The notes: generated by a model from the letters alone, not told the origin. Positions 1 through 64,000 are shown, numbered from the stretch's first letter. The stretch is 64,000 nt of DNA from Alphaproteobacteria bacterium (GCA_963665325.3 CAXXWS020000001.1:64001-128000), one strand, 5' to 3'. Made by a program: numbers and translations.

Positions 1-816
1 ATGGGGGTCGGGGCCTATGCCAGTGCGCTGCTGGCGAAGCAGCTTGGCGTTCCGGTGCCGCTCTCCATGCTCCTCGGCGGCTGCATGGCGGCCGCGACCG
101 CCGCGCTCCTGAGCTTCCCGTTGTTCCGGATGAAGGGTTTCTATTTCCTGATCGGCTCGTTCGCGGCCGGCGAAATCATCCGGCTGATCTGGAAACGCTT
201 CACCGATCCCTTCGGCGGTCCCAAGGGCCTGAAGCGCATCGACCCATTTCCCGACATCGAAACCGGTTTCCTGTCGATCGATTTCTACGAGCCGGTCAAC
301 TACTACTTCCTGGCGCTGGCCGTCGTCTCGGCCTCGCTGTTTGTCCTCTACCGCATCGAACGCTCGCGCATAGGACTGACCTTCCACGCAATCCACTGGC
401 AGGACCGGCTCGCCGAATCTGTCGGCGTGGACACGTTCCGCTACCGCACCCTCGCCTTCGTCATTGCCTCCTTTTTCGCCGGAATCGCCGGCGGCCTGTA
501 CGCCCACTATATCGGCGCAGTGAACCCGACCCGTTTCAGCGTCGACCAGATGGTCTATGTCCTTGTCTGGGCAATCGTCGGCGGCACCGCCACCTTCCAC
601 GGCCCGATCCTCGGTGTTGTCGTGCTCACCGTCATCAACGAAATTGTCCTGCGCGCGCTGGGTCTGGACACGGCGCGTCCCCTGATCTACGGCGCCATCC
701 TGATCCTCTCCGTCCTCTACCTCCCGAACGGGCTTGAAAGCCTCGGACCCCGGCTGCGGGCCCAGTGGCAGCGTCGGCGCGGCGGGCCGCCCGCGGCCGG
801 AAGTGAGCCGGCATGA
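1..816 (+). CDS. livM: Branched-chain amino acid ABC transporter permease (LivM-like), probably 5'-partial at the window edge
   Basis: Hydrophobic ORF with GFYFLIGSFAAGE, AESVGVD and VGGTATFHGPILG motifs; precedes two ABC ATPases. Confidence 0.85.
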   Translation: MGVGAYASALLAKQLGVPVPLSMLLGGCMAAATAALLSFPLFRMKGFYFLIGSFAAGEIIRLIWKRFTDPFGGPKGLKRIDPFPDIETGFLSIDFYEPVNYYFLALAVVSASLFVLYRIERSRIGLTFHAIHWQDRLAESVGVDTFRYRTLAFVIASFFAGIAGGLYAHYIGAVNPTRFSVDQMVYVLVWAIVGGTATFHGPILGVVVLTVINEIVLRALGLDTARPLIYGAILILSVLYLPNGLESLGPRLRAQWQRRRGGPPAAGSEPA

Positions 817-1610
817 GTGTGCATGGTGAACGGCCGATTCTCGAAGCCCGCGGGCTGACCCGCCGGTTCGGCGGCTTGGTGGCGGTCGACAATTTCAGTT
901 TCTCGGTACACGAGGGTGCGATCCACGGCCTGATCGGGCCGAACGGTGCAGGAAAGACGACGACCTTCAACGTGATCAGCGGTTTCTACGCGCCGACCGC
1001 CGGGCGGGTGTTCTTTCGCGGCCTCGACATCTCAGGCCGCAAGACCAGCGCGCTCGCTGCGATGGGGCTGGTACGCACATTCCAAGGCTCGACCTTGTTC
1101 CAGGAATTTTCGGTCCTCGACAATGTCCGGGTCGGGCGCCATCTCGGCGCCCGGGCCGGTTTCCTCAGCCGCCTGATCGGCACGGACCGGGCGTCCGAGC
1201 GGGAAGCGGACGACAAGGCGCGGGAAACGCTGGCCTTTTTCGGACTGAAGGAACTGGCCGACGAGCCGGTGTCGAACCTGCCGCACGGCCACCAGCGAAT
1301 GCTCGGCATGGCGGTCGCGCTCGCGGCCGAGCCGAAGGTGCTGCTGCTCGACGAGCCCTTCACCGGCATGAACCCCGAGGAGACGCGGCGCATGATGGCG
1401 CTGGTCCGGCGCATCCGCGACCGGGGCGTCACCGTCATGCTGGTCGAGCACGACATGCAGGCGGTGATGAATCTGTGCGACACCATCACGGTGATGAATT
1501 TCGGCGCCCTGCTGGTCGAGGGCGCGCCGGAGGCGGTGCGCAACGATCCCGCGGTCATCGAGGCCTATCTCGGTTCCGCCACCGGCAACGGAGCCGGCGA
1601 TGCTGCTTGA
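813..1610 (+). CDS. livG: ABC transporter ATP-binding protein (LivG-like)
   Basis: GPNGAGKTT Walker A, LLLDEP Walker B, VEHDM, C-terminal VIEAYLG. Confidence 0.9.
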   Translation: MSVHGERPILEARGLTRRFGGLVAVDNFSFSVHEGAIHGLIGPNGAGKTTTFNVISGFYAPTAGRVFFRGLDISGRKTSALAAMGLVRTFQGSTLFQEFSVLDNVRVGRHLGARAGFLSRLIGTDRASEREADDKARETLAFFGLKELADEPVSNLPHGHQRMLGMAVALAAEPKVLLLDEPFTGMNPEETRRMMALVRRIRDRGVTVMLVEHDMQAVMNLCDTITVMNFGALLVEGAPEAVRNDPAVIEAYLGSATGNGAGDAA

Positions 1611-2307
1611 GATCGGCGATATCGAGGTGCGCTACCAGAAGACCGTGGCGCTCAAGGGCGTTTCGATGACGGTGCCGGCGGGCGGCATCGTGACCATCAT
1701 CGGCGCCAACGGCGCCGGAAAGACAACGACCCTGCGCGCCATTTCCGGGCTGGAACCGCTGACCCGGGGAGAAATCCGCTTCGACGATGCAAGGATCGAC
1801 GGACTGGCGCCGGAAGAGATCGTGCGCCGGGGCATCGCCCATGTGCCGGAGGGGCGGCGGGTGTTTCCGGACCTGACGGTCGAGGAAAACCTGCACACGG
1901 GCGCCTTCTTGCGCACGGACAAGGCAGCCATCCAGGCGTCGCTGGCGGAGGTGTTCGACCGCTTCCCGCGCCTCGCCGAGCGGCGCCGGCAATGGGCGCG
2001 GTCGATGTCCGGCGGCGAGCAGCAGATGCTGGCGATCGGCCGGGCGTTGATGAGCGCGCCCCGCATGCTGTTGCTGGACGAGCCGTCGATGGGCCTGTCA
2101 CCAGTGATGGTCCAGGAGATCGCGCGGATCGTTATCGATATCTCGGGGCGCGGCATCCCGGTCGTGCTGGTCGAACAGAATGCGGAGATGGCGCTGCGGC
2201 TGGCGCGGTATGCCTATGTGCTTGAAACCGGGGCTGTGGCGCTGGAGGGCCCGGCAGGCGACCTGCACGAGAACGCTCACGTTCGCCGTGCATATCTCGG
2301 CGGATAA
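1600..2307 (+). CDS. livF: ABC transporter ATP-binding protein (LivF-like)
   Basis: GANGAGKTT, MSGGEQQM signature, LLDEPSMGL, VRRAYLGG. Confidence 0.9.
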   Translation: MLLEIGDIEVRYQKTVALKGVSMTVPAGGIVTIIGANGAGKTTTLRAISGLEPLTRGEIRFDDARIDGLAPEEIVRRGIAHVPEGRRVFPDLTVEENLHTGAFLRTDKAAIQASLAEVFDRFPRLAERRRQWARSMSGGEQQMLAIGRALMSAPRMLLLDEPSMGLSPVMVQEIARIVIDISGRGIPVVLVEQNAEMALRLARYAYVLETGAVALEGPAGDLHENAHVRRAYLGG

Positions 2308-2532
2308 CACCGGCAGGACAGCGGCGGATGCGGGCGGCACGATGGTCGCGAGGTCGTGGCGGCCATCGAGCTCGCCGGCGGCATATGCCTAGCCATTGCA
2401 CCCGGGAGGCGTCCACTCACGGCTCGGGGCCGGGGCGGGAGGGATCCGGAGCGCATGCAATCCGGTTCCGGGGATGGTAAACGGTGCATCTTCGCACTCC
2501 CTGCATACCCGATGCCCGTGAAGGACGACGAC

Positions 2533-3408
2533 ATGACCGACGCCTCCGCTTACGAACCGCCGAAAGTCTGGACTTGGGAGCGCGAGAGCGGCGGCCGCTT
2601 CGCCTCGGTCAACCGCCCCATCGCCGGCGCCACGCATGAGCAGGAGCTGCCGCGCGGCAAACACCCGCTCCAGCTCTATTCGCTGGCCACGCCCAACGGC
2701 GTGAAGGTCACGGTGATGCTGGAGGAGCTGCTGGCGGCCGGGCACAGCGGTGCGGAATACGACGCCTATGTCATCAGGATTGGCGACGGCGACCAGTTCG
2801 GCTCCGGTTTCGTCGCCATCAACCCGAACTCGAAAATTCCGGCGCTTGTCGATCACTCCACGCCGAAGCCGACGCGGGTGTTCGAATCCGGCGCGATCCT
2901 GCTCTATCTCGCCGAGAAGTTCGGCGCCTTCATTCCGGAAGATCCCACGGAGCGGGCGGAATGCCTCTCCTGGCTGTTCTGGCAGATGGGCTCCGCGCCC
3001 TATCTGGGTGGCGGCTTCGGGCATTTCTATGCCTATGCTCCCGAGAAATTCCAATATCCGATCGACCGCTACACGATGGAAGTGAAGCGCCAGCTCGACG
3101 TGCTCGACAGGCAGCTCGCCGAGACGCGTTTCGTGGGGGGCGACGACTACACCGTCGCCGACATGGCGATCTGGCCGTGGTACGGCGTGCTGACCACGAA
3201 TGCGCTCTACGACGGAGCGGAGTTCCTAGGGGCGCAGGACTACAGGAATGTGGTGCGCTGGTACGAGGAGATCGCGGCGCGCGACGCCGTGATCCGGGGG
3301 CGCAAGGTGAACCGGATCAGGGGACCGCTCGAGGACCAGCTGCACGAGCGCCACGACGCATCCGATTTCGAGCTCCGTACCCAGGACAAGCTCGAACCGG
3401 CCGAATAG
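2533..3408 (+). CDS. yghU: Glutathione-dependent disulfide oxidoreductase (YghU-type GST)
   Basis: YEPPKVWTW, NRPIAGATHE, LYSLATPNGVKV, NPNSKIPAL, ERHDASDF; ATG 2533 chosen by similarity to the family N-terminus. Confidence 0.9.
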   Translation: MTDASAYEPPKVWTWERESGGRFASVNRPIAGATHEQELPRGKHPLQLYSLATPNGVKVTVMLEELLAAGHSGAEYDAYVIRIGDGDQFGSGFVAINPNSKIPALVDHSTPKPTRVFESGAILLYLAEKFGAFIPEDPTERAECLSWLFWQMGSAPYLGGGFGHFYAYAPEKFQYPIDRYTMEVKRQLDVLDRQLAETRFVGGDDYTVADMAIWPWYGVLTTNALYDGAEFLGAQDYRNVVRWYEEIAARDAVIRGRKVNRIRGPLEDQLHERHDASDFELRTQDKLEPAE

Positions 3409-3418
3409 GCGGCAGGAG

Positions 3419-5143
3419 GTGTCGACGATGGCGGACCTGCCGCAACAGCCGATGGTCACGGCGCGCCGCCATATGTGCGTCGCCGGCCACTATCTGGCGA
3501 CCGAGGCGGGTTTCGCCATGCTGGAGGCTGGCGGCAATGCTGTCGATGCGGGCGTTGCCGCCGGAATCGCGCTCGGCGTGGTCCACAGCGACCAGGTGCA
3601 GTTCTCCGGCGTGGCACCGATGCTCATCTATCTTGCCGAACGCGACGAGGTGGTAAGCATCGCCGGCCTCGGATACTGGCCAAAGGGGGCGAGCCTGGAG
3701 CTGTTTCGCGACCGGCATGGCGGCACGATCCCCGTCGGGCTGCTTCGCACGGTCGTGCCGGCCGCCCCCGATGCCTGGACCACCGCGCTGGCGAGGTTCG
3801 GCACGATGTCCTTCGCGGAGGTCGCCGCGCCCGCCATCCGCTATGCCCGCGAAGGCTTCACCGTGCATCCGGTTATGGCGAAATTCATTGCCCGCAACCG
3901 GGACCGCTACCGGATGTGGCCGGGCAATGCGGCGATCTGGCTGAAGGACGGCGAACCCCCGGCAGTGGGCGACCTGCTGGTGCAGGCCGACCTCGCCGCG
4001 ACCCTGCAATATATGGCGGACGAGGAAAGCGCCGCCTCCGGCGACCGCGGAGACGGACTCCGGGCGGCGCGCGACGCCTTTTACGTCGGCGACATCGCAA
4101 GCAAGATCGTCGCCTATCATGAGGCCAACGGCGGCCTGCTGACGGCCGCCGACCTTGCCGGCTACCGCACACCCGTCGAGGCGCCGGTCAGCATCGGGTT
4201 CGAGGACGTGCGGGTCTATAGCTGCCGTCCCTGGTGCCAGGGCCCGACCCTGCTGCAGATGCTGCGGATCCTGGAGGGCTGCGACCTTGCGGGCCTCGGG
4301 CACAACTCGGCCGACTATGTCCACACGCTGGCGGAGGCGATCAAGCTGGTCTTCGCGGACCGCGAGACGTTCTACGGCGACCCGAACGTGATCGACGTGC
4401 CCATCGACCGCCTGCTTTCGGCGGACTACGCCGAAGAGCGCCGGAGGGACATCGACCCGGCCCGCGCCTGGCCCGGAATGCCGCCGGCCGGGGAAATAGC
4501 CGGATATGGAGGCGTGAGCTTCATTCCGCCCGTGGACCGGTCGGCCTCGATTGCGGCAGCCGACACTTCCTACGCCTGCGCCATCGACAGCACCGGCAAC
4601 GTCTGTTCCGCAACGCCGAGCGATGTCTCCTTCGAGGGGCCAGCCATTCCCGGCCTGGGATTTTGCCCGTCCTCGCGCGGTTCGCAGTCCTTCGCGCTCG
4701 CCGGGCATGCCTCGGCCGTGGCGCCCGGCAAGCGGCCGCGCCTGACGCCGAATCCCGCGCTCGCGCTCGCGCCGGGTCGGCTGGCTATGCCGTTCGGCGC
4801 GCCGGGCGGCGATGCGCAGCCGCAGGGCATGTTGCAGGTCCTGTTGAACCATCTGGTCTTCGGCATGGACATCCAGCCGGCAATCGAGGCGCCGCGCTTC
4901 ACGACCCTGAGTCATCCGAACTCCTTCGAGCCCCATGAGGCGAAGCCGGGTCGGCTGGTTGTGGAGGAGGGGATTGCGCCGGAAGTCGGCGCCGACCTTG
5001 CAGCGCGGGGCCACGATGTGGAATGGCACGGGGCCCGTTCGGATGCGGTTGCCGGCGTGTGCGCGATCAGCGCGAATCTCGAGACCGGCCTGATCTGCGG
5101 CGGTGCCGACCCGCGCCGTTCCGGCCGGGCCATGGGATGGTGA
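3419..5143 (+). CDS. ggt: Gamma-glutamyltransferase family protein
   Basis: GGNAVDAGVA, DTSY nucleophile site, PGKRPRLTPNP, GAPGGDAQPQ, GADPRR. Confidence 0.88.
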   Translation: MSTMADLPQQPMVTARRHMCVAGHYLATEAGFAMLEAGGNAVDAGVAAGIALGVVHSDQVQFSGVAPMLIYLAERDEVVSIAGLGYWPKGASLELFRDRHGGTIPVGLLRTVVPAAPDAWTTALARFGTMSFAEVAAPAIRYAREGFTVHPVMAKFIARNRDRYRMWPGNAAIWLKDGEPPAVGDLLVQADLAATLQYMADEESAASGDRGDGLRAARDAFYVGDIASKIVAYHEANGGLLTAADLAGYRTPVEAPVSIGFEDVRVYSCRPWCQGPTLLQMLRILEGCDLAGLGHNSADYVHTLAEAIKLVFADRETFYGDPNVIDVPIDRLLSADYAEERRRDIDPARAWPGMPPAGEIAGYGGVSFIPPVDRSASIAAADTSYACAIDSTGNVCSATPSDVSFEGPAIPGLGFCPSSRGSQSFALAGHASAVAPGKRPRLTPNPALALAPGRLAMPFGAPGGDAQPQGMLQVLLNHLVFGMDIQPAIEAPRFTTLSHPNSFEPHEAKPGRLVVEEGIAPEVGADLAARGHDVEWHGARSDAVAGVCAISANLETGLICGGADPRRSGRAMGW

Positions 5144-5302
5144 CCGGAAGCGGAAACCGGCACGCAAGCAGGATGCCGGCGGCCCGTTCCGAGGCCAACT
5201 GGCGGCGAGGCCGCAGGCGTCGGGTATGCTGTCCGGCGAAATGAACTTGCGAGACGAACTCGTGCAGGGCAGGCAATGCGAACCAGACTGGAGGGTCGCG
5301 GG

Positions 5303-7036
5303 ATGAAGACGCGGGAATTCGAAGGCGGCGGCGCGGGGATACGGACCGTTCCCGTCTATCAGGCGTTGGCCGAGGACATCAAGGCGATGGGCGTCGACAC
5401 GGTCTTCGGGCTGATGAGCGATGACACGGCCGCTTTCGCGGTCACGCTGGACGCAATGGGAATCGGCCTGATCGGCGCGCGGCACGAGAATGTCGCCATA
5501 GGCATGGCCGACGGCTATGCGGCCGCAACGGGGCGGCTTGGCGTGGTCTGTGTCGGGCGGGGGCCTGCGCTCGCCAACGGGCTGCAGGCTGCCTCTTTCG
5601 CCGCGCGAACCGGCAATCCCGTTCTCATCATCTATGGCGAGGCGGCGCTGCCGGCTGGCCCGGCGAATGCCTTGGGCCCCGACTACAAGGCGCTCGACGG
5701 GCCGGGCGTGCTGAAGGCGGCCGGGGTCCGCGTGTTCGTACCCACCGGCGCCGCGACCGCCCGCGCCACGCTCGCGGATGCGGCCGCCCTTGCGCGGACC
5801 GGGCAGGCCGTGGCGCTGCTCCTGCCGGTCGATGTGCAGCATGCGGAAATCGCAGTCGAACCGGGCGAAGTGGCTCCGGAGCCGCTGGACGCCGGGCCGG
5901 TCCCCGCGCGTCCGGCGCTTCCGGCGCGCGCTCATGCAATCGCAGCCGCTGCGTCCCTTCTGGATGGGGCGAAGCGGCCGCTCATCCTTGCGGGCCACGG
6001 CGCCTGGAGGTCGGGCGCGCGCGACGCGCTGGTCCGGCTGGCGGAGAAGACCGGCGCGATGCTGTCCACGACGGCCAGGGGCAAGGACATGTTCCGGGGC
6101 CATCCGCTCAACCTCGGCATCATCGGCTCGTTCTCCCATTCCGCTGCGCGGCGCATGGCGGGCGAGTCCGATTGCGTGCTTGCGGTCGGCGCGGGTCTGA
6201 ACATCCTCACCATGAGCTTCGGCGAGTCGCTGCCGGATGCGCCGCTGATCCAGATTGACGCCTCGCGGGTCAGCATCGGCCGCTGGACTACGGCCGATGT
6301 CGCTGTGGTGGGCGACGCCAGGCTGGCTGTCGAACAACTTCTCGAAGCGACGGCGGACAAGCCGGCCGCCGACAAGCCCCAGCACAGCGCCGAGAGCATG
6401 GCCGTCCTCGGCAGCTTCACCATCGCAAACGACTTCCAGCCGGCCAATACGGCGCGCACGATCGACCCGCGCTCGCTTGCCGTCATGCTCGACCGGATGC
6501 TGCCGGAAGCCCGGAATGTCGTTTACGACGCGGGCAATTTCCTTGGTGCCGTGCCCTATCTGTCGGTCCCGGATCCCGGGCATTTCAAGATGACCAACGA
6601 TTTCGCCTCCATCGGGCTGGGGTTCGGCGCGGCGCTCGGCTTCGCCCGGGCGCGTCCGCAGATTCCGACGGTGTTCGTGGTGGGCGACGGCGGCTTCCTG
6701 ATGACCATGGGCGAGCTGGAAACCGTCGTGCGCGAGGACCTGCCACTGGTCATCGTGCTGATGAACGACTGTGCCTACGGCGCGGAACTACATCACCTGA
6801 GACTGCGCCAGCTCCCGGTCGCCAAATCGGTCTTCCCCGATGTCGATTTCGCGCCGGTCGCCGAGGCTTTCGGTTACGACGCCCACACGGTGCGCACGCC
6901 CGACGACCTGAGCGCGCTTGCCTCGTTGCTGGCGGCGCCCGACGGCCCGGTCTTCCTCGATTGCAAGATCAATGCCGACGTCGCCGCGCCGTTTATGAGC
7001 GAGGTCGCGGCGTACGAGGCGAAGCAGCACGCGTAA
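5303..7036 (+). CDS. Thiamine pyrophosphate-binding enzyme (acetolactate synthase-like superfamily)
   Basis: ARHENVAIGMADGYA and GDGGFLM...VLMND TPP-binding motif. Confidence 0.85.
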   Translation: MKTREFEGGGAGIRTVPVYQALAEDIKAMGVDTVFGLMSDDTAAFAVTLDAMGIGLIGARHENVAIGMADGYAAATGRLGVVCVGRGPALANGLQAASFAARTGNPVLIIYGEAALPAGPANALGPDYKALDGPGVLKAAGVRVFVPTGAATARATLADAAALARTGQAVALLLPVDVQHAEIAVEPGEVAPEPLDAGPVPARPALPARAHAIAAAASLLDGAKRPLILAGHGAWRSGARDALVRLAEKTGAMLSTTARGKDMFRGHPLNLGIIGSFSHSAARRMAGESDCVLAVGAGLNILTMSFGESLPDAPLIQIDASRVSIGRWTTADVAVVGDARLAVEQLLEATADKPAADKPQHSAESMAVLGSFTIANDFQPANTARTIDPRSLAVMLDRMLPEARNVVYDAGNFLGAVPYLSVPDPGHFKMTNDFASIGLGFGAALGFARARPQIPTVFVVGDGGFLMTMGELETVVREDLPLVIVLMNDCAYGAELHHLRLRQLPVAKSVFPDVDFAPVAEAFGYDAHTVRTPDDLSALASLLAAPDGPVFLDCKINADVAAPFMSEVAAYEAKQHA

Positions 7037-7336
7037 GGCCGGACGTTCCGGGGCCGCCCGGTTTTGCCTGCGTTGGGCGGCGAGACCGATCTGTGCGCCG
7101 GGCAGGTGCGCCGCGACCGGGCTGCTACCCACGGGAAATTCTCAATGGCCGCTTGCGGCGGGACAGGCGGCCGGAATCCGTGTCGTTCGGCTTGGATATA
7201 GGACGCCGACAAGCGCTAAACCGTAGTGATCCTGTCCGGTTGCTTGCCGGGCTTGTGATCGCCGCGGCATCTCCCATAGCCTGTCATGATCGGACGCCAG
7301 ATGCCGTTCAGGCGGCTTGGCTCGACGGAGGCGAGG

Positions 7337-8650
7337 ATGAAACGCCAACTCCACCTGAACCTGTTCATGTATGCCCGCGGCCACCACGAGGCGGCCTGGC
7401 GGCACCCCAAGGCGACTCAGCACGAATTGCTGGACATAGACCATATCGTCGCCTGCGCGCAGAAGGCCGAGGCGGCGAACATGGATTCGATCTTCCTCGC
7501 CGATACGCTGGGTCTGGCGCCCGACTCGGACCGCACGGCCCGCATGTATCTGGACCCGTTCACCACACTGGCGGCAGTCGCCATGGCGACAAGCCGCATC
7601 GGGCTGATCGGCACGGCTTCGACAACGCACGCGGAGCCCTTCAATATCGCGCGCATGTTCGCCTCCCTGGACCATATCAGCCGGGGGCGGGCCGGTTGGA
7701 ACATCGTCACGTCCTTCTCCATCGCCGGCGCCAACAACTTCGACAGCAGGGGCCGGCGCTCCCATGCCGACCGGTACGAGCGGGCGGACGAGTTCGTGGA
7801 GGTCGCCAAGAAACTCTGGGACAGCTGGGCGGATGACGCCATCCTGGACGACCGCGAGGCCGGCTATTTCTACCGCCACGAGCGGGTAAGGCCCATCGAC
7901 CACCACGGCCCCCACTACGATGTGGCGGGGCCGCTGAACATCCCGCGCGGCCCCCAGGGGTGGCCGGTGCTCGTTCAGGCCGGGTCCTCGGACGCCGGCA
8001 AGAATTTCGCGGCAAGGCACGCCGAGGCGGTTTTCACCGCCCACATGACCAAGGCAACCGCGCAGGAATTCTATATGGACCTGAAGGCGCGAACGGTCGC
8101 CGGCGGACGGCCCGCCGACCAGTGCCTGATCCTGCCCGGCATCAGCATGATCATTGCCGGCACGGAGGTCGACGCCAAACGGATGGAGCGGGAACTCAAC
8201 GAGATGGCCGATGTCGAGACGAGCCTCTCACGCCTCTCCCAGCGCTTCGACGGTCACGACTTCTCGCATATCCCCCTCGACCGCGTGCTCACGGCCGGCG
8301 ATTTCCCCGACCCGGCCGAAAATCAGAGCTCGCGCGGCCGCACGGAGCTGATCGTAGGCGCTGTCGAGCGGGAAAGGCTGACGATGCGACAGCTCCTGGG
8401 AAAGCTGGCCGGCGCGCGTGGGCATTTCGTCATGGCGGGAACGCCCGAGCAGATCGCCGACACCATCGAAGAGTGGCTCGACGACGGCGCGGCCGACGGC
8501 TTCAACGTCATGCCGCTGCTTCTCCCGCATATGCTGGACGTGTTCGCCGACGAGGTCGTGCCGATCCTCAAGCGCCGCGGGCGCTTCCGCACGGAGTATA
8601 CTGGCGCGACGCTGCGCGACCACTACGGCCTGCAGCGGCCTGCTGCATAG
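7337..8650 (+). CDS. LLM-class FMN-dependent monooxygenase (NtaA/DszA/SnaA type)
   Basis: GHHEAAWRHP, FASLDHISRGRAGWNIVTS, QAGSS, TLRDHYGL. Confidence 0.88.
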   Translation: MKRQLHLNLFMYARGHHEAAWRHPKATQHELLDIDHIVACAQKAEAANMDSIFLADTLGLAPDSDRTARMYLDPFTTLAAVAMATSRIGLIGTASTTHAEPFNIARMFASLDHISRGRAGWNIVTSFSIAGANNFDSRGRRSHADRYERADEFVEVAKKLWDSWADDAILDDREAGYFYRHERVRPIDHHGPHYDVAGPLNIPRGPQGWPVLVQAGSSDAGKNFAARHAEAVFTAHMTKATAQEFYMDLKARTVAGGRPADQCLILPGISMIIAGTEVDAKRMERELNEMADVETSLSRLSQRFDGHDFSHIPLDRVLTAGDFPDPAENQSSRGRTELIVGAVERERLTMRQLLGKLAGARGHFVMAGTPEQIADTIEEWLDDGAADGFNVMPLLLPHMLDVFADEVVPILKRRGRFRTEYTGATLRDHYGLQRPAA

Positions 8651-8709
8651 CGCACTGGCAATGACGCAAGGCGGCCGCCGGGAGATTTCTCCAAAGAGGA
8701 ACGTTAGAT

Positions 8710-10032
8710 ATGGCAGATGGCATGCGAGCAAATGCAGGCGTGAGCGCGAACGCTGAGGCCGCGCGGTATATCGACGAAGCCATACGCGCGATTACGCTCA
8801 ACTACGGCGACGCCAACGGGTATCTGGCGCAGGCGCGCGAGGCCGATCCCGGCTGCGCGATGGCGGATATCCTCGAAGCCTGGCTTCTGGCGCTGACCAA
8901 GGACGGAGCCCAGCTTGCGCGCGCGCGGGAACTGCTCTCCGGCATCGCCGGGGCCGGGCTGACGAGGCGGGAGACGCAGCATCTGGCGGCGGTGCGCCAT
9001 GCTGCGAACGGCCGATGGCCGTCGGCCGTTGCCGTGCTTGACCGCCACCTGATGGAGGATCCGCACGATCTGGCGGGCCATCAATGCGCCCTTCGTCTCG
9101 ACGGCTATCTCGGCCGCTTCCATCGCGAGGCCGCCCGCGCCGCCCGCGCCCTGCCGTTCTGGTCGAAGGACGACCCCGGCTACGGCATCATGCTGTCGTT
9201 CTACGGTTTCGGCCTGGAGGAACTCGGGGACTTCGCCCGCGCGGAGGACGTCGCCCGCGCCGCAGCAGAGCTCACGCCTTACGGCTACTGGCCGCATCAC
9301 GCTGTCTCCCATGTATTGGAGATGACCGGCCGGCCGGACGAGGGCATCGCCTGGATGGAGGACCGCCTGCCCTACTGGTCCGATCCGAAATGCAACAACC
9401 GGGTCCATATCTGGTGGCACAAGGCGCTGTTCCACATCGAACTCGGCCAGTTCGAGGACGCGCTCGCGCTCTATGACGGCGAAATCCTGCCTGTGATGCG
9501 CGTTGCCGGCACACAACTCTGCAACGCTGCGTCGCTGCTCTGGCGGCTCGAGACGCTCGGTTGCGAGGCGGGCGAGCGCTGGAGCCGGCTGCTTCCGCTC
9601 TGGCAGGGGCTGCTCCCCGGCATGACGAGCCCGTTCAATGAGGTCCATGCCGCAATGACCGCGCTGCGCGCGGGCGACAGGGCCGCCTACGAGGCGGTGC
9701 TCGGCGGCATGAAGCGGACCGCCGCCGCGAACAGCGAGATCGCGCCCGCCTATCGGGACATTTCCATCCCCGCCGCCGAGGCGATGGCCTGCTTCGTCGA
9801 TCACGACTATGCCGGCGCCGTTGACGGTCTCCTCGCGGCCGAAGCCCATCTTTGGCGCATGGGCGGAAGCGTTGCGCAGCGCGATCTCGTGGCGTGGACG
9901 CTCACCGAGGCGGCCATCCGCTCAGGCCGGCGAAATGTTGCGCTGGCGCTCGCCAACGAACGGCTGGCGCTCAGACCCGGGAGCGCTGTGAACGGACACT
10001 TCCTGCAAGAGGCCCGGGCCATCGCCGCCTGA
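8710..10032 (+). CDS. Tetratricopeptide repeat protein 38 (TTC38)-like protein
   Basis: FGLEELG, HAVSHVLEM, HIWWHKALF, ASLLWRL, GGSVAQRD motifs. Confidence 0.8.
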   Translation: MADGMRANAGVSANAEAARYIDEAIRAITLNYGDANGYLAQAREADPGCAMADILEAWLLALTKDGAQLARARELLSGIAGAGLTRRETQHLAAVRHAANGRWPSAVAVLDRHLMEDPHDLAGHQCALRLDGYLGRFHREAARAARALPFWSKDDPGYGIMLSFYGFGLEELGDFARAEDVARAAAELTPYGYWPHHAVSHVLEMTGRPDEGIAWMEDRLPYWSDPKCNNRVHIWWHKALFHIELGQFEDALALYDGEILPVMRVAGTQLCNAASLLWRLETLGCEAGERWSRLLPLWQGLLPGMTSPFNEVHAAMTALRAGDRAAYEAVLGGMKRTAAANSEIAPAYRDISIPAAEAMACFVDHDYAGAVDGLLAAEAHLWRMGGSVAQRDLVAWTLTEAAIRSGRRNVALALANERLALRPGSAVNGHFLQEARAIAA

Positions 10033-10301
10033 CGCCCACTGAATGTGCGCCAGCAGACGAAAACCCGTTCAAATGCGGTTCATGGGCGACTATCTGGAGC
10101 GCCATGCAGATGATGTTCCCGAGTGTTGTCAGGCACCGGGTCTTGACCCATCGCGATCCAACCCGATCAATCGCCTAGGGCGCTGATCGGCGTTGAAGCA
10201 GTGCGCTGGGCTGGGGAACGACTGACCATGGGCCTTGGAATGAAGCACCGAGTTCGCGGACCGTGTCCGCAGACCCCTAGCACTTCTGGGAGGAGACAAG
10301 C

Positions 10302-11051
10302 ATGCCGTTTTTCGAAAAAGGCGACGCCCGCATCCGTTACGAGGAGGTCGGCAGCGGCTTTCCGCTTCTGGTTACCCCGGGCGGCGGCCTCAACTCTCGT
10401 ATGAGCAACTGGCCGACAGCGGTCATTAACGCGATGGACGTATTCAAGGACGACTTTCGCTGCATTACGATGGATCAGCGCAACGCCAATGGCGGCGAGA
10501 GTGTGGGGCCGATAGCCGTCGACGATCCGTGGGGCGCCTTCGCGGACGACCAACTCGGCCTGATGGATCACTTGGGCATCCGCGAATTCGCCTTCATGGG
10601 CTACTGTATCGGCGGTTGCTTCGCCGGAACGCTTCTCGACAGAGCCCCCGAGCGCGTCACCGCCGCAATATTCTGCCAGTCTGTGGGCCACCGTCCGGAA
10701 GACCCCGATGTCATGTACCGGTCCGGTCGGGACGGGTGGGCTCCCGAACTGCTCGCAGGGCGCCCCGACCTGACGCAGGACCAGGTCGACAAATATCTGC
10801 ACAATCTGTACCGGGCGAACCCCGACTTTCTCTACAGCGTGTCGCGGGAAGTAATCCGCAACTGCCGGACGCCGATTCTGGTACTACCGGACGACACTCC
10901 GTCTCACCCGCACCAGACCTCGGTGGACGTTGCCTCGCTGGCGCCGAGCGCCGAGATCACGGTCTTTCCGTGGACCTCTCCGCCTGAGCTGAAGGAACGC
11001 ACGATCGGGCGTGTACGCCAATTCATCCACACGCACGGTGCCGCGCCGTAG
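10302..11051 (+). CDS. Alpha/beta hydrolase (Cys at the nucleophile elbow)
   Basis: RIRYEEVGSG, MDQRNA, GYCIGG elbow; GGAGGAG RBS upstream. Confidence 0.8.
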   Translation: MPFFEKGDARIRYEEVGSGFPLLVTPGGGLNSRMSNWPTAVINAMDVFKDDFRCITMDQRNANGGESVGPIAVDDPWGAFADDQLGLMDHLGIREFAFMGYCIGGCFAGTLLDRAPERVTAAIFCQSVGHRPEDPDVMYRSGRDGWAPELLAGRPDLTQDQVDKYLHNLYRANPDFLYSVSREVIRNCRTPILVLPDDTPSHPHQTSVDVASLAPSAEITVFPWTSPPELKERTIGRVRQFIHTHGAAP

Positions 11052-11053
11052 AG

Positions 11054-11686
11054 TCAGCCCTTCAGTCGCTCGGCCGTTTCCGCATCCGCATTCTCCGCTG
11101 CCGTGTAGGACGGCAGCGCCGTCACCCTGTCGAAATAGGCCTGGGCCGCCGCGGGCAGCGTTTCGCTGACCATGCGGCGGTATCCGTGCATGGTGTAGCA
11201 GATGCTCAGATCCGCGGCGCTCATTGCCTCGCCCAGCAGATAGGACCGTCCGGACAGCGCCGCATCGATCGCCGCGACACAGGCCGTCGCCCGGCTCTTC
11301 ATCTCCGCCACGACGGCATCGAGTTCCGGGTCGAACTCACGGCGATGATTGACGATCTCGCCCAGCGGCCGGGCGAAGGTCGCCTCCGCGAACCAGCTCC
11401 ATTGCAGGTAGTGCGCGTAGCCGGGGTCGTCCCGGGACGGCCGCAGCCGGCCGTCGCCATAGCGGTCCAGGATGTATTGCAGCATGGCGCAGGACTCGAA
11501 CATGGTCATGTCGTTATCGGTCATGACCGGCACCTTGCCGACCGGGTTGAGCGCCCGCCATTCCGGCGTGGCGCGATATTCGGCGGCGAAGTCCACCGGC
11601 ACGATCTCGTAGGGGACGGACAGTTCCTCGCACACCCAGATGACGCGAAAGCCACGAGTCTGCGGGGCGTGGTAGATTTTCAGCAT
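11054..11686 (-). CDS. Glutathione S-transferase family protein
   Basis: LNPVGKVPV, MFESCAMLQY, YLLGEAMSAADL. Confidence 0.88.
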   Translation of the reverse strand: MLKIYHAPQTRGFRVIWVCEELSVPYEIVPVDFAAEYRATPEWRALNPVGKVPVMTDNDMTMFESCAMLQYILDRYGDGRLRPSRDDPGYAHYLQWSWFAEATFARPLGEIVNHRREFDPELDAVVAEMKSRATACVAAIDAALSGRSYLLGEAMSAADLSICYTMHGYRRMVSETLPAAAQAYFDRVTALPSYTAAENADAETAERLKG

Positions 11687-11783
11687 GGCGGTGCGCCTTC
11701 GGTCCTGTGCACTTATTATTGCGCATAGTACGACAAACGCATCGCCCTTGGACCGCAGCCTTTAAAACGGGAGAGAGATCGAT

Positions 11784-13010
11784 ATGCAGGAGTTCCCATT
11801 GAATACCGCGCCGGAGGATCTGGAAGACCGGTTCGCGACCGCATTCGGCGGGCAGGTGGCGGTCAAGGGCCCTCTCGCCGCCAGCGGCATGGGCGCGCGC
11901 GTGTCCGGCATCGACCTCAGCCTCCCGTTGCGTCCTGCGCAGGTGGAACTCCTGCTGGATACGCTCAGCCACTGCCGGTTGATGACCCTCGCCGGACAGG
12001 ACCTCGACCGGTTTTCCCTCGCGGCGTTCGAACGCTTCGCGAACCACTGGGGCGCGCCGGTCGCGCATCCCTCGAACTTCCTGCGCGGCGGCAAGCCGGC
12101 GCAGCAGGACGGCGCCAGCGACGGCGCTATCGTGTATCGGCCCTATGCGGACCGGAGGGCTGCCGCCGCCGACGCCACGCTACCCGGAGAAGTCGAGTGC
12201 CTGCCGCACGAGTCGCCGGCGGTGCTCGTTGCGACGAATTTGCTCGGCGATGGCAAGAGTGACGCGCCCACACTGAAGAACGGCGGGTCCTGGCACACCG
12301 ACATCGAATACGAGCCGCTGCCCATCTATGTGTCGATGTTCCTCGTCCATCACGTGCCCGTGGCGCGGGAGGCGCCCAACGGGCAATGGGTCGAGCCGCC
12401 GGCCGATACGGGCCCGGCCCCCTACCACCCCGGCTCCGATGATGAGCTCATGGCGCTCCGCAAGCGCCTGCCGCTGAACGGCGAAACCGCATTTGCCGAT
12501 ACCGCGGCCGCATTTGCCGCACTACCGCCGGAAGAGCAGGCAAGGCTTGAAGCGCTCCGGGTCCGCCGTCGTCTGAACGCAGGCGATGAAGGCTGGCTGA
12601 CGGAACTCGTGCGCACCGACCCACGCTCCGGTGTCAAGTCGCTGCACAGCCCGGTTTGGGCTTCACGGCCGGGAATCCGTCCCCCGATCGAGGTCGACGG
12701 CATAACGCCCGACGCCTCCCGCAGCTTTCTGGACGACCTCGAGAAACACGTCCTGCAGCCGCAATTCCGCTACGACCACCCGCACACGCCGGGCGACGTC
12801 ACCATCTGGAACAACTACATGTCCCTGCACAACTCGCCGCCGATCAAGATCGGAATTGACAAGGCGGACGATGCGCGGTTGCTGTACCGGCTGAGCTGCA
12901 AGGGCGCGCCCGCTGCCGTCCTGCCGCGCGACGACGATCCGGCCTGGATCGAGAGCCACATCACGGCAGGCTACCGCTCGCCGGACTCCATCGTCGGCGC
13001 GGCGCGTTAA
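11784..13010 (+). CDS. TauD/TfdA family Fe(II)/2-oxoglutarate dioxygenase with insertions
   Basis: GARVSGIDL, WHTD, GETAFAD, GDVTIWNNYMSLH, RLLYR. Confidence 0.8.
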   Translation: MQEFPLNTAPEDLEDRFATAFGGQVAVKGPLAASGMGARVSGIDLSLPLRPAQVELLLDTLSHCRLMTLAGQDLDRFSLAAFERFANHWGAPVAHPSNFLRGGKPAQQDGASDGAIVYRPYADRRAAAADATLPGEVECLPHESPAVLVATNLLGDGKSDAPTLKNGGSWHTDIEYEPLPIYVSMFLVHHVPVAREAPNGQWVEPPADTGPAPYHPGSDDELMALRKRLPLNGETAFADTAAAFAALPPEEQARLEALRVRRRLNAGDEGWLTELVRTDPRSGVKSLHSPVWASRPGIRPPIEVDGITPDASRSFLDDLEKHVLQPQFRYDHPHTPGDVTIWNNYMSLHNSPPIKIGIDKADDARLLYRLSCKGAPAAVLPRDDDPAWIESHITAGYRSPDSIVGAAR

Positions 13011-13061
13011 ACCGGACCGGGACTCTGTGGACATGGATGTGGACCGGTAACCGGCGCCGGC

Positions 13062-13865
13062 ATGGATACCGGATCGTCGGTTGAGAGTGCGCCACTGTCG
13101 CGCGGCGGCGTCGATATCCGCTTCGACGCCGGCGGCAGCGGGGGGCCTGTGCTGGTCATGCTGCACGGCATCGGCGGCAATGCGGCGGTATGGAACCGAA
13201 TGCTGCCGGTTGTGGAGCGGAATTGGCCAGGGCGCTGGGTCGCCGCCGATTTGCGCGGCCACGGGCGCTCGGCCCACGCGCCGCCCTACGGCTATGCCGT
13301 CTTCGCCGCCGACGTGGCGGGCGTGATCGGCAACCCGGACGATGAACTGGTTTTGCTCGGCCATTCGATGGGCGGCGTCGTGGCGATGGCGCTGGCGACC
13401 GGGTGGTTTGGCGTCAGCGTGCGCCATGTCTTCGCGTTCGGCGTCAAGATCGGCTGGACGGCGGAGGAGGTCGCGCAGATGAAGGGGCTGGCCGCCAGGC
13501 CGGCACGGATCTTCGACAGCCGCGCGGAAGCGGTCGAGCGCTATCTTCGGGTCTCGGGCCTCGCCGGCCTGGTCGACCCCGACGCGCCGGAGGCTCTGGC
13601 CGGCATCGTCGAGGCGAAGGGCGGCTTCCGGCTGGCGGCCGACCGGGGCATCTACGCCGCAGTCGGCCCAGCGGTCGGCGATTTCTACCGGGCTGCGGCG
13701 GCGCCGGTCCGGCTCGCTGCCGGCGAAGCCGACCCGATGGTGTCGCTGGCCGAGATGCAGACGCACGATCCGCAGGCCGCGCTGCTGTCCGGCCTTGGCC
13801 ACAACTGCCATGTCGAGGCGCCGGAGCGGGTCTGGGAGCTGTTCGAAAGGACCCTGGAGGGTTGA
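13062..13865 (+). CDS. Alpha/beta hydrolase
   Basis: LHGIGG, DLRGHGRS, GHSMGG, GHNCHVE. Confidence 0.85.
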   Translation: MDTGSSVESAPLSRGGVDIRFDAGGSGGPVLVMLHGIGGNAAVWNRMLPVVERNWPGRWVAADLRGHGRSAHAPPYGYAVFAADVAGVIGNPDDELVLLGHSMGGVVAMALATGWFGVSVRHVFAFGVKIGWTAEEVAQMKGLAARPARIFDSRAEAVERYLRVSGLAGLVDPDAPEALAGIVEAKGGFRLAADRGIYAAVGPAVGDFYRAAAAPVRLAAGEADPMVSLAEMQTHDPQAALLSGLGHNCHVEAPERVWELFERTLEG

Positions 13866-13914
13866 CCCGCATTTCCCAACCGGGGGTCATGGTCTACCCG
13901 GTGCTGTCGGGCGG

Positions 13915-15015
13915 TCAGCCTTCGTAGAGGTTCCTGGCGACAACATCTTCGTTCCAGTCCAGGCCCACCCCGGGCACATCCGGAATGTGCACATGGCTGT
14001 CCCTGATCTCATAGGGAGTTTGCAGGATCGGATCGGCCCAATCCTGCCACTCCAGCCAATGCGCGGTTTCGGTCGCCCGCATCGCATGGGCGCCAACCTC
14101 GGGATAGAGGTGCGTTGACATCGGGACACCGGCCGCGCCGGCAATGGCTGCCGCGCGCATCCATCCGGTTACGCCGCCGATGCGCATGAAATCCGGCATC
14201 GCATAGTCGCAGGCCCCGGCGCGCAATGCCTTGTGCAAGTCGCGCGGCCCGTAGAAATTCTCGCCGATCTGCAACGGTGTCTTCAGCTCCCGGGCGAGTT
14301 GGGCGTATCCGTCGAAATTGTCGTAGACAACCGGCTCTTCCAACCAGGTCAGACCGAGATCGTCGAGCATGTGGCACCGGCGCAATGCTTCCGCCATGTC
14401 CAGGCCCTGGTTGAAATCGATCATCAGGTGCATGTCTTCGCCAACGGTCCGGCGAACCGCATCGACCGTGGCGAGGTCGTCCCTGGGATCGTCCCGGCCG
14501 AGACGCAGTTTCAAACCATCGAACTGCCCTTCGTCGCGGATCTCGATGGCCTCGGCGGCAACTTCAGACGGAGATTTCAGCCAGAGCCCATTGCTGTTGT
14601 ATGCGCGCACCGGACCGGGCGAACCGCCGAGCAATGTGCACAGCGGCATGCCGGCGGCTTTGGCCAGGGCGTCCCAGGCTGCCATGTCGATGCCTGAAAC
14701 GGCGATCATTGCCATGCCTTCGTAACCGACGAAGTGCAGCGACTTTCGCGCGGTTTCGTAGATTTCGGCCGGCGCCAGCCTTTGGCCCTTGAGCATTGCC
14801 CCCATGTCGCGCAGGGCCGGCACGAGGTAGTTCATCGACTTGACGATATAGGGCTCCAGATAGGTGCGCCCGACGATCCCTTCATCGGTCTTCAGATCGA
14901 TCAGGATAAGCGGCCAATCCGCAATGGTTGCGATTCTGGCGATTACGGGGCGCTTCAGCTTAAGAATCACGGCGCGCACATCGACGCTGTGGAAGGTCAG
15001 TGTTTCGGGCGCCAT
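13915..15015 (-). CDS. Mandelate racemase/muconate lactonizing (enolase superfamily) enzyme
   Basis: GIDMAAWDALAK, KLRLG, IDFNQ, WLEEP, GENF, STHL. Confidence 0.88.
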   Translation of the reverse strand: MAPETLTFHSVDVRAVILKLKRPVIARIATIADWPLILIDLKTDEGIVGRTYLEPYIVKSMNYLVPALRDMGAMLKGQRLAPAEIYETARKSLHFVGYEGMAMIAVSGIDMAAWDALAKAAGMPLCTLLGGSPGPVRAYNSNGLWLKSPSEVAAEAIEIRDEGQFDGLKLRLGRDDPRDDLATVDAVRRTVGEDMHLMIDFNQGLDMAEALRRCHMLDDLGLTWLEEPVVYDNFDGYAQLARELKTPLQIGENFYGPRDLHKALRAGACDYAMPDFMRIGGVTGWMRAAAIAGAAGVPMSTHLYPEVGAHAMRATETAHWLEWQDWADPILQTPYEIRDSHVHIPDVPGVGLDWNEDVVARNLYEG

Positions 15016-15175
15016 CTATCGGGACTCCATCAGTGTTGCGGGGGCTCTCGGCACAGGACGCTCAATATGTCATGCCCGTGGCCGACTTCTTCGCCCGTGT
15101 AAAGAGGAATCGCCGGATTCCGGTGGGTCCAGGATGGGTTAGGATATGCGTTGGATTGGACCGGAGGGCGCGGCG

Positions 15176-15847
15176 ATGAACGAAGAGGGTGCGTTGCGCG
15201 TTGTCCACGACGAGATCGTGGCGCCCGGCGCTCCGTGGTCGGCCCGCGTGAGACGGGGCCGGGTGTTGCGCATCGTCGACCTGGAGGGCGAACAGGGCGT
15301 CGATTTCCTGTGTTACGACGCGGCCGACCCGCAGGAACGCTACTACGCGCCGAATACGATCAAGAAAAGCGGCACTCTTCGCCTGACCGAAGGCCATACG
15401 CTCTACTCGGACCGGGGACGGCCGCTCTTCACCATCGTGGCCGACTCCTGCGGCAACCACGATACCATCGCCGGTTGCTGCAGCGCCCCCAGCAACGCCA
15501 TGCTCTACGGCGTGGAAGGAGTGCCGGGGTGCCGAGAAAACTTCCTGGCCGCGCTGGCGGGACACGGCCTGGGATGGACGGACATCGTGCCCAACGTGAA
15601 CTTTTTCGCCGCCGTGCCGGTCTATGAAGGAGGCCGTCTGGCAGAGCGGACCTTCGTCGGCGGCCCGTCTAGGCCCGGCGATCGCGTCGAATTGAGGGCC
15701 GAGCGCGACGTCCTCGCAATCGTCTCCAACTGTCCCCAGGTCAACAATCCGGCTGCCGGGGGCCGACCGACCCCGATCCGCGTGCAGATTCTCGAAGCCG
15801 GTGTCGTTCGGCGCACAGGTGGCGATACGAGGAGAACCGGACCATGA
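15176..15847 (+). CDS. DUF1989 / urea carboxylase-associated family protein
   Basis: RIVDLEGEQGVDF, HDTIAGCCS, CRENF, VPNVNFF, SNCPQVNNP. Confidence 0.85.
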   Translation: MNEEGALRVVHDEIVAPGAPWSARVRRGRVLRIVDLEGEQGVDFLCYDAADPQERYYAPNTIKKSGTLRLTEGHTLYSDRGRPLFTIVADSCGNHDTIAGCCSAPSNAMLYGVEGVPGCRENFLAALAGHGLGWTDIVPNVNFFAAVPVYEGGRLAERTFVGGPSRPGDRVELRAERDVLAIVSNCPQVNNPAAGGRPTPIRVQILEAGVVRRTGGDTRRTGP

Positions 15848-16677
15848 CCGACGACAGAATTTCCGACGCTGCGGCGCTGTTTGCGCAAGCGTGGCTCGAC
15901 GGCACGACCATCGACGCGCTGCTGAACGACCTCGCGCCGCGCGACGAGGCCGAAGCGACGGCAATGCAGGATGCGATGGCCGCGCAGATCGGGGAAGACA
16001 TTGTCGGCTGGAAGGTCGCCGGCAGCCCGGGCGCGCCCTTCGGCCGGATATTCGCTTCGACCAGCTTCGACAGTGGGGCCACCCTTCCGCTGCCCCGCTA
16101 TGCAGGCAATCTCATCGAGTGCGAAGTCGGCTTCAAGCTGAAAAGGGATCTGCGCCCACGCACGGAACCCTACGAGCGCGAAGAAGTGGCCGCCGCCGCT
16201 GACCTCTCCTTCAACATCGAGCTGGTCGGCTTTCGTCGAACCGGCGTAGTCGGGCAGGTAGCGGCGGCGCTCGCCGCCGGCAGGCCCTATCCCGAAAACG
16301 AGATCGAACGGTTGATCAACATTGCCGACAATGGAGGGAACCTCGGCCTCATCAACGGTCCCGCGGTCGAGGATTGGCAACACCGTTCGCTGCTCGACAT
16401 CACCGTGGACCTGCGCATCGACGGCGGGGAGAGCCGGCCGTTGCTCCCGAAGCGCGTCCGCGCGGAACCGTTCGATGTGTTCCTCTGGGCGGCGAACGAG
16501 CTGTCCCGGCGCGGCATCGGCTTGAAGGCCGGTCAGATAGTCACCCCCGGCAGCGTCAATGTGCCCGAACCGCTGCCAAGGGGCAGTACCGCCGTCGCTG
16601 TGTTCGAGAATTTCGGCCAGGTCGCCGTCAGCCTCGCCAACCGGGGCGGGGAACTCCCGGACACGTCCCGTGAATAG
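15844..16677 (+). CDS. 2-keto-4-pentenoate hydratase-like (FAH superfamily) protein
   Basis: GWKVA, IECEVGF, IADNG, GLKAGQIVTPGS. Confidence 0.75.
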   Translation: MTDDRISDAAALFAQAWLDGTTIDALLNDLAPRDEAEATAMQDAMAAQIGEDIVGWKVAGSPGAPFGRIFASTSFDSGATLPLPRYAGNLIECEVGFKLKRDLRPRTEPYEREEVAAAADLSFNIELVGFRRTGVVGQVAAALAAGRPYPENEIERLINIADNGGNLGLINGPAVEDWQHRSLLDITVDLRIDGGESRPLLPKRVRAEPFDVFLWAANELSRRGIGLKAGQIVTPGSVNVPEPLPRGSTAVAVFENFGQVAVSLANRGGELPDTSRE

Positions 16678-17332
16678 CGGTGACGGGGGCAAATCGCTCC
16701 GCGGATTCGTCGGGAAGCTCACCGCGATGACCGCCGGGGACGATGCGCACGAGGTCTACGAAGCCTGGGCGCCGAGCTACGAAAACGATCTCGTCGACGG
16801 CTACGGCTACACCGCTCACCGGATCGCGGCCGCAGCGATAGCGGCCGCCTGCCCGGACCGCGCCACGTCGATTCTGGATATTGGCTGCGGCACCGGGCTG
16901 GTGGCCGTCGAGCTCGCCGCGCGCGGGTTCGCGACCATCGACGGGCTCGACGCATCGTCTCGCATGCTGGACAGGGCCCGGGCCAAGGGGGTCTATCGCC
17001 ACCTCATCGAGGGCGATGTGCGCCGACCGGACGTGATCGGCTCCCGCTGCTACGACGCGGTAATCGCGGTCGGGGTGTTCGGCGGCGGCCATGTCGGGCC
17101 CGAGGATCTCGAGTGCTTTGCCCGGCCCGTGCGTGCGGGGGGCGCGATCGTGCTCTACGCGAACGGCATCCCCTGGGTAGCGGATGGCTATCCGTCCCAC
17201 CTCCGGCGTCTCGAGGAAGACGGCGTCTGGACCATCCAACGCACCGAGGAGTCCAACTACATGGAACGGATCGAACGCCCGGGCTGGCTCGTCGTCGCCC
17301 GGCGTGAGGTGGGAGCGGCGGGCCGTGGCTGA
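16670..17332 (+). CDS. Class I SAM-dependent methyltransferase
   Basis: YEAWAPSYENDL, ILDIGCGTGLV, GLDASSRML; GTG start overlapping the upstream gene. Confidence 0.85.
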   Translation: MNSGDGGKSLRGFVGKLTAMTAGDDAHEVYEAWAPSYENDLVDGYGYTAHRIAAAAIAAACPDRATSILDIGCGTGLVAVELAARGFATIDGLDASSRMLDRARAKGVYRHLIEGDVRRPDVIGSRCYDAVIAVGVFGGGHVGPEDLECFARPVRAGGAIVLYANGIPWVADGYPSHLRRLEEDGVWTIQRTEESNYMERIERPGWLVVARREVGAAGRG

Positions 17333-18377
17333 GTCCGGTCGGGGTGAAATCGGGGACCCGGATGCGCGGCGCGCCGCCGCCACGGACGTCGCCGGGAAAG
17401 AGGTCGAGTCGCTCTACGCCGATGCCTTCGTCTGGGACGCCCACGCCGGCTTCGAGTCATGGCCGACCACGGATCTCCGGAACCTCGGGATCTGGAAGGA
17501 CGCGGGGATCGACTTTCTCTCCGTCAATGTCAGCTACGACCTGCAGCGCTGGTCGGACACCGTCCGGGTGCTGGCCGCGTTCCGGCGATGGTTCGAGGCA
17601 TCGGACGAATACGCACTCGCAGGCAGCGCCGCGGACGTGCGCGCCGCCCGTGCGGCGGGACGAATGGCGGTTGCCTTCGACCTTGAGGGGATGAACGTTC
17701 TCGGCGGCTCGCTCGACCGACTGCACCTGGCCCACGCGCTCGGGGTGCGCCAGATCCTCTTCGCCTACAACCGGAACAGCGTCGCGGGCGGCGGCTGCCA
17801 CGACGAGGACACCGGCCTCACCGACTTCGGGCGGGCGGCGGTTGGCGAGATGAACGCGCTCGGGATACTCGTCGACTGCTCCCACTGCGGCTATCGCACC
17901 ACCATGGAGGCGATGGAGCTCTCGTCGGCCCCCGTCGTCTTCTCGCATTCCAATCCGCGCGCGCTCTGCGACCACGAGCGGAACATCCGCGACGAACAGG
18001 CCGAGGCGTGCGCGGCGACCGGCGGGGTCGTCGGCGTCAACGGGATCGGCCTCTTCCTCGGCGAGGACGACATCCGCACATCGACCCTGGCGGACCATGT
18101 CGAGTATCTGCTCGACCTCGTCGGTCCGAAGCATGTGGGGATCGGGCTCGACTACTTCTTCGAGGCCGACGTCGACGCGAGCTTCCAGCAAGCGCTCGCC
18201 GCGAACGCAGACTTCTGGCCGCGCGAGCAATATCCGGGAGGCGAGATACGGTGCGCGGCGCCGTCGCAGCTTCGCGAGCTCGCCGCCGAGCTCCTCCGCC
18301 GGGGGCGGAACGGGTCGGACGTCCGCGCAGTGCTCGGCGGCAACTTCCTGCGGGTCGCGGAGGCAGTCTGGGGCTGA
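17325..18377 (+). CDS. Membrane dipeptidase (peptidase M19)
   Basis: DAH, FDLEG, GLTDFGR, VDCSH, FSHSN, RNIRD, HVGIGLD, LGGNFLRV. Confidence 0.88.
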   Translation: MAESGRGEIGDPDARRAAATDVAGKEVESLYADAFVWDAHAGFESWPTTDLRNLGIWKDAGIDFLSVNVSYDLQRWSDTVRVLAAFRRWFEASDEYALAGSAADVRAARAAGRMAVAFDLEGMNVLGGSLDRLHLAHALGVRQILFAYNRNSVAGGGCHDEDTGLTDFGRAAVGEMNALGILVDCSHCGYRTTMEAMELSSAPVVFSHSNPRALCDHERNIRDEQAEACAATGGVVGVNGIGLFLGEDDIRTSTLADHVEYLLDLVGPKHVGIGLDYFFEADVDASFQQALAANADFWPREQYPGGEIRCAAPSQLRELAAELLRRGRNGSDVRAVLGGNFLRVAEAVWG

Positions 18378-18411
18378 ACGAACGGGGCCGCGAAGCCCCC
18401 GCGCCTGCCCG

Positions 18412-19107
18412 CTACCGAACCAGCCGGGTGCTCGGGAACGCGGCGTGCCAGCCGAACCAGAACGCTCGCTGCGCCGGGATACGGCGGAGCACACGCCCGT
18501 CTTCGGCGGTCAAGGCGTGCTCGTCCATTGTCCAGATCATGCCCGATCCGTCCTCGACGCGCCGGTCGCCGTCGTACCGGGCGAACGTCACATCTTCGCT
18601 CGCGTAGGCGCGGTTCGCGCCCGACGGATCGGTGAGCACCACGAGCGCCGTGCCTTCGATCGCATCGTGATGAACGGGGGTTGCGGCGAGGAACTCGGCC
18701 GATATGGCAAGTGGCGCCTCGGGGTGACGGGCGAGCAGTACCGTGAACACCTCGTCCTTGTTCTTCAGCCGGGTGTCGAGGACCGGGACCGAGAACATCA
18801 GCTCGTCGGTCGCGAAATAGTCGCGGTAGGCAGCCCCTTCGGAGTAGTCGCGCCCGTGGCCGGTATCGAGCGAGAGCACCCGGGTTCCGGGGTGCCGCCG
18901 GCGCCACTCGCCCCAGGTGGTCGTCACCACGGCCCCGCTCTTCAGCGCGATGCCCTTCCCGGCAAGCGGCCCGACGACCGGCGCGCCCCGCATCGTGCTC
19001 CACAGCGACTGGGTGGCCTGATCGAACATGAGCTTGTTCGAACGGTAGAGGAAGCCGCTCGTGCCGAGCCGGTGATTTATGCCTTCGTGCTCGGTGTGGA
19101 CCTTCAA
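18412..19107 (-). pseudogene. DUF3179 family protein, 5'-truncated
   Basis: GTSGFLYRSNKLMFD, TTWGEWRRRHP, AFWFGW present; N-terminal CxxC part absent and replaced by AT-rich DNA at about 19105. Confidence 0.7.
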
Positions 19108-19482
19108 TAGAAGGATTTCAAGTTCGGACTATCTGACGCAGGGTCGCTTTCCCTCCCTGAGAAGTCCTTTGTATAGAATGCCTTGATGGCAATGTCAAGG
19201 ATATATTTTTCAGACAGTGAGGACAACAATTATCGAAGCTGTGTGGCCGATTTATGGTATCCGGGGAACTGGACAGTGTGGATAGAGGTGGGATCGAAGT
19301 GGTCTGGATGACATGCTGTCGCTGATTTTTTCTGGACCATAGGTAACGACGTATGTACGATGCGCCAGTGGGATGGGAGAAGCTCGCATGCGGACCGGAA
19401 CAGGAGATTTATCATTAGTTATCTCATATAGGGATAGCCGTGTGTTGCGGAGTGGGGGCTCCGTTTCATGCCGGAGGCGTCC

Positions 19483-19854
19483 ATGAGCGACGGGGAGGAA
19501 GGGCGTCGCCAGCGGGCGGTGATGGCGACCGACGAGGAATGGGAGCGCGTCGGGCGCAGGGCCGCGGCGAGCGGCATGGAGCTCTCGCGCTTCGTGATCC
19601 ATCGCGCGCTTGCGACGGACATGCTGCCGCCGGAAGTCCTGCGCCGGGCGGTGCGCCAGGCGCTGGCGATGTCGCTGCTCGAGGAGCGGCGGCTGCGCGA
19701 GGCGGGCCTGGGCGCTGTCTGGGAGGACGCCTGCGACACGGTGGACGAGTGGATCGACCGGGAGGGCATGCTGGACCGCCTGACCGATCCCGGTGCGGCC
19801 AACCGCTGGAAGGCGGTGGGGCGGGAGCCGGATGACGAGGAGGAGGAGTCGTGA
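19483..19854 (+). CDS. Ribbon-helix-helix protein (MobC/relaxosome accessory-like) 1
   Basis: QRAVMATDEEWERVGRRAAASGMELSRFVIHRAL fits the beta-helix-G-x-S-helix RHH pattern; GGAGG RBS. Confidence 0.6.
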   Translation: MSDGEEGRRQRAVMATDEEWERVGRRAAASGMELSRFVIHRALATDMLPPEVLRRAVRQALAMSLLEERRLREAGLGAVWEDACDTVDEWIDREGMLDRLTDPGAANRWKAVGREPDDEEEES

Positions 19855-20162
19855 CGGAAGAGGCGGCGCGTCCCCTCAGGCGCCAGCGGAGCCTGCATTG
19901 CACGCCGGCGGAGCAGGCGATGATCCGGGAGAAGGCGGCGGAGGCCGGCAAGCCGGTGTCGCGCCATGTGCTCGACCTTGCGCTTGCCGACGACCCGGAC
20001 CGCCACCCCCTGGTGCTGACGGAGGAGGAGCAGCGGGAACTCCTGGACGGCATTCGCGAGGTGGGGGCGTTCGTGCTGGCGCTGAGGCGCGAGCTTCCGG
20101 GCGGCAGCGGGCTCAGCCTGCTGGGGGCGATCTCCCTGCTGGCAGGGGAGTGGAGCCGATGA
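19851..20162 (+). CDS. Ribbon-helix-helix protein 2
   Basis: QRSLHCTPAEQAMIREKAAEAGKPVSRHVLDLAL; GTGA overlap with the previous gene. Confidence 0.6.
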   Translation: MTEEAARPLRRQRSLHCTPAEQAMIREKAAEAGKPVSRHVLDLALADDPDRHPLVLTEEEQRELLDGIREVGAFVLALRRELPGGSGLSLLGAISLLAGEWSR

Positions 20163-20614
20163 GGCGGGCCAGGCGGGGCCGCAGGGCGAAGCCGTCCTCG
20201 AAGCATATCTCGATCTCGGCGTGGGACAGCGAGTGGGAGACGGTGCGCCGGCATGCGGACCGGCGGGGGCTGTCGATCGCGCGCTACCTTGTGGGTCTGG
20301 TGGAGCGCGGCGGCCCGGAGGAGATCGCGGGACCGGTTCTTGCGCTCGATGCGGCCGAGCAGCGGGAACTGCTGGCAGCGGTGCGGGAGGTCCGGTCGCT
20401 GATGCTGGAGGGAACGGATGCGGCGCCTCTCGTGCGGGACATGCAGGAGCGGGTCGCGGTGCAGTTCGCGTCCTGGATGTCGGCCATGGCCAGCGCGGGC
20501 CGCGGGAAGGAGTTGCACGCCGCGCTCGCCTCAGTGCTCGGCGAGGCCCGCGCCCGGCTTGTCGCCGCCCCGGTCATGCCGGCTGCCGCCGGGACGGCGG
20601 ACCCGCCGTCGTGA
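20159..20614 (+). CDS. Ribbon-helix-helix protein 3
   Basis: HISISAWDSEWETVRRHADRRGLSIARYLVGLV; ATGA overlap; shares the EQRELL motif with gene 2. Confidence 0.6.
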   Translation: MRRARRGRRAKPSSKHISISAWDSEWETVRRHADRRGLSIARYLVGLVERGGPEEIAGPVLALDAAEQRELLAAVREVRSLMLEGTDAAPLVRDMQERVAVQFASWMSAMASAGRGKELHAALASVLGEARARLVAAPVMPAAAGTADPPS

Positions 20615-21275
20615 CGGCCCCGGCGTTCCGGGCGTTTCGCGCCACGCCGGCGCCGTTGCCACGGACGCCGGATAACGGCGGCGGTACGGACGGTTCGATA
20701 GCCGGTCATACAGCCGCGAGGTACGGCATGCGGGTTGTCATTGCACTATATATTGAACACATGAATATCGTTCATATGTCTTCGATAACACACTTCATGA
20801 AAAAGGTTAAATGGATAGGAAAATTGTATATAACCCACACGACACCGCTATCGAGCGCATGCGATTTCGCCTGCCCGGGCGAGAGGGTGAAACGGCCGCT
20901 CGCGAAGAATGCGCCGCGGCGCGCGGCGCGCGGCGCGTGCCATCGCCACGAAGATTATGTGGCGATTACATGGTCGATCATGCCGTCGGCGGATGCGGCA
21001 TGGGCGGCTTGCTCCGCTCATGCATGTTTCGCAGAAGTGTCGTTCCTGTGTCTTGCGGCTGGCCACGAGATTACAGGGATTTCGGGCATGCGTATGTCGC
21101 CGGTATGTGGCACGGATTCTCTATCGTGGCGCGGTCTTCGCCGGACCGTACGGGACGGAGAGAGGCCATGTTCATCCAGGAAGCGGCGGCATGGAACGGT
21201 GAGTTCGACATCCAGGGGCCGGATTGTCACCAACGATGCCGGGCGCCCGGCGATGAAGAGGAGATTGAGGGAACG

Positions 21276-21959
21276 ATGACGACGGGACATGACGACACCG
21301 GCCGGCGGGACGGCGGGCCGAACCTCCTGGCGCCTCTTCCGGGGGACCGGGCGGCGCCGGGCAGCGATCCGGCCGGGTCCGAGGCGCTGCTGACGGCGGT
21401 GCTGGAGATGCGGGAGGAACAGGCCAGGTTTCGGAAGGAGGTGCGGGAAGAGCTGGCGGGGCTGCGGAACGAGGCGCAGGCGGATCGACCCGAGCCGGTC
21501 ACGGGCGACGCGCTGGACGCCTGGAGCGGGGCGTTGCTGGAGAAGATCGGCGAGATGGTTCCGAAGGAGACCGGAGCCGGCGCCGCCATGACGGAGCATG
21601 CCGGAAGGATGGAGGCGGCGGCCGAACGGATCGACGCGGGGCTGGAGCGGACCGCGAAGCGCTTCTCGGCGGACGTTGCGGGGATGGAGAAGTGGCTTGC
21701 GGAGGACCGTTCGGCGATCCGGGCATCGATGAGCGGGATCGAGAGCGCCGCGGCGCGCATTGAGGCCGGGCTCGGCGAATTCCACAAACGGGCCGACAGC
21801 CGGTTCAACGATATCGCCTCGGTCGCTTCCGACACGCTGCGTAAGGTCCGGACGTTGCAAATCAAGTGGCAGGCATTGCTCTCGCCCTGGGCGGCTGTTG
21901 TCTTCATTATGGGCATCGTCTTTGCCAACATCCTCAAACTGGTCGATCGGCTGTTATGA
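21276..21959 (+). CDS. Hypothetical coiled-coil protein with C-terminal transmembrane helix (mobilization-associated)
   Basis: GAGG RBS, heptad-like helices, hydrophobic WAAVVFIMGIVFANIL tail; directly upstream of the relaxase. Confidence 0.55.
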   Translation: MTTGHDDTGRRDGGPNLLAPLPGDRAAPGSDPAGSEALLTAVLEMREEQARFRKEVREELAGLRNEAQADRPEPVTGDALDAWSGALLEKIGEMVPKETGAGAAMTEHAGRMEAAAERIDAGLERTAKRFSADVAGMEKWLAEDRSAIRASMSGIESAAARIEAGLGEFHKRADSRFNDIASVASDTLRKVRTLQIKWQALLSPWAAVVFIMGIVFANILKLVDRLL

Positions 21960-22021
21960 GGCCATTGCCCGCTTGCCGTTGCCTGCCGCCGCCGCCGTCG
22001 GCTGCGTGTTAGGCCGGCCGC

Positions 22022-22276
22022 ATGGTCGCGACGTTCGTCGAGCTCCGTTCCTCCGCGGTGACGGTGTCCTATTTCGAGCGGGACGGCTACTACGCGAGGA
22101 ACGACCCGGAGCACCGGCAGGCGAGTTTCTGGCACGGGGGCGCGGCGCAGGCGCTGGGGCTCGGGGGCCATGTGCGCCCGAAGCGGTTCGAGTCGGTTCT
22201 GGCGGGGTTCGTGCCGGGGACGGACATCCGGCTCGGTCGGATGCGCGAGGGCGAGCGCGTTCACCGGCCCGGCTGG
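22022..22276 (+). pseudogene. MOBF (TrwC-type) relaxase, N-terminal 85 codons, interrupted by transposon
   Basis: SYFERDGYY catalytic tyrosines, WHGGAAQALGL and HRPGW, which joins in frame to DLTFSAPKSVS at 26666. Confidence 0.9.
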
Positions 22277-22360
22277 TGAGTGTGCTCTCGGTATCTGATG
22301 GCGGGATGGTCACGTTGTTCGATGGTTTTCAGGCGTCGGGCCGGGCGTGACGGCGGGGGT

Positions 22361-22447
22361 GTCGGACGGCCGTCGGCGCGTCAAGCCGCTTCGCGGCTCC
22401 TGCGCTGCGCTCCGGCCCTTCGGGTGACCCGCCGCCGTCCCTCCGAC
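22361..22447. repeat. Long imperfect hairpin near the transposon end
   Basis: GTCGGACGGCCGTCGGCGCGTCA versus TGACCCGCCGCCGTCCCTCCGAC is 19/23 complementary; encloses the small AGCCGC-TTC-GCGGCT hairpin. Confidence 0.65.
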
Positions 22448-22522
22448 GGAGTGCATCCATGGCCGTAAGCAAGCTTCCGGCCACGGGCCGGCCGCTTTAC
22501 GCAGTGTGACAATGGGAGCGGT

Positions 22523-22583
22523 GTTACCCGTTACCGTTACCCTCTCTCCCTAGGGGTTCGAGGCGGTAACGGTTTTCGGTAAC
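22523..22583. repeat. Inverted hexamer cluster (3x GTTACC, 2x GGTAAC) at the 3' end of the helicase gene; origin-like
   Basis: GTTACC at 22523, 22530, 22536; GGTAAC at 22565, 22578; spacer CTCTCTCCCTAGGGG. Confidence 0.7.
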
Positions 22584-23548
22584 GTGTCCCTGCGGTCGTT
22601 GCCGTTGAGGGCGGCGAGGCGGTATCCGCCTTCGGATGCGCGCTCGACGCGTCCTTCGCGGACGAGCCTGTGCAGCGCCTCGGCGACGGTTGCGGGCCGG
22701 GTTGCCGCGCGCTCGCGGATCCGGCGCTGGGAGAGCGGCGCGTCGGCGTCGGCGAGGGCCTGCAGGATGCGCCGTTCGGGGGTATCCGGCTCCGGCGCCT
22801 GGTCTTCCGGCGTCTCGCGCAACCGCAGGGCGGGGCGCTCGTCGTCGTCGGCGAGTTCGATCTCGAGGTCTTCGAGGCCAGGGGCGTCGCGATGCTCGAC
22901 GGTCATGAGGATCTGGCGGTCTCGCCGGCGCAGGTACAGATTCGAATCGCCCCAGGCGTGAAGTTCGCTGCTGCCGCGCAGCGCCTGCCCGGGCCGGGAG
23001 CCGCCGCTCTTTCGTGCGTGATGGACGAGGAGGACGGCGGTTTCGAAGCGGCGCTGTATGTCGCGCAGGAAGCCCAGCATGGGGGCGACCTCGGCGACGG
23101 TATTTTCGTCGACGCCGTGCAGGCGCACGAGGGGGTCGAGGACGACGAGGCGGGGTGAGACGCGCTCCACCGTCTCGACCAGGCGCTGGCGATCGGCGCG
23201 ATGGTCGAGACGCAGCGTGGGCACGTCGATGACGGCGATGTCGAGGGTCTCGAACGCGGTGCCTGCCGCCTTTGCGATGCCCTGGAGGCGTGCGCGCACG
23301 ATATGGCCGGCGTCCTCGGCGGCGAACAGCAGCACGGGGCCGCTTGCGGCGGGACGGAAGTGGCGCAGGCAGGGGACGCCGGCGGCGACCGCGACGGCGA
23401 TGTCGAGTGCGAGGAAGGATTTGCCGCACTTGGGCTCGCCGCCGACGATGCCGACGCCCTGCTCGGACCACAACGCCTCGACCATCCAGCGGCGCGCCTG
23501 GGGGCGCTCTTCGAGCTCCGCCGGCGCCCGTGTCGGGAAGCCCTTCAC
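22550..23548 (-). CDS. AAA_25 / RepA-like (RecA-fold) helicase with C-terminal winged HTH
   Basis: GTG start with GAGGAGG RBS overlapping the ATPase stop; RWMVEAL, GGEPKCGKS, LVVLDPL, LLVHHARK, ALRGSS. Confidence 0.82.
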   Translation of the reverse strand: MKGFPTRAPAELEERPQARRWMVEALWSEQGVGIVGGEPKCGKSFLALDIAVAVAAGVPCLRHFRPAASGPVLLFAAEDAGHIVRARLQGIAKAAGTAFETLDIAVIDVPTLRLDHRADRQRLVETVERVSPRLVVLDPLVRLHGVDENTVAEVAPMLGFLRDIQRRFETAVLLVHHARKSGGSRPGQALRGSSELHAWGDSNLYLRRRDRQILMTVEHRDAPGLEDLEIELADDDERPALRLRETPEDQAPEPDTPERRILQALADADAPLSQRRIRERAATRPATVAEALHRLVREGRVERASEGGYRLAALNGNDRRDTLPKTVTASNP

Positions 23549-24378
23549 CGCCGCGCCCTCCTCGGCTTGGCGGGTTCGCCCAGGGTCTCGATGAAGAGCT
23601 TCTCGTCGAGGACCTCGCGCTCCTTCTCGGCGGCGGCGGCGAGCAGGGCGTCGGCCATGACGGTGAGCGCCCGCGGGTTGCCGTCGGCATGGGCGACCAG
23701 GGTGTCCTTGAGGCCCGCGGTCATGAGGCCGGGATTGCCGGCCTGCTCGATCAGATGGTCGAGCAGGGCCGCGAGGTCGCCGGCCTCGGCCTTGGTCATG
23801 ACCAGGCGCTGGCGGATGCGCGAGGCGATGGGCTGCAGATCGGGCTGGCGGAGCTTGTCGAGCAGGCGCGTGTCGCCGGCGAGGACGACCGAGAGGATGG
23901 CGCGCGAGTCGAAGTCGGTCGAAGCCAGCAGGCGGATCTCGGAGAACACCGAGGGCAGCAGCTCCTGGGCCTCGTCGACGAGCACGACGGGGCGCATGCG
24001 GGTATCGTCGACATGGGCGAGCCAGCGCTCGCGCAGGCTTTTGAAGCTGGCCCAGCGGTTGTTGTACATCAGGTCGACGCCGAACATCTCGCCGATCTCG
24101 CGGTAGAAGTCGGACAGCCGGGAGGAGGGATGGGTGATGGCGGCGATGCTGAGCCCCTCGCAGCGGCCGAGACGGTCGGCGAGCAGGCGCAACGCCACAC
24201 TCTTTCCGGCGCCGGGCTCGCCGGCGATCAAGGCGAAGCCGCCCTGGCGCACCAGGTGGCGCTCGATCCTGAGGCAGAAGCTGTCGACGGCAGGCGTCGC
24301 CATGAGACTGTCGACCGGCAGGTCGGTGGCGAAGGGGTTCCACTTGAGCCCGTAGAAGGTGAGCAGTTCCCGGTTCAT
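23545..24378 (-). CDS. ExeA-family / TnsC-like AAA+ ATPase
   Basis: YGLKWNPF, GEPGAGKS, VVLVDEAQ, IASRI, GNPRAL. Confidence 0.85.
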   Translation of the reverse strand: MNRELLTFYGLKWNPFATDLPVDSLMATPAVDSFCLRIERHLVRQGGFALIAGEPGAGKSVALRLLADRLGRCEGLSIAAITHPSSRLSDFYREIGEMFGVDLMYNNRWASFKSLRERWLAHVDDTRMRPVVLVDEAQELLPSVFSEIRLLASTDFDSRAILSVVLAGDTRLLDKLRQPDLQPIASRIRQRLVMTKAEAGDLAALLDHLIEQAGNPGLMTAGLKDTLVAHADGNPRALTVMADALLAAAAEKEREVLDEKLFIETLGEPAKPRRARR

Positions 24379-25850
24379 GGCGCATCTCCCCGATCTTCGT
24401 CCTCGCCCGGACCGGGCGTCTTGTCATGGGGCAGCCAGGCCGGCGGCAGGCCGGTTGCGGCCTGGGCGTCGAGCATGCCCTTGAGCAGCGGCGGAAGTTC
24501 CCCCGTCCCCGCGCCGCCATTGCCATCGTTGCCGCCGGGGCCGGCGGGACGGCGCACGCCATCGGCGTTGCCGCGCTTGTCGAGGGGGTACAGCGTGCAC
24601 AGGCGCTCGCCGCCTCGACCGTCGATCAGATCGACGCTGGCGAGGTTCCAGCGCGCGTAACGGATCCAGGCCTCGCGCAGGTGGCGCCACGGCTGTGGCA
24701 CCTGGTAGCGGATGCCCTCGACCGAGACGGTGCCGTCCGAGCGCCTGAGCGTGCGCTTCCTGGTGATGCGGAAGGCCGCCTTGAGCTCGGCCGAGCCGGG
24801 GCAGGATCTCGACGCGTCGACGCTCCCGGCCAGGCGTTGATGCGGCGTCATGCCGAGCTCGCGGTGCTTGCGGCGGTGATAGTCCTGCTCCAGCCAGGCG
24901 ATGGTGGCGTCGTTGAGCATCTTCAAGGTAAGCGCGTCGACGCCTTCGAGCTGAGCCATCAGGCGCGATTCGACCGTGCCCCAGAACGACTCGATCTTGC
25001 CGTTCTGATGGGGGCTGTAAGCGAGCGTCGTGACCCCCGCGATGCCGAGCCGGTGCAACCCCTCCTCGACCTCGCCCGCGGTCATCGCCGCGCCGTTGTC
25101 GGTCAGCAGGGACCTCGGCAGACCGCGCTTCATGAAGGCCTGGCAAAGGCCGTGGACGAACACCTCGGCGGTCTCGGCGAGGTACCACTGAAGGTGGCAG
25201 CCGAGGCGCGAGTGGTCGTCGAGGAAGCCGAGCAGGATCGGCGTCTTCCACTCGCCCGAGGCGGTCAGCACGCGACGCTTGGCGCTGTGCATGTCGGCGT
25301 GCCACAGGGCGTGAGAGCGCGAGACCTCGTAGCTCAATACCTCGCGGGCTTCGACCGCCGGCCTGGCCTCGCTCTCATGCCACTTGCGCCGGCGCTTGCG
25401 TACCAGCCCGCGAGCCCGCATCGCCCGGGTCAGCGTCGCGTAGGACGGTATCGGGCCGAGCTCGGGATCGGCCTCGACCCGCGCGGCCAGATTCTCGTGA
25501 TGAAGCTGCGCCGACCACGACGGATGCGCCCGGTACTGCTCGTGCAGCGCCTCGATCAGCGTCGGCGACATCGCGCGCGGGCGCCCGGCATCGGCGCGCG
25601 GGCGCCGCTTGAGCGCCCCCACCGGATCGTTGTCCGCCGCCCGCGCCTGGTAGTACCAGCGCTCGATCGTGGACACCGCGAAGCGCACCCGGCCCTTGCC
25701 GGACGGGTGATCCCACTCGCGTTCGGCAAGCCGCTCAAGCTCGGCGTGCAGCCGCCCCGCCGGCGGCGGCGAGGCCAGAAGCGGCCCGACCACCGCGAAG
25801 CGCAACCGCGCCCACCGGTCGCGACGCTCGCTCCCGTCGTTGCTGTTCAT
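24375..25850 (-). CDS. DDE integrase/transposase (rve core, Mu-like C-terminus)
   Basis: HTH STIERWYY; WHADMH, LDDHSR, LTDNG, NGKIESFW catalytic residues; DGTVSVEGIRYQVP C-terminal barrel. Confidence 0.9.
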   Translation of the reverse strand: MNSNDGSERRDRWARLRFAVVGPLLASPPPAGRLHAELERLAEREWDHPSGKGRVRFAVSTIERWYYQARAADNDPVGALKRRPRADAGRPRAMSPTLIEALHEQYRAHPSWSAQLHHENLAARVEADPELGPIPSYATLTRAMRARGLVRKRRRKWHESEARPAVEAREVLSYEVSRSHALWHADMHSAKRRVLTASGEWKTPILLGFLDDHSRLGCHLQWYLAETAEVFVHGLCQAFMKRGLPRSLLTDNGAAMTAGEVEEGLHRLGIAGVTTLAYSPHQNGKIESFWGTVESRLMAQLEGVDALTLKMLNDATIAWLEQDYHRRKHRELGMTPHQRLAGSVDASRSCPGSAELKAAFRITRKRTLRRSDGTVSVEGIRYQVPQPWRHLREAWIRYARWNLASVDLIDGRGGERLCTLYPLDKRGNADGVRRPAGPGGNDGNGGAGTGELPPLLKGMLDAQAATGLPPAWLPHDKTPGPGEDEDRGDAP

Positions 25851-25898
25851 TCCGGCATCCCCCTCGCTGCTTCGTGGAGGTGCCGATGATGCGGTGCC

Positions 25899-26513
25899 CT
25901 ATCCGTGCATCATAGAAACGCTTTCTGCGGGCGAAGCCGGACCTGCGCCGAGCGCGCAAAAGCCGGTCCACGGCATCAGCCAGACCAGGCTCCGCAGCAG
26001 CCGCGAGCGGAAGCCACGGCCCCGCATGATGCGCAGCAGCCGGCGCAGCGGCGCCTCTTCGGGCGGCGCCGCCAGCTCGCCCCGTCTCGCCTGCCACTCC
26101 CGGGTCAGCGGGAAGGCTTCCAGCCACCAGCGCCGCCAGCGCTTCAGCGTCGAGGCCGGAACCCCGCACCGCCGCGCGATCGTCTGCAACCGCGCGCCGC
26201 CGGCCACAGCCAGCGCACTCACCACAAGGAACAGCGCCCCGACGTAAAAGCGCCTGCCGAAGAAACGCACCGACGGCGGCTTCACGCGGCGTCGGCACAC
26301 CGAACAGCACAGGCTGAAGCGCCGAACGTCGTTCCGAAGATTCGCCGCCAGACCGTGCGGCTTGCGCGGGTAGCTCGCGCTGTGAAGCGCGCCGCCGCAG
26401 CGCGGGCAACCCGCCGCCCGGCACGCCTCCGCCTCGGCCGCGTCGACCTGCTTCAGAAAATCCCAAACCCGGGCGTTGGAGAGATTGGAGTGCCGGAACA
26501 GCTTGTGCGACAT
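25899..26513 (-). CDS. Zn-finger plus HTH transposon accessory protein
   Basis: CPRC...CCSVC, PPSVRFFGRR, IARRCGVPASTLKRWRRWW; first gene of the transposon operon. Confidence 0.7.
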   Translation of the reverse strand: MSHKLFRHSNLSNARVWDFLKQVDAAEAEACRAAGCPRCGGALHSASYPRKPHGLAANLRNDVRRFSLCCSVCRRRVKPPSVRFFGRRFYVGALFLVVSALAVAGGARLQTIARRCGVPASTLKRWRRWWLEAFPLTREWQARRGELAAPPEEAPLRRLLRIMRGRGFRSRLLRSLVWLMPWTGFCALGAGPASPAESVSMMHG

Positions 26514-26665
26514 TGGGGCCGTCTCAGGTTGATGTCACTGTCACCGAGACAAGCCCTCCGGCGGCCTTCTTGCAAGATCGCCGGGGGGCACCCAATCCAA
26601 AACCTCGATTAATCCGAGCCGATCAGCCCCTGATCGCCGCTGAAAGCCTGCGCCCGCTCAACTGG

Positions 26666-29600
26666 GACCTCACCTTCTCGGCGCCGAAGTCTGTGTCGAT
26701 CGAGGCGCTGGTGATGGGCGACCGGCGGGTGATCCGGGCGCATGACGAGGCAGTGCGCGCGACGCTCGACTGGGTGGAACGGGACCTGTTGCAGACGCGG
26801 GGGTGGGATGCGGTGACGCGGCGGCGCCCGCGGGTGAAGGCCGGCGGCATGGTCGCGGCCGGGTTCCGGCACCTGACCAGCCGCGACCGGGACCCGACGC
26901 TGCACACGCACTGCGTGCTGGCCAACATGACGCGCAATGCGGACGGCCAGTGGCGCAGCGTCGAGCCGACGGCCATCAAGTGGAACAAGAAGCTGATCGG
27001 GTCCTATTACCGCAACGAGCTGGCGCGGCGGCTGGAGGCGCTCGGCATGGCGGTCGCGCCGCGGCTGGTCGGACGCATCCCGGGCTTCGAGCTTGCGGGC
27101 TACTCGCGCGACTTCGTCGAGGCGTTCTCGGCCCGGCGGCTGGCGATCGAGGCCGACCTGAAGCGCAACAAGCTGCCATACACGGCGAAGAATGCGCAGG
27201 CGGCGGCGCTGCGCACCCGCAGGCGCAAGAGCGAGGAGAGCCTGGCGGACCTCGTGCCGGAATGGCGCGCGCGGGTCCGCGAGCTGGGCCTCGTGCGCGA
27301 GAAGGCGGCGCTGGCGCCGCCCCGGCCGCTGGACCCGCTGACGGGAGAGCGGACGGCGCGGCCATGCATGCCGGCGCTCGATGCGACGGCGAACGAGCTG
27401 AGGCGGCAGAGGCGCGCGCCGGCCCTGCCGAAGCTGCCGCGCGACGGGGCGGCGGTCCGGGCGGACAAGGCGTCCCTGCGGCTGGCGCGCTCGACGGCGC
27501 GGGCGGAACTCTCATATGGGCCGGCGCCAGGCCTGCTGGAAGTGGTGGCGCGCGCGGTGGCGCATGTCGAGGAACGGCGGGTGCACATCCCGGAGGCGGA
27601 GATAAGGGCCGTCGCGCTCGGCCATGCGCCGGGGCGCTACACGCTGGCAGAGGTCGATACCGCCATCGCACGCCTGGTGCGGAGCGGCGAGCTGGTCGAG
27701 ACCGAGAGCCGGGGCGCGGACCGGGCCTTCGTCACCGACCGCGCCGTGAAGACCGAGCGGCGCATGCTGGCGGCGATGCGCGCGGAGTGCGGCAGGGGAA
27801 CGGCGCAGGCGGAGGCGGTCGCGGTCGAGGCGCGGCTTCGGCAAAGCGGCCTCACAAGCGGCCAGCAGCAGGCGGTCCGCGCGATCCTGCTCTCCCGCGA
27901 CCGTATCGTCGGCGTGCAGGGCCATGCCGGCAGCGGCAAGACCACCATGCTGCGCACGGTTAAGGAGTTGCTGGACGGCAGGACGATCATGGGCCTTGCG
28001 CCCTCGGCGTCGGCGGCCAGGGTTCTGGCAAGGGAGGCGGACATCCCGTCCCGGACACTGCAATGGTTCCTCACCCGCCACGGGGACCTATCCGATCCCG
28101 CGCGGCTCGCCCGGGCGCGGGCCGAGTTCGGGCGCGCGGTGCTGGCGGTGGATGAGGCCTCGATGATCGACACGGTGCGCATGGAGGCGCTGCTCCGGAT
28201 CGCGCGCAATCTCGGCGTGGCCCGCATTGTCCTTGTCGGCGACACGGCGCAGCTGCGCGCCGTCGATGCGGGCCAGCCCTTCCGGGTGCTGCAGAAGGCC
28301 GGCATGGCGACGGCGGTCATGGACGAGGTGCTGCGCCAGAAGGACCCGGAACTGAAGACGGCGGCGGGCCGCGCCCGGGAAGGCGAGCCGGGGGCGGCGA
28401 TCCGGGAACTCGGCCCGCGTGTGCATGAACATTCCCGCGAGGAGCTCGGCCCGGATGCGGGCCGGCGCTGGCTGGCGCTATCGCCGGAGGAGCGCGCCGA
28501 CGCCCTCATCCTGGCGCCGACCCATGCGATCCGCCGGCAGGTGAACGAGACCGTGCGCGAGGGGCTGGAGGCGGAGGGGCTGCTGCACGGGCGCGCGCTG
28601 GCGATCGACCGCCTTGTGGACCGCCGCCTGACGCGCGCGCAGGCCTCCGACATACGCAGCTACGAGCCGGGCGACACGGTGGTCTTCCATCGTGATGTGT
28701 TCGGCTGCCGGGCGGGCGACGTCTGCATGGTGACGGGCAAGGATGAGGGGCATGTGGCGATGGCCGGTCCGGACGGCGGCGAGCGCCGGTTCCGGCCCTC
28801 GGGCAATGCGGCGGCATATCTCGGGCTCTACGACACCGAGCGGATCGAGGTCATGACGGGCGACCGTATCCGCTGGACCCGCAACCGCAAGGCGCCGCCC
28901 GCAAGGTTCGGCCACCCGCGCCAGCCGGACCTGGTAAACGGCGGCGAGGCGGAGATCGTGGAGATTGACCGCCAGCGGGTGCTGTTCCGCGACGATGCGG
29001 GGCGGACGTTCCCGCTCCGGCGCAAGGACCCCCAGCTTCGCCACCTGGACCACGCGTATTGCTCCACCGTGCATGGCGCGCAGGGCCGCACCGCGCGCGC
29101 CGTCATCGCGGTGCTGGACGCGCATGGCGCCGTCGACCAGGCGATGTTCCATGTCGAGGTCAGCCGGGCCTCGGAGTCGTTCCAGCTGCTGACCGACGAC
29201 CGCGAGGCGCTGGTGGAGATGCTGGAGGCGCGCCCCGACCGCGAGGACGGCGCGCTGGAGGCGCTGGGCCTCGACCCGGCCGCGCTTCCCGTCGTCGAGC
29301 CGGAACTGTTCGAGGCGCTGGCGGCGGACTGGCGCACCCTGCAACGGCAGGGCGAGGAGACGGATACGCCGCCGTTCCTGCTTCCGGGCGCAGACGAGGT
29401 CATGGCGCGCGCGGTCGCGCTCTCCCTCGTCGAGGACCTGCCGGCGGACATGCGGGTATTCCTCGACGGCATGCTGAATGAACACGAACGGCATATCGCG
29501 CATGAGCAGGAGGTGCGGGGCCTGGCCGACCGCCTCCGCGCGCACTGGCGGCGCTGGCCGGAACTCGGCTGGATCGCCTCGGCGCGGGGCTGCGCGCGGC

Positions 29601-31168
29601 AGGACCTGCCGGAACGTGCGGCGTGGCGCGAGGAAGGCGAGGCGCTGCTGGACGAGGCATGCGGCCTGGACGTGATACCGGACATTGCCGCCGGGCTTGA
29701 AGGCGAGATGGCGGCGGTGGAGCGCATGCGGCTGCGTGACGATGCCGAACGATTCCGGCGCGACCGGACGGCGCTCGGCGCGGGCGCCGTCCGCGAGGGC
29801 GTGCCGGAGCTGCATATGGAGGGCTGCGCCGAACTTGCCGCACTGGCCGGACGGCTCGCGCAAGCCGAGGGCCTCGACCCGGCCGACCGGCGCCTGGTGG
29901 ACGAGTGGCTGACGGTCCATGACAGGCAGACGGCGCTTGCCGGTGCGGTCCGCTCGCTGCCGAGCCGGGCGGAGGCATGGCGGGCGCGCAGGGAGACGGA
30001 CCTGCCGCTTGACAGGCATGGCGGGGCCGACCCGGTCGATCCCGCCTGCCGCGCCTGGCGCGAGGAGGGCGAGGCGCTCCGGGAAGAGGCCGCCGGCATG
30101 TTGGAGGGGACAAGCCCGCACGGTCCTCACATGGGCGCCGTGCCGGGAGCACGGGAGGCGGTCGCCGCGGCGCTGGCGGAGATCGACGCCGCGGTCTTCG
30201 AGGACCGCTTTCAGCGGTTCGCCTGGCTGACGCGGCATATCACCGGCCAGGCGAAGGAGGCAGGAACCGTATGGTACTATGCGCCCCGCTACCCGGAGAC
30301 GGTCGCCCATGTCCGTTCGCTCTTCGGGGAAGAAAGCCTCGATGAAGACCGGAGGCGGGCCGTCGGAGACTGGCTCCGGTATGACGACCGGTGCGAACGG
30401 CTCCGCCGGGAGATCCGGGACTGGCCGGCGCGCGCCGATGCGCTCCTCGGCGAGCGGCCCGGGCCGGGGAAGGACCTGGGGCCGATGCGGCGCTGGCGCG
30501 CCAGGGCGGAGCCGATGCTGACCGAGGGCCGCGCGATGCAGGCGAAGGAAAGCCCGCATGCGCCCCACCTTGCCGCCATGCCGGACGAATGCAGGGCGCT
30601 GGCCGAAACGGCCGGCCGGCTCGAAAACGCACTGGCCGAAATCGAGACGGCGGAGGTCGACCGCCTTCTGAAGATTGCCGGACTGGCCTCCGAACGGACC
30701 GGCGGCATCGCGTCCGACACGGCCGAACATGCCGATCCGACGCGACACGAGCGCCTGGCAAGGGACCGGGCCCGCGTCGAGGCGTTCCTCGATCTGGCGC
30801 GCAAGCAGCTGGACGAGCGCGACCGCATGGACGGCCTTCCTCGCGAGGTCCGGGCGATGGCGGGGCTGCCGCTCACGCCGGAGGCATGGAAGCAGGACGC
30901 CGATGCGGTGCTTGCCGAGGCAAACGCGCTCGGGCGGGACATCCCGGCGGGGGAACTCAAGGCCCATCTCGCCGCCGCCGGCGCCGGGCCCGATGCGATC
31001 GATGAGAATGCCGCGAAAATTGCCGAACGGCTGCGCGAGGACGAGGAAGCCCGTGCCGCCGAGCGGCAACGGCAGGCGGAGCAACAGGCGCAGGCCCGGG
31101 AGGCCGAACGCCTGAAGCTCGAAGAGGAACGGGAACAGAGCGAGGGCGGCGGGATGTCGATGTCGTAG
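26666..31168 (+). pseudogene. MOBF relaxase-helicase, remainder (HUH domain, RecD-like helicase, long repetitive C-terminus); 1,585 aa when rejoined
   Basis: DLTFSAPKSVS, HLTSRDRDPTLHTH, QGHAGSGKTT, VDEASM, VGDTAQL, HAYCSTVHGAQG. Confidence 0.9.
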
Positions 31169-31289
31169 AGCGCGAGCGCGCGTCCGGCGCGCGGCACACA
31201 GTCGCCAACCCCGTCAACGCCTCAAGAACCCGAACCGGCAAGCCCGATAGACCGATGGACGACGACAGCGCAGGCTGCGACACTGGCAT

Positions 31290-31545
31290 GGGACGAAAGC
31301 GGTCTCTACGGTGCCACCGTGGCGGCCAAGGTCCACCGCGAACCGAGACGGGCAGGAGGCGTTCGCCCGCCGCGCGAATTCGTGCTGATGGACCGCGCCG
31401 CCGTCGGCCTCGGCTCCGTCTTCATGCGGCTGCGTGCCGAAATCAACTGGCATCGCCTCTTCCATGGCCTGATCGACGGTTTCGAGATCGAGGCGCTCGC
31501 CGCGCGGCAACGATCCGCGCTTGAGGCCGCTGGTCTGCGCCAGGT
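31290..31545 (+). pseudogene. 3' fragment of an ABC1/UbiB (AarF) kinase gene
   Basis: GLYGATVAAKVHRE...PPREFVLMDRAAVGLGSVFMRLRAEINWHRLF resembles the C-terminus of alphaproteobacterial ABC1 kinases. Confidence 0.6.
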
Positions 31546-31763
31546 TACGCTGGGCCCAGGGTTGTCCCCGACGACGCCGACCGGTGCGGCATTATTGCTT
31601 GCCGCCCGGCTGCTATCCGGTGCACGGTTATATTCGATTCGTCGATTCAACGGCGTTGTCGCGCTCCCGAAACACGGGGACGGAGCGCGTCTGTTGCGCC
31701 TGCCGATGAACAGGCAGGACTTCAAGGAGGCCCCCTCGCGGCAGCGGATAAGGAGACGACGTC

Positions 31764-33398
31764 ATGGCAGGGAACCGACCTGAGACCCTCGTGGCGGAAA
31801 GGGGGCTGATGAAGGGCCTTCACTCCGGCATGGGATTCGCGGCGAAAGGCATGGTGGCCGCTTTTGTCGTGTTCACCGTGCTGAATGTCGAGTTCGCCAA
31901 CGGCATCTACTCGGCGGTCCGGGACTGGATCCAAGTGTCCCTGGCTTGGTACTACATTCTCATCGTCGTCTTCCTGGTGTTCGTCTGCCTCTACCTGCTG
32001 TGTTCGCGGCACGGATCGGTCCGCCTCGGGGACGACGATTCGCGGCCGGAGTTCAGTAATTTCTCCTGGTTCGCAATGCTGTTCTCCGCCGGCGTCGGCA
32101 TCGGCATCCTGTTCTTCGGCGTGGCGGAGCCGATCTTCTATTTCGACAACTCCGGCGCCTTCGGCTATCCGAACAACCCCCATGCCGATGCAGTCGGCGT
32201 CACCGACATGGACATGAACCGCGCTGTCCATGCCATGCGCGTGACCTATTTCCACTGGGGATTCCACGGCTGGGCGATCTACGTGATCATCGGGCTCTGC
32301 CTGGCCTATTTCGGTTTCCGGAAGAAGCTGCCGCTTACCATGCGCTCGGCGCTCTACCCGATTATCGGCGACCGCATCTACGGCCCCATCGGGCACGGCG
32401 TGGACCTGCTCGCGGTGTTCGGCACCGTGTTCGGTGTCGCCACCTCGCTCGGCCTCGGCGTGACCCAGATGGCGACGGGCATGAATGTGCTGTTCGGCCT
32501 CGATCCCGGCATCGCAACGCAACTCGTGCTGATCGTGGTCATCTCGATCGTTGCGACGATCTCGGCCGTTTCGGGAGTCGGCAACGGGATCCGCATCATC
32601 TCGGAGTGGAATATCTGGCTCTCGGTGGTGCTGCTGGCGTTCTTCCTGTTCTTCGGGCCGTTCAAATGGCTGATGGGGTTCTTCGTGACCTCCATCGGCG
32701 ACTACATCTGGAACGTGATCCCGATGGGCTTTTGGACCGCTGGCACCGATGCGGAGATCGCCTGGCAGGGCGGCTGGACCATCTTCTACTGGGGCTGGTG
32801 GATTTCCTGGGCGCCCTTCGTCGGCATGTTCATCGCCCGCATCAGCCGTGGGAGGACGATCCGCCAGTTCATGGTGGGCGTGCTGTTCGTGCCGACCACC
32901 ATCGCCTTCTTCTGGCTGTGCATGTTCGGCGGCAACGCCATGTACATGGAGCTCATGGCAGAGGGCGGCGTCGGCACGGCCGGCATCGTCGATCTGGTCC
33001 GCGCGTGGGATCTGCCATCGGCGCTTTACGGCACCATCGACCGGTTGACCGAACTCGCGTTCCTGCAATGGATCATGGCGGCGCTGGCAACGCTGCTGCT
33101 GGCGACCTGGTTCATCACCTCGTCCGACTCCGGCACACTGGTCATCACCACCATGCTGTCCATGGGCGACGACAACCCGCCGCAACGCTTCCGTATCGTC
33201 TGGGGCCTGGGCGAAGGCTTCGTTGCCGGCGTTCTGCTGCTGGCCGGCGGCCTCAAGGCGCTTCAGACGGCTTCCATCGCAGCGGCGCTGCCGATCTCGG
33301 TCATCATGCTGTTCATGACCTACGGCCTGATAAAGTCGCTGTCGGAGGACAGTTCGGCCGTGCCGGCCGAGGGGAAGGCCGAGGCGGCGCCTGCCTGA
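31764..33398 (+). CDS. BCCT family (betaine/carnitine/choline) transporter
   Basis: SWFAMLFSAGVGIG, FHWGFHGWAIY, WTIFYWGWWISWAPFVGMFIARISRGRTIR, TSSDSG. Confidence 0.93.
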   Translation: MAGNRPETLVAERGLMKGLHSGMGFAAKGMVAAFVVFTVLNVEFANGIYSAVRDWIQVSLAWYYILIVVFLVFVCLYLLCSRHGSVRLGDDDSRPEFSNFSWFAMLFSAGVGIGILFFGVAEPIFYFDNSGAFGYPNNPHADAVGVTDMDMNRAVHAMRVTYFHWGFHGWAIYVIIGLCLAYFGFRKKLPLTMRSALYPIIGDRIYGPIGHGVDLLAVFGTVFGVATSLGLGVTQMATGMNVLFGLDPGIATQLVLIVVISIVATISAVSGVGNGIRIISEWNIWLSVVLLAFFLFFGPFKWLMGFFVTSIGDYIWNVIPMGFWTAGTDAEIAWQGGWTIFYWGWWISWAPFVGMFIARISRGRTIRQFMVGVLFVPTTIAFFWLCMFGGNAMYMELMAEGGVGTAGIVDLVRAWDLPSALYGTIDRLTELAFLQWIMAALATLLLATWFITSSDSGTLVITTMLSMGDDNPPQRFRIVWGLGEGFVAGVLLLAGGLKALQTASIAAALPISVIMLFMTYGLIKSLSEDSSAVPAEGKAEAAPA

Positions 33399-33574
33399 AC
33401 GGTCCCGGGCCGCCGAGTTCGCGTTTCAGCTCGACTCGGCGTTCGGGTATCCGGCGGTGCTGGGCCGGCCCCAGGCCGGGCCGGCTTCGCTCACCCGGTT
33501 GCGTCAGCGAGCAGGCAGGCGTCGGCGAGCGGCACGACCGGGCTCAGGTGTCAACGGCGGAGCGCTGGCAACGG

Positions 33575-33670
33575 CGGAGCGCTGGCCCATCTTCGATATC
33601 TTGCCCAGCCGCGGCTTGCCGCCGGCTGTGTGCTGGCGCGACACCAGGCCGAGCCAAGCCGCGTACCGGG
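33575..33670 (-). pseudogene. IS110 family transposase fragment
   Basis: AAWLGLVSRQHTAGGKPRLGKISKMGQR, typical of the IS110 Tnp20 domain. Confidence 0.7.
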
Positions 33671-34124
33671 CATCACCCTCAACTCCGTCGCCTTCATCAG
33701 CGCGCGCCAGGTGCCCGTCTTGCCGTAGCCGTTGCGCTCGGCGTGATGGGAGCCGTCGATCACGACGCAAGCCTTCGTCGCCGCGTGCTTCGCGCGCTCG
33801 ATAAGCGCCTCGGTCACGATCGCGTCCGCCCCCGGTGCGATGAGGAGGCAGGTCTCTCCTGCCTCTCTGATGTGTGCGGCGATATGTGCGGCAATATCCT
33901 CGCTGGTGAGCCGGGTTCCGAGCATGTTGGCGGTCTCTCTGGACTTGCGCGGGCTACACGCACCACCTCACACTAGTTCGGGTTTCGGCGCTGTGGCATC
34001 CCGCGCCCAGGCGCAGATTGTCCGAAGCCGTGGGCATGCTGTCAGCCGGCTGCCCGTGGCGCATTCAGAGGGTAATCGCTGGAGCGTCTCCGCCCCTTCG
34101 CACGCCAGCGCAATCTGAAGGCGA

Positions 34125-34583
34125 TCATTTCCCTGACTGCCAGTCCTGGCTCGATGCGGTCGTCAACGAGGCCCAGTCGTCGGGCGGATTTCCCCGCATG
34201 AGCATCCTGGCGAAGACCGTGTACGGATCGTTTCTGCTCCCCGAGGAGCGCAGCGTGGATTGGTCATTGACCCACGCGTAGACGATCGCCCTCGCCCTGG
34301 CATCGTACCGGAAGAACAATCGAAACCGTCTGCCGATCCTGGCGCGCCGCCAATGGCGGTAGCGCGGGCCGAGCGTGCTGCCCTGGCGGTACTCGTCCCG
34401 GGATGGATCCTGCGGGATGACTTCCAGCATCAGCCGGCTCAATGTTTGGAACAGCTTGACGTTCGCATTGGATCCGAATCCCGTCGGATCGCTTCGTTGC
34501 GCGCGCTGGACTGCATCGTGGAGCTTGCGCAGCTGATAGATGAGGCAATCGTGGAAAAGCAGCGTCCACCCGTGGCGCTGCAT
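34125..34583 (-). CDS. yhaV: YhaV-family mRNase toxin
   Basis: HGWTLLFH, IPQDPSRDEYRQGSTLG, RFRLFFRY, AWVND, DPYTVF, GNPPDDW. Confidence 0.9.
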   Translation of the reverse strand: MQRHGWTLLFHDCLIYQLRKLHDAVQRAQRSDPTGFGSNANVKLFQTLSRLMLEVIPQDPSRDEYRQGSTLGPRYRHWRRARIGRRFRLFFRYDARARAIVYAWVNDQSTLRSSGSRNDPYTVFARMLMRGNPPDDWASLTTASSQDWQSGK

Positions 34584-34903
34584 CAGAGGTCGACGTCGCC
34601 GTCGATGTCCTCGTCCGGTCCCGGTTCACGCTCGGCATGTTCGAGCATGTCCTGTGCCAGATCGTCGGGGATCGTCCGAACATGCCGCCCGGCCTGGATA
34701 TCGCCGGCGAGCAGATCGAGAAACGCAGCGATGGCCGGATCTTCATGCTCGGTGTCGGCACGGCTGACCACGATCTGTCCATCCTCGTGCAGTTCGAACG
34801 CCACCTTGGCGCCGACATCGACCCCCAGCGCCTGACGGACCGTCTTGGGCAGGGTGATCTGGCCCTTCGCGGTCATCGTGGCGACTTCGTGGATGATCGA
34901 CAT
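34583..34903 (-). CDS. prlF: PrlF (SohA)-family AbrB-type antitoxin
   Basis: TAKGQITLPK AbrB motif, EDPAIAAFLDLLAGDI; coupled to yhaV. Confidence 0.88.
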   Translation of the reverse strand: MSIIHEVATMTAKGQITLPKTVRQALGVDVGAKVAFELHEDGQIVVSRADTEHEDPAIAAFLDLLAGDIQAGRHVRTIPDDLAQDMLEHAEREPGPDEDIDGDVDL

Positions 34904-34933
34904 GATCGGCGCTCCTTCTGTGCCGTGCGCGAC

Positions 34934-34960
34934 GGTAAGGATTATTCCTTACCTGGTCAA
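34934..34960 (-). promoter_or_regulatory. prlF-yhaV promoter with palindromic operator
   Basis: GGTAAGGA-TTAT-TCCTTACC (34934-34953) next to minus-strand TTGACC (34955-34960). Confidence 0.65.
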
Positions 34961-35189
34961 CGCCATGCGGAGGTTGTGTCGGTGACCAGGATACCTGGCC
35001 TCGGAACCCCGCATTGTTGCCCGCGCGTTGAGCGCGATCCCGTCGTTCATGGCCGAGGTGCGCCGCCCCTCGCTCAGTCGTCCAGGTCCTTGCGCAGGTA
35101 CCGCAGGCCTCACTGAAGAGGATATGTGAGCCGGCCCCAACCCGTGATGCAGGCCAGCCGAAGCAATATGGGGATCAAGGCTTCGCTGG

Positions 35190-35530
35190 GCGGAAGAATG
35201 GGCGGCGAAGACGGGCGGCGTCGACTTCGATGCGCCGGAGCATGACGAACTGATCGAGCGCGGGCGCTCCCTCGACGCCCGGCCCGACCTCCCGGACAAT
35301 CTGCGCGAGGCCGTTCCCGGTCATCTCCAACGCCATGATCGCCTGGAGAAGAACCGCACCGATGTCAAAGCGTTCCTCAACAGGGCCGGCCGGTTGCTGC
35401 GCGACCGCCACAGACCCGCCAGGTCCGCCCCGGAAGACCGGGCGCAGGCAGGCCTGCCGCTCACATGGGAGGCGTGGAAGCAGAACGCAGACGCGCCGCG
35501 CTGCTCGCCGACGCGGAAGACAATCCCGAC
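35190..35530 (+). pseudogene. C-terminal remnant of a second, paralogous relaxase
   Basis: KTGGVDFDAPEH...RHDRLEKNRTDVKAFL...AGLPLTWEAWKQNADA aligns with RTGGIASDTAEH...RHERLARDRARVEAFL...AGLPLTPEAWKQDADA at 30690-30910. Confidence 0.75.
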
Positions 35531-35567
35531 TGACCAAAAAACCAGGCGCCCGGAGCCATGCTCAAGG

Positions 35568-35615
35568 CCGGCCGGAACTTATTGAAATACCCGGCCGGAA
35601 TCTCTGAAATACGCA
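35568..35615. mobile_element. Isolated IS21-like terminal repeat
   Basis: Two tandem GGCCGGAA..(T)GAAATAC units ending in TACGCA (reverse complement TGCGTATTTC). Confidence 0.5.
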
Positions 35616-35712
35616 GGCCACGACGCCGACGCGGTCGAGGCGCTGTTCGTCGATCTCTTCCTCGACGCCCATGAGCGCGTGCCGGAGCAACTGGTGTTCG
35701 ACCTCGACGCCA
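35616..35712 (+). pseudogene. IS1380 family transposase fragment
   Basis: GHDADAVEALFVDLFLDAHERVPEQLVFDLDA. Confidence 0.65.
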
Positions 35713-35794
35713 ATCGTGGAGTTGCGGCAACTCCCTGCGGGCACGCGGTTTTCGCAACCCGCTGTCCGGCTTCGAAGGCCGCACATTGGGGATT
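35711..35794 (+). promoter_or_regulatory. Conserved structured leader of porin operon A (paralog at 45412-45505, minus strand)
   Basis: Hairpins GGAGTTG-CGG-CAACTCC and GCGGTT...AACCCGC, near-identical to the leader of operon B. Confidence 0.6.
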
Positions 35795-37153
35795 ATGAGA
35801 AAAACCCTGCTTGCGACCTCTGCGCTGGCCTTTGCCGGCGCGCTGGCTGCCGGGCCGGCCTCGGCGGCCGACATGCTGAGCGTCGGCGTCGGCGGCTACA
35901 TGCAGCAATGGATTGGTGTATCCAGTCTCGACAGCGCCGCCGGCGATGGCGGCGTCAGCCAGTATTCGGACAGCGAAATCTTCTTCAGGGGCAAGCTGGA
36001 GGCCGACAGCGGGCTGACCTTCTCCGTGAAGGTCGAGTTCGAGGGCAACACCCATGCGGACGTGGTCGATGAATCGCAGGTCACGGTCGGCGGCTCGTTC
36101 GGCCAGATCGTGCTCGGCTCCGAGGACGACCCGACGACGCTCATGCACTACGGCACCGGCGATGTCGGCGTCGGCCTGAACTGCGGCGACGCCTCGTTCA
36201 TCAACGGCCTGACCAGCTGCGCCAGAAGCAGCGGCAAGGGCCTCGGCACGGCCGGCCATCTGATCGGCGGCGACAGCCAGAAGATCGCCTACTACACCCC
36301 CCGCCTGAGCGGCGTGCAGTTCGGCGTGTCCTACAGCCCGGAGTCCGTCGAGGACAGCGGCGCCGGCTCGCCGGTGAACAATGACGAAGACGCGGTGTCG
36401 CTGGGCCTGAACTACACGGGCGCGGTGGGCGATACCAACGTCTCGCTCTCCGTCGGCCATTACCAGAAGAGCCAGGTCGGCGCGACGGAGATGCTCAAGT
36501 CGGGCATGAACGACGCTGCGATCTCGGTCGGCACGTACATGGCCAACGTTAAGGCCATCGAGGACTATGCGACGGCGCAGGCCGAAGGCACCAGCTCCAG
36601 CCTCGACACGCTGGCGAACGGCGCCGCAGCGGCAGAGGCGTCGAACAAGGGCGCGTTCGACACCATGGCCTCGAAGGCCGACAGCCAGACGTTCACCAAT
36701 TTCGGCATTAATGTCGGCATGGGCGCGTTCGGCTTCAGCGCCGCCTACGCCGTGCATGACGGCGGCACCTACATGGTCGCCAAGAGCCCGGACGTGAATG
36801 TCGTCGCCGGCCACACATGGGACGATGACGGCGACGCAACGACAGCCGCTGTCGCGGAGTCCGGCGACAAGAACGACCCGTCGAACGATACCGCGCGGAC
36901 GGTTCTCGTGAAGGACACCTCCAGGGACTACGAGGTGGCGAGCGCCGGCGTGATGTATTCGGACGGCCCGATGGCGGTCAGCCTGGCCCACATGATGGCC
37001 GATGCCGATGACGGCTCCAGTGTCAGCGCGACCATGCTGTCCGTCAGCTACACGCTGGCGCCGGGCGTCGCATCGCGGTCCACGCTTATGGCCGGCGAGC
37101 AGGATGCGGCCCAGGGCACGGCGTTCGTGACCGGCATCACGCTCAGCTTCTGA
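35795..37153 (+). CDS. Alphaproteobacterial porin, paralog A (two large loop insertions)
   Basis: Signal peptide MRKTLLATSAL, DSEIFFRG, KIAYYTPR, YTLAPGV, terminal Phe. Confidence 0.85.
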   Translation: MRKTLLATSALAFAGALAAGPASAADMLSVGVGGYMQQWIGVSSLDSAAGDGGVSQYSDSEIFFRGKLEADSGLTFSVKVEFEGNTHADVVDESQVTVGGSFGQIVLGSEDDPTTLMHYGTGDVGVGLNCGDASFINGLTSCARSSGKGLGTAGHLIGGDSQKIAYYTPRLSGVQFGVSYSPESVEDSGAGSPVNNDEDAVSLGLNYTGAVGDTNVSLSVGHYQKSQVGATEMLKSGMNDAAISVGTYMANVKAIEDYATAQAEGTSSSLDTLANGAAAAEASNKGAFDTMASKADSQTFTNFGINVGMGAFGFSAAYAVHDGGTYMVAKSPDVNVVAGHTWDDDGDATTAAVAESGDKNDPSNDTARTVLVKDTSRDYEVASAGVMYSDGPMAVSLAHMMADADDGSSVSATMLSVSYTLAPGVASRSTLMAGEQDAAQGTAFVTGITLSF

Positions 37154-37238
37154 TCTGCGCGGCGAACGACCCCACGAAGGAACGATCCAAACGGTTTGCC
37201 CGGCCGAATCCGGTCCGGGTTGAAAGGAGAAGGGTTCG

Positions 37239-38840
37239 ATGAGAACCATGAAACATCTGGCCTTTGCGGCAATGGCCGCTTCGGCTCTGGCACTCGCAGG
37301 CTGCGGAGGTGGCGGCAGCTCCAGTAGCATGGTGGCGCCCACGACGCCCACCACCACCACGTCGGAGACGACGACGCCCACGTCGATGGAGCTCCTGCTG
37401 CCGAGCGGCAGCAACATGTATCTCGACGACAGCGACACGATGCTCGCCGACGGCACATTCACCGTCGCAGCCGGCACGACGGTGAACCGTGGCGCCTACG
37501 CCTTCACCTGCGGCGGCGACGAGGACTGCACGGTCACGGTCGCCGATGACGTAGTCACCGAGACGGGCGGTGTCACGGTCGACTACACGGCGACGGCGCA
37601 GGCCACCATCACCATGAAGATGATGATGGCGGACGAGACGAACACCGAGAAGGCGATCGGCCTGTCGAAGGCGCTGGCCGCCGCCACCGAGGACGACGAC
37701 AATGCTCCCACCGTATCCCGGGGGACGAGCGGCGCCGCCACTTTCAAGAAAGCCGGCTTCGAAGCGGGCGCGGCCCCGATGAGCATCGCCGGCTGGGAAG
37801 GCGCGACGCTGACCCAGAAGACCCAAAGCATCGTGGCCTATACGGAGATCGAGGCCGCGACGCGGATGGCGTTTACGAAGGTTTATAGTGCTACGGCAGC
37901 GGACAATCCCGGCGGACTTGCTTTCGCAGATGGCATGGTGACGATTCCCGCTGCCGCGTTGTCGTCCTCTCAAGCAGCCCTGCTGGACAAGACCCGTTTC
38001 CCGCAGAAGGGAAGCGCGGGTGCTGGAACCGAGACGTGGACCTACGTTGATGAAGCCGATGTCGATGTGGGCGAAAAGATGCACCCTCGGGAGTTCTCCG
38101 GTACCCTCCAAGGTGCGCGGGGCGATTACAGTTGCACCGGTGAGTGCTCCGTGGCGGTCACCGATGCCGGCAGCTACACGTTCGCAGGCACTTGGAATTT
38201 CGATCCCGACTCCTCCGCCCAGGCCGTCGTGACGGATCCCGACTACCTGACCTTCGGATGGTGGATCGACGAGAAGAAGAAGACCGCGGCAGGGGACTAT
38301 CCTTTCACGGTCAACACATTCGCCACCGGGTCAGCGGTGTTCCCGACGGCCGCCGATACCGACACTGGCGCTGTTGGCCTGGACACCCTTACGGGCGAGG
38401 TGGAATATAACGGCGTGGCGGCCGGCCTCTACGCGGTCAAGAATGTCGAGGGCGGGGAGATCGTTTCCGCCGCCCACGGAGCCTTCACCGCTGACGCCAG
38501 CCTGACCGCCGACTTCGAGGCAGGAGATGCCGGGTTCCTTTCCGGCAAGATCGACGGTTTCCAAGGCGGTATGGACATGTCGGGCTGGGAGGTGACGCTG
38601 CAGAAGTCCAACTTCGATACCGACGGCAGCCTGGCGGACCAAGACGACGCCATCAACGCCACCGGCATGATGGTCGCGGGCAAGATCGGCGACACCAAGA
38701 GCACGAACGGCATCTGGGATGTCAGTCTCCACGGGTCAGGCGCAGACGCCGCCGCGCCCAGCGGAATCGCCGGGACCTTCCGGGTCGACTTCACCAACGC
38801 CAATATCGCCGGAGCGTTCGGCGCAACGCGCGACAAGTAG
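37239..38840 (+). CDS. Surface lipoprotein with TbpB/HpuA-like C-terminal barrel (Slam/T11SS cargo) A
   Basis: Lipobox LAGC followed by a G/S/T-rich tether; DYLTFGWW, YNGVAAGLYA, FTADASLTADF, terminal GAFGATR. Confidence 0.75.
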   Translation: MRTMKHLAFAAMAASALALAGCGGGGSSSSMVAPTTPTTTTSETTTPTSMELLLPSGSNMYLDDSDTMLADGTFTVAAGTTVNRGAYAFTCGGDEDCTVTVADDVVTETGGVTVDYTATAQATITMKMMMADETNTEKAIGLSKALAAATEDDDNAPTVSRGTSGAATFKKAGFEAGAAPMSIAGWEGATLTQKTQSIVAYTEIEAATRMAFTKVYSATAADNPGGLAFADGMVTIPAAALSSSQAALLDKTRFPQKGSAGAGTETWTYVDEADVDVGEKMHPREFSGTLQGARGDYSCTGECSVAVTDAGSYTFAGTWNFDPDSSAQAVVTDPDYLTFGWWIDEKKKTAAGDYPFTVNTFATGSAVFPTAADTDTGAVGLDTLTGEVEYNGVAAGLYAVKNVEGGEIVSAAHGAFTADASLTADFEAGDAGFLSGKIDGFQGGMDMSGWEVTLQKSNFDTDGSLADQDDAINATGMMVAGKIGDTKSTNGIWDVSLHGSGADAAAPSGIAGTFRVDFTNANIAGAFGATRDK

Positions 38841-38881
38841 CTTCTCGTTGCAGGGCGCAGAAGCACTCTGCAAGCCAATTT

Positions 38882-38916
38882 CCCCGGCCATCTTCCGAGT
38901 GGCCGGGGCTTTTTTC
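38882..38916 (+). terminator. Intrinsic terminator between lipoprotein A and Slam A
   Basis: CCCCGGCCA-loop-TGGCCGGGG followed by CTTTTTT. Confidence 0.7.
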
Positions 38917-38934
38917 CGCAAGATCGTCGAAGCC

Positions 38935-40197
38935 ATGAGTACATTTGTTCTCACCATCGTTCTGGCAGGGCTGCTTGTGCTCATCGCCGCGCCCCTCGCC
39001 TTCGGCCAGGACAGGAACGAAGCCCGCTTCCGCACCGGCATGGCCGCCGTCGAGGCGGCCGCGCAGGAGCAGGACGAAGATGCCCGGGACGAGAAGCTCG
39101 ACGAGGCCATCGCGGCCTTCCGCGCCATTCTCGTGAGCCGCCCGGAGCTTGTGCGGGTGCGGCTCGAACTCGCCCGCGCCTTCTTCCTGAAGGAGGAGGA
39201 CACGCTCGCCCGGAGGCATTTCGAGCAGGTGCTGGCGGGTGACGTGCCCCCGGCTGTCGCCGCCAACATTGCCCGCTTCCTGCGCGTCATGCGCTCCCGG
39301 CGGCGATGGGAGGCGCATTTCGGGGCGGCCATAGCCCCCGACAGCAACCTGAACGCCGCCTCGGGCGAGCGCACGGTCTTCCTCGACACGCCCTTCGGCC
39401 GCCTGCCCTTCACCCGCCAGGGCGACATCGCGCCCAAGTCCGGCCTCGGCGTCTCGGTCTGGGGCGGCGGCGAATACCAGTATCCGCTCGGAGCGGGCCG
39501 CTGGCGGCTGCGCTCCGGGGCGGACGCGAGCGTCCGCGAATACAAGGGCGGGACCTTCGACCGCCATTCCGTCTCCGCACATCTCGGCCCCCGCCGGCTG
39601 ATCGACGCGCGCACCGAGGCGAGCCTGCTCGCCACCGTGGACCGGCAGTGGACCGCCGGCATGCCCGAGACCGACCGCTTCGGACTGCGGCTGGAAGCCG
39701 AGCGCCGCCTGACGCCGCGCCTCGCCATGTTCGGGCAGGCGAGCGCCGCCCGGCGCAACTGCCGCGACTGCAACTGGCTCGACGGCCCGGTGGGAGACAT
39801 TTCGCTGGGGGCGGGCTGGGCCGCGCTTCCCGTGCTCCGGATCGACGCTAATGCCGGCTGGAGCTGGAGCCGCACGAACTCCGAGCACTGGCGTTCGAGC
39901 GGGCCCCAGGCGAGCCTTGGCGCAACGCTGGCGCTGCCGGCGGGCTTCACCGTGGGCCTGCGCGCCTCCCTGCAGCGCACGGAATATCAGGGGCCGGGCT
40001 TCGCCCACAACACCATCGACGGCGAGCCGCGCGAGGACGAAACGCAGACGCTCTCCGCCTCGGTGCACAACCGCGCGGTGACGGTGCTCGGCTTCAGCCC
40101 CCGCCTCTCGCTCGTCCGCGAGGAGCGCGACACCAACGCCCAGGCCCTCGACTACAAGCGAAACCGCGCCGAGCTCAGCTTCGTGCGCCAGTTCTGA
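38935..40197 (+). CDS. Slam / DUF560 surface lipoprotein assembly modifier (type XI secretion) A
   Basis: Signal peptide, TPR LVRVRLELARAFF, APDSNLN, beta-barrel ending YKRNRAELSFVRQF. Confidence 0.85.
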   Translation: MSTFVLTIVLAGLLVLIAAPLAFGQDRNEARFRTGMAAVEAAAQEQDEDARDEKLDEAIAAFRAILVSRPELVRVRLELARAFFLKEEDTLARRHFEQVLAGDVPPAVAANIARFLRVMRSRRRWEAHFGAAIAPDSNLNAASGERTVFLDTPFGRLPFTRQGDIAPKSGLGVSVWGGGEYQYPLGAGRWRLRSGADASVREYKGGTFDRHSVSAHLGPRRLIDARTEASLLATVDRQWTAGMPETDRFGLRLEAERRLTPRLAMFGQASAARRNCRDCNWLDGPVGDISLGAGWAALPVLRIDANAGWSWSRTNSEHWRSSGPQASLGATLALPAGFTVGLRASLQRTEYQGPGFAHNTIDGEPREDETQTLSASVHNRAVTVLGFSPRLSLVREERDTNAQALDYKRNRAELSFVRQF

Positions 40198-40284
40198 CTG
40201 AACAGCCGGATGGACAGGCTGCACGCGCGATAGTCGGCCGCACACGCCGTTGACGGAGTAGCTTTCGGTCGCCACCTTGCTCGC

Positions 40285-40577
40285 ATGAGATCGGTGGCAT
40301 CAAGGTTCTGAACAGCAAGCTGAGCGAATACGTCCGGCTTGCGGCGTCCGGCGAAACGATTCTCGTGACTGATCGGGATCGGGTCGTGGCAGAACTCGGC
40401 CCGCTGAGGGAGACACGGAGCCCGTTTCTCGCCGACGCCTTCCTGGCCGAGGCGGTGCGGTCCGGCGTGCTGACGCCGCCGAGGCTGGCCGCTTCGGGAC
40501 CGCCGCCCAAACCCGCGCCCGTCGCCACGCTGGACGAAATCCTGGCGGATCTGGACGAGAGCCGGCGCGACCGGTGA
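40285..40577 (+). pseudogene. Phd/YefM antitoxin with an early frameshift
   Basis: MRSV / GIKVLNSKLSEYVRLAASGETILVTDRDRVVAELGP split over two frames; TTGACG at 40250. Confidence 0.7.
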
Positions 40578-40973
40578 TCTACATCGACACGTCCGTCGCG
40601 CTCGCGCATCTTCTTGCCGAGGATCGCCAGCCTCCCGGCTCGCTCTGGGAGGAGACACTGTTTTCCACCCGATTGCTGGAATACGAAATATGGACCCCGC
40701 TGCACGCACGCGAGCTTGCGGCGAAGCAGCACGCTGGCTGATCGGGCGGGTCGCGATGCTGGATCTTTCGCCGTCGGTGCTGGCGCGGGCACTGAATGCC
40801 TTTCCCTGCCCCGGCCCGGTGCGGACGCTCGACGCCTGCATCTGGCGTCGGGCGCTTATCTGGCCGGGCACGGACAGGGGGTCATGCTCGCAAGCTATGA
40901 CCGGCGAATGAACACCATCGCCCGCGCGATGGATATTTCGCTGTTCGACTTGGAAGCATCGCAAACTGCATGA
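40574..40973 (+). pseudogene. PIN-domain (VapC) toxin, frameshifted
   Basis: VIYIDTSVALAHLL, PVRTLDA and LASYDRRM lie in different frames. Confidence 0.7.
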
Positions 40974-40999
40974 TTGTCGTAGCGGCGGCCCCGAACGCC

Positions 41000-41275
41000 C
41001 GAATGGGGACATCCGACGGGTAGGTCAGCCACCATCCTGCCGCGAGGTAGTCCGTCGGGTCGGCGTCATTCCAATCGATGAGAGCGTAGAGGAACACCCG
41101 GCCGTCATAGTGGTTGTCCGCCAGTATCCATTCGCGGCTGGAATGACCGGGCTGGACGGGACGCGGGAGGAACAGCCCCGACGTCCATTCGGTGTCCCGG
41201 ACGGTATTGAGGGTGCCGGTCCGGTCCCGCCGTCAGGGATCCGCACGTCGACACTGAGCACGCCCTCGGCCTGAG
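41000..41275 (-). pseudogene. Internal fragment of another surface lipoprotein
   Basis: IDWNDADPTDYLAAGWWL resembles the DPDYLTFGWW motif of the cargo lipoproteins; no start codon or lipobox. Confidence 0.5.
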
Positions 41276-41353
41276 CGGCGCGGGCGGCGGGCGCAGCGCA
41301 GGCGGACTTTGTAACCGGTCTTACGGTGCATCCCGCTCTGTCCGGCTGCTCAG

Positions 41354-42652
41354 TCAGAACTGTCTGACGAAGGAGAGTTCGGCGCGGTTGCGCTTGTAGT
41401 CGAGGGCCTGGGCGTTGGTGTCGCGCTCCTCGCGGACGAGGCTGATGCGGGGGCTGAAGCCGAGCACAGTCACCGCGCGGTTGTGCACCGAGAGCGAGAG
41501 CGTCCGCGTCTCGTCCTCGCGCGGCTCGCGGTCGATGGTGTTGTGGGCGAAGCCCCGCCCCTGGTATTCGGTGCGCTGCATTGAGGCGCGCAGGCCCACG
41601 GTGAAGCCAAGCGGCAGCGCCAGCGACGCGCTCAGGCTGGCCTGCGGGCCGCTCGAGCGCCAGTGTTCGGAGTTGGCGCGGCTCCAGTTCCAGCCGGCAT
41701 TGCCGCTGAGGCGCAGGACCGGCAGCGCGGCCCATGTGGCCCCGAGCGAGACATTCCCCTCCGGGCCGTCGAGATGATTGCAGTCGCGGCAGTTGCGCCG
41801 GGCGGCGCTCGTCCGGGCGAACATCGCAAGACGCGGCGTCAGCCGGTGCTCGCCTTCCAGGCGCAGGCCGAAGCGGTCTGTCTCGGGCATCCCGGCGGCC
41901 CATTGCCGGTCCACGGTCGCCAGCAGGCTCGCCTCCGTCCTCGTGTCGATGAGCCGGCGCGGGCCGAGATGGGCCGAGAGGAAATGGCGGTCGAAGGTCC
42001 CGCCCTTGTATTCCCGGATGCTGGCGTTGGCCCCGGAGCGCAGCCGGAGAGTCTGTGAAAGCGGATACTGGTATTCGCCGCCACCCCAGATGGAGAGGCC
42101 AAGGCCGGACTTCGGTGCGATGTCGCCCTGGCGGGTGAACGGTATGCGTTGCCCGAGAAAGTCGAGGAAGATCGTGCGTTCGCCGGAGGCGGCGTTCAGA
42201 TTGCTGTCCGGGGCAAGGGCCGCGCCGAAATGCGCCTCCCAGCGCCGCCGCGAGCGCATGGTGCGCAGAAAGCGGACGATATTGGCAACCACCGGGGGCG
42301 GCGGCCTGCCGGCCAGCACCTGCTCGAAATGCCTCCGGGCGAGCGTGTCCTCCTCCTTCAGGAAGAAGGCGCGGGCGAGTTCGAGCCGCACCCGCACAAG
42401 CTCCGGGTTATTCACCAGGATGGAACGGAACGCGGCGATGGCCTCGTCGAGCTTCTCGTCGCGGGCCTCACGGCCCGTTGCGGTGTGGGCGGCATGGAGG
42501 GCCGCTATGCCAGCTCGGAAGCGCCTGTCGGTGGCATCAGCGGCGCCAACGCCGCCTTTCGCAACATTCGCTGCGCCGGGAGCGGCATAGGCGAGCGTCG
42601 CGGTGACGAGGATGAGAAGGCCGGTGACGATGATGAGGATCAGGAAGCGCAA
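41354..42652 (-). CDS. Slam / DUF560 (type XI secretion) B
   Basis: Closely similar to Slam A from RDEKLDEAIAAFR to the identical C-terminus; TTG start inferred before the signal peptide. Confidence 0.85.
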   Translation of the reverse strand: MRFLILIIVTGLLILVTATLAYAAPGAANVAKGGVGAADATDRRFRAGIAALHAAHTATGREARDEKLDEAIAAFRSILVNNPELVRVRLELARAFFLKEEDTLARRHFEQVLAGRPPPPVVANIVRFLRTMRSRRRWEAHFGAALAPDSNLNAASGERTIFLDFLGQRIPFTRQGDIAPKSGLGLSIWGGGEYQYPLSQTLRLRSGANASIREYKGGTFDRHFLSAHLGPRRLIDTRTEASLLATVDRQWAAGMPETDRFGLRLEGEHRLTPRLAMFARTSAARRNCRDCNHLDGPEGNVSLGATWAALPVLRLSGNAGWNWSRANSEHWRSSGPQASLSASLALPLGFTVGLRASMQRTEYQGRGFAHNTIDREPREDETRTLSLSVHNRAVTVLGFSPRISLVREERDTNAQALDYKRNRAELSFVRQF

Positions 42653-42679
42653 ATCACGTTCCGCTGACTCGAATGAAAG

Positions 42680-42708
42680 AGGCCCACGGGGCAGTGCCCC
42701 GTGGGCCT
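42680..42708 (-). terminator. Hairpin between lipoprotein B and Slam B
   Basis: AGGCCCACGGGGC-AGT-GCCCCGTGGGCCT perfect 13-bp stem; CTTTC follows on the minus strand. Confidence 0.6.
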
Positions 42709-42767
42709 GGGTAGTCCCCCGCGCCCCGGCCGCCGGAGCAGCCGGGGTGAAGGCCCGAACAACGCCG

Positions 42768-44300
42768 TCAGTTCGGCGGGTTCGGGTTCTCGATATTGGC
42801 GCCGAACGCGCCGAGCATCCTGCCCTGTTCGTTGAAGTTGGCGTTGAACGTGCCCGAAACGCCGGTGGGCAGATTGTCGTTGCGGCTCTTGCCGGTGTTG
42901 GAAAGCTGCGCTTGCCAACCGCCCGCTGCGTCCGCCTTGCTCGACCCGACGGCCCATTGCGTGGACGAATCGGCTCTCGCGACCGAGCCATCGGCGGTGG
43001 AGATGGCATGTGGCATCAGCGTCACGGTCCAGCCCGGGTCCGTGCCGTCATCGCCGAGCCGGAAGCCGAAGATCGAGCCATTCATCATGTTGGTATCGAA
43101 GTTTGCCGCAAGGCTGGCCTTCGCGGTGAAGTGGCCGCCATGGGCGGTGTCCGCGACCCGGTCCCGCCAAGCATACTTGCCGGCGGCGCCGCCTTCGTAA
43201 TCCGCCTCGCCGGTCAGTGCGTCAACATCGCCCACGGCGGTGCCCCCCCGCGGTCCGTGGAACACCGTCACGGCGTCAAGCGGATCGGAGGACGTCTTGA
43301 TGTCCCTCATCCACCACCCGAAGGTCATGTAGGCGGGATCCGCGATCGAGACCATCGCTCCGGTGTTGGCGGTGAACGTCCAGCCCGCACCGCCGCCGAA
43401 CGCGATGGTGCCATTGGCATTCACCGACGAGGTGCAGTCGGCCCCGGTGCACTGGTAGGACCCGGTGGCGCCACTGTACGTGCCGGGCAGCATCACCACA
43501 TCGTTCGTAGCCGCGGCCTCAGTCGACTTGGCATTCGGCTCGTGCTCGACCGTGCCGCCGTCGCGCCCATCGAAGGCCGCGCCCGCAACGCCTGCGTGAG
43601 CAGTGGTCGACAACGGCAGCTCCTGCCCGCCGCCGCCATGCACCTCCGAGAACAGCTTGCTGCTCGACGCGGCGATGTCGGTATAGACGAACATCGTGTC
43701 GGCCCTGGTCGTGTCCTCCCAGGTCAGCATCGTTCCCGAGAAGCCGTTGTTCGCGGCAAGGCTCACCGACGTTCCGGCCTGTGCGCTCGTGAACGCGGTA
43801 TTGGTGGTTGCGTCGATGTCGACAAGCGGGTCAGCAACACCGGCACCGTCAAGAAACGTCTTTAGATTGGTGCCGGTCAACCGTGTCGTCCCCCCGTACC
43901 TCGCCGATACCAGCGGCGTGGTTCCGGCAATCGACGCGTCGGCGGGAGTGGTGGAATCGCCCAACGGGTCGAGCACGCCGAAGATGGCCTTGCCCTTCGC
44001 CGTCATGGCGATCGTGGCAGCCTTGTTCGCATTATCCTTCTCGTCGTTGACCTGCTTGGTGAGATCGCGCACCTGATTTTCCAGAGCGGTGACGCTGCCG
44101 GTCAGGTCGTCAATGTCGATCGCCGGCAGCCCAAGCTCCGCCCGCAGCGCGTTGATCTGCCCTTGAAGCGTGGCGATCTGCTCTACCTGTGTCGCGCCGT
44201 CCGTTGCCGACTGGGGCGACCCTCCGCCGCCTCCGCATCCGGCAAGCGCCAGGGCCGTAGCGGTCATCGCCGCGATAGCCCAATGTTTCATGGTTCTCAT
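42768..44300 (-). CDS. Surface lipoprotein with TbpB/HpuA-like barrel (Slam cargo) B, with N-terminal coiled coil
   Basis: MRTMKH...LALAGCGGGG lipobox; AYMTFGWW, YEGGAAGKYA, FTAKASLAANF, GAFGA. Confidence 0.75.
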   Translation of the reverse strand: MRTMKHWAIAAMTATALALAGCGGGGGSPQSATDGATQVEQIATLQGQINALRAELGLPAIDIDDLTGSVTALENQVRDLTKQVNDEKDNANKAATIAMTAKGKAIFGVLDPLGDSTTPADASIAGTTPLVSARYGGTTRLTGTNLKTFLDGAGVADPLVDIDATTNTAFTSAQAGTSVSLAANNGFSGTMLTWEDTTRADTMFVYTDIAASSSKLFSEVHGGGGQELPLSTTAHAGVAGAAFDGRDGGTVEHEPNAKSTEAAATNDVVMLPGTYSGATGSYQCTGADCTSSVNANGTIAFGGGAGWTFTANTGAMVSIADPAYMTFGWWMRDIKTSSDPLDAVTVFHGPRGGTAVGDVDALTGEADYEGGAAGKYAWRDRVADTAHGGHFTAKASLAANFDTNMMNGSIFGFRLGDDGTDPGWTVTLMPHAISTADGSVARADSSTQWAVGSSKADAAGGWQAQLSNTGKSRNDNLPTGVSGTFNANFNEQGRMLGAFGANIENPNPPN

Positions 44301-44388
44301 CGAACCTCTCTCCTTTCAACCCGGGCCGGCCGCGCCAGCCGGGCAAATTGTCTTGGTCGTTCCTCCGTGGCGTGGACTACCGCGCCGA

Positions 44389-45411
44389 TCAGAAGCCGAG
44401 CGTGATGCCGGTCACGAACGCCGTGCCTTCGGTCTCGTTGGCGGTGTCCTCGACGCCGAAGACAGAGCTTTTCCACGCGACGCCCGGCGCCAGCGAATAG
44501 CTGGCCGAGAGCATGGTCGCGTTGCGCTCCGTGCCGTCTTCCACATCGTGGAGCATATGCCCCAGGCTGACCGACATCGGGCCGTCCGCGTAGCTGACGC
44601 TGGCGCCCACGACCGACCACTCGTCCTTTGTCATGCCCGTGCCCTTGTCGCGCTCGGCATAGGCAACGTTGAAACCGAACGCGCCGGTGCTGACCGCAAG
44701 GCCCATGTTGGTGAACGTGTCGTCGTCGGCGTCAGTGCCGGCGGCGCGGTGGCCGAGCGAAATCTTGACGCTGGCGTCGGCGAGTTCCTGGTTCAGGTTG
44801 ATGCCGCCGGCGACCACGGCGTTGTCGTTGTTCTTCGGTGCGCTGGTGACCGAGTTCTCGCTGGCCGAGTCCGCCCCGTAGGACAGGCCGACCTGTACGC
44901 CGTTCATGCGCGGCGAGATGTAGATGACGTTCAGGTTGTCCCCGATCCAGCCATTGGTGTCGAGATAGGCGCCCGGGATCCACTTCTGCGTGTCGCCTGC
45001 GTTCAGGCCGACGCCGACATCCTTGATGCCGTAATGCGTGCGCGCATGGATCGGGTCGCGCTGGCCGATCTCGATCCGACCGAAGTCGCCGCTCATGAAT
45101 GCGAACGACTCGTCGATCTCGGTGTCGTCGCCCTTCGGATCGGTATGCGCTTCGTTGTTGGCCTCGAGCTGGACATGCACGCCGAACTTGAGACCCATGT
45201 CGGACTCCATCGAGCCCTTGAAATAGATTTCGCTGTCCGACTGGATGTCGACACCGCCCTCGTCGCTGTCGTCAGTCCGGTCGGCTGCACCAATCCACTG
45301 TTGCATATAGCCGCCGACGCCGACGCTCAGCATGTCGGCCGCCGAAGCCGGCCCGGCAGCCAGCGCGCCGGCCAAGGCCAGCGCGGAGGTCGCAAGCAGG
45401 GTTTTTCTCAT
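44389..45411 (-). CDS. Alphaproteobacterial porin, paralog B
   Basis: First about 41 aa nearly identical to porin A; YSLAPGV, TAFVTGITLGF. Confidence 0.85.
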   Translation of the reverse strand: MRKTLLATSALALAGALAAGPASAADMLSVGVGGYMQQWIGAADRTDDSDEGGVDIQSDSEIYFKGSMESDMGLKFGVHVQLEANNEAHTDPKGDDTEIDESFAFMSGDFGRIEIGQRDPIHARTHYGIKDVGVGLNAGDTQKWIPGAYLDTNGWIGDNLNVIYISPRMNGVQVGLSYGADSASENSVTSAPKNNDNAVVAGGINLNQELADASVKISLGHRAAGTDADDDTFTNMGLAVSTGAFGFNVAYAERDKGTGMTKDEWSVVGASVSYADGPMSVSLGHMLHDVEDGTERNATMLSASYSLAPGVAWKSSVFGVEDTANETEGTAFVTGITLGF

Positions 45412-45635
45412 AATCCCCAATGTGCGACCGGAAGATGCTTCGAAAGCCGATCAGCGGGTTACGAAAACCGCGTGTCCGCAGGGAGTTGCCGTAACTCCAC
45501 GATTGCCGGATGGACCCGGTTATGCGGGTCGGGTCGAACGGCTACCTGTCGGTTCAGGCTTCCGGTGGTTACCGAGATCGCCTGTCCCGTTCAGCGCCGC
45601 CCGTGCGCATCCAGACGCCAAATTGTCATCGATAA

Positions 45636-45666
45636 GGGACTTACAAAGATTGGTTGACGGCATCTT
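45636..45666 (+). repeat. 31-bp direct repeat, copy 1
   Basis: GGGACTTACAAAGATTGGTTGACGGCATCTT, identical at 60198-60228. Confidence 0.9.
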
Positions 45667-45693
45667 GCCAGTCTTCGTCCGGACCGGTCCGCG

Positions 45694-46968
45694 TCAGGGG
45701 CATGCAGGCTCCGAAACGCGGTCCAAACCGCTCCAGGAGAGCGCTATGTCGGCGCTTCGATGTTCGAAGGCGCCGGCATAGCGCCTGATTTCCTCGGGCG
45801 TCATACCCAGCCGTTCCCCCAACCCTCGCCAGTTGTCGCGGATATATGAGGCCATCGCTTTCGCCCGCGCTGCCGCGGCATCGACGGAGACGTCGAAAAA
45901 CGGGGCGGCATCGATCGCCGCCTCGATGTCGGGTTCGAACCCGTGGACCTCCGAAATGCCGGTCTGCAAAAGGCCTCCTCCCCCGGGCTCGGGATTGATG
46001 TCGTAGGCGGGCGACAGACGCCACCGGCCGCCAGAGACATGGAGAAAGGCATGATTGCGGAGATGGTCGTCGAAGTTCGAGACGAGGATGGTAAACAGCA
46101 GGCGGCCGTACAGCTCGGCCATGTCCACTGCCGGCTCTTCCCCATGCCCCCTGATGGCGTCCGCGATCGAAACGTAATCGCTCGGCTCGGCGCCGTCGAT
46201 CGCGAGCATTGTCTGCGCCGACATGAAAGGAATACGCCTCTCTCCCGACCGGTCGAAGCGCCGGATGAGGGCGACGGGATAGCGACGGGCTCCGGGCAGC
46301 AGCTGCGCCTCGGCCGCACGGATGCCGCATGCAGATGCGAGCTGCAACGCGAGGACCTCTCCCCTCGCCACGGGGAGCGCGTCCCCGGTGCTTGCCAGCT
46401 TTGCAATCCAGAGCACGCCGTCGCGGTCCGCTACATTGACCTTCGGTCGCGCGCCGCCGAGTGAACCCAAAGCCCCCATGAACTCGTCCCGAAGTTCCCT
46501 GAACGCCTCCGGATCGTCTTCGAACCTTCTCGAGGCCACGTTCAGCGCCGGGATATCGCTAAACCGCGGAATGCGCTGCTCACGCGGCGCCGCCAACGGC
46601 TCACCGTCCTCGTTGAAGTATCGCAGCGCTCCTGTGCGAAGGTAATCGTCGACCTCGGTCAGATAGTCGAAGTCGTCGCAATGCCGGCCGCGAGATCGCC
46701 TCCTTATGATCGCCCGTCCCCATGAGTCCGGAGCCCCGTCCATCATGACGGCCGGAATTCCAGACCTCTCTCCCCGGCGCGCCGTATGAAACGTGAACCC
46801 GCTCAGGGGGAGCGCCGGGGAGAGCGCGAATGCATCCCGCGATTGAAGCCAATCCGGGTCGTAGGTGAAGACCGAATGCTCGCGCCGACCGTCATTTTCG
46901 TAAATAAGCGTTCCCACCGGTCGCGCAACTTCGCCGATGCGTACGTCGAGATGCCGCGTTCCTACCAT
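45694..46968 (-). CDS. hipA: HipA-family kinase toxin
   Basis: DGAPDSWGR, GSLGGARPK, RRFDR, NFDDHLRNHAF, LSPAYDINP. Confidence 0.9.
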   Translation of the reverse strand: MVGTRHLDVRIGEVARPVGTLIYENDGRREHSVFTYDPDWLQSRDAFALSPALPLSGFTFHTARRGERSGIPAVMMDGAPDSWGRAIIRRRSRGRHCDDFDYLTEVDDYLRTGALRYFNEDGEPLAAPREQRIPRFSDIPALNVASRRFEDDPEAFRELRDEFMGALGSLGGARPKVNVADRDGVLWIAKLASTGDALPVARGEVLALQLASACGIRAAEAQLLPGARRYPVALIRRFDRSGERRIPFMSAQTMLAIDGAEPSDYVSIADAIRGHGEEPAVDMAELYGRLLFTILVSNFDDHLRNHAFLHVSGGRWRLSPAYDINPEPGGGGLLQTGISEVHGFEPDIEAAIDAAPFFDVSVDAAAARAKAMASYIRDNWRGLGERLGMTPEEIRRYAGAFEHRSADIALSWSGLDRVSEPACP

Positions 46969-47315
46969 GCCGATTCGTCCCGCCGCCCGGCTGCGGAAGG
47001 AACATGGGGATAGCGTCTGGTTCTCCGGATACGTTGTGGAATCGTCTGCCCGGACAGCAGCAGCCCGGCATCGTCCCTGGCAGGGTTCACGAGCTCGCGG
47101 AGACGGTCCAGCTCGCCGAGCGCCTGCAGGGCGGCCGCCAAATTGCCGATCGAAATGCCGGAGTCACCCCTCTCGAGACGCGCGAGCGTGCTCCTTGACA
47201 CACCCATCCGCTCGGCGAAGTCCTCCGTCGACATCCGTCGAACGCGACGGGCCCGGGCGATATCCCTGCCGAGTTGGCGGATCGACCGGTCTATGGCTGG
47301 ACGAATTGTTGGCAT
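46962..47315 (-). CDS. XRE-family HTH antitoxin (HipB-like)
   Basis: ARRVRRMSTEDFAERMGVSRSTLARLERGD; overlaps the hipA start. Confidence 0.85.
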   Translation of the reverse strand: MPTIRPAIDRSIRQLGRDIARARRVRRMSTEDFAERMGVSRSTLARLERGDSGISIGNLAAALQALGELDRLRELVNPARDDAGLLLSGQTIPQRIRRTRRYPHVPSAAGRRDESAW

Positions 47316-47844
47316 TGTCCTGAATGTGCTGCAATGTAAGCGATAAAGACTCGTATATGACACAGTAAATAGATTGTCAATCTATGACAAGAATTCTGGA
47401 TGCACACCTGTTGCTCTATCTTGAATGGGACTTTCGTCACAATCGACAAGGCCTGCGATACGAACCTCCATCCGGTCCAGAGTGACGCGCACGCACCTTT
47501 GTCTCCGCAAGCCGGCTATTGCCTCCTCCTCCCTACAGGTGCCCCTGAACAGACCCAAGCCGGCCATTTTGGGCATGCTGCATCCGGCGTCCAGAATCAC
47601 GAAACGGGTCACCGCTCCACCGGCAGGCATTGGCTCGTTTCCCAGATTCTCTTGCCGCCGGCGTCCAGCGTCCAGACCGCCACGCCCGCGTGATCCCCCA
47701 GACTCGGAACCGCGTCGACCACGTCAGGTTCCGCAGACGGCCTGCCGTGGGCCGGAATGTGGCAAGGCACGTTCTTCGGTCCGAATATGGGCACGGACGC
47801 AGATGGCGATCCCATCTCCGTAGCGCCGTCCGGCGTTGCCGGGC

Positions 47845-48361
47845 ACCCGGAACTGCGCCGGGACGATATCGAGCCGCTCGGAGCGGTCTTCGCCGATACG
47901 AACCATCTCGCCGCAGCCGCAAGGCCACTCGATGCTCTCGGGTTCGATCACCCGCTCGATGCGCGGCAGGTGGCCGGCAGCCGACCGATGTTGCGTTCGG
48001 CGGCCGGGCGCTTCGGCCGCGCCGGCCGCGTCGTGCTCGCCGGCGTCTCTTCTTCGGCCCCGGCGAGCGCTCCCTCCAGCTCCTCAAGGGCGAACTGGAG
48101 CTGATCGGGATGAAGCTTCTCGGACTTCTTCGCGAAGAACGCCCGTCGCAACTCGTCGAGAAGATGTTCGAGACGGCGGTTCTGCTCGGTGAGCGAGACC
48201 ACCTCGGCGCGCAGCCTCTCGACAACGCCTCCGGCGTTAAGATCGCTCAGGGCCGGGTTCTCGGCGCGCAGCGCCTCAAGAGCCGCCTGCTGACCGTCGA
48301 TCAGCGCCCGCAAGGGCGGCGCAAGCGATGAAAGGTCAACTCCGGCCGCGCTCGTCTCCAT
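47845..48361 (-). pseudogene. IS66 family transposase (TnpC) N-terminal fragment, frameshifted
   Basis: RRAFFAKKSEKL..QLQFALEE leucine zipper, then CGCGEMVRIGEDRSERLDIVPAQFRV in another frame. Confidence 0.8.
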
Positions 48362-48639
48362 GCCCGAACACTACGATGGAATCGGCGCCCCGGAATGCGG
48401 CAAGCCGCCAACTCCGTGTGGCGGCTTCGTTCAACTACGGTCAAGTGCGTCGGAATCCGCGACAGGCCCCCACCGCTTCATTTCCCGCACAACCGCCCCC
48501 GGCCCGGACGAGGACGCCGAAGGCGGCGGCCGCCTCCCGGGCGGCCCCGCGATGGCGCGCCATCGATGCCCCGTCTATATTCCCGTCCTCAAACAAGTGC
48601 CGCCGCGACCGCTTCCTATATCAACACGCCCGGTCGCGC

Positions 48640-48872
48640 GACCCAACAAGAGGAGCCGCAAGCCCGGATCGTCCGCAAGGACATCCTGCCTACCTGCGGT
48701 CATCTCGCCGTGGACGCCATCCGCACTACGCCGAGGGCGGGGACGCGTACAGCCTTCGAACCTGCTGGCGAACCGTTTGCGAAGACGCGATGCTCGGTCG
48801 CCTTCGCCTGCATGGCCTCCGACATACGGCAGCAAGTCAGGCGGTCATGGCGGGCGAGAATCTGCCGCTGGA
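48640..48872 (+). pseudogene. Tyrosine integrase remnant
   Basis: RKDILPTCGHLAVDAI followed by LRLHGLRHTAASQAVMAGENLPL (H-x-x-R box); rest deleted. Confidence 0.7.
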
Positions 48873-49012
48873 GCCGCAGGCCTGGTCGCGATCATGGTGA
48901 ATCGAGCGTTGCGCCTGCACGCTACAATGTCAAAATGCTCCTGCCTGCCGTGATGGCTGGAGTTCGGCGGAACCCAAGACGACAATGTTCCCGATCGTTT
49001 GGAGAGGATCTC

Positions 49013-51847
49013 GTGAAGACATCTGCAACTCTGGCGCTTCGTCCAGGCATCGGCGATGCGGATTGTCCGGGTCGCGCACGGCGCACGGGCGCCTGGCTTC
49101 CATTCAGCCTCACCGTCATCGTCCTGGGCATCGCGCTCGGCGGCGCGGGCGCGGCATGGGCGGAGAATGAATGCGGCCGGCCCGAAGCCGGAACGCCGGT
49201 CGTCTGCTCACCCTCGAACTACGATACGGCCACGGACGGCAACATCGTGTACCGCCCCGGCGAGGCGCACGAGGGCGGTTTCACCATCCGGCTCGCCGAT
49301 GACCTTTCAATCCGCTACGACCGCGACAATCCCGACGACGACCAACTGGTCTTGCCTCAAGATGGAGAGCCCCTCTACAGCGCCGTCAGGGTCGAGACCG
49401 GCGCGGACCATGCGGGCAACATCTCGTTTCTCTCTTCCGCCGACGTGACCTCGAACGGGAGAGGGATTTCGGTCGACCACAACGGGAAGTCGGGCGCGCT
49501 GCGCACGGAAGTCGCGGGCGGCACCTTCACGATCGCAAGCGATTGGCTACGCGCGTACGCCATCCACAGCAATCGTGGCGACGGCTATGAAACAGGCCAG
49601 GAGTTCAGCGGCGACCACGATGTCATCGTCCGCGACGTTGTCGTCGACCTGGACGGAGGGTGGGCCGGCATCGTTGGAGCCCAGGGCGGCGAGGGAAACC
49701 TGAATGTCGCCGTGCGGGACTCCGACATCGAGGTCGATGCCCCCTGGGCCACTGGCGTGTTCGCCATACATCGCGGCACCGGAGACGTCGACATCGATAT
49801 CCGGAATGTCGACATAGACGCTGGCGGCACAATGTCGGTTGACGGGTTCCTGGGCTTCCATCTCGGCAGCGGCAAGACCGACATCGCCGTTCGGGACAGC
49901 ACCATTGCGGTCAAGACCGCGGAAACCAGGTCCGGAAACGGCATAGCCTTTCTCTATTCGGGGGGAGAGGGTGGCGACCTCTCCTTCGATATCCAGGACG
50001 TCGACATCGATATCTCCAGCAGCCTCGGCATCTACCGCATGCACGACAATGAGGAAGGAGGGAGGTATTTCGATGGCATCTGGGGCGGATACTGGGGCGA
50101 GGAAGGCGACATTCACGTCGATGTTCGACGCGCCAATATCGTGATCGAGGGTGCTGACTCCGGTGGAATGTCCTTCATCCATGACAGAAGGGGCGACATC
50201 GCCATCGCCGCGCGCAACGTCGACATCCAGGTCGAGGGCGACCGTTCCGTGGGTATCGGCGGCGGCCAGCGCCACGAGGGCACGGGCGACATCGCCATTG
50301 ACGTTCGCGATTCGACCGTCGTGGCGAAGGGAGAGAGCGTCGCAGGCATTCGGGCGTTCAACTTCACGGGCGAAGGCAGCATCGGCATTCGCGTCGAGGG
50401 CGGGTCGATTACGGCGGAGGGCGAGGGCAGTTCCGGCATCCTTGTCGGCCTCACCGGCCGGTTGTTCGACGACCGGCCTGAGCCGATCGGGGCCCCCGCC
50501 CTTCGGGACGTCACCGTGGACGCCAGCGACAACACGCGCGGGGCGACAGCGGCGCAGAAGGTCGTTGTGAACGGGCGCGTGCGGGGCGGCTCGGGTGTGG
50601 GGGCGGGGGTCCGGCTCTACGGCGGCGGCCGGGTCGAGATCGGCCCCCGGGGCAGCGTCGGCGCGGCCTCCGGCGTTGCCGTGCGGGCCGAGGGACCCGA
50701 GGGAACCGAGCCCGCGTTGCATGTCGAGGCGCAGCTGGACGGCCGCCGGGTGAGCGATACGATCGCGGGCGAAATCAGAAACGACGACGGCCGGACGACT
50801 GTCGCGGTCAACGGGGTGGTCCTGCATGACGGCATGACGGGGGCGACCGGGCTGCGGGCGCCGAACGGGGCGCGCGACATCTCCCTTGCCGCCTCGCAGA
50901 CCGTTGCGGGGCGGACGTTCATGCCGACGGATTTCGCGAGCGCCCATGCGCCGCGGGCCGCGATCTACGAGGCGCTGCCCGGGTTCATGCTGCGGCTGGA
51001 CAGCCGGGAGGAAGTCGGAAAGCGGCTGCGCATGCCCGGTTCGCCCGCGTGGGTCAGGGTTTCTGGCGGCCAGGGGTCCTACGCGCCGGATCGCTCGCGT
51101 GTCGGCGCGGCCTATGAATTCGGCCGCTTCGAAGCCGAGGCGGGGGTCGATTTTGCGTTCTCCCGGGAGGCAAACGTGGCCGGCTGGGCCTCGCTGCGCC
51201 ATGTACGGGGCTCGGCGGACGTGTCCGCGGCGACGGGCGGCGGGAAGATCGATGCCGAGGGCTTCGGCGCGTCGTTCGGGGTCTCGTGGGAGAACGCCGC
51301 CGGCTACCATGCGAGCGGGCGCATCTCGGTGACCCGATACGGGTCGGACCTGCGCGCGGACGGCCGGGGCCTGCTGAAGGAGGGAGTCGATGCAACGGTG
51401 CGCAGCCTCGGGATCGAGGCGGGCCGGCGTTTCTCGCTCGCCGACGATCTGACCCTGACGCCCCAGGCGTGGTTGACCCGCTCGGACGTTTCGATTGACG
51501 GATTCCGGGACGCCGTGGGTTCGCGGGTCTCGCCTGGAAAGACCGATCGGTCCGTCGCCGGTGTCGGCGTCGTCACGGAGACCGCGCATTCATGGGACGG
51601 CGGTGAACGAAAGCTCGACTTGCGCGGCCGTCTGGGCGTGGAGCGGGTGCTGGGGGATGCGGAGACTGCGGCCGATGTCTCGGGCGAGCGCCTCGGCTCG
51701 GAGGCTGCCCGGACCCGGGGCGTGCTGGGTCTGGGCGCGGCGTACCGCTGGAACAGGTGGTCGCTGGGCGGCGAGGTTTCCGCCTCCGGCCTGGGCTCGG
51801 ACGACAGCGGCTACACCGTCAGCCTCCGTCTCGGAATGCAGTTCTAG
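49013..51847 (+). CDS. Autotransporter (type Va) with beta-helical passenger
   Basis: GGAGAGG RBS plus GTG, signal peptide ending AWA, repeated DI-x-I-D-V-R-D-S rungs, PRAAIYEALP linker, barrel ending SLRLGMQF. Confidence 0.82.
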   Translation: MKTSATLALRPGIGDADCPGRARRTGAWLPFSLTVIVLGIALGGAGAAWAENECGRPEAGTPVVCSPSNYDTATDGNIVYRPGEAHEGGFTIRLADDLSIRYDRDNPDDDQLVLPQDGEPLYSAVRVETGADHAGNISFLSSADVTSNGRGISVDHNGKSGALRTEVAGGTFTIASDWLRAYAIHSNRGDGYETGQEFSGDHDVIVRDVVVDLDGGWAGIVGAQGGEGNLNVAVRDSDIEVDAPWATGVFAIHRGTGDVDIDIRNVDIDAGGTMSVDGFLGFHLGSGKTDIAVRDSTIAVKTAETRSGNGIAFLYSGGEGGDLSFDIQDVDIDISSSLGIYRMHDNEEGGRYFDGIWGGYWGEEGDIHVDVRRANIVIEGADSGGMSFIHDRRGDIAIAARNVDIQVEGDRSVGIGGGQRHEGTGDIAIDVRDSTVVAKGESVAGIRAFNFTGEGSIGIRVEGGSITAEGEGSSGILVGLTGRLFDDRPEPIGAPALRDVTVDASDNTRGATAAQKVVVNGRVRGGSGVGAGVRLYGGGRVEIGPRGSVGAASGVAVRAEGPEGTEPALHVEAQLDGRRVSDTIAGEIRNDDGRTTVAVNGVVLHDGMTGATGLRAPNGARDISLAASQTVAGRTFMPTDFASAHAPRAAIYEALPGFMLRLDSREEVGKRLRMPGSPAWVRVSGGQGSYAPDRSRVGAAYEFGRFEAEAGVDFAFSREANVAGWASLRHVRGSADVSAATGGGKIDAEGFGASFGVSWENAAGYHASGRISVTRYGSDLRADGRGLLKEGVDATVRSLGIEAGRRFSLADDLTLTPQAWLTRSDVSIDGFRDAVGSRVSPGKTDRSVAGVGVVTETAHSWDGGERKLDLRGRLGVERVLGDAETAADVSGERLGSEAARTRGVLGLGAAYRWNRWSLGGEVSASGLGSDDSGYTVSLRLGMQF

Positions 51848-52070
51848 GGTGCGACCGGACCACAGCCTCGTCGGAACATGCGCAAGGATGTCACCAGCAA
51901 CCGACCGCGGGAGCGGAGCGCGGCCCCGAAGCGTTGAACCCGGGGCGTCGCCTGCAGTGACAATTTCGACGCGAGCCAGGCCGCTGCATGGTCATCGGAC
52001 GAAAGGGGACTGGGTCGATGAACAGCGCCGTGTCGCCAGAACCTGCGGTCGGCGCTGCGGATTCCCGTCC

Positions 52071-54053
52071 ATGAACAGATTCGTTGCGCCCGCCGTCCTC
52101 TTAGCCGCCGTCCTTGCATCCACATCATACGCGAGCGCTCGCGAACCGGGCGACATGATCGAGTGGCCCATCGTCGGCTCGGGACAGGCGCAGACCAAAT
52201 ACTCCATGGCCAGAGAAATCACGGCCGCCAATATCGACGAACTCAAGATCGTCTGGCGATGGGAGCCGAACGAGAAGCCACTGGAGAAATACGGCACCCG
52301 GCCCGGTCCGTTCCAGGCAACACCGATCATGCTCGACAACGTCCTGTATCTGTCGACCATGTACACGCGGGTCGTGGCCCTCGATGCGGAGACGGGCGCC
52401 GAGCTTTGGAGCTTCGATCCGAAGGTCTATGAAGGCGGACCCAAGGGCGCGGGGCCGAGGGGCTTCAAGCATCGGGGCATAGCCTGGTGGAGCAACGGGG
52501 ACGAGCGCCGTATCTTCCTCAACAGCCGCGACCGTCTCTATGCAATCGACGCCGTAACGGGCAAGCCGGATGCCGGCTTCGGCGAGGGCGGGAGCGTCCT
52601 GCTAACCGACGCCTTCGCCCGTCCGGTGACCCGTTTCGAATTCGACCAGACCTCGCCGCCGGTCGTGTTCGAGGACCTGGTGATCGTGGGCAGCCGCATT
52701 CCCGACCGCCTGCAGCGCAAGTTCGACCCGCCGGGCACCGTGCAGGCGTTCGACGCGCGCACCGGCGAGCGCCGCTGGGTGTTCTTCACCGTCCCCCAAT
52801 CTGCCGGGGACGTCGGCGCAGACACATGGGTGAACGAGTCCTGGCGCTTTACCGGCCATGCCAATGTGTGGGGGCTGATGTCGCTTGACGCCGAGCGCGG
52901 GCTTCTCTATGCGCCGACGAGCACGCCGAGCAGCGACTACTGGGGCGGCCGCCGGCCCGGCGCCAACCTCTTCGCCGAGTCGCTGGTGTGTCTCGACGCG
53001 CGCACGGGCGAGCGGAAATGGCACTTCCAGACGGTGCATCACGGCGTGTGGGACTACGACCTGGCCGCGGCGCCGAACCTCGTGACGATCAATGTGGACG
53101 GGCGCGAGATCGACGCGGTGGCGCAGGTCTCCAAGCATGGCTTCACCTATGTGTTCGACCGGGTGACGGGCAAGCCGGTGTGGCCCATTGAGGAGCGCGC
53201 GGTGGACACGGCAACGGACGTACCGGGCGAGGCGCTCTATCCGACACAGCCCTTCCCGACCAAACCGCCGCCATTCGCCGGGCAGGGCGTGTCTCTGGAG
53301 GACACGAACGACCTGACGCCAGAGATCCATGCGCTTGCGGTGGCGGAGATGCGGCGGTTCCGGATAGGCCCGCTGTTCACGCCGCCCAGCCTGCGCGGCA
53401 CCCTCCAGCGACCGGGCGCCAGCGGCGGCGCGAACTGGGGCGGGGCGGCCTTCGACCCCGGGACCGGGCTCCTGTTCGTGCGGACATCGGAGGACGCGGA
53501 CACGAACCAGGTCTGCGTGAACAAGGGCGACGACCCGGAGGTCGATGTCGAATACAGCAACAATTGTCCTTTCGGGGCGTCGCTGCTCATGTTCCACGAA
53601 CCTGACGGGCCGGGCGCCGCGGACACCCCGGAGAGCAGGCTGGGCCCGATCCCCCTCATCAAGCCGCCTTGGGCGCATCTGGTGGCGATCGACCTCAATG
53701 CGGGCGAGATCGCATGGAAGGTGCCGTTCGGCGAAGGCAGCCGAGAAATCCGCGAGCATCCACTGCTGCGCGGCGTCAAACTGCCGGATCGGTTGGGCAC
53801 GCGCGGTAATTCCGGCCCGATGGCGACAGCGGGGGGCCTCGTCTTCGTCGGCGGCGGCGCGCCTTACCTCTATGCGTTCGACAAGGCGACGGGCGCCGAG
53901 CTCTGGCGCGGCGCTACGCCGTTCAAGACCTTCGGGAATCCAATGACCTACCGCGCCCGGTCGGGGCAGCAGTTCGTCGTCATCGCAACCGGCCGCGGGG
54001 CGCACGCCGCGCTCGTCGCCTTCGCGCGAGTCATACCAGCGGTGCCGGGTTGA
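52071..54053 (+). CDS. PQQ-dependent dehydrogenase (glucose/quinate/shikimate type)
   Basis: FQATPI, ALDAETGAELWSFDP, WHFQTVHHGVWDYD, GGANWGG, AFDKATGAELW, PMTY. Confidence 0.88.
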   Translation: MNRFVAPAVLLAAVLASTSYASAREPGDMIEWPIVGSGQAQTKYSMAREITAANIDELKIVWRWEPNEKPLEKYGTRPGPFQATPIMLDNVLYLSTMYTRVVALDAETGAELWSFDPKVYEGGPKGAGPRGFKHRGIAWWSNGDERRIFLNSRDRLYAIDAVTGKPDAGFGEGGSVLLTDAFARPVTRFEFDQTSPPVVFEDLVIVGSRIPDRLQRKFDPPGTVQAFDARTGERRWVFFTVPQSAGDVGADTWVNESWRFTGHANVWGLMSLDAERGLLYAPTSTPSSDYWGGRRPGANLFAESLVCLDARTGERKWHFQTVHHGVWDYDLAAAPNLVTINVDGREIDAVAQVSKHGFTYVFDRVTGKPVWPIEERAVDTATDVPGEALYPTQPFPTKPPPFAGQGVSLEDTNDLTPEIHALAVAEMRRFRIGPLFTPPSLRGTLQRPGASGGANWGGAAFDPGTGLLFVRTSEDADTNQVCVNKGDDPEVDVEYSNNCPFGASLLMFHEPDGPGAADTPESRLGPIPLIKPPWAHLVAIDLNAGEIAWKVPFGEGSREIREHPLLRGVKLPDRLGTRGNSGPMATAGGLVFVGGGAPYLYAFDKATGAELWRGATPFKTFGNPMTYRARSGQQFVVIATGRGAHAALVAFARVIPAVPG

Positions 54054-54054
54054 G

Positions 54055-54250
54055 ACTCATGGGTTGGCGCCGCCCCGCTTGGCGTCCCGGCCCTCTCCTT
54101 ATCCTGAGTAGCGCCCGCGCGCCAGCGGGCACGTATCGAAGGGCCGTCCCGCCGCCGGAAACGCCCCCCTCGATACGCGGCGGGCACTGCTACTCGGGAT
54201 ACAAGGGGGAAGAGGACCGGGCCGAAGGCAGGGGCGCCCTCTCTATGGGT
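54055..54250 (+). other. Rod-like inverted-repeat structure of about 195 nt
   Basis: Nested complementary arms 54055-62/54243-50, 54086-96/54211-21, 54100-12/54189-201, 54132-39/54170-77. Confidence 0.6.
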
Positions 54251-54952
54251 TCCGATCAACTACCGCCGGTATCAGGTAGTTGGTGGCCGGCTGAGTGCGC
54301 CGGCATCCCGGCACCTGGTTCGGCTGGATTGGCACTCATCGGAGGGGAACGACATGCGGATGTCCTTGTCTGCTGGCCGGCCTGCGTCGGAAACACGGCC
54401 GGCTTTCACCCGCGCCTGGTAATACCAGCGTTCGATGGTGCCAGTGTCGATACGACGGTCCGACAACTCTTTGTTGACCTGTCGGCTTTCTGATACGAAC
54501 TCGTCCCGTGCCGCTGTTCCGTCCCCCGGTGCGGGGACGTGTCCCGCAATCGGACGACGAGGAGTCCACAGGAAATGAAGACCGCTTGCCCGGCGCGACA
54601 CACCGCGCCGCTCACCCTGACCAGACGCAGCTTCACGGCTGCAGCCGCGCTTTCGGCGCTCGTTCCGCGGACGATGGGGCCCGCCCGCAGGTGCCCATGC
54701 CGAACGGCCGCGTGGAAGCACATGAGGGGGGCCGAACCATGAGCGGAAAATCACCGGATGAAAGAAGCCGGCGGGCAAGTCTTGATCCGCTCACAAGACA
54801 CGCGCATTGCCGGCAAGAACGGCACGGGTGGGCAACCGCGCCCTGCATGAGGAGACACGGCGATGGCGGTTGCGGTCAGCACGGCCCCTGAGCGATATTC
54901 AACCCGGCGCGTGGCGTCTGTCGCCTGCGTGGCGAGCGCGCACACGCTCAAC

Positions 54953-55900
54953 TCACTGGCGGTCCGACCTGGTAGCGCCGAACGACCCGACGATCGACCC
55001 CGACCTGAACACGCCGCCGGCCTCCTCGTGGTAACCGCCGTAGAACGTCCCCGCGACATGCTCGCCGTCCCAGTGCGTGCCCTTCGAGAACGCCCCGTCA
55101 TTCACCGCGATGCCAGTCCACGCCATCCTGTGGCCCGCGGCGGCGCCGGTCCTCAGATCGACGAAATTGTCGAGCGTGACATCGACCGAGGAGTCGCCGA
55201 AGTCATAGACGATCCCGGCATCCCCCTGCAGCATGTCGGGAGCGGGAAACAGCCGCTTCAGGTCCGTGCCCACCGCGACGCCGGTCCACGATGCCGATCC
55301 CGAAACCGGATTCGTGCCGGAAGCCCGGCCGACCGAATAGGGCGCGGCCTGGACCGAGTCGGGTGCGCCCTTGTCGGGATGAAAGCTGATCTGCACCAGG
55401 AAGGTGCTGTAATGCATCCAGGCCCCATAGCCGGTTAACTCCTGGGGCGCGTCGGGATTGGATGTCGCATCGTAGAAGGCCTGGCCGAGCCGGATGCCCC
55501 CACGTTCCATGACCGGCTGGTATTCCGCATCGAAAAAGAAACCGTCCAGGTCCCCTTCCCCGCTCGCGCCGTACCTGCATGCGCCTCCCGTGCACGCCGC
55601 CCCGTAAATGTAGCCGGGGAACTCTCCGGGGGAGCGATAGACACCGCCGAGCATCCAGGTATCGGCGCTCGTGACGATCCTCTCGTCGAGCGCCGAAAGT
55701 TCATCCGAGGTCATGGCGTACGCGGTGCTTCCGGCAACGTTCCCCGATGCGGTCCCGGCATCCAGCAGCCAGTCCGGCGGGCCGGATTCCGTGCTGGCAT
55801 CGGAACCGGCGGCCGTCTCCGCCATGTTCTCCCGGTGCCCGCCGCACCCGGAAAGGGCCAAGACGACGAGTATCGCGAACAACCCGATCATGGTTCGCAT
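54953..55900 (-). CDS. Orphan surface lipoprotein with TbpB/HpuA-like barrel (likely Slam cargo)
   Basis: MRTM...LALSGCGG lipobox; GYGAWM, GSASWTG, GTFYG..HEEAGGVF, GSFGATR. Confidence 0.72.
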   Translation of the reverse strand: MRTMIGLFAILVVLALSGCGGHRENMAETAAGSDASTESGPPDWLLDAGTASGNVAGSTAYAMTSDELSALDERIVTSADTWMLGGVYRSPGEFPGYIYGAACTGGACRYGASGEGDLDGFFFDAEYQPVMERGGIRLGQAFYDATSNPDAPQELTGYGAWMHYSTFLVQISFHPDKGAPDSVQAAPYSVGRASGTNPVSGSASWTGVAVGTDLKRLFPAPDMLQGDAGIVYDFGDSSVDVTLDNFVDLRTGAAAGHRMAWTGIAVNDGAFSKGTHWDGEHVAGTFYGGYHEEAGGVFRSGSIVGSFGATRSDRQ

Positions 55901-56429
55901 GCTCAATTGCCCCGCGTATCCAGACGAACCCGAACGGTGCTCCGCCCCCGGTCCGGAGTCAACGCGCCGCGTCACATCGTCAATCGGGAGCGCCGCCCGG
56001 AGAGACGGCCGGCGGGCAGGAGCGCGCCACGAGCGGCGCATGAGCAAGCCCTCCCTCTCCAGTCCGGTTCGCGGCGTTGCGCGCCGCCGCCCCGGCGAAG
56101 AACTCTGGCGAATTGGGTCTCCGGCGGATACCGCGCGCGGGCAACGGCAGGCCGGGCCGTCTCAAACGCGTCTTCGACGATGACGCCGGCCCTCTCCGTT
56201 GACCCCGACAGGACGGGCACGGCAAGGTGAACGCACCCGCGGCTGTCCGGGCTGCCCGACGGCCGGCGGCATCCCGCCGAAGGCCGGCAGTATGCGCACG
56301 GCCTTGTGTTTCGCGCACCGAGGTTCCCGGTGCGACTTGCAGCGCCGGAGATTTGAGGTTCACCGCACAATGCAGGAGAAACTATGGTAATGGCAGATTT
56401 GATCGATCCGCACGGCACTGTAGCGATAT

Positions 56430-56958
56430 GCGACCCGGCGCGTGGCGTTGGCGGCGCTGGCCGGCGTCGTCGCCTGCGTGGCGGGACTCCTCCGGCGCCA
56501 AGACCGGCTGGGCGGCCTGCCCCTTCTCGACAACTGCACGTGGTGCACGTGGTGCACGTGGTACAACTGTACAACCGCACTTGGTACACACCGGCCGATG
56601 CGGTGGCGCTATTCAAGACGCTCGACCGGCTCGACGCCAATTTGCGGGCGGTCTACGCGGCGACCGGCCTCATGATCGACATGGTCTTTCCGGCGGCCTA
56701 CGGGCTGCCGTTCGCGATCCTGCTGGTTCGCCTGTTCCGGGCGCCGTTCTTCCTGCTGCCGCTCGCGACGGCGGCCGCGGACGTGCTGGAGAACGCGACC
56801 GTCGCCGTGCTGGCGCTGGGCTGCACCGGCGCGCCGTCGCCGCTCGCGTGGCTGCCGCGGCGTTCACCTTGGTCAAGGCGCTGTTCGGCTGCGCCGGGCT
56901 GGCGGCGGCCTGCATCGGCGATGTCCGCTGGTTGTGGCTGCGGGTGCGCCGGTGCTGA
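56430..56958 (+). pseudogene. Small membrane protein disrupted by a tandem duplication and frameshifts
   Basis: LPLLD / WYTPADA..IDMVFPAAYG..ADVLEN / FTLVK segments in three frames; TGCACGTGG x3 at 56535-56561. Confidence 0.6.
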
Positions 56959-57095
56959 TGGGCCGGCCGCGCGGGCAGACAGGCGCCGCTCTCCCGGGCC
57001 GCGGTGTCCGCGATCGGCTGGTCCAGCTCGTCTTCGCGGTCCTCGTCGAGCATCTAGCCGCGCAGTTCTTGCCACTATGATGTACGCCGCGCGGA

Positions 57096-57659
57096 TCAAC
57101 GAGACTCCACCATGTGGAGGACGAGCGCCTTCAAAGAGGCCAGCAGGGCGAGCAGGTGCTCCCTGTCCCTCGCCTTGTGCCTGATGCCGTACCAGGACGC
57201 CTGCATGAGATCGCAGAGCTGCTTCGCGCCCGGTCCCCAGGCCGGCGTACGCCGGGTGCAGGGGGCGAGCATCTCTTCCAGCATCGCCCCGTAGCGGGCA
57301 TCCGCGAGCACTATCTCCTGCCGCGCCGCATCGCGGAATCCGGTCAGGATTTCGTCGCCGTGAGGGGTCGCATGGATCCGTTCCCAGGGTACGACGACAA
57401 GGCAATGGAAAACGATGTCGAGCTTCTCGCCGAGATCGGAGAGCCCGGCGCATTCGGCCTCGATCTCGGCGATGGAGCGGTCTGCATATCCCCGGATGGT
57501 CGCGCGCAACAGGTCCTCTTTGCCCGAAAACAGATTGTAGAGGGTCTGGCGTGCAACGCCGGCTTCTTCGGCGACATCGTTCATCGTCGCGCGCTTCACG
57601 CCGTAACGCGAGAACACCCGGAACGCTGCCTTCGCGATGGTTTCCCTGCGTTCTGACAT
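57096..57659 (-). CDS. TetR/AcrR family transcriptional regulator
   Basis: AFRVFSRYGVKRATMNDVAEEAGVARQTLYNLFSGKEDL. Confidence 0.9.
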   Translation of the reverse strand: MSERRETIAKAAFRVFSRYGVKRATMNDVAEEAGVARQTLYNLFSGKEDLLRATIRGYADRSIAEIEAECAGLSDLGEKLDIVFHCLVVVPWERIHATPHGDEILTGFRDAARQEIVLADARYGAMLEEMLAPCTRRTPAWGPGAKQLCDLMQASWYGIRHKARDREHLLALLASLKALVLHMVESR

Positions 57660-57671
57660 ATCCCGACCATT

Positions 57672-57718
57672 GACAAATTCAGCCCGAATGTCCAGTTGAC
57701 ATTAGAACTAATTATGTC
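57672..57718. promoter_or_regulatory. Two candidate TetR operators in the divergent promoter
   Basis: GACA-N13-TGTC at 57672-57692 and 57698-57718, each overlapping a TTGACA. Confidence 0.55.
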
Positions 57719-57790
57719 TATTCGTCCAAGGACCGGAGAGTGGCCCGACGGGCGCGCGACCGGGAGCAATTCGAACGAAGGGAGTCGGGG

Positions 57791-58181
57791 ATGCGGACGA
57801 CACTGAAGGTCAACGGCCATACCGTCGAGGCCGAGGCGGCTGACGGCACGCCGCTCTTGTGGGTGCTGCGGGACGAGCTGAAGCTGACGGGCACCAAATA
57901 CGGTTGCGGCGTGGCCGCATGCGGGGCCTGCACGGTCCATGTCGACGGCGTGCCGGTCCGGTCCTGCCAGACTTACGCGGAAGATGTCGATGGGGCGGAG
58001 ATCACGACTATCCGACATCGGCGCCATCGATGTCCATATCGTGCCGTCGGCGGAGCCTCCGACGGACGTGGGCGAGCCCGGGGTGCCTCCGGCCGGACCC
58101 GCGCTCGCCAACGCCATTGCGGCGGACGGCGCGCGCGTGACCGTGCTGCCGATGGCGGATAACGGTGTCCGTTTTGCGTGA
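57791..58181 (+). pseudogene. Deletion fusion of isoquinoline/aldehyde oxidoreductase small (2Fe-2S) and large (Mo) subunit genes
   Basis: [20 protein letters not shown]...EITTI followed out of frame by [30 protein letters not shown]. Confidence 0.8.
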
Positions 58182-58323
58182 GCCGCTTGGGCCCGCACCT
58201 GCCCGGCACCTTGCTTCGGGGCCGGAGGCCGGGCGGCTGGTCTCCCGCTCCGCATCCCTGCGCGACCTTCGCAGATGGCGCGACAGCCGTCAGGGAGTGT
58301 CGTAGCGCGAAAGGAGCGCCCCC

Positions 58324-60165
58324 ATGACCCGCAAGACCGGCAGGCTAAAGCGGTTGTCCTCCGCTCAGCGGAACGGGCGTATCTCGATCACGGTCACGCT
58401 GGCGGCCGCGATCTCGCTGCTCGTCCTCCTGGCGGTCGGGAGCGTGTTCGGCGCCGGCGTCTGGCTCGCGGCAAGGAACACGCTCTCGCTCCTCAGCGAC
58501 AACGGCAACCGGAACCTCGCCGACACGGTCGGGCGGATCGAACTGCACCTGCGCCCGGCCGAGGACAAGGCCCGTTTCATCGCCCGTCGGATCGCCGAGG
58601 GCGACATCGACCCGCACGACCGTGCGACGTTCGGCCTCCTGCTGACCGGCGCCCTCGCAGGCGTTCCACAGATCAGGTCGGTCTCTTTCTTCGATACCAA
58701 CCTGAAAACCTTCGTTGCCGCCCGCCTCGGAGACGGCAACCTCAGGTTGGGCGAATTGGACCACTCGCGGGATCCCAGGTTCCACGAATTCCTGGCGGAG
58801 ATGCCGGAAGAGCCGCACTGGCACAGACCGTTCCGGCTCGACCGGTCCGAGGAGACCTTCTTCAGCCGGGTCCATCCGCTGTGGCGGGACGGACGGCTCA
58901 TCGGCGCCGTATTGGCGACGGTGTCGGTCCGGGGCCTCTCGGCGCATGTCGGCGCCTTCGGTGCGGCCGATTCCGGCACCCGGTTCATTCTGTACGGCCG
59001 CGGCCGTGTGTTCGCGCACCCGCTCATGGCGAACGGTTATTCGGGTCTGTCCGTCAAGAATCCGCTTCCCCGCCTGGCGGACTTCCGCGATTCCGTTCTG
59101 GCGTCGATCTGGCAGCAGGAAGACCGCTACGAGTTGATCATCGAACTCGCGCAGGGGTCCAATGGCCATGCCATAAGCACCGGCGGGGAGGACTATGTGT
59201 TCATGTACCGCCGCCTGCACGGCTTCGGGCCGAAGCCGCTGATCGTCGGCGCCTGGTTCCCAAGCTCCAGTGTCAGTGCAGAGATTCGCAGGATGCTCGC
59301 CGCGATCTATATCGGGATCGCCGCCCTGGTGCTGGCGATCGTCGCAGCGGTGATCCTCGGCCGGCGCATCGCCCGGCCGATCGTGCGCTTCTCGACGGCA
59401 GCCGGCCAGGTCCGCGACCTGAATATCCGCGACATCGGCGATCTTCCGGGCAGCGTGTTCCGCGAGCTCGACCGGCAGGCCAGGTCGTTCAACGCCATGC
59501 TGCATGCCCTGCGCTGGTTCGAACTCTACATTCCCAGGAAGGTCGTGGAACGATTGGTGAAGCGGGGCGAAATCGACGACTCGGCCTCGTCGGCGCATGA
59601 AATCACCGTCATGTTTACCGACATTGCGGGATTTTCGACGGTGTCCGAAAACCTGACAGCCCCCGAAGTCGCCGCCGTCGTCAATCGCCACTTTGAAATT
59701 GTCGCCGGCTGCATCGAGGCCGAGGACGGCACAGTCGACAAGTTCATCGGCGATTCCGTGATGGCGTTCTGGGGCGCGCCTGACGCCCAGCCCGATGCCG
59801 CGGAGCGGGCCTGTCGAGCTGCGCTGGCGATTGCAGACGGCATCCGGGCGGAGAATGCCCGGCGCCGTTCCAAAGGCGAGGCGCCGCTGGGCATCCGCAT
59901 CGGAGTCCATACCGGCATTGCAACAGTCGGCAACATCGGTTCGCCAGGTCGCATCAATTACACGATCATTGGCGATACGGTGAATGTCGGCCAGCGTCTG
60001 GAAGAGCTCGGCAAGACGCTGTTTGCCGAAGGCAGCGAGGCAGCGATCCTGATCAGCGGCGCGACCGCAGCGGGCCTGGGGCCGGACTTCGATCCAAAGC
60101 CGGCGGGCAATCATCACGTCAAGGGGCGTACCGGGGAAGTCGAGGTGTTCAGGCTGAGCGGTTGA
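58324..60165 (+). CDS. Membrane-bound class III adenylate/guanylate cyclase (periplasmic sensor plus HAMP)
   Basis: Two TM helices, TVMFTDIAGFS, DKFIGDSVMAFWGAP, RIGVHTG, YTIIGDTVN. Confidence 0.9.
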   Translation: MTRKTGRLKRLSSAQRNGRISITVTLAAAISLLVLLAVGSVFGAGVWLAARNTLSLLSDNGNRNLADTVGRIELHLRPAEDKARFIARRIAEGDIDPHDRATFGLLLTGALAGVPQIRSVSFFDTNLKTFVAARLGDGNLRLGELDHSRDPRFHEFLAEMPEEPHWHRPFRLDRSEETFFSRVHPLWRDGRLIGAVLATVSVRGLSAHVGAFGAADSGTRFILYGRGRVFAHPLMANGYSGLSVKNPLPRLADFRDSVLASIWQQEDRYELIIELAQGSNGHAISTGGEDYVFMYRRLHGFGPKPLIVGAWFPSSSVSAEIRRMLAAIYIGIAALVLAIVAAVILGRRIARPIVRFSTAAGQVRDLNIRDIGDLPGSVFRELDRQARSFNAMLHALRWFELYIPRKVVERLVKRGEIDDSASSAHEITVMFTDIAGFSTVSENLTAPEVAAVVNRHFEIVAGCIEAEDGTVDKFIGDSVMAFWGAPDAQPDAAERACRAALAIADGIRAENARRRSKGEAPLGIRIGVHTGIATVGNIGSPGRINYTIIGDTVNVGQRLEELGKTLFAEGSEAAILISGATAAGLGPDFDPKPAGNHHVKGRTGEVEVFRLSG

Positions 60166-60197
60166 GAATCGGACTCACCAAGCATGGCGTAACAGAG

Positions 60198-60228
60198 GGG
60201 ACTTACAAAGATTGGTTGACGGCATCTT
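60198..60228 (+). repeat. 31-bp direct repeat, copy 2
   Basis: Identical to 45636-45666; overlaps the higA stop codon. Confidence 0.9.
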
Positions 60229-60514
60229 ACGCCGTTTCGAAACGCTCCACCGCGATCTCGCCGGCGCGGGACCGGGCCTGCCAGAGATCGTAGGCCATCT
60301 GCATCCCGAGCCAGGTTTCGGGCGTCGACCCGAAGGCTTTTGTTAGCCGGATCGCCATCTCCACCGAAATCCCCGAGCGTTCGTTCACCAGCTCCGACAG
60401 CGCCTGGCGCGTCACACCCAGCCCCTCGGCGGCCCGCGTCACCGTAAGGCCCAACGGCTCGAGACACTGTCGCTTCACGATGCCGCCCGGATGCGGCGGG
60501 TTGTGCATGCCCAT
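60227..60514 (-). CDS. higA: HigA-family antitoxin 1
   Basis: MHNPPHPGGIV, LGVTRQALSELVN, ISVEMAIRL, WLGMQ. Confidence 0.88.
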   Translation of the reverse strand: MGMHNPPHPGGIVKRQCLEPLGLTVTRAAEGLGVTRQALSELVNERSGISVEMAIRLTKAFGSTPETWLGMQMAYDLWQARSRAGEIAVERFETA

Positions 60515-60524
60515 GACCATCTCC

Positions 60525-60803
60525 TCAGTGATAATCCACATAGCCCACGTCGACTGCCGATCCGTCCTCGAACCGGAAGGTCACCCACCAATTGCCCGAG
60601 ACCGACACCGCCCAGTGCCGCTCCAGCCGCCCCGCAAGCCGGTGCAGGCGGAAGCCCGGCAGGTTCATGCCCTCGGGCCCCTGGCACATGTCGAGCGCCG
60701 CCAGGATGTCGAGCAACCTCCCGACATGCGCCTGCGCCATGCGCCGTGCCGTCCTGCCCTCGTACAGCGCCTTCAGGCCGCGGTGACGGAACGATGCGAT
60801 CAC
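60525..60803 (-). CDS. higB: HigB (RelE-like) toxin 1
   Basis: IASFRHRGLK, PGFRLHRL, VSGNW, VDYH. Confidence 0.88.
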   Translation of the reverse strand: MIASFRHRGLKALYEGRTARRMAQAHVGRLLDILAALDMCQGPEGMNLPGFRLHRLAGRLERHWAVSVSGNWWVTFRFEDGSAVDVGYVDYH

Positions 60804-60903
60804 GAACCGACTCTAGACTGTCGCCTATCAAGTGACAATTGACATCGGCGTTTCTGCGGGTCCGTGCCGGTAAAGGTCGGCCGCCTCAATGCAGCCTGCT
60901 AAA

Positions 60904-61194
60904 TCAGGCGGCTGCCAAAGGCGTGATATCGGAGAGGTCCAGGGTCTCCCGGGCCCGGGCAAGATCGTGGGACTGCTGCAGGTTGATCCAGAACTCGGCG
61001 GTCGTGCCGAAGAACTTCGACAGCCGCATTGCGGTATCGACACTCACCGTCGTTTCTCCCTTTACCAGCCGTTCGATCCGCGTCCGCGGCACATTCAGGC
61101 GGTTGGCTAGCGCCATCGCACTCATGCCGAGCGGCCCGAGATACAACTCGGCGAGCACCTCACCGGGATGTGACGGATTCTTCAGCAGCATCAT
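60904..61194 (-). CDS. higA: HigA-family antitoxin 2
   Basis: PSHPGEVL, LNVPRTRIERLV, DTAMRLSKFFGTTAEFWINLQ. Confidence 0.88.
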   Translation of the reverse strand: MMLLKNPSHPGEVLAELYLGPLGMSAMALANRLNVPRTRIERLVKGETTVSVDTAMRLSKFFGTTAEFWINLQQSHDLARARETLDLSDITPLAAA

Positions 61195-61208
61195 GTCCCG
61201 GATCCCTT

Positions 61209-61490
61209 TCAATGGTAATCGACTATTTCGACGTCCGCCGGACCCCGGCCGGTCCACACGAAACAGATGCGCCACTGGTTATTGATCCGGACCGAGTACT
61301 GGCCGCGCCGGTCTCCGCCGAGAGCCTCCAGGTGGTTTCCCGGAGGAAACCTCAGGTCCTCAATGGCCGCGGCGGCATCCATGGCTGACAGCATGGCGCG
61401 AGTCCTCTTCACCAGATGCGTCGGGAAGCCTTTGCGATACCGGTTCCGCACCGCATCGGCCGCCAGCTTGCCCCTGGTGCTGACTATCAT
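61209..61490 (-). CDS. higB: HigB (RelE-like) toxin 2
   Basis: DLRFPPGNHLEAL, GQYSVRINNQWRICF, VEIVDYH. Confidence 0.88.
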   Translation of the reverse strand: MIVSTRGKLAADAVRNRYRKGFPTHLVKRTRAMLSAMDAAAAIEDLRFPPGNHLEALGGDRRGQYSVRINNQWRICFVWTGRGPADVEIVDYH

Positions 61491-61493
61491 GAC

Positions 61494-61522
61494 CGACATG
61501 TATCATAACACGATACATGTCG
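61494..61522. promoter_or_regulatory. higBA2 operator palindrome
   Basis: CGACATGTATC-ATAACAC-GATACATGTCG perfect 11-bp inverted repeat just upstream of higB2. Confidence 0.7.
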
Positions 61523-61604
61523 AAAAGCCGGACATCCGCCTGACGGGGCCGCCCCTGTTCCTCAATGCAGCGTCGGACGGCTGGCCAGGTCCGCGCACTC
61601 TCCG

Positions 61605-61695
61605 GCTCCAGGAGACCGTCGAGATCGCCGCATCGACCGTGCCGGCGTTCAAGCCGGGCAAGCCATTGAAGGATGCCGTGAACGGCGCCGGGTGA
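61605..61695 (+). pseudogene. HU DNA-binding protein C-terminal fragment
   Basis: ETVEIAASTVPAFKPGKPLKDAVN. Confidence 0.7.
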
Positions 61696-61805
61696 GCGGA
61701 CGGGAAAATCGCGCGGCAGCGGGGCAGAGTCCAGTCCGGCTGCCGTCGGCTGCCGTGAAGAGGCCACCCGGGCCTGGAGTACCGGAGTCTTGTGGCACAG
61801 CCATG

Positions 61806-61844
61806 TTGACGCGGACGAAGATCTAGCCATAATGTTAGCTAGAT
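61806..61844 (+). promoter_or_regulatory. Promoter/operator of phd-vapC
   Basis: TTGACG (61806), 16 nt, CATAAT (61828), overlapped by the palindrome ATCTAGC...GCTAGAT. Confidence 0.65.
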
Positions 61845-61867
61845 ATGCCGAAGAGCGGTGAAAGTCG

Positions 61868-62101
61868 ATGCACGTCGTCAATGTTCATCAAGCGAAAACC
61901 GGACTTTCCCGGTTGTTGGCGCGGGTCGAGGCCGGCGAGGACGTGGTGATCGCGCGTCGCGGCGAACCCGTCGCGCGTCTCGTCGCCTGCAAGGCCCGAG
62001 TGAAGCGGCAGCCCGACATCCTCAAGGGGAAGCTGGTCGTTTCCGATGCTTTCTTCGATCCGCTGCCGGAGGAAGAGCTGGCGGCGTGGGAGTCCGGATA
62101 G
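61868..62101 (+). CDS. Phd/YefM antitoxin
   Basis: VNVHQAKTGLSRLLARVEAGEDVVIARRGEPVARL, FFDPLPEEELAAWE. Confidence 0.88.
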   Translation: MHVVNVHQAKTGLSRLLARVEAGEDVVIARRGEPVARLVACKARVKRQPDILKGKLVVSDAFFDPLPEEELAAWESG

Positions 62102-62103
62102 CG

Positions 62104-62490
62104 GTGCAGGTGCTGCTGGACACCCATGCCTTTTTCTGGTGGCTTGCGGACAGCGCGCGTCTTTCGGAACCGGCGCGCGACGCGATCGCAGATGAGTCGA
62201 ATGACATCACAGTCAGCGCAGCGTCCGCCTGGGAAATCGCCACCAAGTTCCGGATCGGCAAACTGCCGGGGTGCGAGGCCGTGGCGCTCGATGTCGCATC
62301 CCACATTGCCGGACAGGGGTTCGAAGAGTTGGCGATCGGCGTTGCAGACGCCGAGCGCGCCGGGCGCCTGCCCGGTTCTCATCGCGACCTGTTCGACCGG
62401 ATTCTCACCGCACAGGCTCTGGCGCGCGACGTCCCGATCGTCTCGGTCGATTCCGTATTCGACAGCTTCGGCGTCATTCGTCTGTGGTGA
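62104..62490 (+). CDS. vapC: PIN-domain VapC toxin
   Basis: LLDTHAFFW, VSAASAWEIATK, HRDLFDRIL, VSVD. Confidence 0.88.
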   Translation: MQVLLDTHAFFWWLADSARLSEPARDAIADESNDITVSAASAWEIATKFRIGKLPGCEAVALDVASHIAGQGFEELAIGVADAERAGRLPGSHRDLFDRILTAQALARDVPIVSVDSVFDSFGVIRLW

Positions 62491-62534
62491 CCGGATTGCG
62501 CGGCATGCTCCGTCGTTCAGGACGGGGAGGATGT

Positions 62535-62765
62535 CTGCGCCGGGCTTCGGGCGGCCAGGGCGCGCGGCCGCAAGGGCGGTCGGAAGCCGGCCCTGACCAA
62601 GGCGCAGGTCCGCACGATCCAAGCAGCCATGGCCCACCGGGACACATCGGTCTCGGAACAGTGCAGGGGCTCGGGATCTCGCCCGTCATCCTCTACCGCT
62701 ATGTCGATCCGCAGGGAAACCTGCGAGACCACGTGCAAAATCTCGCGACACTTGACCGCGATTGA
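62535..62765 (+). pseudogene. Serine resolvase C-terminal fragment
   Basis: AGLRAARARGRKGGRKPAL...LGISPVILYRYV, frameshifted, no catalytic domain. Confidence 0.75.
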
Positions 62766-62790
62766 CGGAAAGCGCGTACTCGGCGCTTAG

Positions 62791-63810
62791 CCCAAGTTTA
62801 ACGTTTTGGTGGCCGATTTTGTCGAGATTGGCCGGCGCGGTGTCATCAAGCCATTGATATTGCTGTATTGAGGTTTCCGGGGGCGCAATGTAGTGCCATA
62901 ATATTTTCGCTTGGGTATTTCTAGACCTTGCGCCCGCTCCTATGCTGTGCGCCATGTTCATTCGCCGCACCAGGACCGGAACCGGCGAGCGCGGCGAGGT
63001 CTATTATTCCCATCGCCTTGTTCGCTCGGAGCGCGACGGCGGGCAGATCCGCCAGCGCACCCTGCTCAACCTGGGGAGCGACTTCCCTGTCGAGCGGCGG
63101 CACTGGGCGGTGCTGTGCAGCCGGATCCAGCAGCAGCTCGACCGCCAGGCCGAGCTGGTTCCGCTGTCCTGTCCGGAGGAGGTCGAGCGGCACGCCCAGC
63201 GCATCGCCGCGCAATTGCTCAACAGCGCGCCGTCCGGCGGGACCGGGCGCCCTGACCTGCAGACGGTGGATGTCGGCTCCCTGGAGCTGATCCGCCCGCG
63301 TTCGGTCGGCGTCGAGCATGTCGGGCTGTGGGCCATGGAGCGGACCTATACCTCGCTCACCGATGTGGAGGCGGTGTTCCGATCGCTCAAGTCGGAACTC
63401 GGCCTGCGCCCCATCTTCCACCAGACCCAGAGGCGCTCCGACGGCCACCTGTTCATCACCGTGATCGCCTACCAGATGGTGCAGACCATCCGCCGGCGCC
63501 TCGCCCAGCAGGGCGAATACGCCAGCTGGGCCAGCCTGCGAGCCATCCTCGAAGGCCAGCAGCGGGTCACCGCGACCTTCAGGCGCAAGGACGGACGCAC
63601 CTTGCATGTCCGCAAGGCCACACGGGCCGAGCCCGAACAGCAGGAAATCTATCGCGCGCTCGGCATCGACCCCGCCCCTGGAGGCATCAGGAAAATGATC
63701 GTCTGATCCCGAACCGGGCGAAATAACCGAAATGTAGTGCCAGACGCGAAATAGTTGCTCCGTAAGGCATTGATAATCAATGATCTTTAAAATGCTCTGT
63801 TAAACTTGGG
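62791..63810 (+). mobile_element. IS1634-family element, internally deleted (1,020 bp)
   Basis: Terminal IRs CCCAAGTTTAAC / GTTAAACTTGGG; TTAG duplicated at 62787-62790 and 63811-63814. Confidence 0.85.
62954..63706 (+). pseudogene. IS1634 transposase with in-frame loss of the central region
   Basis: MFIRRT...RQRTLLNLG N-terminus joined at GLWAME-RTYTSL to VEAVFRSLKSELGLRPIFHQ...GHLFI. Confidence 0.8.
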
Positions 63811-63811
63811 T

Positions 63812-64000
63812 TAGAGCCCCTCCGCGTACATGTCCCACGTCACGCCGTCCACACCGGCGGCAGCGTCCCGCTTCAGCGAGTGGAACGCCTCTTCCAGCAC
63901 AGGCACCGTGATGTGGTGCAGGAGCGCCACAAGACGCTCATCCGGGTTCCTCTTGGCAGCTTGCCGTATCCGGTCGGCCGCCTGTGTCACGCTTGCCCGC
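63812..64000 (-). pseudogene. Group II intron reverse transcriptase N-terminal fragment
   Basis: ADRIRQAAKRNPDERLVALLHHITVPVLEEAFHSLKRDAAAGVDGVTW, ending at a TAA within the IS target site; runs off the window. Confidence 0.75.

Follow-up and report, generated by a model that had tools for sequence, protein, structure and literature searches.

A probable Tn6049-lineage transposon with its own RepA-type helicase gene, possibly used in transposition-linked DNA synthesis

The window analysed here is a stretch of 64,000 nucleotides from an alphaproteobacterial genome (GCA_963665325.3, CAXXWS020000001.1:64001-128000). It holds a compact four-gene element inserted into a TrwC-type relaxase gene. 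The features of the locus are the following, in window positions:

22022..22276, plus strand: 5′ fragment of a TrwC-type relaxase gene, ending ...HRPGW (ORF list, sequence)
22272-22276, plus strand: left copy of the target duplication, GCTGG, the last 5 bases of the relaxase 5′ fragment
22277-26660, genes on the minus strand: the element, 4,384 bp, with TGAG...CTCA ends and four genes
22277..22340, no strand: helicase-distal end, terminal TGAGTGTGC (copy boundaries, end alignment)
22296-22301 and 22319-22325: TGATGG-type subterminal repeats of the helicase-distal end (motif search positions)
22341..22549, no strand: non-coding stretch of 209 bases from the helicase stop codon to the end repeats
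22550..23548, minus strand: gene 4, RepA-type (AAA_25) helicase-like NTPase of 332 aa (Pfam AAA_25, 5e-36)
23545..24378, minus strand: gene 3, AAA_22 (ExeA/'gspA'-like) ATPase of 277 aa (Pfam AAA_22, 5e-20)
24375..25850, minus strand: gene 2, DDE (rve) transposase of 491 aa (Pfam rve/HTH_32)
25899..26513, minus strand: gene 1, Zn-ribbon and HTH_23 protein of 204 aa (Pfam HTH_23, conserved cysteines)
26540..26590, minus strand: conserved non-coding block upstream of gene 1 (same-end alignment, 8 related elements)
26591..26660, no strand: gene-1-side end, reading inward TGAGCGGGCGC... (copy boundaries, end alignment)
26637-26643 and 26603-26608: subterminal repeats of the gene-1-side end (motif positions)
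26661-26665, plus strand: right copy of the target duplication, ACTGG (sequence)
26661..31168, plus strand: remainder of the relaxase gene, DLTFSAPKS... (sequence)

A sequence-only reading of this DNA had described a precisely delimited four-gene transposon with TGAG...CTCA termini, and both limits and termini were borne out by the other copies of the element. BLAST against the host's own genome returned 24 copies, whose common limits are exactly 22277 and 26660. Full-length and 100% identical sequences account for 21 of these 24, two have a 1-nt gap, and one is broken by a 2.07-kb insertion sequence at element positions 274-277. The 18-mers from each element end occur 24 times each in the assembly, and contigs from public runs start at 22277 or stop at 26660 (X2 records 17 and 22; X3 record 29). 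The element is also intact, as had been proposed, with four open and co-oriented frames on the minus strand.

The insertion splits the relaxase gene. Pfam searches on 26513-31168 detected TrwC (6e-62) plus AAA_30, and both flanks match an uninterrupted paralogue located at C5:335949-336100, in agreement with the proposed interruption. Contigs from four runs bridge 22272 to 26662, omitting 4,389 bases, that is, 4,384 plus 5. The flanks of the window copy have no exact suffix/prefix match; their duplication is, as had been read, a 5-bp one with a single mismatch (GCTGG/ACTGG). Across the host genome, exact duplications of 5, 4 and 6 bp flank 10, 8 and 2 copies, respectively, and the remaining copies display a one-mismatch five-bp duplication (2) or swapped flanks (2). 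Among 30 copies of five related elements, 17 had five-bp, 8 four-bp and 1 three-bp duplications, and 4 had none. The duplication length across copies, which had been proposed as a check, is mostly 4 or 5 bp and not one fixed value. Insertion generates 4- or 5-bp target duplications, with no target consensus visible in them. The occurrence of 24 copies with target duplications is far beyond chance, and the element is an active transposon.

Gene 1 was present upstream of the transposase gene in 35 of 36 testable metagenome loci, and its columns CxxC...CCxxC, RKP and RWxxWW show little or no variation across 26 sequences, making it the conserved first gene of the element family. It had no structural match. 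A spacing of 48 bp separates it from the transposase gene, and the last three genes overlap as the sequence-only reading had stated: by ATGA between transposase and ATPase, and by GTGA between ATPase and helicase, where the GTG start of gene 4 overlaps the ATPase stop codon.

The transposase encoded by gene 2 has HTH domains at its N-terminus and, towards the C-terminus, a beta-strand domain and a conserved tail, and it matched PHROG 310 'transposase' (2.4e-40). Its best NCBIfam scores were to IS481/IS3 profiles. Membership in the IS481 family was rejected, as the score of 123.9 bits lies under the cut-off of 224 and the element has four genes, not a single one. With a core of this kind, the transposition pathway may be copy-out or Mu-like. 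The structure model had a mean pLDDT of 58, with a poor core and confident strands at residues 362-420. Its VIA-align scores (TnsB Z 6.8, MuA 6.5 and 6.0, TnsABCD 6.1, IstA 5.4) all fall below the advised Z of 8 and, with that pLDDT, amount to weak similarity.

Meanwhile, gene 3 encodes a presumed target-DNA or helper ATPase of the transposase. It scored 96 bits with the NCBIfam model pepcterm_ATPase, under its cut-off. The earlier label 'TnsC-like' is loose for this AAA_22/ExeA-like protein, which among phage families scored highest with the profile 'DNA transposition protein' (PHROG 296, 1.4e-23). The Zn-ribbon/HTH protein, the rve transposase and the AAA_22 ATPase constitute a conserved three-gene core.

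This core has a named relative. By tblastn, copies of Tn6049 were found in 24 plasmid records, and the products of genes 1, 2 and 3 share 40%, 51% and 52% identity with those of Tn6049 from pMOL30, in the same order. The element is almost certainly a transposon of the Tn6049 lineage. Hence, the claim of an uncharacterised family fails for the first three genes, which match a described and named element, and survives only in that Tn6049 is itself unclassified. According to the portions of the literature available to us, Tn6049 is a named element of Cupriavidus metallidurans whose transposition module "could not be categorized"; it has 12 copies in strain CH34 and also occurs on plasmid pHS87a of Pseudomonas aeruginosa. 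Those portions of the literature searched gave no published mechanism for it.

The protein encoded by gene 4 matched RepA of RSF1010 (PDB 1G8Y) with E-values of 2.4e-8 as a single sequence and 9.5e-16 as a profile, the core being aligned over residues 31-196, and the proposed likeness to this RepA was confirmed. RepA of RSF1010, a hexameric replicative helicase, is also the only solved relative. Across 24 sequences, Walker A, Walker B, HHARK and QxxRGSS do not vary, the C-terminus matches winged-helix families of Pfam (wHTH), and the PHROG matches lie on the helicase parts of phage primase-helicases. Judged by its sequence, gene 4 encodes an RSF1010-RepA-type NTPase with a winged helix. A profile search for the family retrieved 1,604 representatives at 50% identity (E <= 1e-30). 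The element family was found in many metagenomes. 

The helicase gene is tied to the core. Directly after the ATPase gene, it was found in 27 of 40 representative loci detected through the transposase, a count that leaves out the window's own copy, included as reference; this arrangement extends down to 51% transposase identity. Metagenome loci detected through the helicase had the ATPase directly upstream in 70/73 cases with at least 300 bp of room upstream, and the transposase gene upstream in 51/52 cases with at least 1,300 bp. The gap between ATPase and helicase matches was 0-69 nt in 62 metagenome loci. Over 9 pairs, dN/dS was 0.15-0.37 for the helicase; the corresponding ranges were 0.23-0.44 (transposase) and 0.15-0.49 (ATPase). 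The four-gene synteny and the stability of the helicase as an element gene, both raised from the sequence, are thus upheld by these counts, those of gene 1 and the dN/dS values, and the element has retained the helicase over deep divergence. Since the linkage is near-exclusive, the motifs invariant and dN/dS as low as that of the transposase, the helicase is not a casual passenger, and it is very probably a dedicated gene of the element.

The three exceptions to the ATPase linkage (L102, L114 and L119) carry IS21 istA-istB directly upstream of the helicase, with an ATGA overlap in two of the three. The ATPase of L114 matched IstB_IS21 at 3.6e-60, and the helicase of these three loci is 82% identical to the one in a Tn6049-like locus. 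Additionally, a gene with DUF3991 and Toprim_2 domains follows the helicase in 8 of 19 representative relatives of the window's clade.

Not all relatives depend on this gene. Ten rows of the transposase tree, forming the Tn6049 clade, have a gene of 71-76 aa in place of the helicase. In genome G251, none of the 19 helicase matches is whole: a three-recombinase (RIT) element interrupts every copy near residue 160. This genome also contains three identical composites of 8,082 bp, which have an extra frameshift in common and lie at different sites, each with its own 4-5-bp duplication. The sequence-only reading had named helicase-less movers as evidence against its proposal, and this was half realised: the Tn6049 clade, with its 12 copies in CH34 as given in the available literature, and the broken-helicase copies of G251 did move. 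At least some relatives can move without the helicase. Because Tn6049 multiplied without the helicase and copies with a broken one moved, we regard it as a conserved accessory outside the minimal machinery.

These same relatives, together with the position of the gene, last in the operon as is usual for cargo, would fit a helicase that does no service to transposition and benefits the host or the element in some other manner, for example in counter-defence or interference with plasmids or phages. We consider this very unlikely, given the near-exclusive linkage in both directions, the tight or overlapping junctions, purifying selection comparable to that on core genes, the independent linkage to a second transposase and ATPase family (IS21), and the lack of any PADLOC defence-family match.

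A role in target choice or regulation was also considered. The helicase-wHTH protein might steer insertion, for instance to replicating or conjugating DNA, in the manner of the selectors TnsD/TnsE/TniQ of Tn7-type elements, or control how often transposition occurs, or immunity; it would then not be a replication factor. The slot that it fills after the conserved core is a variable one, holding a small protein in Tn6049, and the helicase is portable to IS21 elements. Seven of the 24 copies fall within 120 kb of contig C1, which bears a TrwC relaxase, and the window copy lies inside a relaxase gene of a second replicon. Tn6049, as far as the available report goes, is 'often associated with genomic islands'. 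However, clustering in dispensable mobile DNA would equally result from purifying selection on insertions, the duplications lack a visible target consensus, and a Toprim partner fits DNA synthesis better. Orientation relative to local GC skew was one way in 18/24 copies of the host genome; this bias was not reproduced, as relatives lean the opposite way (22/34). This role seems improbable.

Each end carries a terminal TGAGCG and two TTTGATGG-like repeats in a both-end alignment of 8 related elements; the ends, whose conservation had been proposed as a check, are conserved. The block at 26540..26590, with CTTGCAAGAAG at 26566-26576 and TTGTCTC at 26546-26552, is a candidate promoter or operator. 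At the other side, the 209 non-coding bases at 22341..22549 gave no Rfam match, displayed no iterons and had a predicted fold no better than shuffles (z -1.03). Classic cointegrate-forming transposons carry a resolvase gene; the element has none. No tandem or circle junction of the element ends was found in the assembly, and the circle junction (CTCA-TGAG) that had been proposed as a check was not listed among the contigs of four runs, which drop rare forms.

The non-coding stretch could hold an origin if the element were a transposon-plasmid hybrid, whose plasmid-type replication module copies an excised circular form. The winged helix would bind the origin and the Toprim primase of relatives would assist, resulting in more donors or a lasting circle. 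RSF1010 RepA is a plasmid replicative helicase, helicase and Toprim together resemble a minimal replication module, and the transposase core is nearest to profiles of the IS481/IS3 type, families that use circles. Yet circle or tandem junctions are absent from the assembly and from the joints listed for the four runs (a weak point, these being contigs only), neither iterons nor significant structure occur in the stretch, no RepC-like initiator was seen, and a search of 72,556 plasmid records (E <= 1e-10) did not turn up the helicase. We find this hybrid unlikely.

Based on these findings, we favour a Tn6049-lineage transposon with a dedicated helicase that serves the DNA synthesis of transposition, and we give this whole explanation a probability of roughly 45%, a figure set mainly by the DNA-synthesis role as its weakest step. 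Extrapolating from Mu, Tn7, Tn5053 and IS21, we would expect the transposase to bind the repeated end sites and to join the 3′ CA ends to a target cut with a stagger. The ATPase would capture or prepare target DNA, and the Zn/HTH protein would regulate or assist. The helicase, outside this minimal strand-transfer machinery, would be loaded on the branched transposition intermediate and unwind DNA as the element is copied. The element itself would thereby provide what other replicative or copy-out elements take from their host: a helicase and, in relatives, a Toprim primase. The replication flavour of the helicase comes from RepA homology, primase-helicase PHROG matches, Toprim neighbours and the precedent of IEE, an enhancer of the excision of insertion sequences. 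Its role in transposition-linked DNA synthesis is put forward tentatively. Neither the assembly nor the contigs of the four runs gave direct evidence of a replicated or circular intermediate, which counts against this mechanism. Further points against it are the relatives that move without the helicase, the lack of a resolvase gene, the IS481/IS3 leaning of the transposase core, and the weak structural likeness of the transposase model to TnsB, MuA and IstA (Z 5.4-6.8).

A broader, doubtful version holds that a widespread class of bacterial DDE transposons brings its own fork starter, a RepA-type helicase with a Toprim primase in some, and does not need the host restart primosome. The helicase would be loaded on a strand-transfer or figure-eight intermediate, and the module would be portable between unrelated transposase and ATPase systems, Tn6049-like and IS21.

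To our knowledge, phage Mu is the one case in which replisome recruitment to the branched intermediates of replicative or copy-out transposons is well understood, and for most insertion sequences this step is an open question. If the element does bring its own replicative-type helicase (plus primase in close relatives), the step would be genetically separable and testable by simple deletions. The element shapes its host genome, with 24 copies, a relaxase gene knocked out and exchange mediated between replicons, and its family is large, as the 1,604 representatives and many metagenomes attest. Tn6049, a common uncategorised transposon of metal-resistant Cupriavidus, gains a first functional frame, and the presence of this helicase on IS21 elements too points to an accessory module of general use to ATPase-assisted transposases.

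Among known systems, Tn6049 is the closest. It has the same order and orientation of a small Zn/HTH gene, an rve transposase gene and an AAA ATPase gene, labelled as a 181-aa 'transposase' (the counterpart of gene 1), an NCBI IS481 family transposase and a 277-aa 'gspA' ATPase. As far as the available accounts go, both elements are multi-copy (12 in CH34 vs 24 here), both are invaded by RIT elements (here in relatives, in G251), and the pHS87a report gives Tn6049 terminal repeats that are short and imperfect, with a duplication of 4 bp, compared with 4 or 5 bp here; its ends as reported there begin TGTGC..., whereas ours begin TGAGCG. Tn6049 is 3.5 kb rather than 4,384 bp and has a 71-aa gene instead of the 332-aa helicase; no homologue of this small fourth gene occurs in the window element. 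In the transposase tree, Tn6049-type rows form one clade apart from that of the window.

IS21 shares the two-gene logic of transposase and helper ATPase (IstA and the AAA+ ATPase IstB), and one IS21 lineage has the same helicase directly after istB. IS21 elements have several repeated sites per end, TG...CA ends and variable short duplications. They lack the extra first gene of the window element. Assignment to the IS21 family was rejected (transposase at 45.1 bits against a cut-off of 160, ATPase without an IstB_IS21 match).

With Mu, Tn7, Tn5053/Tn402 and Tn552, the element shares a transposase and ATPase pair, multiple end-binding sites, TG...CA ends and a 5-bp duplication; it has neither resolvase nor TnsA. 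Its four proteins had no Pfam match (E <= 0.01) to TniB, TniQ or the Mu-transposase C-terminal family, names that we take to mark a Tn7/Tn5053 assignment, which was rejected; these families were also absent from 26 gene-1 homologues at E <= 1. A search of 50,697 phage records gave no pairwise match to the element. Mu depends on the restart primosome of its host, and we know of no helicase encoded by any of these four systems. As the sequence-only reading had supposed, no earlier description of a transposase and ATPase element with a RepA-type helicase was found in the literature searched, and an element-encoded helicase of replication type appears not to have been described for this kind of transposon.

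RepA of RSF1010 shares Walker A, Walker B, HHA(S/R)K and RGSS motifs with gene 4, which differs by its C-terminal winged helix and conserved N-terminal extension and belongs to a transposon operon, whereas RepA belongs to a plasmid replicon. The helicase and the Toprim primase-like gene of relatives may recall RepA with the RepB′ primase. Finally, IEE is a PrimPol-helicase reported to act on copy-out-paste-in insertion sequences; it resembles our case as a primase/helicase-type protein that works jointly with a transposase, on insertion sequences with a circular intermediate, but it is encoded outside insertion sequences, belongs to the PrimPol family and promotes excision.

The genome to which the window belongs (five contigs, C1 to C5; 5.58 Mb, 67% G+C) contained 24 copies of the 4,384-bp element, all of which shared the limits 22277 and 26660 of the window copy in a BLAST search of that genome. 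Of these, 21 were full-length and 100% identical, two carried a single 1-nt gap, and one was interrupted by an insertion sequence (IS). The element has undergone a recent transposition burst in this genome. Its termini read TGAG... and ...CTCA, and each terminal 18-mer occurred 24 times, hence solo ends are absent. The window copy interrupts a TrwC-type relaxase gene, whose reading frame breaks off after ...HRPGW and resumes at DLTFSAPKS; an intact paralogue of this gene was found on contig C5. The shared limits of the genomic copies bear out the exact delimitation of the element at this split, as proposed by the sequence-only reading. All four genes were confirmed to be intact and to run in one direction, on the minus strand, with ATGA at the transposase/ATPase junction and GTGA at the ATPase/helicase junction. 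The proposed 5-bp flank duplication with one mismatch (GCTGG/ACTGG) was also right, since contigs from four public runs join window position 22272 to 26662, skipping 4,389 bases, that is, the element plus 5. A 4-bp duplication, CTGG, was ruled out for this copy, as an exact match is absent and the empty site corresponds to 4,384 + 5 bases.

The 1-nt gaps are found in the copies at C1:503215-507597, in which the last ~70 residues of the transposase are frame-shifted, and C3:175650-180032. The interrupting IS (2.07 kb, C1:2290873-2292942, with a 604-aa transposase frame) lies at element positions 274-277, where an overlap of four bases points to a probable 4-bp duplication. Other insertion sequences abound in the genome: an IstB protein is matched at 27-41% identity in at least 18 places, representing two or more IS21 types (e.g., C1:1131308, C1:1106524, and C4:196127), and none of these places was linked to the helicase gene.

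The flanks of the 24 copies displayed exact duplications of 5 bp (n = 10), 4 bp (n = 8), and 6 bp (n = 2), the last of which may represent 5-bp duplications extended by a chance match. Two further copies had a 5-bp duplication with one mismatch, and two had flanks that pair crosswise. Among 30 copies of five related elements from other genomes, duplications measured 5 bp (n = 17), 4 bp (n = 8), or 3 bp (n = 1), and were missing in four cases. The crosswise pair consists of the copies at C2:25283-29666 and C4:930514-934897, which lack duplications of their own and share CCGT (4 bp) and GGTCG (5 bp) between them. This points to recombination between copies, and would be seen if the 196-kb C2 and the 1.1-Mb C4 derive from, or alternate with, one replicon through two direct copies; it could alternatively reflect the choice made by the assembly across a 4.4-kb repeat. 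A 120-kb region (C1:1982775-2101890) contains seven of the 24 copies, six of them in one orientation. This region displays an unusually high GC skew (0.08-0.16), encodes a TrwC relaxase (C1:2045218-2050041), and resembles an integrated conjugative element; a relaxase gene is also the site of the window copy. A bias of orientation relative to replication was considered and rejected: 18 of the 24 copies matched the local GC-skew sign in the window's genome, and 22 of 34 had the opposite sign in five relatives, for which only 6-kb flanks were used.

Gene 1 (204 aa) encodes a CxxC...CCxxC zinc ribbon and an HTH_23 domain, and its cysteines and its RKP and RWxxWW motifs were invariant or nearly so among 26 homologues. 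Its model (pLDDT 66) had no PDB match at E <= 0.001; structural look-alikes in the Atlas include DUF6431 clusters, and assignment to DUF6431 or TniQ was rejected, with Pfam matches in none of the 26 homologues. Gene 2 (491 aa) encodes an rve DDE transposase whose best curated profile was IS481, at 124 bits, below the cut-off of 224, and whose best PHROG family was a 696-position "transposase" profile (2.4e-40). The model of this protein was poor (pLDDT 58), although helical domains at the N-terminus and a beta-strand domain at the C-terminus were predicted with confidence, and its best whole-length structural matches, TnsB, MuA, and IstA, were weak (Z 5.4-6.8). Gene 3 (277 aa) encodes an AAA_22, ExeA-like ATPase with a best phage family annotated as "DNA transposition protein" (1.4e-23). 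Profile searches of the ATPase and the transposase against solved structures returned weak matches only (among them MuB, E 0.056, and retroviral integrase cores, ~1e-3). Neither protein was detected in phage records at 1e-4, and the transposase was present in three of 250 other genomes of a class-level sample, one of which (G240) is unpublished.

By tblastn, the transposase matched 24 plasmid records, mostly from Cupriavidus, while near-identical element DNA was not found in the plasmid collection. On pMOL30, the gene order is a 181-aa "transposase", an IS481-family transposase, an AAA ATPase, and a 71-aa hypothetical protein, the first three of which are 40%, 51%, and 52% identical to the products of genes 1-3. 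In the literature, an element of this kind is named Tn6049 (3.5 kb, 12 copies in strain CH34), the ATPase gene, "gspA", is present in all of its copies, and on pHS87a its terminal repeats are imperfect and 12 bp long, with a direct repeat of 4 bp; the "transposition module ... could not be categorized". By these protein identities, the element belongs to the Tn6049 lineage, which has a name but no classification.

A scan of genome contigs seeded with the transposase gave about 530 candidate loci, of which 80 were used. From these and pMOL30, 40 representatives were drawn, to which the window copy was added as reference. Three forms were distinguished:

Gene content of the three forms of the element
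Form A (Tn6049 type): genes 1-3 followed by a 70-95-aa gene
Form B (window type): genes 1-3 followed by the helicase gene; 4.35-4.43 kb where limits are known
Form C: form B followed by a 289-aa DUF3991 + Toprim_2 gene; 5.16-5.19 kb

Of the 40 representatives, 27 had the helicase after the ATPase gene and ten had the small gene instead, the remaining three ending too early or showing neither. In a quick maximum-likelihood tree of the transposase, rooted only at its midpoint, form A made up one clade (SH-aLRT 88) among B-type lineages, and the window's clade (18 rows, support 100) was composed entirely of forms B and C, with form C at three separate places. The fifth gene lies after the helicase in eight loci (L014:9404-10273, L020:9405-10274, and in L025, L026, L027, L059, L060, and L061). 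Its primase-like product, which had a DnaG-like match in PADLOC, was 80-86% identical inside one group and 47-50% between groups. No Toprim gene of this kind was found elsewhere in the window's genome, and an Atlas search with the small protein of Tn6049 gave no result. Compared with one relative (L011), the window copy was 92% identical in the transposase and only 68% in the helicase; compared with another (L026), dS was 0.41 for the transposase gene and 0.20 for the ATPase gene. Such differing module histories suggest that related elements have recombined.

The product of gene 4 (window 22550-23548; 332 aa) combines an AAA_25 domain with a winged helix. RSF1010 RepA (1G8Y) was the only sequence relative of its NTPase core among solved structures (E 2.4e-8 with the single sequence, 9.5e-16 with the profile), with an alignment spanning Walker A, Walker B, HHA(S/R)K, and RGSS. 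Its PHROG matches were the helicase parts of phage primase-helicases. A profile search returned 1,604 representatives (50% identity) at E <= 1e-30; fusions of the helicase to the ATPase were sought among ten long hits, none of which had an AAA_22 part. The helicase was absent from plasmid records at 1e-10.

One rival explanation is that the helicase is cargo. We scanned metagenome contigs in the reverse direction, seeded with a helicase alignment, and used 80 of 568 candidate loci (50-81% identity). Where there was room for at least 300 bp, the ATPase gene was directly upstream of the helicase in 70 of 73 loci; where there was room for at least 1,300 bp, the transposase gene was upstream in 51 of 52. 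Of the 36 loci that could be tested for gene 1, 35 had it upstream of the transposase. ATPase and helicase matches were separated by 0-69 nt in 62 loci. In nine pairs, dN/dS of the helicase (0.15-0.37) did not exceed that of the transposase (0.23-0.44) or that of the ATPase (0.15-0.49). These results mark the helicase as a dedicated gene of the element, under purifying selection. No Toprim gene was present in the 22 loci that extended at least 900 bp past the helicase, so that in this sample the primase-like gene is confined to the window's clade.

On the side of cargo, the helicase is dispensable in some relatives. Tn6049 lacks it and has nonetheless multiplied to 12 copies. In another genome (G251), none of 19 helicase matches was whole, all being split near residue 160, and in the five copies examined (L052, L053, L054, L062, and L065) the insert was a RIT element with three tyrosine recombinases, further broken by an insertion sequence in L054 and L065. 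Three 8,082-bp composites of this genome were 100% identical and shared a frameshift at residue 71, and they occupied different sites with their own 4-5-bp duplications; therefore, helicase-defective copies have transposed, although an intact copy may have helped in trans. RIT elements may have entered each copy independently and site-specifically, because they are described as invaders of Tn6049-like transposons and recur in the loci studied here (L104 and L128, in the transposase region); the shared frameshift is not explained in this way. The window's genome also has a RIT element (C1:447490-450918), between relics of a related element (~C1:446-452 kb).

The helicase was also found outside this lineage. 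In three metagenome loci without an AAA_22 gene (L102, L114, and L119), an IS21 pair lay directly upstream of it, identified by the IstA C-terminal domain (Mu-transpos_C_2, 1.6e-19) and IstB_IS21 (3.6e-60). In L114 and L119, istB and the helicase frame are linked by ATGA, so that an IS21 end would not fit between them. The three istB genes were 88-90% identical to each other, and the L102 helicase shared 82% identity with its counterpart in the Tn6049-like locus L104. In L102, the helicase gene is preceded, after istB, by a gene for a homologue of the Tn6049 small protein (51% identity over 47 residues, E 2e-9). At a fourth metagenome locus (L151:1003-4502), a helicase of 52% identity followed an rve + AAA_22 pair that is only remotely related (25-26% identity), and a homologue of gene 1 was not detected; the locus represents either a more deeply branching member of the family or a further capture of the helicase. 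Together, the IS21 loci and L151 indicate that the helicase moves between different transposase + ATPase systems, always behind the ATPase gene. A RepA-type NTPase gene is bound to the element, portable to IS21, and joined by a Toprim partner gene in close relatives.

Based on these findings, we propose that the helicase might serve a DNA-synthesis step on a branched transposition intermediate, a reading to which we give a probability of roughly 0.4. Two rivals besides cargo were weighed, namely that the helicase replicates an excised circle, and that it acts in target choice or regulation. Neither circle nor tandem junctions were present in the assembly or among the joints listed from the contigs of the four runs, contigs being blind to rare forms. 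The non-coding parts of the element had no Rfam match at E <= 0.1, and their fold was not significant (z = -1.03). Neither these junctions nor these structures decide between the readings.

The sequence-only reading had proposed an uncharacterised transposon family. This does not stand for the kind, as Tn6049-like transposase + ATPase transposons are already known. Of the helicase-bearing form, the helicase + Toprim form, and the IS21 counterpart, no description was found in the searchable literature, with the reservation that Supplementary Table S5 of PMC3414803, which covers Tn6049-related transposons by protein-cluster composition, may list relatives.

A repeat search of the window copy alone gave no convincing terminal inverted repeats, and the plan of the ends is visible only from relatives. 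An alignment of eight related elements revealed, at both ends, a terminal TGAGCG followed by two TTTGATGG-like repeats ~20 and ~45 bases inward, and a conserved CTTGCAAGAAG block upstream of gene 1. With its conserved three-gene core, structured ends, and 4-5-bp duplications, this is a mobile element. Its transposase and ATPase would work together like the pairs of Mu, Tn7, Tn5053, and IS21. Unlike simple insertion sequences, those elements typically have several repeated sites at each end, and the two subterminal repeats at each end of the present element resemble this multi-site arrangement.
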